A DNA stretch of 63,139 nt, the filler included, from Rhabdomonas costata (Eukaryota), in assembly GCA_019059605.1 (NCBI GenBank). It is 49 parts of 49 records of this genome, joined end to end, with 100 filler letters (N's around TTAATTAATTAA, not from the genome) between each part and the next. Parts side by side here need not be neighbours in the genome. Positions count along the whole stretch, not along the records: positions 10,327 to 11,517 come from JAHMHO010024254.1; 48 more parts are not named here. One strand, given 5' to 3'. Shown here one piece after another: positions 1 through 63,139 of the stretch. The stretch's first letter is position 1. Each line of letters opens with the position of its first letter. The notes beneath the pieces were generated by a model. It searched no databases and was not told the DNA's origin. It saw only the letters and a list, made by a program, of their open reading frames with translations. The position numbers and the translations under genes were made by a program.

Positions 1-329
1 TTGTTGGGGGAAAAACAAAAATGAAATGCAAAGGTAATATACAGGGAGATTTATCCCCCCAAAAAAGATGCATTTGGAAAAAAAAAATTGGTTGGTAACG
101 CGAAGGGTGGTTCCTTGTGAAGTATGTTGTGGGTGCTGTCTTGAACCCTCCCCTGCGGCTGCGAGGGGCAAGAAGCGGCGCAAAAGGGTTACGAAAGAGC
201 CGCCAAGGGGCACCACAACTGGTCGAGGATGAAAGGTCGGGAAACTCCTGACCCCAAGAACCGGTCGCCGGTAGGTCATGTTGCGACGCAGCGTTTCGGG
301 AGGCCGTAAGAAAGAGTGATAAAAAAAGC

Positions 330-1173
330 GCATTCCTGGGCCACGCAGTTGGAGGCTGAGAAGGTGAAGGTTGAGTTCGACGCAAAGCCCTGGATCGACT
401 CGCTGCCTAGCTGGGCGACATGCAGCAGGGCCAGGGTAGCCGCGTCGAAGACCCGCACGTGGGAGTCCACGAAGCCCGCCCACACCCGACCCCCAAAGCA
501 GTGCAGGCAGGTCACCTCCGCCCCGCAGGAGTCAAACACAGGTCGTACCAGCTCCCCTGCCAACCCACCATGCGGGATGCAGGCGTATAACAAGTATGTA
601 TGGTATGTATGTAACTACTTGCAAAACAAATGTGTTTATGTGAATCTGTGAATCTGCGCTGTACGCACAGTGGCTGAGCAGCTCATGGCTCGGTCTTCTG
701 GTGATCCCCTGTCTTCTGTCCACGCGTGCTGCGTCATTAATCTGTGTGGGTAGTTGTGGGTACAGAGCACCTGCTGCTGTGGACTGATGTATAGGAACCT
801 TATGTTCGTTCATAGATAGGGGCTCACCAGAGAGCTCTGTCATGGGGTGTCACAGGTCTCAAAAGCTTGCTCTGTGGATCCCTGGGGTAATTCTTGAGTT
901 GGTAGTGCACCTCCTGCTGCTCACCTCCAGCAGGCAGGATCCAAAGCATCACCTTCCCTCCACCATACATTCATACGGGTATGTCGTGCATTCGGGAAGG
1001 ATGAGTTTCTCTGGGCAGAAACGCTCGAGGTTTCCCTCGCTGCGGGATGAAAAGCACATACCGCTGGGCGAGAAGATGTTGACCTGGGAGCCCGACCCGG
1101 CCCACAGACTGTCCTCCACGACCGCCGCGCACTGCCCCAGCTGCGGCAGCCGCTCCGAGCTCAGCAGGGTCAC
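330..1173 (-). CDS. Exon fragments of a probable beta-propeller (WD40-like) protein
   Basis: Two GC-rich segments encode blade-like strings AAVVEDSLWAGSGSQVNIF and EVTCLHCFGGRVWAGFVDSHVRVFD; exon borders approximate. Confidence 0.45.
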
Positions 1174-1191
1174 CCCAACACAACCAACACA

Positions 1192-1291
1192 NNNNNNNNN
1201 NNNNNNNNNNNNNNNNNNNNNNNNNNNNNNNNNNNTTAATTAATTAANNNNNNNNNNNNNNNNNNNNNNNNNNNNNNNNNNNNNNNNNNNN
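1192..1291. other. Artificial contig linker N44-TTAATTAATTAA-N44 (first of 48, recurring every ~1,290 bp until 61850-61949)
   Basis: Identical 100-bp spacer with six-frame stops; the intervening segments are all ~1,190 bp, consistent with length-sorted concatenated contigs. Confidence 0.99.
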
Positions 1292-4200
1292 GGGGTGTTG
1301 TTCCCCATGTTGGATATCCAGATTGCGGTGAGGCTTCTCCACCGTGCGCTACACAGATGAAAACGCCAGAACATTCCGCATTCCGTTCGATTGACCGACG
1401 TCTTTTTTAATAGACTTGTTTTTCGGGGTGTCTCTCTCTCTCGTTGTTCATTCTCGCTTGCAGCTACTGGGGGCTCTGGAGGCTCCGCAGTGAACTACCA
1501 GGACATGCGGCAGGTGGCCCTGGACATGGCCACTCAGCTTTGTACGCCCTCTCTCCACTTCAACGCTCCCGATGAAACCACCCACTCTCACCAGCACTTT
1601 CCCGCTTTCCCGCATCAGCCACTTTTTTCCCGGTGCCCTAAGCACACCCACGTGCACAGAAGGGCAAGAAGCAAGATTCCCTGGGAGAGGATCAACGAAT
1701 CCTCTCAGCCAAGGACAAGGCCACTTACAATGCCCTCATTGCGGAAGCGTTTCGGAACACACAGTAAGAGCAGTGTTCATCCCGGTTTTTGGCCGGCTTG
1801 CTCTCGTTCACCAAAGATGCAGCTGTGGAGGGGTTGGGGGCAGGACACTCCCCAATCTCAGCTCAATTCCAAGTCCGATTTGCTTGACCTCTTCCCGTTG
1901 TGGTCCGCCGCCCAATACGTGTGGTCATTTTGGCGGGTGTGGGCAGTGTCTGCGGTGAGGTTCCAGACGACGCAGTCCCAGGAGCTGCAGCCCCTCAGCC
2001 TGCCGCAGTGCGTGGCCCTGGCGCAGCAAAGGCTGGCCCCAACAGACCGCCGGTTCTCCATCCACTCTTGTGCGATTTGGAAGGCTGGCTTTGTTTCTTC
2101 TTTCCTGGCTTTTGCGATTTGACCTAGTCACTTGACGGCATGGTTGGCGCCTACATTCTTAGATCGATGGAGGAGATGGGTTGAAAAATGGGTCAAAATC
2201 CGGATTTTTGATTAGTCCCTTTTGTAGAGTAAAGATGAAGGCACCTGTGGTAGGAATGGCATCTCACTCTGTCACTGTTCTCACTCTCTGGGTTTTGCTG
2301 ATACTCCTACACCCTCTCACTCACCTCTCAACTCACCACCTTGAAGGCCTCAACCACCACGACGGCACCCACAACATATTTATAAAAACCACCCACCCCT
2401 TACCTTACCCCACACCGAACGGGGCTTGGTAACTTGCTCGAGGCAGCCTGAAGCCCACCAAACTCACACGGTCCTCAACAAANNNNNNNNNNNNNNNNNN
2501 NNNNNNNNNNNNNNNNNNNNNNNNNNTTAATTAATTAANNNNNNNNNNNNNNNNNNNNNNNNNNNNNNNNNNNNNNNNNNNNGTGTTGGGTGTGTGTGGG
2601 TGGTGGGTTGCAAATCGAATCAATGCAGAAAAATATGAAAAGAAGAAAGTGATCAAGCGATCAAGCGCCAACAAAGTGCAGAGGCACGAGGCGCAACGAA
2701 CGCACGGAAGGTGAGCGAGTCGGATGGTGCTAGGACCGGCCCGCAGCGTTCCGGGTCCGAAAACGGGCACGAGGAGTCTGCCCTGCAGATGTTATTGAGG
2801 GTTGAGTTTTCTCTGAGTGCGTGGCGGGAGACGACAAAATTCTCTCGACGATGGCGCGTTCTCAGTCAGCAGTGGGTGTGTCGAAGCTATTTTTCATCAC
2901 CTTTGAATTATTCAATATTTTACTGAGTCTGCCTTCTCCAGGGTCGTTCAGTTTTTTGGTTTATTCGCCCAGCATTTCTGTGCGTTGTGCTGGACCGGCA
3001 TGGGCTATGGTTCATCCCCTGACCGCCGTTCTTACCCTGTCCGCGGGAGTGGCACTGCTTCTTCTGAACAATTTGCATGCCACCCGCTCTCTGGGGTTCC
3101 CCGCAAGCCCAACAGAGACCCGGCCCCCTTTTGGCTTCGATGAAAGCGGTGGGTTGCTTCCGCAAAGCTCGTCAGATGGCCAGAGAGCTGCGGAGCTGCT
3201 GCCTCCTCTGCCCCGTGCATCCCTTGGTGCCAACCCCTCATCCCTTCCGCCTTCTTCTCTGTGCTCAGTTTTCCGGCCGAGCGCGTGTGCTGAAGGCACT
3301 GAGGGGCTGACTCTGTTGCGCCCACACTGTCTGTGTGTGCTTTGTCCTTGCCTTGGCTTTTGAGAGGATGAGTCGTCCACTCTCAGCAGTGAGTGCCACT
3401 GTGACACGTTTATTTCAATGACTGGGGAATGAACAACAGCTGTGCCTAAATTGGGGTGGGGGGAGTGGTAAAATTTTCATGAAATTTCAAGTGGTCTTTG
3501 GTGTTTCATGTTGCCAAGTGTTCCATCCGTACCAAAGCGATGATAATGAAGTTTCATTGATCGAAAGACGCAGTATACCTTCTGCTGATTTCGACCCCCG
3601 CCCATATTCAAAAATAGGTTTATATCTGTGTTAAATTTGAGCAAACGTCGCGTTCATAAATTCCAAATGTTGTATAGACCTTGGTTTTATCAGAGGTGAC
3701 CCACCGCGGCCAAACATCGCCAGTGCGAGTGCTGGTGACCCGATACCCCCACACACCCCAAACACCCCAACACNNNNNNNNNNNNNNNNNNNNNNNNNNN
3801 NNNNNNNNNNNNNNNNNTTAATTAATTAANNNNNNNNNNNNNNNNNNNNNNNNNNNNNNNNNNNNNNNNNNNNGTGGTGTGGGGTCTTGACAAATGGAGC
3901 ACGGGTGGATTTGGTAACACCGCGTGGGCTGTGTGCCCACCTGTGAACGCTCTTTTTGCGTTGCTCAAGCAGTTTGTTTATTTGTTTGTTCCCATATGTA
4001 AAGTTCGTAGAAAAGTAAAAAAGACCAACCCAGGCTATGCCCTTGTATCATTTTCAACGCTTGGCTCCAATCTGAGGGAGTTTTCATTTTCTGTTCCACT
4101 CCATTCCGTTGCGACCTTTCGTAAACATTCCTATGGTGTGCAAACGTTTCCCCAAAGTTTACAGTTTATTTCCTTTCCCGGTGCAAGTTTGCCTGAGCAG

Positions 4201-4301
4201 TTGCGATTGCCGCTTAGGAAAAACACTCGCGTCGCTCCACGTGTGACTTCCGTAGGTGTCAAAACTGTGCCCATCGTAGTCCCTTGTTCCACTTCCAAAA
4301 G

Positions 4302-4547
4302 GCCATGATGCCTGAGATGACGGGTTTTGAAGCCACACGGCACCTCAAGGCGGACCCCCGGTACACCTCCGTGCCCGTGGTGGGGATCACCGGGAACTGT
4401 GACGCGGAGGGGACGCGGATGTGCCTGGAGAGCGGGATGGTGGCGGTGCTGGGCAAGCCGATCGACACGGCTGCGATGTTCCAGCTGTTGCACGGGCTTT
4501 TGGGGCCAATAGCAGAACTGCGTGCGGTTCACTCTGGTTCTCGGTAA
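4302..4547 (+). CDS. Terminal exon: response-regulator receiver (REC) domain, hybrid histidine kinase-like C-terminus
   Basis: MMPEMTGFEATRHLK...VPVVGITGN...CLESGM...LGKPID matches the REC consensus (MPxMDG, conserved T, KP); preceded by a pyrimidine tract and AG; ends at TAA. Confidence 0.9.
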   Translation, partial: AMMPEMTGFEATRHLKADPRYTSVPVVGITGNCDAEGTRMCLESGMVAVLGKPIDTAAMFQLLHGLLGPIAELRAVHSGSR

Positions 4548-5179
4548 AGGCGCTGTTCGCACTGGCCCCATTATCTCATGCATTTTTTGCTTTTAGCACC
4601 TGCCCCAGAGATGCTGTTGTCCGTTACACCTCATTGTTCTATGCGTTCGACATGCCCCTTGTAAAGAATGAGTGTGAGCAGTGCGGAGGCGAAAAACTGT
4701 TAAAGGAGGCTGCGGGTGGTCTTTCCCGATGCTTTCGCTCCTTTGTCGCAAGCGCGAGTAGTGAGTTGGTGCAAGTGGCGTTTTCTGCCCTCCCCTCCCC
4801 CTTTTCTTTTCCTTCCTTTTCTGCACCGCTGAGATGTTTAAGATGGGCCCATGCCTTGTCATTCTGTGCGCGAGTTACCCCCCCCACACACACACCCGTT
4901 CCAAGTCATGGTTGAGGACTCGAGTTAAACAGATTTCAATCTGGACTCTTGCTCGCAGGTTGTCCTCCTGCTGTTCGTTTTCCGCGGCCCTTTTTTGTTA
5001 GGTGAACCTTTGTGCGCTTTTCGGTTCTGCTTTCTCATTTTCGGTTTCTCTACCCCCACCCCACNNNNNNNNNNNNNNNNNNNNNNNNNNNNNNNNNNNN
5101 NNNNNNNNTTAATTAATTAANNNNNNNNNNNNNNNNNNNNNNNNNNNNNNNNNNNNNNNNNNNNGTGTTGGGTGTGGTT

Positions 5180-6347
5180 GGGGTGGGGTTGCGCCAGAAG
5201 GAATACCACGCTGTCCCCAAAGAACTGGTGTACTGCACCCCGCTCTTTGCCCACAAAGCCCTGCGCGGTGTCCAAGAATTCGGACACCCTCTTGTACGCC
5301 TCCTCCACAGGGACACCTGAGACCACCGAGGCAACTAAATCAAAAATCCGTCACTTGACACGAACCCACAGGTATGTCACGTATGCCCACACGTACAGTC
5401 CAAGCGGGTGGCCGAGGTGACGGGAAGTGGCGGTCGGGAATCATTTGGTACCGACAAGAGACAGACGCAGACAACTCAACGACAGCAGCCACTCGCAACT
5501 CCAGAGCTTCTCCATTCTCGATGTTCCGGCTCATGCATCGCCGCGGTGCTTTTCGTATGATGTAAAGCGCAGTGACATCCTAAAACATGGGCAAGGGAGG
5601 TGGGAAATTAAGCGGAATCCATTCGAATCCTGACTCACCTGATGGAAGCAAGTTCCTGACCCGCACCTCCATCATGGTCGCGGTGCGGAACTGCACAGGC
5701 AATGCAAGGCCCGTAGGGTCTCCCATGGGGGGCGGCGCGGGCGTGGGCGCTGGGGACGCTCCTGAGGCCTGGGTGGAGCGCCGAGACTTGAACAGGTTGC
5801 TGGAAGAGAGGGACTTCTGCGACGACTGCTTGCGGGTTTTCTCCAGGTTGCGGCTGCGGCAGGAGTGCGCCCCAGAGGACCCAGACGCCGCGGTGCGGTA
5901 GGTGCTCTCCACACCACCAGAGCGCAGGGAAGGAATGGATCCCCCGCTCTGAGACGAGCATTTGGGACTGGAGGGAATGGGAATGTTGGGGACAATTCCT
6001 GGTGTCGAGGATGCAGCAGCACTAGGAGCTTCAACAATCACGGCAAGCGGCTCCAGCGGTAAACGCGAGCTGCAGCGAACAGGTGAATCCAAATCGGACT
6101 CCGACTCACTTTCGGCATCCTTCATAAACATAGTGGCAGGGAGGTACGGCTTCCAGATCCGAACGCTCTGCACAACCTCAAAAAGCCGCCGCTCAAGCTC
6201 TAGTGCCTCCGGCCCGGGCGCCGAAACCTCGTCCACGTCAAGCTCCACGATACGACGAGAAACCTCCGCAAGTCGCGACTGCATCGAAAGGTGCTCCGCA
6301 AGTCGTGGCGCAAGCTCGTGAAGAAGGTACGCCGAGATGCACAGCAC
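5180..6347 (-). CDS. Receptor-like class III nucleotide cyclase-related protein, partial (exons ~6347-5639 and 5334-~5180)
   Basis: TM/HAMP-like helix, WKPYLP linker, Ser-rich spacer, then RTATMMEVRVRN and, after a GT-AG intron (5638-5335, in-frame join), GAVHQFFGDSVV resembling the cyclase GxvxkFxGD motif. Confidence 0.6.
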
Positions 6348-9300
6348 AAAAACACNNNNNNNNNNNNNNNNNNNNNNNNNNNNNNNNNNNNNNNNNNNNT
6401 TAATTAATTAANNNNNNNNNNNNNNNNNNNNNNNNNNNNNNNNNNNNNNNNNNNNTTTGTGGGTGTTGGTACCAAGAATCCGCCATTAAGCACCTGTCAC
6501 ACTGTCAGATGACGGCATAGCGCGCTGCGCTGTGTCATAAGCAGCTGCTGTCACGATCCTCGGGCAGTGTCTGAGCTTCTCGTCATGTGTAAGTGGGTAC
6601 AGATGTACTTAAGGTTCGTGATGGCGGCGGAATTTGATATGGCCTATGGTCACAAGAAAAAGAGATTCTTTCAATGCCTGCCGTCCGTGCAGAACACACG
6701 GAGATAGCAGAGAACAGCAAGGAGCAGTGGATACGAGGAAACAAGCTATCCAACAAGCAAAAGAAGAAGAAGGCAAAAATAAAGCAAGACTCCAAAAGGA
6801 TCCTCAACTGAAGAGCTTGTTTTGACTTGCTCATGTAGAAGGGAGTGAGAGAGTGTCAACCAACTGGAGAGTGGCGACTTCCGCGAGAAGCAGATTTGGG
6901 GTCCACCCCCACATGGCCGTGTGGTGAGTCTGCAGGTTGACCAAAGGAAAAGGGAACACCCGAGACTCGCCGAAGGCGTACATCAGGACATCCCCTGAAA
7001 TGCGCAGCGACACCCCTTACCGCATTCCCACCCACTCATACTCACTTCAACCACTATCTTATCTTATATTCACTTCGGCCACTTTGCTGTGATTGGGTGA
7101 AACTGATGGGGAAAAACAAGTGCTCCAGCAAAAAAAGAAAAAGACAGTAAATGGGAAACAGCAAGTGGCTCATTCAGATCATTCATACATGTTGTGCACT
7201 AAGGCCGCTAAAAAGCGACGCCAACTAAAGAAACGAACAAGCGCGGGTCTGTAGGTGCGAAAAAATACCCTCCACTCTCCAGACCGCAATAAACAGCTGA
7301 CACGATTTCCTCAAAAAATGAGAAGTGAAGTTGGAGGGCATCTAAACCAACCATTCATCCACAAACGACTTTCTAATTTCGCAGCCATGAACCGAAGCAG
7401 TGGATACCGTGCATGAAGAGCCCACAAAATGGGTGGTCAGGGACAGTATTTCGATCCTTCATATCGCTTCATGTCAGAGACAAAATTTTTGGAGATTTAG
7501 TTGTTGCAAGAAAACGAATGTTTACGGCTGCACGCAGTAATTAACGCACGCGCGCTTGAGTGAAACAAAAGAGCAACCACCAAAGAAAAAGGAAGGTTTG
7601 TCTGTTTTGAGTGGGGGCAACCATGTTCGGGAAACCCCCACCCCACNNNNNNNNNNNNNNNNNNNNNNNNNNNNNNNNNNNNNNNNNNNNTTAATTAATT
7701 AANNNNNNNNNNNNNNNNNNNNNNNNNNNNNNNNNNNNNNNNNNNNGGGTGGGTGGGCGGAAAAATATGAAAATACTGTGATAGTAGTGAAAATGGTGCC
7801 GCTTTCATTCAAGATCTATCCACGAAAGGACGCAGAAGTCTCAATCCCTTGAAAAGTGGGGTTGCTACCAAATGGCTCGCTACTTCAGACGACAGGTCAG
7901 TTGTCTTCGGCACTCCACTCCACTGGTGCATCCAAGAGTGACTTCGGTTCATTATCGAATGAGGACTTCCCTTGCATCGAATACGTGCACACTGTGGGAA
8001 AAAGTGTCTGACGGACTTCGTTTTCGTTGGTTTCCCGCAGATCCCTCAACCAGCCGTCCTGGATCAAGAAGAAATCCCTTAATTATCTCCTTATTTCCTT
8101 TGTAGGCCCCAAAGATGCACGACCCGATGCGCTCACCAACTGTCGCATTGCTCTGCTTCTTCATTCAAGCTGAAGCGCATCACCTTGGAGAAAAGAGATG
8201 GCTGTTTTTCTTGAATACTGCAGCGTATAATAAGTGGAAAGGCAGCTGGTTCCGAAAATTCGCTCACTACAAAGCGGTTTGGTTAAAATTCATATACTAG
8301 AGATAAAATGTGTCTGTGAATCTCATTTTGAAAAGAGAGGCCACTGCAAACATCAAGCAGTTCCTTTTTATTCCCCTAGTCTCACTACCAAGACTGCTTT
8401 GCAAGGGCATAACTAATCGCAATTGGTTTTCCACACGTAAGAGTCTGGGTTGGACAGGAGGGCGCCTGGGTGAAGGGTCGCTACTGAAAAGTGCAAAGAG
8501 TCCCTTGGGCGTTTCTAAACATTCCATGTGCTAATAAAAAATCTCAACAATTACACAGGGCATCACAATTCAGAAAAATAGAAATTTTGGAGGAAAAAAC
8601 CCGTGGCCAGTGCTGGGGCTCGCTTTATCTGGACTGGACAGGGCAACCTATTCTTAGTAGCACTCACCCGAATACCGTTAGCTGCAGTGCTCTCTTGCTA
8701 GATCCTCTGCCCAATCACTTAATTTTCATAAGTGGAGCACTCTGCGGTTCACCAAGGCAGAAGGCACAAGGGATGCACAAGGAAAAGCCATGATCAACCA
8801 TATTCTTAGTACCACACAACTGTTGCACGAAAGAGATAGCATGGACCGACACGAAGGACGGCAGTGCGCGGAAAACTGTACAAAACCGTGCACATGGGAG
8901 CGGACGGCACAACGGCACAAAACAGAACCCTCAGGNNNNNNNNNNNNNNNNNNNNNNNNNNNNNNNNNNNNNNNNNNNNTTAATTAATTAANNNNNNNNN
9001 NNNNNNNNNNNNNNNNNNNNNNNNNNNNNNNNNNNGTTGTGTGTGCAGCTAAGCGGAAAAACACTGAAGGCACACCATGATAAGATTCCAGGAGTCCCAC
9101 GGAAATATCATTCGGGACAAGCTCAAACTGAAACGGGAATTCGCTTCTCCTGAAGAAAGAGGGGAGTCATACAGGGACGCAAACAGAGAAGTAATGCAAG
9201 GATTCATTCCGTACAATAAGGGCTTGAGATATGGATGTAAATCCATCCATGCATTCGATGCAGTGAAGTGTGCATCCCAGCGTCCTACCGTAAAAGTAAT

Positions 9301-10339
9301 GGTCAATGGCACAGTGGCGAACTTTGTTTATTTGCTAAACCAGAGTTTCCCAACTGGTAGTGTGCTGCGCTGGACCGCCTCCGAACAGTTGGGTGTGCAG
9401 TCCAGACGGTGTGCTCCATGCGATGACAGCGGCAGCCGAACACAGAAGGGATTAGTGCGACCCTCTCTGTGCGGGTGGGGCAACTTAAAAAACTGAATCT
9501 CACTGGATGCACAGGCGTAAGTTTCACTTGTGGGGATGAACGTGTGGAAATTGCACCCGTGCACGCCGATGCATTGGATGTAACTTGCATTGAGAAATCC
9601 ACTTCAGCATTGGTATTCTTTAAGGCACGGTGACAACTTGCATCCACGAGCAGTTTAGTAGCAACGAAAAACAATGCCATTCTACGCAAGAAGCGCAAGT
9701 AGCCTTAAATTCCCAGGTGGAATACTCTTGAGTCATAATTGATACAAGTCTCAAAAACAAGAGAGAACGGCAAGACCCGCTGGGAAGCTTTCCAGGAACA
9801 ACAAGAACGAGCCTTCGGCTGAGCACCATCACCGGTTTAGCAAACTGGGCAACCGCATGTGCCCTGACGTGACGTTCTTTTGTCAGAGTGGGGTCAAACC
9901 CAAGCTTCCCCTCCACCTGATAGTGAAAAAAGGGCAGAGAGGACGCTACACAACAACAAAGCTAAAGCTCCATGGGAAAGGCTGACTTATCTTTAGCTGT
10001 AATAGCTGCGAACGCAGCCGCACCACGTTCCACCTGGATATATACACCATGCACTGTGCAAACACCCAAAACCAACTAAATCATTGCACGCGCCCGCGCC
10101 GTAGGTCAACCTTTGCGAACCCCCCCCCCGAAAAACAAAATCCACCAATAGCGTAATCCCGTTGTGGGTCTCCGAATGAGTACAAGTCACCAGGATAGAG
10201 CCGGAAACCACTTTGCCGGAGATGAANNNNNNNNNNNNNNNNNNNNNNNNNNNNNNNNNNNNNNNNNNNNTTAATTAATTAANNNNNNNNNNNNNNNNNN
10301 NNNNNNNNNNNNNNNNNNNNNNNNNNGTGTGGTTGTGGA

Positions 10340-11500
10340 GCGGGCCGAGCGGTTCAGATTCTCTTGCACGTAAGTGGTGACGTAGCAGGCCAGCCCGACC
10401 TGAAACGAAGTAATGCGGGCCAACCTAACCGTGGCTGCATGCTGTTCTTGACACCATACAGGGTCCATGACAAAGTTGGGACCTGCACTCCGTGGAGAAG
10501 CGAGGGCATCTTTTTGTCAGCGTGGATGTGGTCAATGGCGTGGCTGATGAGGTGCTCCGAGCCGCTGGCAGGGCGGGAAGACCCCGCGGCGTTCATGGCC
10601 AGCCCACTTATCAGCAGGCCGTGAGCGAGGGTTTTCAGGAATGCTGGATCCAGGCACCGTGGCTGAGTCGCTGGAACAGGAAAGAAAATACAGGCTTGCC
10701 ACGCGGCGTACAGCATGGTCACCGCGAGGTCATCGACCTGAGAAAGTGAGAAAGTCCCCAAAGGATTCCCCAAAGGTGCTGGTGGCAATAAAAGTGGGGC
10801 TGAGTCTCATGTAACCGAGGAATTTAGAAGAGAGTTGGAGCTCAAGGCGGAGTCGAAACGGCGTGCCACCCAAGAAAATGGGCAATTCCACCACGGACCC
10901 CTCCGGATATTGCAGAAAACCACCGTTCAACTTATAACCTCACAAAAGTCAAAAAGCTTCTCCCCAATGAAAGGTGTTGAAGCTGTCACAAACCCGACAG
11001 CATGGACTGTAACATTTCAAAACCCAGAGTTTTAACCTGCTGCTTCTCCCCGATATGGAAGGCGATCTTCCAGTCCACCAAGGAGCTGATCTTACCTGCC
11101 ATTTCGCCCACCCCGGCATAGGTCGAGCTGACAGGAGCCTTGCGGATCACTGCGGGATCCACCACAATCGCAGCCGGGGGTGTAGCGCGGAGGGACTTCT
11201 TCATTCCCTTAACATCGAGAGACACCCCACCCGACGCAAAGGCGTCCTGGGAGATGATCGTCGGGATGAGCATAACCGGGATGCGAAGGACATGACCAAT
11301 CCATTTGGCGCCATCGATGGCAACCCCTCCGCCAATTCCGATCACGAGGGAGGCAGTGGACGGGACGGAGGTGAGGAGGGAGGAAAGGCCCTCCACTGAG
11401 GCCTCGGTCAGGGTAGTCTCAAAAACCATCGCGCACTCGGGGTAGAACTCCAGCAAAGAGTTCTGGATGGTCGTGCTGAAGAGGTCATGCAGATATTCAC
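10340..11500 (-). CDS. sn-glycerol-1-phosphate dehydrogenase-like (EgsA/AraM family), 3 exons, partial (~11500-11037, 10737-10483, 10399-~10340)
   Basis: Motifs IGIGGGVAIDGAK, PTIISQDAFAS, PAAIVVD..VI.KAP...AGVGE...K...DW, GSSRPASGSEHLISH and HGVQ|VG. Two phase-0 GT-AG introns (11036-10738, 10482-10400) splice in frame. Confidence 0.88.
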
Positions 11501-11734
11501 CCCAGAAAAACACACAANNNNNNNNNNNNNNNNNNNNNNNNNNNNNNNNNNNNNNNNNNNNTTAATTAATTAANNNNNNNNNNNNNNNNNNNNNNNNNNN
11601 NNNNNNNNNNNNNNNNNGGTTTTTTGGGCACGTGTCTCGACAAAGGTTATGGCTGTACCTTGACAAGTAGTTTTCCTTTCGCGGGACCCGGCCGTCGCCC
11701 ACCCGGGGGCCATTATATATGTCCTATTTTTCAG

Positions 11735-12800
11735 GGGATGCGCTGATTGTTGTCTTCGGGCAGCAGTTCCTGTGCCCCCGCTACGCTGCCATTCTTGCGT
11801 TGAACTGTGCTCTACAAATCCAGAGCCGCATGGGAACCTATAAAGTCACGATTCCGGGCAAGGCTGGCATAGGTGTCCGTGCATGTGCGTGTCCTGCGCA
11901 GATGGCATTGTGACTTGTCGTCAGTCATATTTGGGCGAGGCTGTCGAAGCGATGTGGGAGCAACCGTATCTGATGTTGATGAATATTTAGGGTTAGCGAC
12001 CTCATGGAGAGTGGAGATTCAGGGTCACTCCAAACCCCAAGCTAAGGCGTTGAAGAGCAACAGCAGTGAATGGATGTCTGGGTGCTTTTGTTCCCAGTAT
12101 TGACCGTAGGCGAGTGACGTCCGACTTTGGGCTGGTCGCGCGAAGCGCGGGGAGGAGTTTAAACATATGGACCTACTGGAAATAACCTCCCGTGTGGAAA
12201 GTGGCTTGATCTAGATTCTCCAGGTGCGCCTAAAAATCCCCAAGAATTTATAAAAATAAGAAATCGCTGTTGCATCTTCCGTGGTTACAGTGTTTCGCCT
12301 TCGCCTCATTCAGACCAAGAACAGGAGCTGGCCCTGCACATCGGCTTGGCCTACGGGCGGATGTCGTCGATGGCTGTCGGTGGGGTCGATGGCCGTTGGC
12401 ATCGAGTGATTGCTGGGGAACCCTTCACGCAGTTATCCACAGGTCCTCCTCCCTCGTAATGCCCATTCACCGTTGGAAGCTTGTAAATGAGCGCTCGTTG
12501 TGACTGAATTAATTCTTCTGCATCTGTACTCCTAACTCTTTTATTTCCCTAGCCGTAGGTCTTCCGGTCACAGTAAAAGTTTTGCAGCGCAGCTTTAGGC
12601 CTGACAAGACCCCGAGGTGCACGCTCACCCCTTTGCTGCCGTGCAGTGCTTCCGTTGAGCCACCGCGGGGATGTGGTGATGTCCCAGCAGGCCTACGAGC
12701 TGATGAACGGGGGCACCGGGCTGCTCGGCCGAGCGAAGAACGCCGTGGTCGACCTGCTGCTGCGCTCCACGAACAGCAGAGTACTGGAACTTTCTTCGCC
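11735..12800 (+). CDS. Class III adenylyl cyclase, soluble/ADCY10-like catalytic domain, 3 exons (11735-11872, 12314-12442, 12647-~12800)
   Basis: GDALIVVF...ALNCALQIQ; LALHIGLAYG....AVGGVDGRWHRVIAGEPFTQ; GDVVMSQQAY. GT-AG introns give in-frame joins. Confidence 0.85.
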
Positions 12801-25712: not shown

Positions 25713-27765
25713 AAAACNNNNNNNNNNNNNNNNNNNNNNNNNNNNNNNNNNNNNNNNNNNNTTAATTAATTAANNNNNNNNNNNNNNNNNNNNNNNNNNN
25801 NNNNNNNNNNNNNNNNNGGGGTGTGGGGCAAGAATGGAGCGCAGGACGCACGCAGATCGGGAAGGAAGGTTGTGAATTCCGTGTGGGCCAAGGTGCTTGG
25901 ATGAGAGTGGGCTTGGGACTGAGAATGAGGCCACGTGATGTCAAGAGAAAAGTGGCGTAATGCACAAGGAAGGATATAGTGGGGGTCCGTGTGAGCGAGC
26001 AGGAGATCAACATAAAAAACCCAAGCGGTCGGAAGGCGAATGAATAGAGGTGCGAGAAAGTGGAGAACGGTTCGCTGCGCCAAAATGGGGGAAAAGACCG
26101 ACCATAAGGGAGGGAACGCCCCCCGAAAGAACGCAGCATGCCGGTGTTTGAGCGGTATGTGTAAATGAAGAGCCCGGTAACAGAAGGAGGAAGTGCGACT
26201 CCAGAAGAAGTTTTCACATCAATGTTCCAAAAGAAGCATGATGCGGGGAGCAAGGAAGAGAAACTGGGTAAGGGAAAGGGGGGTGGTTTCGCCACATGCG
26301 GTTGAACGCACGAGCATCTGCAATCAGTCGATCCTGTGCCTGAGTCTTGTAGAGCGTGAAGATGGGAATCCCTGGTTGAGGCGGAACACAGATTAGGTAG
26401 CCGTTACGTGTGAGTGTATGCAGGAGCATGTGAGAGTCAATCGAACTGAGCCAGCAGGCATGTGCAGGCAGACCAGGGAGGGAGGGAGGTTTAACTCAGC
26501 AAAACGTACGTGGTCACGAAAGAACGAAAGAATCTGGTGGGTGGAATGATTGGGGAGCAAACAGCAGACACGCACTCTCTCTTTCTCTCCTCTCCCAAAC
26601 TTTCCGTTCTTTCCCTTCCTCATTCTTTCCCTCTCTTCATTCAAACCGACCTGCAGATGTGCCCCTCCCGATTGTTGTGTGTTGTGTGGTTGTCTTTGCA
26701 AATTTGTTTGTCAACTTTCGGTAACCACTCCCTTACCCTAATGCTGCAACACGAGTGGTGGCTTTCCTTGTTTTTTTGTCAGGCAACTTAAACTGAATTG
26801 CCGCCATTAAATTCTTGCTCTGGAGCCTTTTCCTCTAGGGCCATTGAAGAAATCGGGGTTGGTTTTGCACAAGACAACGCTCCAACAATGCAAACCCACC
26901 GCAGCAATGCACAAAGCCCATGATCTCCTCCGACATTGCCTTCAACGCCTACACCACCTTCTCCGCCAACGTGGACTCAATCTGCTTTTACATCGAGAAC
27001 CCCAACCCNNNNNNNNNNNNNNNNNNNNNNNNNNNNNNNNNNNNNNNNNNNNTTAATTAATTAANNNNNNNNNNNNNNNNNNNNNNNNNNNNNNNNNNNN
27101 NNNNNNNNGGGGGTGTGGTACCGGTGTCTTGACCTGCTTTAGCTCTCCGATCTCGCGAGTTTATGATTCATCGCATTTTCTGCAGCCAAACATAGGTGCT
27201 AAACGAATTTTCGGCGCTCCGGAATACTTGCGCCCCACCCCCCACGCCCGACTCTTGAAATAACTTTCTGCCCATCCAGCGGACTATTCGTTCCACATTT
27301 ACTACTGAGCGTGCCCACTCCTCAAGCACTTGACCTGAAAATGGATTCTTGTATTGGTGCGAAGGATATGTACACTGTAAAATTCTTTTTGTGATCTCAA
27401 ATGCGCTCAATACGCGGAGAGCTTAAAAAATGGAAATGATCCCTAAAATGAGGTAGCGAGTGATTGGAAAACTCGTGTCTGTTCAACAGGGCAATGGGCT
27501 GAATAGAACTTAGCGGTTAACGTCGCTCCCCTCCCAGAAAAATGTGCGATGTCTTGTTTCAGATGAAACCCCACACCGACAAGGAAACGGGAAGAGGGGC
27601 TGTGACGTTGTGGGTATGACGTCACGTACCGGTTTTAGCCGACGTTCTCGCAGATATGGAATTGAACCAAAAACCTCGCAAAGGTTCCGTTCCGTTCTGT
27701 TGCGGAACTCAGCAGTGAGAGGGAAAGCGTGAGTTTTGAATCTCTGTGCGGGGGTGAGGGAATAA

Positions 27766-28057
27766 ATGATGGGTTCCCCGGACCGCCCCAAGCGGCCCCG
27801 CGAGCCCTCAGCGGAGGACTCCTCGTCCTGCCCCTCGGGGGGTGGGGGCGGCTCCGGGGAGTCCGAGCCGAAGCGGCCCCACGCCGCGGAGGAGGTCAGC
27901 TTGGAGGACGTGCTGCAGGCCCTGGGGAAGCAGACCGAGGTGATCTACACCCTCACCCCGAGCTCCACGGTGGCCGCCGCGCTGGAGGTGCTGGGGGAGC
28001 GCGGCATCCTCTCCGCGCCGGTGGTGTCGGCGAATAAGGAGTTCCTGGGGATCGTCG
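27766..28057 (+). CDS. CBS-domain protein, first exon
   Basis: TLTPSSTVAAALEVLGERGILSAPVV....FLGIV matches the CBS consensus; GTGCGT donor follows. Confidence 0.8.
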
Positions 28058-31000
28058 GTGCGTTTCGGTTACGTTGAGCTGGCATTTTCTTTCCTTTCTT
28101 TCTTGAAGAAAAAGCAGGACAAGAATTATCAATTATCAAAGGCCTTGTCTGCGCACATGAGCAGAGTGCACTGGTGACACCCATCTTGTCCAAAAAACTC
28201 CAACGGCACAACGGGAGCATGATGTCGGGCAAACACTCCTTCTTGTCTCTACGTCCCTACGCCCTAGTCCATGTACACAGACCTGGTGGACATACTGGAN
28301 NNNNNNNNNNNNNNNNNNNNNNNNNNNNNNNNNNNNNNNNNNNTTAATTAATTAANNNNNNNNNNNNNNNNNNNNNNNNNNNNNNNNNNNNNNNNNNNNG
28401 TGTGGTTGTTCTGAGCCTTGCTCGTGCACAACAACATGAAAGAAAAATGGGGTTCACCCAAAAACGGCCTGAACGCGAGCTGGGGGCAAAGATGCTGCTG
28501 GACGTGTTATTCTACCTTGAGCTCCAATGCACGCTTCCATTTTCGTCAATCTGCCAGCAGAATGATCTTAGCAATGGTCAACCAAGAGTTGGGTGAACAT
28601 TCAAGAGGTGTGAAATTCTTTGAATTCAGAATTCCTGCTGCCTACTGGTTGTGCAGCGGGAAAGAAAAGCGTGCATAGGTGGGGGCAAACTCTTTGATAT
28701 GGGTTACAACTAAAATAATGTCATTCATTACCCTTGCGCAAAGAAGCATCGTTCCCGTGTTGAGATCGCTGAAACACAGCAAACTTCGCAAAAACATTGA
28801 CAATACCAGAGGTATGCATCCCTAAAAAGCAAGCCGCATACCTGCACCAAAAACACGTCCACTAGCAACGCAGCCACCGCAAGGGACCATCCTTCCAAGC
28901 GGGAAAGCCTGCAACCATGACCCTGTCCGAGCCAAACAACTGAGGTAGAAAGCACCAGGTTAAAGCCAAGCATGGCCAGCTCCACTGCAAATCTTCTCCA
29001 CGACGACGCCTCGGGTTCTGGAACGAGAAGAAGCTCTGCGCATCTGGTGTGCACAAGTACCAGAAAAAAAATCGAAAACCATTACAGAGCTTATTCACAG
29101 CTGACGGTATGGGTAATATTTAGCAAAACCAAAGTGCACTATAACACTCCTCTGCCAGCACAGAAAAATGCGAGTTCAAGAGACGTGGGCGGACCTGTGC
29201 AGTACTGTGGTCTGCCTTTGCGCATCACAAGGTGCCAGCGGAAGAACTTCCAATACAGGCTGAGGAGCAGCAACAAGCTCCAGTTCTCTCTGCCGTGGTT
29301 GTTGCGCCACAGAGCCCAAGACATGGGAACCTTCACAATGTAGTGTTGCAATGCTGTTGCAGCTGCCCAGACGATTGTCAATGTTGATCGAGTAGTATGC
29401 AATCTAAAAAAGCAAAAGGAAAGCAAAAAAGCACAGGAAAAATGGAAGCAATAACCCCCCCGAAAAAAATTAGCAGCAGCAGCGCATACCCACAGTTTGG
29501 CCTGCTGTGCGGAGCAAAAATCGAAAGGGCAGGAAACATGAGAAAGCCTCCCGCGAAGGCTCTGCGCAAACAGGGAGGCGGCGGCCCAGANNNNNNNNNN
29601 NNNNNNNNNNNNNNNNNNNNNNNNNNNNNNNNNNTTAATTAATTAANNNNNNNNNNNNNNNNNNNNNNNNNNNNNNNNNNNNNNNNNNNNGGGGTTGGGG
29701 AGAAAAGGTTGCAGCTAACCTTCTTGGACGTTCATACTTCTTGGAGGTTCATCCACTGGGAAGCAAAATAAATTATAAAACTCAAAACAAAAAGGATCCT
29801 GAAAAGGCAATAATTCTGCATCTTTGTCCCCTCTTCCCCTCATGGGTCAGTGCTGGACCTAACTGCGTGCATACCGTAGACCAATCTCAATATTGACTTT
29901 TCGGGAGATAGGGGGGCAGAATTGACTATACAGATGCCATTTTATGAGCAAATTTTGCCTATCTTCCCCCCATTTTTTTATAGCTTATTTTAAGCTATTT
30001 GTATCCCTAATTTTGGCTAATGTTCAGCTTTTATGGTCGTTTTAGGTCAAATTTGACTTTTTTTTGGGGGGGACTTCCTGGGGACTTCACAAGCGAGCAA
30101 TGGAGGTCATGGTGCAACAAGAAAATTTCAGGCGGAGGACCATGCCCTAGGGTCAAAAAGTGCCCTCGGGGGCAAGGAGTGCCAGAAAGTTTCGGAATTA
30201 TTTGCCTTTTTTTTTTGCTATTGAGAGGATCCTTTCTAAATTGAGTTTTGTCAAATGGCTTTAGGCTGCACAGACCTGGGGGGGGTCGACGGAATGTTCG
30301 CTTTGACTTTGTGCAGTATAAACGCATGTGATTGCACGGAACTGAAAAAAGTTGCCTAATGAGACGTTCATAATTACTCGTCCGAGAGAAACGAGGAGGA
30401 TGGAAGCGATCCAGAACGTTTTTCGATCGTTTTTGCCTCCTATACTGTTGCCTCACTCTTCTAACCTCTCGAAGAACGCTGGAATTGTGTGCGGAGGTCG
30501 AAAGCCAAACCTCCCCCCGCCACACATTCTCACCCCACACCCGCAGGTGGTCAGCCACGAGGATGGCCCGGCCGTTCTGGAACTGCTGCATCACAGGCTG
30601 CTCGGCCCGTCGCGCCCCACGCACACCATTGTGCTGTCGGTGTGCACCTCTTTGCCATGATTGTATGTATGTCCTGTGTGCGGCTCGCTCGGGATAAGCG
30701 CACCCTCTCCTTTTTTGCGCAAGCCCGGGGGGGGGGGTTCCAGATCTGTGACGCAAAAAAACCAAACACACCGTTTAGTCTCCGCGGTGCCCATTTCGAT
30801 GACGCATAAGACGCGAAGACGCCAAACGAGCAAGAACTCACGGGACGGCAAATCCCACGTGACAGATGTGCACTTCGAGCANNNNNNNNNNNNNNNNNNN
30901 NNNNNNNNNNNNNNNNNNNNNNNNNTTAATTAATTAANNNNNNNNNNNNNNNNNNNNNNNNNNNNNNNNNNNNNNNNNNNNGGGTGGGGGCGCAAAAACA

Positions 31001-32864
31001 ACGCAAAAACAAGAAAAAGCGCAATGTACAGCAATACATCTGCAGTGCTTGCATAATTGTTCATACCGCTGCTTTTGCAAGGCAGAGGAGGCCATGCAAA
31101 GGAACTTCTCCCGTGCACTAATTGACTGTTACAGTGGGCAACACTGTCAGTGCGTAAAATGAGATTAACCAGGCCAGAAAACATGTCGAAGCAGTCAAAA
31201 CGTGATCAAAAGACTTTCCCGACCACTTCCCCTCTGGCCCTCTGGCACTCTGGCCCAACCCCAACCAGGAACATGGGGTCCTGCAGGTGCCGGGTTGGGG
31301 ACATAAGTTGCCTGGCGCGCTTAAATGGCCGAAGTCTCGTTCCATGGCAAACTTTGGATGGCAACTGGAAAGGGGCAAACACGGGGCATTCTTCAGTCGT
31401 CCCTTATCATTTCGTGGTTTCCATGGTAATGCACTGCTTTCGGTCTATCCCCTCGTTCGGGCGTTGTTTCCTCATCTACTAGAGGGGCCGGCATTCGGGC
31501 TGCTGTAGGGTGATCCACCCCAGGATCCCCTCGCTGCCGTTTCCGTGTTCTCTGGCATGGAGACGTCAAGCGGGCGTTACTGTAACAGTTAAGAAGTTAC
31601 TTTAAGCCGTTAAGAACCTTGTCGCCGCCGTCGTCGTCGATGTGGGTGGGCGTCCCCAAACATTCAGGATTGCTCCTTGTCTGCACAAACACACACTCTC
31701 TCCTTCAGGCTGGGAATTCTCAACCCGAACTTTCAGGCTCGGCATTCATTCGTTTTTGACATCGATGTTGGGTTTTCAGCCAATACTTGAGCGGGTACCC
31801 TCCGGTCCTCACCTCACACGTTAGTATGCAAACTTCTGTGCAGATTCTCAAGAGGAGTGGCGAAACCCTTGGTGGACTTCACGCTAACGTCTGGGAAGTC
31901 ACTTCTCAGAATGGCGAGAGCCTTCTCGTGGTCCTTCGCGTCGCAGGCCCCGGCCAAGGCTTTTCCCGCAGCAAAGGACCGGGGGGCCTGTGGATGGGAG
32001 GCACATGTCCCGCAAGGAAACAACAGAATGCATCCATCAACACAAAACACCAAAATGGAAGCTCTTCCCGTTCGAAACAAGGCTGCCGTCAAAATGCATG
32101 GAGTACAAATTATAAAAGAAGGACTCTCAGTTCTTATTTCAGTTCCCCACACACCCCAACCACACCCAACACNNNNNNNNNNNNNNNNNNNNNNNNNNNN
32201 NNNNNNNNNNNNNNNNTTAATTAATTAANNNNNNNNNNNNNNNNNNNNNNNNNNNNNNNNNNNNNNNNNNNNGTTGGGGGTGCGTGGTGTGTGTGTGTGT
32301 GTCTGTGTGGTTTGCGGGCATTGGTTCACTGACAAAGAGGGGGGTGAAAGGGCGAGAACTCCTAAACCACAGACACACGCACGCACACCACACAGACACA
32401 CACACACACACCACGCACCCCAAACGGCACACGCCACGCGCACTACCCGTGTGCTCTGATGGGCATGCGCAAAAGTCCTGCTGTGAGCCACGGGAAGCAC
32501 ACTACATTGTTCGGGTCAGTTGTTCACAGCGAAAGGGGAGAAACAACGAAGACAGCGTCCAGTAGCCATATTTCAGTGATGAGAAACATCACAGGTCCTC
32601 ACGACCGGTAAACAGAAAAACAGAACAGGACTAAGACAAATTTACATCCCTTCAGAAGATTCAGGCCCACGGGCCTTCAGACTAAAAATCATAAATCTTC
32701 TAAAATCACAAAGCTTCTACCAGTATGCAGAGACAATAATCCAACATGAACTTCACGTCTTCTCACTTAGTGTTGCTCCCTGCGCACACGACCAAATCTC
32801 TTCCAAGAAATGCACAGTGCTCCTTGGACCCGTGGCAAGGCCAGCCCTTTCTTCCCGCACTGAC

Positions 32865-32940
32865 CCGCACGGATGAGCCTCTGCAGCTCAGGCACCACCC
32901 CATCGAAGGCCGCACGGTAGAGCTGGTCGTGCCACTGGTC
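32865..32940 (-). CDS. Short exon encoding an ankyrin-like repeat
   Basis: My translation DQWHDQLYRAAFDGVVPELQRLIRA(G), between AG and GTCAGT; too short for the ORF track. Confidence 0.55.
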
Positions 32941-35900
32941 CTATGACACATAGTCATTTCCAAGGATACAAGGGCAACCAGACAGTGCAAATCAATTCCG
33001 GTAAATACACGGTAACTTTGGTGTCAAAAACCCGAAATCAATTCCAAGACCGTTCCACGCACATTCGAAACCAGAGCACCGCCAGAGGGTGGATTTCGTG
33101 TACTGATTGTGTGTGGGGGGCAATTGGGCAGCAAAAGAAAGACCCTCTGCTTGCGGTCGGAGGTCTCCTTCGCGATCTCACTATGCGAACGCTGCAAAAA
33201 AATGGCACAGCATTGGAAGTACGGAGGGGGCGAATACAGAACAACGGGCACCACAGTCAAAAAGCTCGTTGCGGCCGGAAGAGCAGAAAGCAGGAACCAC
33301 AGGGAAGAAAGACCAGCCAGCAGCAAATCGGCCTGCAGAGAGGCAGGCAGGGTCTGCAGAAAAATCACTGCTACACACGCTTAGCGGAAGTAAATGATCT
33401 CCAACCGATGGGAAGGTCAAGAGAGGGCGGGCGCGGACAACCCAACTGGATCCCACCAACCCNNNNNNNNNNNNNNNNNNNNNNNNNNNNNNNNNNNNNN
33501 NNNNNNTTAATTAATTAANNNNNNNNNNNNNNNNNNNNNNNNNNNNNNNNNNNNNNNNNNNNGTTTGTGGGTCACACACCCTGCTGGCATCACCTTAGCA
33601 TTCCCAATGCAGCAGGTGCAGCATCGGGTGCGGCAGAAGCGGCTCAGAGAAGAAGGCCGCCAACCTCTCCAGAAGGCCAGGTAGCCTGAGACAAGGCCAG
33701 AATCGGTGGAGGTGCGGGGAGAGGGGGGCGTTCCATGCCCACACTGTGTCCTACCAAGTGGACAGTTTTCGTGAACGAAGAAATCTGGGCTGTAAAGGCA
33801 GAGAACTGGAATCACGCCTGTGTCGCATTGCCTTCTTTTTTAAGCCGCCACCTCCAGCAGAGAATCTTTCAAATAAACCTTCGCGCAGCATACCACAACT
33901 GATTACGAACGGTTCAGTGGGTGTACATCTCCACACTGGAGAACGAAGACAAACAGCTCAAGAACAGTTGACTTAATGATTCAAGGGGGCTCGCAAATGC
34001 AACCTACTTGAAGATTCAGAAAAGGGTTCCTCGCAGAGCTCCAAAGCACATCGATGCAAGGAACGCGGATCGCTTCTCAACTCCTTCAATCAAAAAACTA
34101 CTGAACTCAATACCATACGGTTGCAGAGTGTAAGCAAACACCTACCGCCCTCTCAGGCAGAAGAAAGAAACAAGCGAGGATGTATTTTGTATGAGATTGG
34201 TGGGGAGGGGAGGGGCAGGTACCGGCAAGTGCCAGTAAGCTGACCACGGCAATCGCCAAGTTGACTGCTACGGAGAGCTCCAGGCCTCCACCAGGCTCGG
34301 ACCAGACCGGAAGCTCTGAGACGGCGCTGCTCACCGCCACAGCATCGTTTCTGCTGCGGCCGGTGACGTTTCGCAGCGAACCTCTTCGCACAGCAAACAC
34401 CTCAGTCCGTGTTCCGAGAAACCGCCCTTCAAACCTGGCTTGTTCCTGGAAAATAAAAATGAACTGTGCCTTGCGATCGTCATAAGGGCAGGGGCACAAT
34501 CGTCAAAAGATTCTGAACCAAAAGAAAAGGACGAAAGACAGGCAGTCATGCAACCGGGAACCGCTGTCAAGCAAAACCGCGGCAGCAAAGGCTGTATACT
34601 GAGCAATGCTGACACAAGCCTAGACAAAAGGATACGGAGCAATTCCTTCCTTTAATGTGCAATGTGTAATGAATTCCAGAACAGGTGCACGTTGAAAAGT
34701 ACAAGAAGCGCAAACAAAAGCCTGGAACCTCATGCTAGTGCAGATACTTTCTANNNNNNNNNNNNNNNNNNNNNNNNNNNNNNNNNNNNNNNNNNNNTTA
34801 ATTAATTAANNNNNNNNNNNNNNNNNNNNNNNNNNNNNNNNNNNNNNNNNNNNGTTGTGGGGTATATCGTAAGACCACCAGAAACCGCAAACCAGAAGCA
34901 CGCTCGTTTACCCCTCGAAGTCCTCAGCACGTGAACGAGCGTGCTTCTGGTTTGCGGTTTCTGGTGGTCTTACGATATACCCTACTCTGTAAACACCGCC
35001 TCCACGGCCCAGGCGCGTTTCGCGGGACTCCACGGCATTGTACAGGGCGCAGAAAATCAATGCAAAAGCAAAGTTGGTATAGAGCTAGAAGAAACAACTG
35101 TAAAGGCAACGTGTCATGGCAGTAAATAAATGCACTCTACGTACTGCTGCTAGACCTACGCCCCCGGGTTCCAGAGCAACCTCAGTGATTTCAGGTGCAG
35201 TATCTCACTACCCAGAGTTAAGTGGGACACCCTGGCATGGTTTATATGTTCCGTGCAGGAGTACGCCATGGATCAAGAGGCCCGCAAGGATCCCGGAGGG
35301 TGGGAGCCCATCAAGCCCCCGGCGATTAAGTTCGACCCCGCGCCGCCTCGTCTCGTCCGGAAGCACGTTGGGAGCCACTAGCCCGATCCCCCCGGTTTCC
35401 GGGGCGAGCGCTGCGTGATCATACCCACAGACAAGTTTCCGAAATTACATCCTGTTTCGTGTGCCCGTTTGACTGTTTTTTTTTACACTCTTGATGAGCT
35501 TGAAAATTACAGGTTGAATTATACATATGACTCCTCAACAACTCCTCAAGGAACATCCCTATGAAAGTTTTGCGTCGCAGGTTTTGAACCTCGCTGGTTC
35601 ACGGTGATAGTTTTACGACCAGAGGGACAGCACTCGAACATCGAGGGGGAGATTTGGAATCCTACCTGAGAGTAACACAATGCACGTCGCGTGCAATCTA
35701 AAACGTGTTATTTATGAGAGGCTTTGAAATTCCGCTGGTGTTTGTCAAAACTACCCAGCCTTTGCTGTCTTTGTGAGACGAAGTATTCTGGCCCGCTGCG
35801 ATTTTTACGTAGATTTGAACGTACACCAATGAGCACAGTCTTAACTCCCAAGGATTATCACTTTCCACTCACTATGTGTTGCTTTCGGGCTGAGACAATT

Positions 35901-36542
35901 TTGTACCTGGTGCTGTGTGCTTTGCTACAGGTCTCTTTTGCTATTGTTGTGTCGTTTCTGTGGTCCTTCTCTGCACGGGATTGTTTTGAATGGTGCCTTT
36001 TTCCTTGAGAACATCTTTGCGGTAGCGTTCTTTCCCCACACAACNNNNNNNNNNNNNNNNNNNNNNNNNNNNNNNNNNNNNNNNNNNNTTAATTAATTAA
36101 NNNNNNNNNNNNNNNNNNNNNNNNNNNNNNNNNNNNNNNNNNNNGGGGTGGGGGGGGCGTTTCCAGAAGCGTCATCCCAGAAGTTTGGGTTAAGTTGGTT
36201 GGGTTGGAGTTGGCGGAATGATCAACGTTATGGGCAGAACGCAATCATTTCATATACTGCAGCTTTACAGCTCTCCAGTTTTCTGTATGGGGTTTCTGAG
36301 TGGTGTTTTTGTCGCGTGGAAACGAAATTCCACCTTTACAACTGTGATACTGGAGGGGGACCAAGCGCCAATTATCCCCATTTTTTCAATTGGTTTTGAG
36401 TCTTCAAATTCCAAGAACTGATTTCCCAGATTGAATTCGAAGTGCGTTTTAGTCAGTTGCTCTCGCTGTATTCCGTTTAGAAACCCCGCCACGGCGCTCT
36501 TTTGTTGGTCTTTCCTTTGTATTCCGTTCAGGGTTCTCGTAG

Positions 36543-36748
36543 GTGCTGTCCTATGCGAGGACATCACCGTGGAGGGGACGCTCGTCGCTCCAGGTGCGTG
36601 TTTTTTCCAAGTAAATGTACTTGCTTGCGCTTTGCAGCCGTTTCTTTTATTCGCTTGCTTCAGGTGTTGACTTTCGTCGAGGGGTTCGCATCACGGTGGA
36701 CGGAGGACGCCATGTCACCTACTCTCGCGTGGATGGCACCTTCGCCCT
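36543..36748 (+). CDS. EMC7: ER membrane protein complex subunit 7-like, N-terminal exons (36543-36593, 36664-36748)
   Basis: ITVEGTL...VRITVDGGRHVTYSRVDGTFAL resembles the EMC7 beta-sandwich start; the GT-AG intron splices in frame. Confidence 0.7.
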
Positions 36749-37086
36749 GTATGCAGCTCTTTCTGTGCAGTTAGAAGCGTGTCAAAAAAAAAGAAGAGAA
36801 GAGAAGATAAACAAATTCAAATGTTTCCCAACGAATGTTTAGATGCTGGTGTCCACCCACCAAAACGGGTCGCTCAATGCTGCCACTACTATCTCTTACT
36901 TGGCCCAGCATCGCTCCAGGGTTAAAAAAATGAGAGGAAAAAAGATGATTAAAAAGTTAAGCAGAGGTTCTCATCTTTATTTTCACTTACCTTTAGTACC
37001 GCTACGGTAATGAAAAATGTAAACCACCCACTGGTGCAGCATAACCTCAAAAACACACCACAAAGATGGATAAGAACTGCTGACCT

Positions 37087-37298
37087 CGCATGTGAAGCAC
37101 ACTGGCATGTAGCTGCAGCCCGACATCACTCGGTTGTGAAGCCGCCACGAAGCAGCCGTCGTAGTCAGGACCACGATTATGCAGATACGGCAGCACAAGC
37201 GAAGGCGAAAACTTTCCGGAGCACACTTCGCATGATGTAGTCAAAGGAACCACCGGAAGAATACGATGCCCACAAAGTAAGGCAAGAATCCCACACAT
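37087..37298 (-). CDS. Asparagine synthetase domain-containing protein (Ntn amidotransferase), first exon
   Basis: MCGI start, L.NRGPD and ASVLHMRG motifs typical of ASNSD1-like proteins. Confidence 0.8.
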
Positions 37299-38434
37299 AC
37301 CGTGTGCGAAAAGAGAAGGAGTACCCCCACAACAANNNNNNNNNNNNNNNNNNNNNNNNNNNNNNNNNNNNNNNNNNNNTTAATTAATTAANNNNNNNNN
37401 NNNNNNNNNNNNNNNNNNNNNNNNNNNNNNNNNNNTTTTGGTGGTGTGCTCCTGCCCACATGCAAACACACACACACGCACACGCAAAAGCACAAGCGCA
37501 CAAACGCATGACCTCGGCATGCCCTTTCTGAAAAAGAAAAGCGACCTGCGCTAGTCAGTTAAAGGAAACGAAGCGAGATGAGAGATGGTTATGAAGCGAG
37601 GCAGTTGAACTGTAGGGGCACGCACTCAGTGTGCGGAGGAAATTGTTCGCCCGCACGCACATCTGTTGGCGTCTGCGGAGGAAAGGGGCCCTCCCATCCT
37701 GAACTGAGCATACATCAAGGCGGAAGGAATCAAAACTCACGCTCTGGTGTCGATGCCCGCCCGCCGTCCCCGCGCTGTGGTGCCGAACCTGAGATCGTTG
37801 CTCTCCGCGCAACGTGCTCCTTGTGGACGTACGTGGTATTTCAGCCCTGCTCTCTAAAAATACTGACGTTTCCGAAAGGAGGCGCATATTTTCAGGAGTC
37901 TGCCATGCGAATATCCAACAACTCTCGCAGACATGTGCTTGAACCTCTGCACCCCAAATGGCGAGGAGAGTGCCGAGCCCCGAAACTTATTGCTGTCGGC
38001 ACAGGACATCCTCATGCCAGCGCTCACGCACACCAACTGACAGCCGTCTCACTGTGTGTGTAGCTTGTGCTCGTCATGGGGTTGACATTGAAGCTGTGCT
38101 GCCCCCGCTTGTGGCGGTTGATGGGTTTGTGGTGGAGTGTGAAGACATGAAGACCATTTCAGCCCCGACAATTTCAGCCTCTGTTAGGCTCACCACTGAT
38201 GTTGGCCCGTGTCTCCCTCATAAAGTACCATACCTCAGAATTCTAACACTACTACCCCTCAATCCAAAGTCTCGCTTCCCATCTCTTTCTCATCTTTCTT
38301 GCCCTCTGGACGTTTTATATTCCGTTCTGAAACCTTTGTGAATCACCCGCTCAGCTCCCAGCGTCCTCTCTGGTAGTCGTGCTGCTCAGTCCTTCAATTT
38401 TCCTTCCCTCTCGACTTTGTCTGCGAATGCTCAG

Positions 38435-38584
38435 GCCGGATCGCCTTGGCGACACAGACGGAGATGGCCGAGACCCCGCTGCAGGAGAAGCTCGCCCTAC
38501 TGGGCTCCCAGATCGGCAAGCTGGGGCTGCTGCTCGCCCTTGTTCTGTTCCTCGCACTGAGCATTAAGGAGGCTGTAAAGGCGG
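38435..38584 (+). CDS. P-type (PMCA-like) ATPase exon, TM3 region
   Basis: GRI......ETPLQEKL..L..QIGKLGL..A. Confidence 0.85.
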
Positions 38585-38930
38585 GTACGGGCCACACCAC
38601 CACCGCGGTGGTGGTGTGGCCCAAACNNNNNNNNNNNNNNNNNNNNNNNNNNNNNNNNNNNNNNNNNNNNTTAATTAATTAANNNNNNNNNNNNNNNNNN
38701 NNNNNNNNNNNNNNNNNNNNNNNNNNGGTTGGGTGGAAGAGACGCGAATTATTTACTTTGGGTTTTGGGATGTAGTTAGCTTTTGTTTTTTCTCCGCACA
38801 AGAGAACAGCAGCACAGAAAACATGTCCAAAATTAACTCTCCCGTGGAGCTTGTTCAGCCATACCCAGCAGCGGTTCTTCGACTTTCCGTCCCTTTTCCG
38901 ACACTCTTCTTATATTTTCTCTGCGTGCAG

Positions 38931-39910
38931 GCCGAGGGCTGATCCTTTACCTCGGTGGTCACGAGGGCCGGGGCATTGGATTGGTGAACAAGGTCCGCGC
39001 GTACAAGCTGCAGACGGAGCAGAACCTCAGCACATACGAGGCCAACGTGAGCCTGGGCTTCCCCTACGACCTCCGCAGCTACTCCCCTGCAGTGGCCATC
39101 CTGCGCGCCCTGGGGATCTCGCAAGTGGAGCTGCTGACAAACAATCCCTTGAAGGCACGTTGAGCCTCGCCACCAGAACTCACATACACACACACACCAC
39201 ATTCACGATGATTCTGCACCGGTGGTTTTCATTTTCACTTTTGTCTTTTCCGAACGTTAGGTGGAACTGTATGCCCTGGACGCTGACATCCCGTCTACTC
39301 GGGCATCCCTAGAGACTCTGCTAACCTTTATGGCCTCATCGATGGTTCCCTCGACACTTCCATTCCACCATTCCAGCACTGACGGGCTTCTTACTTTCAG
39401 GAAAAAAGGCAGCAGCGGTTACAGCCTGCTAACTTCGGTGCAGCAGTGGTCAGAATCCCCTGAGCTCTGAGAATGTGATGATGGGTTTGTCTGGGGAAAA
39501 CGTCTTATCACACTCGCACATGTTTTTGTTGGGATGTAGGGTGGGAAGCAATTCACCAAAAGACAAAAAAGCAGCACAGCATCAACAGGTGGGCACGCAG
39601 GAGTGCAGTTGAATTTGGTTTGAATTGTGCAAACAACCAAGATATGAGGCGAGAAGGAGAAATGAAGGAGGAGGCAGTAAGGGCATGACAACGACGGAAA
39701 GAGCATTTGACACACCCACAAACTCACTATTCTCGTGCATCACGCACGCACGCATACCAAACCCCGTAAAACCCCTTTGCCATGAGGGCATCCGTCTGTC
39801 AACCTGCCTCTCTCTGGGTCAGGTGGCCAGCTTTCCCTCGGGGATGGTTGCCCGGGTGCGCCCCTTGCGATGCGCCGCGAACACCCACAACTCCACCTAC
39901 CTCTCTGACA
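38931..39910 (+). CDS. ribA: GTP cyclohydrolase II, 2 exons (38931-39154, 39823-~39910)
   Basis: [23 protein letters not shown]...TYEAN..LG...DLRSY...LLTNNPLK, then VRPL....NTHNSTYL. Confidence 0.93.
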
Positions 39911-42900
39911 ACCACAANNNNNNNNNNNNNNNNNNNNNNNNNNNNNNNNNNNNNNNNNNNNTTAATTAATTAANNNNNNNNNNNNNNNNNNNNNNNNNNN
40001 NNNNNNNNNNNNNNNNNGGTTTTTGGTCTCGCATATTTCCATTTTTTTCCCAGCCTTTTATCTAATAACAGGAGCATTGCCGCAGTCTGGCCTGACCCGT
40101 CAAGTTTCAAAACCATCGACATACACAAGCGACGGGGTGTGGGAAGGGGAGATCGCTCTCCCGCTGTTTATCAAGCACCCTTGGGATTACACAATAGCTG
40201 CGGAATGCACTGCACACTCAACTGCCCTCTGCTGAACGCTTTGAACTCAGGAAGCTTTTGAACTCGAGCTCACCGGAGGTGGTGAAGCAGGTGACCGTGG
40301 AGGCGAGATCGGTGGCAATGAGGAGGAGACGTTCAAGTGGTATTCTGAGAAATGTCGCCGTGCGGTGGCAGCAGCCCCTTTCAACAGTGCCCCAGAAACG
40401 TGTTGCAGCAGTGTTACAAATGCAGCCCAAGCCTCTATTGGGTCTGCGGCAATGGCATCGGCGACTTTCCAGCCGCAGTCGAGTATTGCACCTGCTTCGA
40501 TGGAGCTCTTCACGGGGGACAAGCTCAAGAAGTCGCAGTCTTTCGCTGAGGCTGTGACCACTTTGCGTGGGGTAATGGAGAAGTACCCGGTGGGGCTGGA
40601 GCTCCCTTTTGTTGAGCTGTAGATGCTGCCAGGCTGTAAAATACACTTTCGCAACTCTGGTGCTTGTTCGGTGAGCGATTGTTTATCTCTCTCCCTTTGA
40701 TTTTTTCGGCACCGCCATCCGTGAACAGTGTTGTGTGGATTCGTGTGAATATGCAGTTCCCTTGCAATTTCCGATGAAATCCGAGTAGCTTCTGCTCTGG
40801 ATTCAAATCACAGCACTTTGAATGTGGAATGACCGGAATCGGAGACGCAGCATTGCAAGCGATGGCTTCTTTCTTCTCTGCTGGACGCCCTTGTGGCCCA
40901 TTCCGAGCTTTCTCAAGAGCCGCAATTAACCTCATTACTTTGAATGTGGTTGGGACCGGAAATGCAGGATTGCAAGTGATAACCTCTGCTTCTTTTGTTC
41001 CCAAACCTCTCATCCTTGGAGGCGGCTGTGAATAGAATTCGTGCTGCCCGAGTCCACGCGCTTGCTGCATCAGCTTTCTCCCCCCACTATCACACACTTG
41101 AATCTGGATGCAGCATCGATCGGAGACTGGAAACGCTGGCTGCGTCTACCTTCTTTCCCAATATCAAGGAAGGAAATGGGGGTTTTGCCAGATTGGGGAC
41201 CCACAAAANNNNNNNNNNNNNNNNNNNNNNNNNNNNNNNNNNNNNNNNNNNNTTAATTAATTAANNNNNNNNNNNNNNNNNNNNNNNNNNNNNNNNNNNN
41301 NNNNNNNNTTGTGGTGTTCGGTTGAGCAGCTGGGGGGTGCCTTGAAACCGGAGTTTGATGTGCCGTAGGTTTTTTTTCACGAAGGTCCGTGGAGCAGTTC
41401 AGGAGGTGTTCCGTAGCCCGAGAGGCAGCCGCGAATGCGAAGAATACCAGCACTGTGTGTGTGTGCCTTTCTGTATGTGTGCAGGACTGCACCACTGGGA
41501 TGACCCCGCTGCAGTTTCAGCAGATGATTTCGAACGCCACCGGGGTCCCAGTTGACGTGTGTACTTTTTTGCTCACTCATCAGCACTGCCCTGCTTTGAT
41601 AAGGCGAGTCTTTTCAGTTTGTGTGCAATACTTTGGCCAGGCTGTCAGAGTGAGAAACGACCTCACGAAAGGATTGCACCGCTGTGTCGGGGTGACGGTT
41701 TCGTCCTTTAGGTTGGAGCCCCAAGCAAAGGCCGACTTCCGAATCGCACACTGAAATTGAAGAAGGAGCTTAATGGAAAAAAGAAAGGAAAAAAGACAAC
41801 CTCACCGGGAGTGAGGCAACGTGGTGTCAAGGCTGCTTAACCAGAGCAAGCGGCGGTCCTCTCCAAGAACGACGAGAAATAACTGCCCCCTTCTACCCCG
41901 ACAATGCGCGTTCCAAGCATACAAGGCCCCGGCCATCCAAGAAAGAGGGTTGAGCTTCAGAGGCTCGAGAGGCCCAAACAGCGATAGCCTGGATACACAC
42001 AGTACAGACGCCGTACGTGCCTCGGCAAAGGCATGTGCAACCAGAGCAGCAGCAGCAGCATCCATGGCAGTTGCAGTGGCATACCATTACCAACTCCCGC
42101 GGGCCAACAGCGTGGGTGCCTCTCCTCGGACGGCCGTCACCAGCAAATGGCCAGTCAGGCAACAGCCAGACGCACGCGCGCACACGCACACGCATACGTA
42201 CACACACACCATACCGTAAAAGGCCGTTGTGATTCTGCGCTGGGAGTGCTCTTCGGTGCTTGTGGTGTTCACGGTGCTGGGGGCCACGGTGGCCCTGGCG
42301 GACGTGGGGCTGGCGCTGGCGCTACAGGCCGTGCAGGGCGGGGTGACTGGCCCCACCATCTCCGTCACTGTGATTCCTGCGGCAGTGCTCCGGGCCGTGA
42401 CCACGTCCACCACCAGCACGACCGCGTTCACCACGGGCATCACCGCAGACACACCCACCTATCCCTATGACTTCATCACCTTCCCCCTTCCCAACAACCN
42501 NNNNNNNNNNNNNNNNNNNNNNNNNNNNNNNNNNNNNNNNNNNTTAATTAATTAANNNNNNNNNNNNNNNNNNNNNNNNNNNNNNNNNNNNNNNNNNNNG
42601 CGACCTTCCCGCCAGCCCATTTTGTGTTGTCTTAACTTTGAACGTTGGCCTTGGGTGTAACCATTGCCGTGGAAAGTGGTCCCCTGTTCTCTGAGAAAAC
42701 AGAAGTTTCTAAAAGAAACTGAAAATTGGTGGCCCCCAGTCCTTGCAGAGAAAAAAGAGGCGGGGGTAAGAAAGAGAAGACTGGTTTTTCCGGCTGACAT
42801 ATAATGGTTACCATATCACTCACATCACGGATGTCGGTCCTTTCACGGCCACATTGATGCCAAGCTGGTTCCCGCAGACAAGGATGCGCTTGGAAACTTG

Positions 42901-44805
42901 AGCACATGCGTTCAGGAAGCCTCTCTGGCACGCTCTCAAAAATGCCATTGCCAAGATGCTTAGCGTCGACTCCTCGGAGGGCGGCGTTATTCGGGCGCTG
43001 TGCGACCTGCTGGAATCGATGTGCGGAGTCGGCGCCAGGCGCAATGGGGTAAATTTCTGGCATTTTTAATTTAATTGTCCCCTCTGCGCTTGCACAACCC
43101 CCCTGCGAGTATTGTCCGCCTCACTTCAAAAAGTCATAACCCACAAACAGCAAAAATCTGGCATCTTAGAACCTAAAAGGGACGGTGGAAGAGCTGAAAG
43201 AACCGGTCACTGCCCAGAGGTGTTTTCGCTTTTTTGGCTTCCTCTTTCTGTGCTGCTGTTGTCACCTCGTTTTAACGAACGTCATCGTTTCTGTGCTACT
43301 GCGCTCCTTGCTGCTGACATGGGACATTGGTGTGACGATTTGCATTCGAATTTTGTGAACGCGTGCTGCCCCCCACCCCATCACAACCACCGTTCGGCAG
43401 GCGGAGTTGCAGAAACTCCTGTGCCTTTTGGGATGTGTGCTGCGACGGCACCGGGGCAGCGAGGAGCTCATCGGGGGCCTGGCACAGTCCCTGCGGGTGC
43501 TGTGTGGCCGCCTATCCCCGGAGGACGGGCATGCCGGCGCGCGAGTTCCTTGGAATCGTCTTTGGAATCATTGGAGAGTTTTCTCTTTTCCCCCACTGTT
43601 TCGAACTGCTAATCTCTATTGGTTTTGTTGCAATCCCAACGGAAATAACATTTTGGGGGGAGGGGTTTTCATAAACACAGCGCTCTCTTGACAAGTTAGA
43701 AGAGGTGAGAGGTGAAATGTGTTCCTATCCTTCTCCTTGGTTTCGGTGCATTTGGATTGTACAGCTTAAGTTATTCCATCTTGCAGGGANNNNNNNNNNN
43801 NNNNNNNNNNNNNNNNNNNNNNNNNNNNNNNNNTTAATTAATTAANNNNNNNNNNNNNNNNNNNNNNNNNNNNNNNNNNNNNNNNNNNNGTGGGGTTGGG
43901 TGTTGTTGGGGTGCCAACATCTTTGGCATGGTAATGGAATCAAGGAGCTCCCGTTTTTCAACACAAAAGGATAGAAATTCAACAGCGGGGGCCGCATTTT
44001 TGGTCGCCTTTTTCGCCTGAGAGGATGAAATTAGTTGCTCATTTCATCATGTCATGTCATTCTTACGCGTGCACTCTGAGATACGTTCGCTGAATTGGGG
44101 TGAGACTGCGCAAAGACAGAGTTGGCAAAGCAGGCAGGTAAGATTCGTTGGTATCGAAAATGAAAAAAGGGCAAGAAATCGGTTGATTGGGCGGAGGACT
44201 GCTACATATGCGGGTGAACTGTTGGCTGCAGCCTCGTCACAAAAGGTCTAGCCCACCTGTATTCCATGTACACTGCCGCTCAGTGAAATGCGATGTGACG
44301 CACACGCCCGATGCACGACGAGAGTTGCAGCCCAGGCGTAGGGTTGCGGTGCGCTGGGTACTCACTGATCACGGAAGAAGTACACAGGGAGGATGCGTAG
44401 CATAAGAAAAGGGTTTCTTTCCTGACAGAAGGTTCTTGGTGCCCAACGGCCTGTTGGAACACACAAAATCTGCGGGCAGTTAAAAACTTTGGCTTTGTTC
44501 TATTTTCTGGTTGACGATGCTCAGCCGAAAGAAAAGGAGAAGCTGCAGCGCAAAGAGGTAGGGGCAGGGTGAGTGTTGGGCATATTGAGTGCTGGCTGTT
44601 GCCTGGTTGACTGGTTGCTTGATTGTTGATGACCACTGTGGACTGACGGGCGCATGCACTGTTGGCCACGGGTGCTCGCGAGAGGTGCCGTTGGAGCAAA
44701 CGGTGCCGTGGGGAACCGGAAACGGATTACCGTCAAACGTTCCACATTTGGTAACCTCCCATCGACCCCACGGGTCCCAGGCCTTTGCAGCTGCTCTTTT
44801 CCAGG

Positions 44806-44841
<36 letters not shown>

Positions 44842-44855
44842 GGCGGGGGGCTCAC

Positions 44856-45080
44856 CTCGCTTTCGGCACGACGGGGGCAGCACGGAGTCCCGGTAGACCC
44901 TGGGCTGCCTGTTGAACCGGAAGAAGCTGGGCATGCTGACTACCCACACCCCACCCTCGGAGTGCAGCCGCCGCGCCGCCTCCACGGCGAGGTGCAGCTC
45001 ACTGCCGCAGCTCAGCAGGATGAGCTGCAGCGGGCCTACCTCGGGGATGGCGACGTACCCCCCTCGGTACACCCCTACCC
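44856..45080 (-). CDS. tkt: Transketolase, C-terminal domain exon
   Basis: GVYRGGY...ILLSCGSELHLAVEAA....VVSMPS...F..Q...YRDSVLP; GTGAG donor. Confidence 0.92.
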
Positions 45081-45188
45081 CCCAAAACNNNNNNNNNNNN
45101 NNNNNNNNNNNNNNNNNNNNNNNNNNNNNNNNTTAATTAATTAANNNNNNNNNNNNNNNNNNNNNNNNNNNNNNNNNNNNNNNNNNNN

Positions 45189-45653
45189 GCTCTAAATTTC
45201 TTTGAAGCAGTTCTTTGTTTTGGCCTAATTGTGGGCTCATGACTGTGCTGGGCTAAGGGCGGAGCACATGCTGGGCCATGGTCGCGCTACTGTTGCTGAC
45301 TGGAGTGGTCGGTTTCGGCAATGTGTTATGAACTATGAGGCTTCCTGGGGTGCTGGAGTGATAGGTGGCCCTGATATGGAGGAGTTCCAGTGGAGAGCAA
45401 ACTTGGATGGCAAAGACCCCTTTCTTTCGTTGATGGAGCACATTCGCAATGGACATTTCCAGTGAATATTGTAATATTTGAATTCGCAGGGGGTTAGGAA
45501 GCCATGCACGTGTCCCCTAAGACAAGATATTTCATTTCACAGGGGGTTAGGAAGCCATGCACGTGTCCCCTAGGACAAGATATTTGATTTCACAGGGGGT
45601 TAGGAAGCGATGCACGTGTCCCCTAGTAAAAGGTTCACTGCTGAACGTATGCC
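45189..45653 (+). mobile_element. Internally deleted Merlin/IS1595(IS1016)-like DNA transposon remnant
   Basis: TVADW..RFRQ.......IGGP (pre-DDE motif) abuts EEFQWR....DPF..L..HI (C-terminal motif); subterminal tandem repeats follow, then a possible TIR ending in GCC at 45653. Confidence 0.6.
45487..45625. repeat. 53-bp tandem repeat, ~2.6 copies
   Basis: cagggggttaggaagcSatgcacgtgtccccta... units start at 45487, 45540 and 45593. Confidence 0.97.
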
Positions 45654-48379
45654 ATATATTCTAATGAATTAAAATATATAAAAATTTTAATATATATTTC
45701 TTCACTATAACTGTTAATATGTTAATATAAATAAAAATTGATAAATATTTTTATTGTAATGTCCATATATTTGAACACGGTCCTTTGTCTACTTGATACT
45801 ACGTCCTTTAGCTCACTCTCAACTCTTCCACTCAACTCTTCTGCACAACTCTTCCGCTCGACGCTACAAATGCAACGCACAATCACTCCTCGTGATTATG
45901 CTGCTTGTGTCACACAGCTGCACACACAAGTGTGGCTATTCCTTCTAGTCTATTCCTTTTAGTGTCTGGAACTCTGGAGTAATTGACACATTGCTGCGTA
46001 CAGCATTTGCGCATCCTACTGGGACGCAACACATTAACGTGACCTGGACTTCGGATGATGAGTCTGTAGTTTCCAATCCGTTTTATCATCTGGAAGGCTC
46101 CTTTGAAAAAATCGACGGTGTGTTGACTATCCAGCGCTTTGAGGTGCTGTGGTAAAAACAGCACGCAGGCAACGCAGGCAACGCAGGCGAAGCGGGGCGA
46201 GCAGACAGACCTTGCACTGATTATATACAGCTCTCATGTGCAACAGCAACCATTTTATATATACTAATGAATTAAAATATATAAAATATTTAATATATAA
46301 TATTCACCTCTTATTAATACATATGTAACCATATCTATATATACAGTAACCATACATATACATAGAATGCATATAATAANNNNNNNNNNNNNNNNNNNNN
46401 NNNNNNNNNNNNNNNNNNNNNNNTTAATTAATTAANNNNNNNNNNNNNNNNNNNNNNNNNNNNNNNNNNNNNNNNNNNNCCCCCCTCCCCCCATAGACCG
46501 GGGACTAATGGTGGGAGATTAATGGTTCAAGTGCCAGTCCTGGGCATCCTGACCTGCGGATACCGAGTAAATCAGGGACTGAATGAGTGGCCGACAGAAT
46601 GAGCAGCAAAAGATAAAAAAAACTTGAGACCCACCCACAGGCATGCCAGCATTTGCCTCTCAGGGCTGTGAATCCGGCCTCCGGCCAAGTTGCTCTGACC
46701 CATGGAGATTTTGTATAGGCCATCGAAGAGACCTTTATCGGCAGGGGAAATGACGGGAGCTTCCAGAGTCGTGGGCCGCGGTACACGCGGTACACGCGGT
46801 ACACATCTGATACAGCAGAAAAAAGAAGATGGACATTTTGCTTTCGTAAAGAGAGTACTTCCACTCCCACCAGGAAGCAAAGTGAGCTTTTCTTCTGCCT
46901 ACTTCCGAGCGCTGCCAAAATGTTGTGTCCTTTGTCCTCAAAAGAGTCCGGGACCCCACTCACACTCAAAAGCTGGAGAGAACGTGACGACGACAACGTC
47001 CGGCAACCTCAACAACGGAAGCATTGGGGGGAACTAATCTCTGCGATTCCTGCACACGGCGCAGCAGAGAGGTCGGCGGGAGTAAAAGTACAAGAATACA
47101 GCCACAAATAAGTTCACACTTTGCTGGCGGGGGTGGGGAGCCAATCAAGCCGCGAATCACCCAGTCCCCCGCGAGTATCACTCCACACAGCAGAATGACC
47201 GACGAGAGGCCGCCAACCCGGGAGCTCTGGGCCATTTGAGTGTGGGGTACAAGACAGGACAGCAACTGAAAGGATAGAACACGCGAATGAATGAAAAAGA
47301 ACACGTCGTATTTGAAAGCGCAAAAAGGATTCATCCTCAAAACAGCAGATCAATCTTGACAGAACCCTGAACTGCTGTTACAGAGACGAGGCTTAAAATC
47401 CGGCAACACCTGTGAGAAGAATTTCCCGTAAAGCAAAACAAATTCTCTAAAGCATTTATGCGACCTCATAGCAGACGAAATCCAAAGCAACAACACCAAG
47501 ATGGGAGATCACCTCCTGCTTCATACTATACGATACGTTCGGGAAGCACCCACGGCTCAGTCCATTCTGTCCCCAAAGGCGATGAAGTGGAAAGGCGACA
47601 TCTGCAACCCATGAATCCAAACAGTTTTACAGAAATAGAGTACAAGCACCATCAAAACGTCAACAACACCNNNNNNNNNNNNNNNNNNNNNNNNNNNNNN
47701 NNNNNNNNNNNNNNTTAATTAATTAANNNNNNNNNNNNNNNNNNNNNNNNNNNNNNNNNNNNNNNNNNNNCTTGATTTGAACATTTGTTATCAGGTAGCA
47801 TTGATAACCTGTTGTTCCCAACCATCCAAGCTTGCACCACCATCCAATTGTGAGAGGCTAAGCCTTCCCTTGTCTCCACGCTCCTCCTGGCGCGTGGGCC
47901 AGGCATTGAGATGGGAATCTTGAAGGCCAGCGTAGCCCGCGACTTTTACTGACATTCTTCGACGAGGAAATGAGGGAGCGGGGGTGGGCAGGCAAATTCC
48001 ACAGGGACAATTTCAGCCACCAGTCATCGATAGAAATGCGGAGGCTAAGCGAAGTTGCGGTGCTGAGTGTTACAGGAAGTCTTTTATTGTGTGAGTGATT
48101 TATTATGTTCGAGAAAAAATATCACAAAGCTTAGATTCAAAAACGTTCCTGGAAACTCCTTTCAGCTGCCGCCTTTTTTCCTTGAGTTCGACGTTTTGCT
48201 CTGTTTCAAAACCAAAACAGCACGTTAATAACCCACCAACATCGGCTCAGCTCCCGTTCGCCACTTGGAAAACAAAAAGAGGTCCCTGCCGGATTCCGTC
48301 AATAAGAGCAATGCTGGCGTAACAATGAAGTCAGAGAGGAAACGAGCCACGAAAAAGAGAAAGTGAAGCAGGGGTATGC

Positions 48380-48488
48380 CATAGGTGTCAAAGATGATTC
48401 CGAGGCCCTTGAAGTCGGTGTTGATACCCCACAGGTTGGGCTTGCTGGCGTGGGTGGGGTCGCTGGGAAGGTAGTGAAACGGCCTCTC
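48380..48488 (-). CDS. L-type lectin (VIP36/ERGIC-53-like) exon
   Basis: NLWG...DFKGLGIIFDTY matches the FxGLGIFxDTY motif. Confidence 0.75.
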
Positions 48489-49060
48489 CTGTGAGAAAGA
48501 AAGACAGTGTGCTCGCAGCCATCTTTCCTGAAAAGCGGATGCACCAACTTTCACCTGAGCGGTGCGGCCCATTTTTTAGGGGTGGGTGGGTTTGATATTC
48601 GGCTTAACAACGATGATTTAACGTGCTTAAACAATCTAATGCTGTAAAACGAATAACGTTAACGTTGACAACTTATCGTTACCAAACAACTGAACGTTGT
48701 TAAACGGTGAGTTGCGAGAATAGGAATTTTGTATTGGGGTAACTTTCCTCGGTATTTTCTGATGTGATAGAGAACTGGGCGGGCGGCTGAGGCGGGGACG
48801 TTGTCTAGGTTACTGGGGGCACTTTCGCGATCATGCGCACCAAAACACATCTGTGGAGCGCAGCCACACGAAAACCGAAAAACCCATGACGATGCAGCGG
48901 AGAGGGGAGACAAGTCCAACAGAGCACTAGTACACCCCAACAGCCTATAGCCGGGGTAGCNNNNNNNNNNNNNNNNNNNNNNNNNNNNNNNNNNNNNNNN
49001 NNNNTTAATTAATTAANNNNNNNNNNNNNNNNNNNNNNNNNNNNNNNNNNNNNNNNNNNN

Positions 49061-50251
49061 TGCGTTCTTCTTGTATTCTTGGGTTCTGGTATTGGTGTAA
49101 GGTTAAGGTGTAGGGTTCTGAGTCGGAGTGGAGTTGAGTTCTGAGTTGGGTTCTGAGTTGGAGTTGGAGTTGAAGTTTGGGTTCTGAGGTGGAGTCGTAG
49201 GGTAGTGAATCGGAGTCGGAGTCGTAGTGTAGTAGAGTGTAGTGTGTCGGAGTCTGAGGGTCAGGAGTTGCGTTGGAGTCGGAGGGTTGAGGTGTGAGGT
49301 GTGCGCGGGATTTGCGTTGCGTAGGGTGAGGATGGAGGATGCGTTACGGTTTCGTGTTTGCGTGTGGAGGATGGAAGGTCGGAGGGTCGATGCGTGAGTT
49401 TGGAGGGTCAGCGTTTCTGTGTCTGTGCTAAGGTAGAGTGTGAGGAGAGGAGTGAGGGTCGTGGAGTTGCTGCGTGGATTTCGTGGAGGGTGGATTTCGT
49501 GGAGGGTGTGGATTCTGAGGTCGTGGTGGGTTGGATGGTGAGGGTGTGAGTCGAAGCGTTGGGTGTGGAAGGTGGATGGTGGAGAGTGAGAGGGTGAAGG
49601 GTGACGGTGTGGAGGGTGAGAGTGCGTAGGGTATCAGCATGACTGTAGTAGGGTGCATAGGGGAATAGAGTGTAGGCATCAAGCTGACAACCCCCCCTAC
49701 CAGGTGTGAAGAAGAGAAGAAGAGAGAAGTGAGACCTTCACCTTTCACCTTTCACCTCTTGGTATTCCTCTGTGGCTACGCCCGGACGACGGAATGTACC
49801 ACCTTAGGGTGGGGAGTGACACGTGTAGAAGATGATGGTGGTGAACGGAAGCACCTTAGGGTGGTGGAGTGAACAGGAGTGAGAGGAGTGATGTGAGGGA
49901 CCGAACATCACGACGTGGAGAGGAGGAACGGACCGCGCAGCGGGGAGCGACGACTGGATGTTAAAGTGGTAATGTTGATGGGTCGTCACACTCGCTCCTC
50001 TCACTGCGTTCGATGTCGCTCCTGTTCTTCCAAGTCGTCACGCTTCGCTTCGTTCCTCCGACGTCACATTCACACTCGTCACACTCCCTCAGGTCGTGTT
50101 CCTCCTATTCATGTTCCTCTACGTGTCGACTCTCACTGCGTTCGTGTCTCCTTTCTATGCGTTCTTTCGATCACCCTCCACACCGTCACCCTTCACCCTC
50201 TCACTCAACTCACCCACCATCCACCTTCCACATCCAACGCTTCGACACAAA
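49061..50251. repeat. Low-complexity G/T-rich degenerate repeat contig with internal inversion
   Basis: gagttg/gagtcg-type units; ~49549-49620 is an imperfect reverse complement of ~50170-50248. Confidence 0.8.
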
Positions 50252-50688
50252 NNNNNNNNNNNNNNNNNNNNNNNNNNNNNNNNNNNNNNNNNNNNTTAAT
50301 TAATTAANNNNNNNNNNNNNNNNNNNNNNNNNNNNNNNNNNNNNNNNNNNNGATGGCCAAAGAAGGCTCAGCAGAGCGGCCATTCCTGATCGCGTCCCCC
50401 CCTCCGCGCATCACTGCTAACCCCTTATTCCCAAAAACGGAAGTGCCCCCGGAACACCGCCCCGAGGTACCTTACGACAACCGCGGACAAACCTCGTACG
50501 AAGGATGCTTTTTCTTTTATTTTTTGAACGTGTTTTTTTATGACGGGGGATTTTTATGACGGTGTGTGTGTGTGGGGGGGGGTGCGGATGTCCGCTGTCC
50601 GCTTGGACTACAGTGACCAAACGCCGATACGGCAAAACCTCCGGCACCAAAATGCACCCCAATTGCTGCCTGACCCATCGCACAACAC

Positions 50689-51130
50689 CTCGCCGGTTGA
50701 CCAGGTACGCAGAGGCCGAGTAGATGGTGTCCAGGTTCCTCTGCCGCAGCACCACCCCGCGCTCAATGTCCGCGCGGAAGGCACGTCGGATGGAGTGCCC
50801 GATGAGAAACGTCGCCAGCTGAATTACCTTGATACACAATCCCGCGAGGGGTGGGGTGGGGGGGACGGATGCAAAACACCTTGCTTTTGATACAACTTGT
50901 AAGACAACACAGGAACACAGGAAACAACCCCGCACGCCACCCCAAAACTCCAGCCCATAAGCGCACACGTGAAAACCGAAAACGGAGCCGCGGACCCCCC
51001 ATCGGTTTCCAGACAAGCGGTTCGCCTCGGCAACCACGTACGCCAGGTCCACCCTGCCCCATAGCGGCAGCAGCTCAAAGCTGACGTCATCTTCCAAGAC
51101 CAGCGCGGTGGAAAAGTTGCGCCGATAGGC
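50689..51130 (-). CDS. Glycosyltransferase family 25-like, 2 exons (51130-50996, 50827-50689)
   Basis: ALVLEDDVSF...W.VIQL...SASAYLVNRRG; in-frame GT-AG intron. Confidence 0.75.
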
Positions 51131-54100
51131 CTGCCCCCGCGGCACCACAGAACATCTCCACTCCCATTCCTCCATGCCTAAAAAACTGCACATCCAGTTC
51201 GGTTAAACGCAACCAATCAGAACTTTTACGGAGCAGAGCACAGCAGCTCGAGCGATCAACAAACTGAATAAGGGGTGACCGATTGACATCATAGCAATAA
51301 AATTGATGATGATAATACACCTCTGGGTATGTAAAGAGCTCTTGCACTCGCCACCCCGACCCCCGACCCGCGCAGAAGCGTTTGTGCAAGTGCACGTACA
51401 AGTGCGAGAACAGGAAGCGGCATGCATTTCCGCGACATGAGAGTTCACAAAAACCAAAGCACCCGTAGCTGTGAGGTCTGATGAGGCACCGACCACAGTT
51501 CATTGGCAACTGCTGAAAAATTCCCCCCCCCACACACCACCNNNNNNNNNNNNNNNNNNNNNNNNNNNNNNNNNNNNNNNNNNNNTTAATTAATTAANNN
51601 NNNNNNNNNNNNNNNNNNNNNNNNNNNNNNNNNNNNNNNNNGCACGGGTTTAGCTGATCTTCCCATTGAATCATTGGGATGCCAATGGTTGTACACATGC
51701 CGGCATTTTGTACTCCCATGAAAGAAACAACCAGGCCTCTCGCCGGCAGATATTTCTATTTCCTGCTGCTACATTTTGACCATTTTGCTTGCTTGCTTGC
51801 GACAGTGTGGTGGCCTCGGAGGCGTACCGGCTGGACCCTGTCACGCTACTGCCGGTGTGGAACCCACCCCTGGTCCTCGACACCAAGTTGGATTTCATGA
51901 GTATCCCTACAATGCTTACCGGGGCCTACTCCCGCAGGGCAGGGTGGCGCTCTCGCCCGGCAGACTTGTTCAACGCAGGTCCCTTGCTTTTGGTCATCTC
52001 TCTCGAGCGACGTCTCTCTGGTTGCATCCCAGTTATGTCGATTTTTTTTGAAGGGGGGCGGGGGCGGGATAGAATGTTTGGCATGTTACCTCAAACGCAG
52101 ATTCAGTTCCCTGTGATTATAATGGGGGCGCCCGAGAGATTGTGCCTCAGAGAAGAACCGAACCCGAATTCCGGTTTCAATGCAAACCCATTGGAGTCGG
52201 TTTGTGGGACCGGGATTAATGAACTCCGGGCTTACCCCCTCCCTCCCCCATCAAAAGAAGAGGGTATCATCTGAATACACCCCGTAAGCTGTGAGGCCTA
52301 ACTCTCGGGAAGTGTTGATTGCCCCCGCACGTGTACACCGCCTTCCGTTTGAAGGCTTTGCATTGTCAGACTGCGATTGGCATCTTGGACATTACGAGCG
52401 AGGAGGCATCAGCCGACGAAGCGCAGCGAGCAGCAACCGCCGGAGGCATCTAAGCTCTCATACCCCTAGCAGCCATCGGCTCATCAGCCCATCAGCTCAG
52501 CATCGGCATCAGGGAATATGGGCCCTTACACTGTTCGGAGGAATCATGCGTGCATCTGCTCTCAAGACTTCAGCATATCAGCCCCCACAAGGCATGCGGG
52601 GTAGGGTTGGGCATCTGGGCTCAGGCATGCATCAGGGGTTGAGCATCAGGGCATCAGGGGTGGGTGCGTGGGCCAGGTGTGAGTGGCCATGGCGGTTCAG
52701 GTGGTGGGCGTTGTCAGGGTGCTCAGGGCTGGGGTCATGCGTTTGTGTGGGGCCAGGCACACATCACAATCACACATCGGGAATGCGTGGGTCGAGTGAA
52801 GGTAGCAGCATCAGTAAAGGCCCCCACCACCNNNNNNNNNNNNNNNNNNNNNNNNNNNNNNNNNNNNNNNNNNNNTTAATTAATTAANNNNNNNNNNNNN
52901 NNNNNNNNNNNNNNNNNNNNNNNNNNNNNNNGGTGTTGGGGGGGGGGAGCTCAGCTTCATCCTTCAGCCTTCAAATGACCTGACAGACTGTTCAAGGCAG
53001 ATCTTCCTCTGCAGAGCTGCTTGCGAGGCGTGATCTGAGCTGGGCATCGGCGAGCCGGAGCTGTGGCGCGTCAGTCTAGCTTTGCAGGACATTTGGTGAA
53101 TGCGGCACAGTTCGCCGCTCCTTTTCTGTGCAGCGAGGGAATCCCCAGCGAGGGAGAGGAAGATCAGACCAGCCTCCTCAACAGTCCGCGAAGGACCCAA
53201 TCAGCCGGCCGCTTTGTCACTGTGGCGGGTGCAGAGTCCGAGGCTTAAGCAGAACAGCGGTTGGTCCATGCAGTAGTCCATGACTTCGGAACCATGGTAC
53301 AGCCGTCTGCACCTCTGGTGAAGCGGAATTTCGCGTCTGCAGGGATTTCAGGGTCTGTAGGGTTTTCGTGTTGTGGAGGAAAGCTGTGGTGCTCTCAATG
53401 TCTCGATGATCAAAGACATCTGAGGTCCCAAAATCGACAAGAGGGTCTTGGGCTTCCGCAACAGCAGCATACCGCCTTCCCAGCGCTTCGCAAGGGCTGA
53501 GTGGATCACGGCCTGTCGAAATGCTGCCCTTGCAGATGTTTTGTAGACTGAATAGGAGTCCAACAGTGATGGCAGGTCTCTCTCTCTTTCTCACATATTT
53601 TTAAGTTCGAAAGCAACTGCAAAAAGCTAGAGCGATTTGGGTGTTGCTGGCAAAACGGCAAAAAAAAAAAGCGTGAAGACCTGCGGGCACCTATCGAAAC
53701 AGTCGCAGGATCTTCGGGGTCTTCCTCCGGAGGAAGCCCAAGCAGCCATGGGGTTCCGCTGCGACCCTTGGGAATGTCCCACGGTGCTGTCTCGTCCACT
53801 CCGGGAAGTAGCAGAGGGGACACCGGGTCGTGGGGCGGTGCCGTGCCGTGAGAAACGGACTGGACCCACACTACCTGCCACAAGAGAACGAGGAGAGGGC
53901 TATTGATTTGGCAGAGGATGGAAAAAACACATGACTTTTGGAATTATAATTTTTTTGATTTCAAGGACTCACGGCACTGCGGCACAGGCACAAGAGTTCG
54001 GGAAGAGTGCAACACAAAAACAATTTACAGGAAGAACGCGACAGAGATAGCAGGGGTGAACTAAGCACATAAGAAAACGAAGACGACAAAAAAACTGAAA

Positions 54101-54863
54101 CAGGATAGGAACGTGCGTGTGNNNNNNNNNNNNNNNNNNNNNNNNNNNNNNNNNNNNNNNNNNNNTTAATTAATTAANNNNNNNNNNNNNNNNNNNNNNN
54201 NNNNNNNNNNNNNNNNNNNNNGTGTTGGGGGGTGGGGGGTGCAGGGCGCGCGAGGTGTTGGATGAGGAGCGGTTCCTGTTCAAGCTGCGGTTCAGCAGCG
54301 CCGTGCAGCAGAGTGTGGAGACATGCCTTCGCAGGGGCAGGTTCGTCAGCTGAGTGGCACGTGCCCATTAAATTATATTGGCCGCAGGCTGATCCCCGTA
54401 TAAACGGAGTTCTATCCCGCTTGTGTCGCGGTCAACCCCTTTCACTGGGCACAACTTAGAGAAAGTCTTGAGCTGAGGATTTGTAACCTCAATGTAGGAC
54501 GCCATGTTGTTCACCATTGCGATGGTTTCCTCCATCCCTGTTATCGAAAAAGTCCACATCTCATCAAGGCATGCGGCATGCTCGAAAGACCTCCATTACT
54601 GCTCTGCAAACGGCGACCCAGCATGGATCACCGTCACCAGATTTGTGTGGGGCATCATATTTATGGCCGCCCAGTAAGAAAACTCACACAGAGTTTTATG
54701 AGGAATGAACCGTCCGCAGTCTTTTTTTCAACACTAACTAATGCCGGAGGGGAGGGGGGTGGCCGTTCACGATTGATGAACAACATTGCCAGGTCTCTCT
54801 TCCCAATTTATGGGTTGAAATTTCCGAAGAGGCATCCTGATCCTGCTCTGTGGTCCTCCACAG

Positions 54864-54977
54864 GAGCGTCATTGTGGTGGGGGATTTCAACGTGGCAGCG
54901 GAGCGGATCGACCACTGTGACCCCGAGAAGTGGGAGCGGGAGAACCCCGGGGAGAGCTTTGACACCACCCCCAGCCG
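54864..54977 (+). CDS. AP endonuclease (APE2/ExoIII family) exon
   Basis: VIVVGDFNVA..RIDHCDP......F...PSR; AG/GT-bounded. Confidence 0.8.
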
Positions 54978-57900
54978 GTGTGCCGGTGTGCTGCTTGATT
55001 CTCGTTCGCCCGCACTCGCTGTGTGTGCATGTGTGTTCGCTGGTTGACTCCTCCCGCGTCTTTAACCCGTGCTGATGCCGGAGGGACCCGCTAACTTGAA
55101 ATCAACGCAATTTGTTGGTTGATCTCTCGTCAAGTTCTGAGAGTTCTGTTGTGCCCTTCTGCTATCTATCCCACCATTCACGTGTTTTTCATCCCTTCCG
55201 CTCTCCATTTCGACTCACCCAGCTTCCGTCACCCTTTCTCTTTTTTCCTCCTGCTGTTGCCAGTGCTCGGACAGGGTTGAGGGGTCCGAGTCTTTTATTG
55301 GGGCGGAGGGGAGGGTGTGTGACACTATTTAATGCTGTCAAGCCGCGAACTCCTCCACCCCCACAAAACGCACCATAAAATAAATTGTGCATTGCTTTTA
55401 TNNNNNNNNNNNNNNNNNNNNNNNNNNNNNNNNNNNNNNNNNNNNTTAATTAATTAANNNNNNNNNNNNNNNNNNNNNNNNNNNNNNNNNNNNNNNNNNN
55501 NGTGGGGTGTGTCGGCCTCGGCGGCCTCCGTTTCGCGTTTCTGTCTTGGGGTGGTGTGGGGTTGGGTGGGGTTGGTGGCGTCTTGGGCTTGGGTGGTGCG
55601 TTGGGTTTTCGGGTTGGATTTCTCACAGGTTGGAATTTCGGGTGACGGTGCAATTTTCGCGTTGGTGTTTGTGTTTCGGGTTTCGTCTTCGGGTTCGGTT
55701 TTTGGCGTTCGGGTTCAGGGATTGGAACACAGGCTTGCTTTCTACGGGTTCGGCTTTCGGCATTAGGTTTCCAAACCACGGATGAGGCCACAACAAACTA
55801 CGGTAGGGTGATCTTAGGTCATACGGTGAACCAGACTCGCATGCATCTTAGTAGTATATGTGGTAGCCCCACGTAGATCCTAAGGTATTATGTGTGTAGT
55901 AGGTCAGGGCCTTGGTGAACACCTGGGGTAGGGATGGGCTGAGGTGTGCCATGATGTAACGCTTGATTGGCTCTGCGTTATGTCCCCAGTCAGTACAGTG
56001 TGGTAAACCATGGTGGTTCAACCCGTACCTATACCCTCACTCAGTGGTGCAGGTGGCGGTGTGGCATGTCCTAGGCTGGCACCTCATGTGGTCAGTGGTA
56101 GGACACACCACCATAGCGACATGATGGCTATGCACACCAACCCATGGGCGTGGTTACCCTGGTAGTAGAGTCATACGTCACGTGTTGGGCATTGGACTGG
56201 ATGTGGAGGCTCACCTTACGTCGTGGTGTGAGCCATGGTGGTAGTGCACAGACTGCTCGCGGCGGTGGTATCATGTCCTACCGTAGTCTTAGCTCCAGTT
56301 TCCGGTGGCCAGGGTGGATTCAACCGGACCTCATTCATCCCAGCACAGGTGGCATAAAGTTCTGTAGGCTGTGTCAACTCCACTATGCGTATCTTGTGTT
56401 TATGTGTTGGTGGTGATGTTGCTTTCCATCCGCATCCTCATGTCATCACAAGGTGTGTCAAGGGATACGTGTCAACCCCAGTGGTGGAAGTGGCCCAACC
56501 TACCACCCCGGTACCAGTACCGTGGCTCAGATGGCCGTTAGCGTCACAAGGGCATGGACCAGTTGCTGCTACCACACCCAACAACATGGGTGAGGGTGAT
56601 GCATAGCCCCTTGCTGATGGCTGGGTCTGTCGTACTGCCCTACGGCCACTACCCACACAACGTCAACACAGGAAGAGCTGACACAACCCCNNNNNNNNNN
56701 NNNNNNNNNNNNNNNNNNNNNNNNNNNNNNNNNNTTAATTAATTAANNNNNNNNNNNNNNNNNNNNNNNNNNNNNNNNNNNNNNNNNNNNGTTGGTGGGG
56801 GAGGCAATTGCGTCATTGGGGAGCAAACCGAAACAACACTGACATCAACGATGTCCAGAGGTTTGTTCTACTGAGTGGGCAGAATGCAGTAAAAAAACGG
56901 GATAAGCGGGAGATAAGTGCATTTTTTAGAGGGCCAGAACACCCAGAAATTCCTTGTGGAAACCCACCCTTCCCCTTTGCAAGTGTGCCGCGTACCGGGC
57001 CGCATGCCAGGCCGTTCACCCTCTGCCACTGCACTTCCACTCGCTGCAGTGCCCGGAAAGGCGAACGAAAAGGAAGGGAGTCCGCGGCCAGGCACGGTGC
57101 CCGGAGCTCGGGTGCTGCCGGTGCCACTATCTGGGCTTTCTGGTGGTGCTCGAGAGCTGGAGGCACTGTCTAAGATACGACAAAGCACAGGACATCCCTT
57201 AACCACGCACCAACGCGCAAATTGTCGTAAAAATATGAGCAGTGACCAGGCCTCATCAATCAACGCCAACCCAGGTGAGGCCGAGAAGGTAAAAAAGAAG
57301 GCAAAATGGAGAGAGATTTACATCTGTATGAGTGCGCGCGTGACTGGTGTTGAATTGACACATGCAACGAGGAAACCGAAGGAAGTGTGCCGGAGGGGGG
57401 GCAAAGTATCCCCTATAGGTGGAAGATGAAGTATGCCGCCGCTGCACCAAGAGCGGACTACTCTGTAGGATGGTGCTATTGGTACTCTCTTGGGATTCCC
57501 ATTTTCTTCAGTTGGTCGGTTGGGTGGTTGCGTCGGCATGTCTTCACTATTGCAAAGAATAAAAAACGACCAATTCAGCGCGGCGTCTACAGCACCACTG
57601 CAGAATACACCAACAAAGTATTTTTGAAACCACAGCACTGCGGCGGCAACAGCTCGCACGATTGTTGCGGTGTGATGGACACAAAAAAGTACACGGGAGC
57701 AACATAAATTGTGTCGGGCGGCTTGATGATGGGAATTTCCGCGAAGAATTGGGAAGCTGATCCGTTTCCTTGCGATTTTCGATCCTTTTGTAGGGTTGCC
57801 TGCACAACTGAAGTTAGTGATTTTTGTAATCTTTCTCTTGTGAGTTGGAATTTGCAATCTCGTAGCAACTCTGAAAAGGCTAGGAGGATAGGCATTAACA

Positions 57901-58087
57901 GAAAAGGAGCACGGTGAATTGGGAAGTGTGAAGACCAGGATGACAGGCGCAACTCAGGAGAGAAAGATTACAAAAACCCNNNNNNNNNNNNNNNNNNNNN
58001 NNNNNNNNNNNNNNNNNNNNNNNTTAATTAATTAANNNNNNNNNNNNNNNNNNNNNNNNNNNNNNNNNNNNNNNNNNNNGGTGTTGG

Positions 58088-59266
58088 TGTGGAGCAGCCC
58101 AGGGAACTGGTCCAGGGGCATGAAGCGCTCCGCGGTGAGGGCGGGGTTGGCGAGGTAGCCCAGGCCCACGCAGGAGCCGCCGACGTACAGCTCCCCACTG
58201 CCAGCAGGGTCCGTGACGGGGTTCAGCGTGGTGTCCATCAGGAAGACTTGGGTGTTGTGAATCGGCCTGCGGAGAGAGAATGTGAGCATGGAAGTGAGGG
58301 GGGGGGGAACTTTGTTCTGAGCTTTTAATGCCTGTGGCGTTTACCCAGTCGCTCTGCTCCGCCTATTTTGCATCGCATTTTTTTTGGCCCGGCGGGCTGT
58401 ATATTTGGCACCCCTTCCCTATTGCGGGGTAGGTCATGGGAACGGTATCTGACGGGGGGGGGGTGTCTGTTGCTGTTGGTGGGCTCTCCTAAGACTTCGG
58501 AAGTACGCACACCGCTGGCTGCCCCCAACTTGCCCACCGTGAATTTCTGGCGTGGCTCTTCCGACAACCAAAGAGAGCCATGGGGCCTTTGCTCCTCCAC
58601 TCGGCTGTCGGCTGTCGGTTTGTTGAAAGATCGAAAAAGTGTTTGGGTATTCCCATCCGTGCTATGGACACAGGGCTAAGCCGAATTCCTATCCCAACGG
58701 AGTGTTTCGGTCTCAAAAGCAAGGAGCTATCATCAAAGCAACTACAAAACTTGTCAAACGCCTAATCTGCAAAACAAAGCGGGAGGGCCACAGTTGCCAC
58801 TGGCCAGTTCACCAGTCTCAGTGACTGTCGCCCACCGGTCCCTCGCCAAAAGACAAAATGCCACAACCTCCTGGGGTGCCAGAACGGAGAACCCTAACGG
58901 TGCTGCATTTATTGTTTCCTGCCCCGCACACAACAACCAGAGCCTTATGCTCGCAACGAATGGTAAGAAGAATTTCTATGTATTCAAGAATATGTATATG
59001 TATTAAGGACGTTCAACCGACCAGTGTTCGGTGTGTTCGACTACGCACTCTGTTCAGGTTCAGGCACTCTCTTCTCGGCCACTCAGCATTTTGTCGGCCA
59101 TTAGAAATTGCACAGTAGGTGTGGTAAGTAGGCGTGGTGGGCACCTCCCGATGGGGGGAAGCAGGGTGTAGGTCTGCTCCCAGCGGTCTGGAGGCTGGTC
59201 CATCACCAGCGAGGTACACACGTGGGTCTCCGACGGGCCGTAGTGGTTGTGCAGCGTGGTCAGCAC
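58088..59266 (-). CDS. NRPS-type amino-acid adenylation domain, 2 exons (~59266-59145, 58266-~58088)
   Basis: A5 motif LHNHYGPSETHV, PPIGR|PIHNT, A6 GELYVGG..VGLGYL..P.LTAERF; an 878-bp GT-AG intron joins in frame. Confidence 0.92.
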
Positions 59267-59608
59267 CCCNNNNNNNNNNNNNNNNNNNNNNNNNNNNNNN
59301 NNNNNNNNNNNNNTTAATTAATTAANNNNNNNNNNNNNNNNNNNNNNNNNNNNNNNNNNNNNNNNNNNNGGGGTGGGTTGTGCCCCCCAAACCCTCAAAT
59401 GTGTGTGTCAAAATTATTCGCTCTGCTGAAGAGATCTACTTGAGGAACCGTTTGGTTACCGGAACGAGCCAAAATCTAGAGCACAACAGCGTAAATTCTT
59501 GCTGACACACTCCACCACGGGGCAAGGCTGGTAAAAGCCCAAAGTCCATCTCTCATGCTCATGCTTGTTTCACAGCAACGCCGCACAGGGGGGCAGGTGG
59601 ATCAATAC

Positions 59609-60355
59609 CAGGCTTGTGAAGATAAACTCGGAGCGCGAGGAGTTGAATTTCGTCAATAGAAAGAGTGCCTGAGACGGACCCCGCAGCCGGGAGTTCACAG
59701 TGCGCATGGCAATGCTGATGATACAGTTGTACCCTGGTAGGGGAGGGCGGGCGGCGGTGAAGACACTATCGACACAGGGGCTCTGAGATACATGGGAAGG
59801 TAAAGACACCCAATCATCCAGCAAAGCGGATGTGTTTTCCATAAAATCGACATGGGGGGTGAGCAGGGCATGGGGGCCGCCAACGCCACTGCTCGCCTGA
59901 AACCTTTTAATCAACAGCGTTCTGTCGCTCGCCGTGTACACAGCGGTCGTCAGAACTGCTTCAAGCACTCCGTCTACGCAGCGGTCCGGGCGGTGTCGGA
60001 CCCATCGGGCACCCGCCACACGCATATACTCAATAGGTACGGCAACCACGGCAACGTCGGTGAACGAGACTCTTCTTCCACGCACCTGAGCGAACTGCAA
60101 GTGCAATAATTAATGAAAGGAGAAGACTAAAAGACTACCGATGCATCTGTTGATGCGGGGGTTCTTCTGGGAGCTCCAGATCATCCGCAAGTTGGTGACA
60201 ACAAGGCTGCCCTTCTCGCCGTTGTTGCCCTTGGTTTCCTCGATGCTGTCCACCCTGTCAATCTCGAATTCCCCGCGTCGCAGCTCAAATTTCTCTACAG
60301 GCACATCAAAGACAATCTCACGGTCCACAGGGTTCTCGCCCTCGACCTGAGCCAT
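59609..60355 (-). CDS. BBS5: Bardet-Biedl syndrome 5 protein (BBSome), exons 60355-60139 and 59733-59609
   Basis: DREIVFD....LRRGE..ID....[20 protein letters not shown], then GYNCI.....[22 protein letters not shown]. Confidence 0.95.
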
Positions 60356-61700
60356 ATCCCTCCGCACGGTGGGCAGGTTAGCTCAAAAGGCTGGCAAGTT
60401 CATCCAAAAAGCTACATGCACAAGTGAAAGAAACGGGGAGCTAAGAAAAAGAGACAAAGACAAAATCCTGAAAAGTGATGCCTTTTTGTCTGTAGCTGGG
60501 CACGGCCCCCCGGGTGGTAGACTGCCACTACACGGGGCATCTAAACCTTCACAAACAACNNNNNNNNNNNNNNNNNNNNNNNNNNNNNNNNNNNNNNNNN
60601 NNNTTAATTAATTAANNNNNNNNNNNNNNNNNNNNNNNNNNNNNNNNNNNNNNNNNNNNTTTTTGTGCTCCTTTCTACACCATTCGGCGTGGCGAGCTTT
60701 TGTACACTTTTGGGACCACAGCCACTCTTTTACCGCCACAGTGCTGTGAAAATTGCTGTGGACTTCACTTTGTTAGGCATGCACCCAAGAGCATTATTTT
60801 CAGGTTCACATATCCAATGCGGCAACGGACACGCACACTTTCTCAGCTCAGTGAGGTTCTTCACAGTCGTGCCGAAGCTTCGCTGCAAAACGGAAGAGGG
60901 CAAAAATTTAAGGCAACTGGGACAGGGAGGATGGGAAACAACTGAAATTTGTTCACTTCCGATCTACTTTATCCACCCTCCAAGGTCGGCGGTGGGTGAG
61001 CAAGATCCTACTACTGAAAAAAATTCATTTTGCAGATGACAATCCGCGTTCCTGAAAAAGGAAAGTCGTTGCGTTAAATGGCAGTTTTGCCCAGAACCAT
61101 GCTTGCTCTTTGTGTTGGCCAACTTCGTCCAATCGAAGGAAGTATGCGCACCTAGTCTCCAAACTTGCATTTTTCTTCCGGGAGCTACCTACCCAATTAC
61201 CTCGAAAGGACAGCATCCATAAAACGACAAAGGCTGGTTTAAGATTTTGATTTGGTCATTTGGCGAAGTCGTGTCTACAATGATACAGTATACTGAGATA
61301 TCAGTGAACCCCCCAATTTAAAAACGCAAACCTCCCACACCCAAGCAAAAAGGCTCCACTCCATGATTCCTTAGAACCCTCGACTCACAAGTCATCGGCG
61401 TCTGATGCCACCCACACTATTGTCATGTGCAGGTTCCGTATCGCTGATGACGCAACCTTTTGCCCTTTTTCCTCGCCTGGTGTACGCCCTTGCGTGAGAC
61501 GGATAAACAACGACCACAGAAAAAGGTATGGGACGTAATTTGGGTCGTCAGACCGACCTAGACCGGCCTGAAGGCAATAAGGAAGAAGCCTAGCTGCATC
61601 TGTGCAAGAAGGACAAGAATTTCCTGAAGCTGAGACATCTTGATTGTTCAAACAGGCCAAGAAAAGCACCACCACCCCAACCACGAACAACATGCTCCAC

Positions 61701-61848
61701 CTGCATCTGACGGATCTCCCACAACCATGATAGTTGCGCCGGGTCCAGGCCCATGTCCATCCCTACGTCCATCAGGGCCACCCTCTCAAGATATTCAGCC
61801 AACGCACGCAGAGGCCGGGTGACAGCCAGGCTGAAGATCACTGTGGAG
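61701..61848 (-). CDS. TM-HAMP domain exon (receptor cyclase/kinase-like)
   Basis: AVTRPLRALAEYLERVALMD.........SWLWEIRQMQ; GT donor. Confidence 0.65.
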
Positions 61849-61959
61849 ANNNNNNNNNNNNNNNNNNNNNNNNNNNNNNNNNNNNNNNNNNNNTTAATTA
61901 ATTAANNNNNNNNNNNNNNNNNNNNNNNNNNNNNNNNNNNNNNNNNNNNGGTGGGGGGG

Positions 61960-62161
61960 GTACACCGTCAGGGCTGCACGAGGGCGTGCCCTACGCCGCG
62001 GTGCACATCCGGGCCACGGACAAGCTGGAGACGGAGCATCTTTTGCCTGTGTCGGGGTACCTGAATCTTCTACTGGTCACCCTGAGCTCCGAGCCTGCCC
62101 TGCGCCCCGTCCGCACCGTCTTCGTGCTCACTGACGGGGAGCCTGTGCTGCGGGAGATCCG
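61960..62161 (+). CDS. Fucosyltransferase-like (GT23/NodZ/FUT8-type) exon
   Basis: YAAVHIRATDK..E......Y ... VFVLTD resembles the HxRxTDK and ATD GDP-fucose-binding motifs. Confidence 0.65.
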
Positions 62162-62925
62162 GTTGCTCACTCTCCGTCCCTCACTCTCTGTGTCCGTGTG
62201 AAGGCCATCTTCGATGTCCTCAAAGTCTGGGTGACATTAACACCATGAGATTTTGGGGGCAGTGGTTATCATGATTTCCAATGGGGGATATGCTGTGAGG
62301 GCTTTTTGGAGCATTTCCATCGGGTCCGGGACAAATCGAACCCGCGTGGAGCATGAGGTGCTCCGCCTGTTACCAACAGGAGGTAAGACGCAGCTTGGTT
62401 GACGTCGACCGTCTCAGAATCTGTGCGAGAGGCAAGTGGATGGCCTCCAGTGACAGCTAAGCCGTTATTTCTGAGCACCAGATGACAACACAGACTCCCA
62501 TTGTAGTCGAGGGTGCATCCTATTTATGGTGTGTGTCCGTGATTGGGCTCAGGAGAACGGTGCGGCGCAACAGCAGCTTTGCTGGGCTGCGATTTGTGTG
62601 GATGCCCGAGCTGCGGCCCAAAGTGGGGATCACCCTGGAGTTCTTCCGCAGAGGTTTGCCCACCCATCCAGAAACGTCACTCCTCACCCCTTACCCTAAC
62701 CCCTACCTTACACCTCTTCTATGGCGGGCTAAGCGGTGACTCCATACCACACCCTAGAGCATCCAAGACCGTCAAAAATGGTTTGGGAACCTGTTTCAGG
62801 CTGAGTTGTGAAAACTAGGCATCTGTTTTTCTGGATTTCAAGCCGATGAGGATGAGCCAAAAACACATTCGGACCCTGCACGCTGTCCTTCACTATTTTA
62901 GCGACATCCCGCGGGAGCAGGACAT

Positions 62926-63054
62926 AGGGTTGTATTTTTCGGGGTGGGTGTTAAACGTTTAACAATATTAAAGTGCCCAATGTTATCCCAATCGGACACA
63001 AAGTCCCGAAACGTTTAATCCATTAAACGTTCAACACCCACACCCAAAAAATAC
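62926..63054. repeat. MITE-like element with ~30-bp imperfect inverted repeats
   Basis: gtatttttcggggtgggtgttaaacgtttaa versus ttaaacgttcaacacccacacccaaaaaatac. Confidence 0.5.
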
Positions 63055-63139
63055 TTTTGTCCTCAGGATATGTGAGTAGCTCGGAATCGTAAACACGGCG
63101 TCAGAGTACACTTGACTCAGAGTACAAAATATACAGAAA

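What the first reader, a model, noticed from the sequence alone, without database searches (positions are those of the whole stretch)
10340..11500. Spliceosomal-intron-containing glycerol-1-phosphate dehydrogenase (EgsA/AraM-like) in a eukaryote
Seen: three exons join in frame through two canonical GT-AG introns (299 and 83 bp); the second intron splits the metal-binding HGxQ|VG motif. The NAD(P)-binding GGG..ID..K, PT..S.D..AS and SSRPASGSEH.ISH motifs are intact. Known: SSRPASGSEH is characteristic of G1PDH within the dehydroquinate-synthase-like superfamily. G1PDH makes the sn-G1P backbone of archaeal lipids and occurs in some bacteria, whereas eukaryotes use sn-G3P. Inference: a host-integrated, probably laterally acquired gene rather than a contaminant, implying sn-G1P chemistry (unusual lipids, glycerophosphate-decorated glycans or a redox sink) in a protist. 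I cannot verify whether it has been reported before.
Basis: partly seen in the sequence, partly recalled or inferred. Interest (0 to 1): 0.85.

Follow-up and report, generated by a model that had tools for sequence, protein, structure and literature searches.

The report
Intron-bearing bacterial-type G1PDH gene in a eukaryote
A small stand-alone contig from a flagellated eukaryote carries part of a gene, split by two ordinary introns, for an enzyme of the family that makes the 'archaeal' form of glycerol phosphate; it was probably picked up from bacteria, and this family has not been reported from eukaryotes.

Summary
On the minus strand of a 1191-base contig (10327-11517), three exons join in frame through GT-AG introns of 299 and 83 nt. 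The joined 269-residue product aligns without a gap at either junction to a profile built from bacterial relatives only (276 bits, against 158 and 80 bits in two frames when unspliced).

The protein belongs to the G1PDH family (Pfam PF13685; best NCBIfam model NF002022). It is not glycerol dehydrogenase or dehydroquinate synthase. It is also not the archaeal EgsA type. With its only close relative (P0001, about 78% identical) it sits inside a clade of about 350-residue bacterial proteins (support 99/96). In 59 of 75 bacterial loci these genes follow a HAD phosphatase gene.

The motif SSRPASGSEH is shared with three solved, named G1PDHs. The aspartate of their GxGD motif is glutamate here.

"Host-integrated" cannot be shown from neighbours, because the window is 49 unrelated contigs joined by linkers. 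It rests on the introns and on host-like codon GC3. No genome or RNA data were available, so splicing, activity and any use of G1P remain inferred.

A 2016 paper states that no eukaryotic G1PDH had been reported, and my searches found none. Verdict: a new member of a known kind, of moderate interest.

The parts
10327..11517 (.). Stand-alone contig of 1191 bases; the flanking 10227-10326 and 11518-11617 are artificial N/TTAATTAATTAA linkers
11037..11517 (-). Exon 1 (cut by the contig end; 160 codons read from 11516). NAD(P)-binding half with GIGGGVAIDGAK, PTIISQDAFAS and AGVGEMAGK
10738..11036 (-). Intron 1, 299 nt, GT...AG, phase 0, pyrimidine-rich 3' end. An in-frame stop follows 16 codons in. 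GC 47.5%
10483..10737 (-). Exon 2, 85 codons, with SSRPASGSEHLISH, ending in HGVQ
10400..10482 (-). Intron 2, 83 nt, GT...AG, phase 0. It splits HGVQ|VGLA. GC 51.8%
10327..10399 (-). Exon 3 (cut by the contig end; 24 codons), begins VGLACYVTTYVQ

Best explanation
The contig carries the middle part (about 269 of about 350-376 codons) of a nuclear gene of a flagellated eukaryote. The gene encodes an NAD(P)H-dependent, metal-dependent dehydrogenase of the G1PDH family, of the bacterial type related to AraM and PDB entry 3ce9. It was most likely acquired from bacteria by lateral transfer. It then gained two spliceosomal introns and the host's GC3-rich codon usage, and has stayed under purifying selection. 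Shown: the gene structure, the family, the bacterial affinity and the conservation pattern. Inferred: that it reduces dihydroxyacetone phosphate to sn-glycerol-1-phosphate, as AraM and EgsA do. Also inferred: that the product is either dephosphorylated to glycerol by a HAD phosphatase (a redox or osmolyte route, suggested by the bacterial operon) or used as a building block. Archaeal-type membrane lipids are the less likely use.
For: Structure: two GT-AG phase-0 introns restore one open frame. The joined product aligns gap-free across both junctions to a bacteria-only profile. Family: PF13685 at 4e-22 on exon 1. NF002022 is the best model for exons 1 and 2 and for P0001, at 155 bits against 56 for GldA. 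PDB by sequence: 3ce9 at 8e-43; the G1PDHs 9h4x, 4rgq and 5fb3 at 5e-27 to 5e-24; GldA entries at 3e-11 or weaker. The AlphaFold model of P0001 (pLDDT 87.9) matches 3ce9 at TM 0.82/0.88, then AraM and M. jannaschii G1PDH, then GldA. SRPxSGxEH and the HG of HGxQVG are shared with all three solved, named G1PDHs. Eukaryotic host: other contigs carry Prp19 and BBS5 pieces. Exon GC3 of 0.72-0.79 resembles the Prp19 (0.70) and BBS5 (0.72) exons, and intron GC resembles the window background of 0.52. Bacterial origin: all 80 best genome loci are bacterial, at 31-37% identity. In the careful tree the pair window+P0001 (100/100) lies inside a 38-row clade (99/96) whose other 36 rows are prokaryote-derived: 27 loci with bacterial record titles and 9 unnamed database proteins. 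Constraint: 48 of 55 columns that are at least 90% conserved in 107 bacterial members are kept. The two eukaryotic sequences agree at 54 of 55 such columns but at only 53 of 81 variable ones. Operon lead: 59 of 75 bacterial loci have a same-strand HAD phosphatase gene directly upstream.
Against: There is no RNA evidence of splicing or expression, no genome to look for partners and no neighbours on the contig. The curated G1PDH cut-off of 413 bits is not reached by P0001 (155 bits) or by any bacterial clade member tested (199-249 bits). To my knowledge no member of this particular clade has a measured activity. The depositors named 3ce9 'glycerol dehydrogenase'. The aspartate of GxGD is D in 104 of 107 bacterial members and in all three solved G1PDHs, but it is glutamate in both eukaryotic sequences. 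N>Q and G>A in the SNDGF motif go with it. A haloarchaeal protein annotated as G1PDH proved to be a glycolaldehyde reductase with no notable DHAP or G1P activity (PMC9700705, passages read). The pair sits on a long stem (1.77 changes per column), and its exact position inside the clade is weak (57/79).
Confidence: 0.62

Rival explanations
1. The gene is real and eukaryotic, but the enzyme is not a G1P dehydrogenase. It acts on another small carbonyl or polyol (glycerol, glycolaldehyde or another phosphorylated polyol), as some G1PDH-family paralogues do.
For: All scores are below the NF002022 cut-off. The closest solved structure, 3ce9, is labelled glycerol dehydrogenase. There is the precedent of an annotated G1PDH that is a glycolaldehyde reductase. 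D>E, N>Q and G>A fall at columns that are 93-98% conserved in bacteria.
Against: SSRPASGSEH, including its Arg, is shared with AraM, M. jannaschii and P. calidifontis G1PDH. The glycolaldehyde-reductase model NF053832 scores only 35 bits and the GldA model 56, against 155 for G1PDH. The coupling to phosphatase genes in bacteria fits a phosphorylated product.
Confidence: 0.22
2. The gene belongs to a different eukaryote present in the sequenced material (prey, symbiont or co-cultured protist), not to the main organism of the assembly.
For: The contig is only 1191 bases and has no neighbours. Only one close relative exists in the databases searched.
Against: Exon GC3 and intron GC resemble those of Prp19 and BBS5 exons and of the background on the other contigs. 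This is weak evidence.
Confidence: 0.1
3. It is a transferred relic that is no longer expressed or functional (a pseudogene).
For: There are no expression data. Both ends are missing. A nearly invariant Asp is replaced.
Against: There is no stop or frameshift in 269 codons once the introns are removed. Conservation follows the bacterial functional pattern, and 6 of the 7 changes at conserved columns are shared with P0001. A second intact full-length member exists.
Confidence: 0.06
4. It is bacterial contamination or an assembly artefact, and the 'introns' are chance or insertions.
For: All relatives other than P0001 come from prokaryote genome or metagenome collections, and every named one is bacterial.
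Against: Two insertions whose lengths are not multiples of 3, each bounded by GT and AG exactly where the profile alignment resumes without a gap. Intron 1 has a pyrimidine-rich 3' end. The nearest bacterial protein is only about 35-43% identical.
Confidence: 0.03

Closest known systems
Bacterial ~350-residue G1PDH-like clade that includes PDB 3ce9 (Clostridium acetobutylicum, deposited as 'glycerol dehydrogenase')
   Same: Best sequence and fold match (8e-43; TM 0.82/0.88). Same clade in the tree (99/96). Same length class and the same motifs GGG, SxD, GxG[DE], S(S/T)SRPASGSEH and HGxQVG.
   Different: Only 31-43% identical. The eukaryotic genes have introns, small insertions (PVPATQPRCLD, and KKMPSLL before HG), and E, Q and A in place of the nearly invariant D, N and G. 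In bacteria the gene usually follows a HAD phosphatase gene (59 of 75); the partner in the eukaryote is unknown. 3ce9 and a few clostridial members lack the Arg of SSRPASG, which the eukaryotic sequences keep.
AraM, the Ni2+-dependent sn-glycerol-1-phosphate dehydrogenase of Bacillus subtilis (PDB 9h4x)
   Same: Same family and motifs. The group of long (410-480 residue) proteins that includes a cluster named sn-glycerol-1-phosphate dehydrogenase is the sister of the clade holding the window gene (95/67). I did not show that AraM itself lies in that group. From memory, araM follows the HAD phosphatase gene araL, the same pairing as in the bacterial clade.
   Different: 5e-27 and TM about 0.6 only. 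AraM is longer and has GD where the window has GE.
Archaeal EgsA (G1PDH, EC 1.1.1.261; NCBIfam NF002022; PDB 4rgq, 5fb3)
   Same: Same fold and catalytic motifs. NF002022 is the best-scoring model.
   Different: 155 bits against a cut-off of 413. Only 23-25% identical in the fold alignment. It branches outside the bacterial clade. There is no evidence here of GGGP or DGGGP synthases.
Glycerol dehydrogenase GldA and 3-dehydroquinate synthase (same superfamily)
   Same: Shared two-domain fold and His/His metal site. DHQ synthase uses Glu at the first metal ligand (recalled).
   Different: GldA model 56 bits against a cut-off of 336; aroB 26 against 305. PDB E-values are 16 or more orders weaker than for G1PDHs.

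Membership tests
G1PDH family in the broad sense (Pfam PF13685 Fe-ADH_2; CDD cd08549 'G1PDH and related', named in PMC5125639) | Significant match to the family model, better than to the sister families | tested here: met
   PF13685 at 4.2e-22 (79 bits, cut-off 28) on exon 1. NF002022 scores 85 and 50 bits on exons 1 and 2, above GldA and aroB. P0001 scores 155 against 56 and 26.
G1PDH family in the broad sense | Two-domain DHQS-like fold, closest to solved G1PDHs | tested here: met
   Tested on the full-length relative P0001, not on the window fragment. pLDDT 87.9. Foldseek order: 3ce9, then AraM and M. jannaschii G1PDH, then GldA.
G1PDH family in the broad sense | Nucleotide-binding GGG...D..K and the SRPxSGxEH...HG motifs shared with enzymes of proven activity | tested here: met
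   Alignments to 9h4x, 4rgq and 5fb3. Window motifs.
G1PDH family in the broad sense | Asp/His/His metal ligands (ligand identity recalled from the M. jannaschii structure paper, which was not held) | tested here: inconclusive
   Both His are present. The Asp of GxGD is Glu in the window and in P0001, but D in all three solved G1PDHs and in 104 of 107 bacterial clade members.
EgsA equivalog (NCBIfam NF002022, archaeal lipid G1PDH) | Score at or above the curated cut-off of 413 bits | tested here: not met
   P0001 scores 155 bits and the bacterial clade members 199-249. The window exons are fragments.
EgsA equivalog | Occurs together with GGGP synthase, DGGGP synthase and CarS | not testable with these tools
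   No genome is held for the window, and the contig has no neighbours.
G1PDH (EC 1.1.1.261) activity | Reduces DHAP to sn-glycerol-1-phosphate | not testable with these tools
   This needs an enzyme assay. The glycolaldehyde-reductase precedent is a caution.
Glycerol dehydrogenase GldA | Match to NF006941 at its cut-off (336 bits) | tested here: not met
   56 bits.
Spliceosomal (U2-type) introns | GT...AG borders, removal restores the frame and colinearity with intronless homologues | tested here: met
   P0001 is colinear across both junctions.
Spliceosomal (U2-type) introns | Spliced transcript observed | not testable with these tools

The most novel reading that the evidence does not exclude
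A flagellated protist lineage, represented so far by only two sequences, makes sn-glycerol-1-phosphate with a bacterial enzyme that it acquired and domesticated, and uses it as a building block for G1P-based lipids or glycoconjugates. That would be heterochiral glycerophosphate metabolism in a eukaryote, which the literature I read says has not been reported. The remodelled active site (D>E, N>Q, G>A) could mark a change of metal or substrate.
Probability: 0.2. Interest if true: 0.8.

Novelty: new member of a known kind. Interest (0 to 1): 0.55.

Why it matters
G1PDH sets the stereochemistry that separates archaeal from bacterial and eukaryotic membrane lipids. Yokobori et al. [quoted passage not shown] My literature searches turned up no such report. 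A 2026 paper shows that bacterial PlsY and PlsC accept both glycerol-phosphate enantiomers (PMC13400652, abstract and passages), so a cell that makes G1P could in principle build it into ordinary lipids.

An intron-bearing copy in a eukaryote would make this testable outside prokaryotes. It would also be a clean case of intron gain after lateral transfer. The finding also draws attention to a widespread, uncharacterised bacterial pair of a HAD phosphatase gene and a G1PDH-like gene.

The claim is limited by a 1.2-kb contig, one relative, and no expression or activity data.

Tried and rejected
- **Whole genome:** none is held, so GGGPS, DGGGPS, CarS and a phosphatase partner could not be sought.
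- **Earlier findings of the scan:** nothing relevant.
- **Rfam over the window:** 0 matches.
- **Spliced-leader motifs:** two short recalled motifs were searched to place the host; 0 matches.
- **Protein atlas:** P0001 gave only bacterial Fe-ADH_2 clusters. The Prp19 fragment gave nothing usable for taxonomy.
- **More eukaryotic relatives:**
  - Exon 1 against longer proteins found only P0001.
  - P0001 against similar lengths found nothing above 39% identity among the 120 listed of 2384.
  - Exon 1 against exon-sized proteins found none.
  - JGI metagenome contigs gave none with P0001 and 6 loci at 33-40% identity with the pair alignment.
- **Cluster names** gave little taxonomy.
- **Test that the Arg of SSRPASG goes with a HAD neighbour:** no support. 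3 of the 4 loci without Arg still have the HAD gene.
- **Test that the introns are copies of a repeated element:** no other copies in the window.
- **Other pieces of the gene on the other 48 contigs:** none.
- **The M. jannaschii G1PDH structure paper** is not held, so ligand and substrate contacts are recalled, not read.
- **Supplements** of the papers cited could not be seen. Phylogeny supplements of PMC6431249 and PMC5059525 might list eukaryotic sequences.
- **Rejected: archaeal origin.** None of the 80 best genome loci is archaeal, and the proteins that score highest on NF002022 branch outside the clade.

Full report
**What the window is.** The 63,139-base window is not one stretch of genome. 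It is 49 pieces of 1180-1199 bases, most of them 1189-1191. They are joined by 48 identical linkers: 44 N, TTAATTAATTAA, 44 N. The finding lies in one such piece, 10327-11517. Nothing to its left or right is a genomic neighbour. No whole genome is held, and sequencing runs could not be queried.

**The observation.**
- Exon 1 is 11517-11037 (160 full codons).
- Intron 1 is 11036-10738 (299 nt, GT...AG).
- Exon 2 is 10737-10483 (85 codons).
- Intron 2 is 10482-10400 (83 nt, GT...AG).
- Exon 3 is 10399-10327 (24 codons).

Both introns are phase 0 and neither length is a multiple of three, so they cannot be in-frame insertions. Read through, intron 1 meets a stop after 16 codons. Intron 2 splits HGVQ|VGLA. 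Exon GC is 58-62% and intron GC 47.5-51.8%.

I built a profile from the 107 bacterial members of the nearest clade only. The joined 269-residue product aligns to it in a single stretch of 276 bits (profile positions 80-327), with no gap at either junction. The unspliced DNA yields two separate matches of 157.6 and 79.9 bits in different frames. The only close relative, P0001, is also colinear across both junctions. The gene is cut at both contig ends, and no further piece lies on the other 48 contigs.

**Which family.**
- Exon 1 matches Pfam PF13685 (Fe-ADH_2) at 4e-22.
- In NCBIfam the best model for both exons is NF002022, NAD(P)-dependent glycerol-1-phosphate dehydrogenase (85 and 50 bits). 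The glycerol dehydrogenase and dehydroquinate synthase models score lower.
- P0001 (376 residues) is 76-77% identical to exon 1 and 86% to exon 2. It scores 155 bits on NF002022, 56 on the GldA model and 26 on aroB.
- Against PDB sequences the order is 3ce9 (8e-43); then B. subtilis AraM 9h4x, M. jannaschii G1PDH 4rgq/4rfl and P. calidifontis 5fb3 (5e-27 to 5e-24); then glycerol dehydrogenases at 3e-11 or weaker.
- An AlphaFold model of P0001 (mean pLDDT 87.9) gives the same order by fold: 3ce9 at TM 0.82/0.88, G1PDHs at 0.60-0.75, GldA below.
- The residue-level alignments show SRPxSGxEH and the following HG in all three named G1PDHs and in the eukaryotic protein.

Placement in the G1PDH family, and not in GldA or DHQS, is therefore supported. 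Equivalence to archaeal EgsA is not. The curated cut-off of 413 bits is missed by P0001, by all bacterial clade members tested (199-249 bits) and by ten proteins from outside the clade (198-404 bits).

**Who the relatives are.**
- In a library of 1.84 billion representatives, 3211 proteins match P0001 at E of 0.001 or better. Only 26 match at 1e-30 or better, and the best non-self hit is 42-43% identical.
- Among 5.8 billion proteins, P0001 is the only close relative. The next are at most 39% identical, and every named one is bacterial or carries JGI's G1PDH label.
- No exon-sized relatives exist there.
- JGI metagenome contigs hold only distant, 33-40% identical loci.
- In one genome per prokaryotic species, 595 of 600 pattern hits encode relatives. 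All 80 best are bacterial: Spirochaetota, Fibrobacterota, Myxococcota, gut Alphaproteobacteria, non-photosynthetic Cyanobacteriota, Elusimicrobiota, Actinomycetota and Bacillota. They are 31-37% identical.

**Trees.** A FastTree of 237 rows puts window+P0001 (support 100) inside a 109-row clade whose named members are all bacterial (support 97).

A careful IQ-TREE run (LG+C20, 66 rows) was chosen by taking every third row of the 109-row clade and every fourth or fifth row of the rest, with four paralogues as outgroup. It gives the pair 100/100 on a long stem (1.77 changes per column). The pair lies inside a 38-row clade (99/96) whose other 36 rows are prokaryote-derived: 27 loci with bacterial record titles and 9 unnamed database proteins. 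Its position within that clade is weak (57/79). A group of 410-480-residue proteins is sister to the clade (95/67). That group includes a cluster whose NCBI name is sn-glycerol-1-phosphate dehydrogenase of a Bacillota bacterium. The proteins that score highest on NF002022 lie further out.

The simplest reading is transfer from bacteria to a eukaryote. The donor cannot be named.

**Is it a living eukaryotic gene?** Other contigs of the window carry a Prp19 domain (2e-33), a BBS5 piece (1e-9) and a transketolase C-terminal piece (3e-15). The assembly therefore comes from a eukaryote with a spliceosome and cilia or flagella.

The exons of the candidate have GC3 of 0.72-0.79. The Prp19 exon has 0.70, the BBS5 exon 0.72 and the transketolase exon 0.91. 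The intron GC is close to the background of 0.52.

Of 55 alignment columns that are at least 90% conserved in the 107 bacterial proteins, the window keeps 48. All 7 changes are conservative, and 6 are shared with P0001. The two eukaryotic sequences agree at 54 of 55 of these columns, 31 of 36 and 59 of 78 in the middle classes, and 53 of 81 in the most variable class. That gradient is what purifying selection on the ancestral function predicts. It argues against a decaying relic.

**What it may do.** By family and motifs the most likely reaction is reduction of DHAP to sn-G1P with NAD(P)H at a bound metal, as in AraM and EgsA. Four facts temper this.
- No member of this bacterial clade has, to my knowledge, a measured activity.
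- The depositors of 3ce9 called it glycerol dehydrogenase.
- The Asp of GxGD is D in 104 of 107 bacterial members and in the three solved G1PDHs, and I recall it as a metal ligand. It is Glu in both eukaryotic proteins, together with N>Q and G>A in SNDGF.
- A haloarchaeal protein annotated as G1PDH was shown to be a glycolaldehyde reductase without notable DHAP or G1P activity (PMC9700705, passages read).

**A lead from the bacterial relatives.** My ORF filter kept the core gene in 75 of the 80 loci; it dropped L006, L032, L053, L072 and L073. In 59 of those 75 loci, the gene directly upstream on the same strand belongs to one of two clusters. One has 36 loci and a median gap of -3 nt. The other has 23 loci and a median gap of 6 nt. 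Pfam scans of examples show both to be HAD phosphatases: PF12710/PF06888 for L008, L017 and L075, and PF13344+PF13242 for L001 and L003.

From memory, this is the araL-araM arrangement of B. subtilis. Other recurrent neighbours that I scanned were a CNNM/CBS protein (17 loci), a glycosyltransferase-like protein (6 loci) and proteins with no Pfam hit. None was a prenyl-glyceryl-phosphate synthase, but I did not annotate every neighbour.

A dehydrogenase coupled to a phosphatase suggests DHAP to G1P to glycerol, a redox or osmolyte route, at least as much as lipid synthesis. The presence of the Arg of SSRPASG does not track the HAD neighbour, so that detail adds nothing.

**Literature.**
- Yokobori et al. 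[quoted passage not shown]
- Coleman et al. 2019 (PMC6431249, passages) describe a deep bacterial G1PDH clan and looked in eukaryotes only for the bacterial-type genes.
- Gaona-Lopez et al. 2016 (PMC5125639, passages) equate PF13685 with cd08549 and list G1PDH among patchily distributed families.
- Rieche et al. 2026 (PMC13400652, abstract and passages) show that PlsY and PlsC accept both enantiomers, and note that AraM is the only known bacterial route to G1P.
- Full-text searches for G1PDH together with eukaryotes, protists, introns or homologues listed no paper on a eukaryotic G1PDH. One search was badly designed and says little.
- Supplements were closed.

**Verdict.** This is a real, intron-bearing eukaryotic gene of the G1PDH family, of bacterial rather than archaeal type, with only one known close relative. 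Its activity and its role are inferred. It is a new member of a known kind.

Noticed in passing
window 1-63139: The window is 49 unrelated contigs of about 1190 bases joined by N44-TTAATTAATTAA-N44 linkers. Any reading that uses neighbouring sequence across 10227-10326 or 11518-11617 (or any other linker) is invalid.
   Followed up: yes
L001-L080 (bacterial loci), gene directly upstream of the match: In 59 of 75 loci a HAD-family phosphatase gene (two unrelated types, 36 and 23 loci) lies directly upstream on the same strand of the G1PDH-like gene, often overlapping it. This is a widespread two-gene unit across many bacterial phyla, and I know of no described function for it.
   Followed up: partly
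window 11032-11041 / 10733-10742 and 10478-10488 / 10394-10405 (minus strand): Both introns are flanked by the same short direct repeat: CAGGT at intron 1 and CAGGTC at intron 2. As the bacterial relatives are intronless, both introns were gained after transfer. The repeats fit insertion at a proto-splice site with duplication. No other copies of either intron occur in the window.
   Followed up: partly
window 10327-11517 and P0001: Both eukaryotic proteins share E for the 98%-conserved D of GxGD, Q for N and A for G in SNDGF, W for Y, A for S and L for F. This is a coordinated small remodelling around the active site.
   Followed up: partly
P0001 residues about 283-299: P0001 has an insertion after the HGVQVG helix with low model confidence (pLDDT below 50 at 286-293). 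The window contig ends just there, so it is unknown whether the window gene has the same insertion or a third intron.
   Followed up: no
window 25119-25307 (+), 59606-59734 (-), 44857-45063 (-): Exon-sized pieces of Prp19, BBS5 and the transketolase C-terminal domain show that the assembly is from a eukaryote with a spliceosome and cilia or flagella. The transketolase exon ends at a GTGAGC donor, followed closely by a (GT)16 microsatellite (44809-44840).
   Followed up: partly
window 22033-22138 and 45474-45626: Tandem repeats of 52 and 53 bases (2.0 and 2.9 copies, 94-98% matching) on two different contigs.
   Followed up: no
window 49061-50251: A contig with strong GC skew (0.33 in the 48001-50000 bin) and short G-rich tandem units of 15-23 bases. 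Its longest ORF is low-complexity.
   Followed up: no
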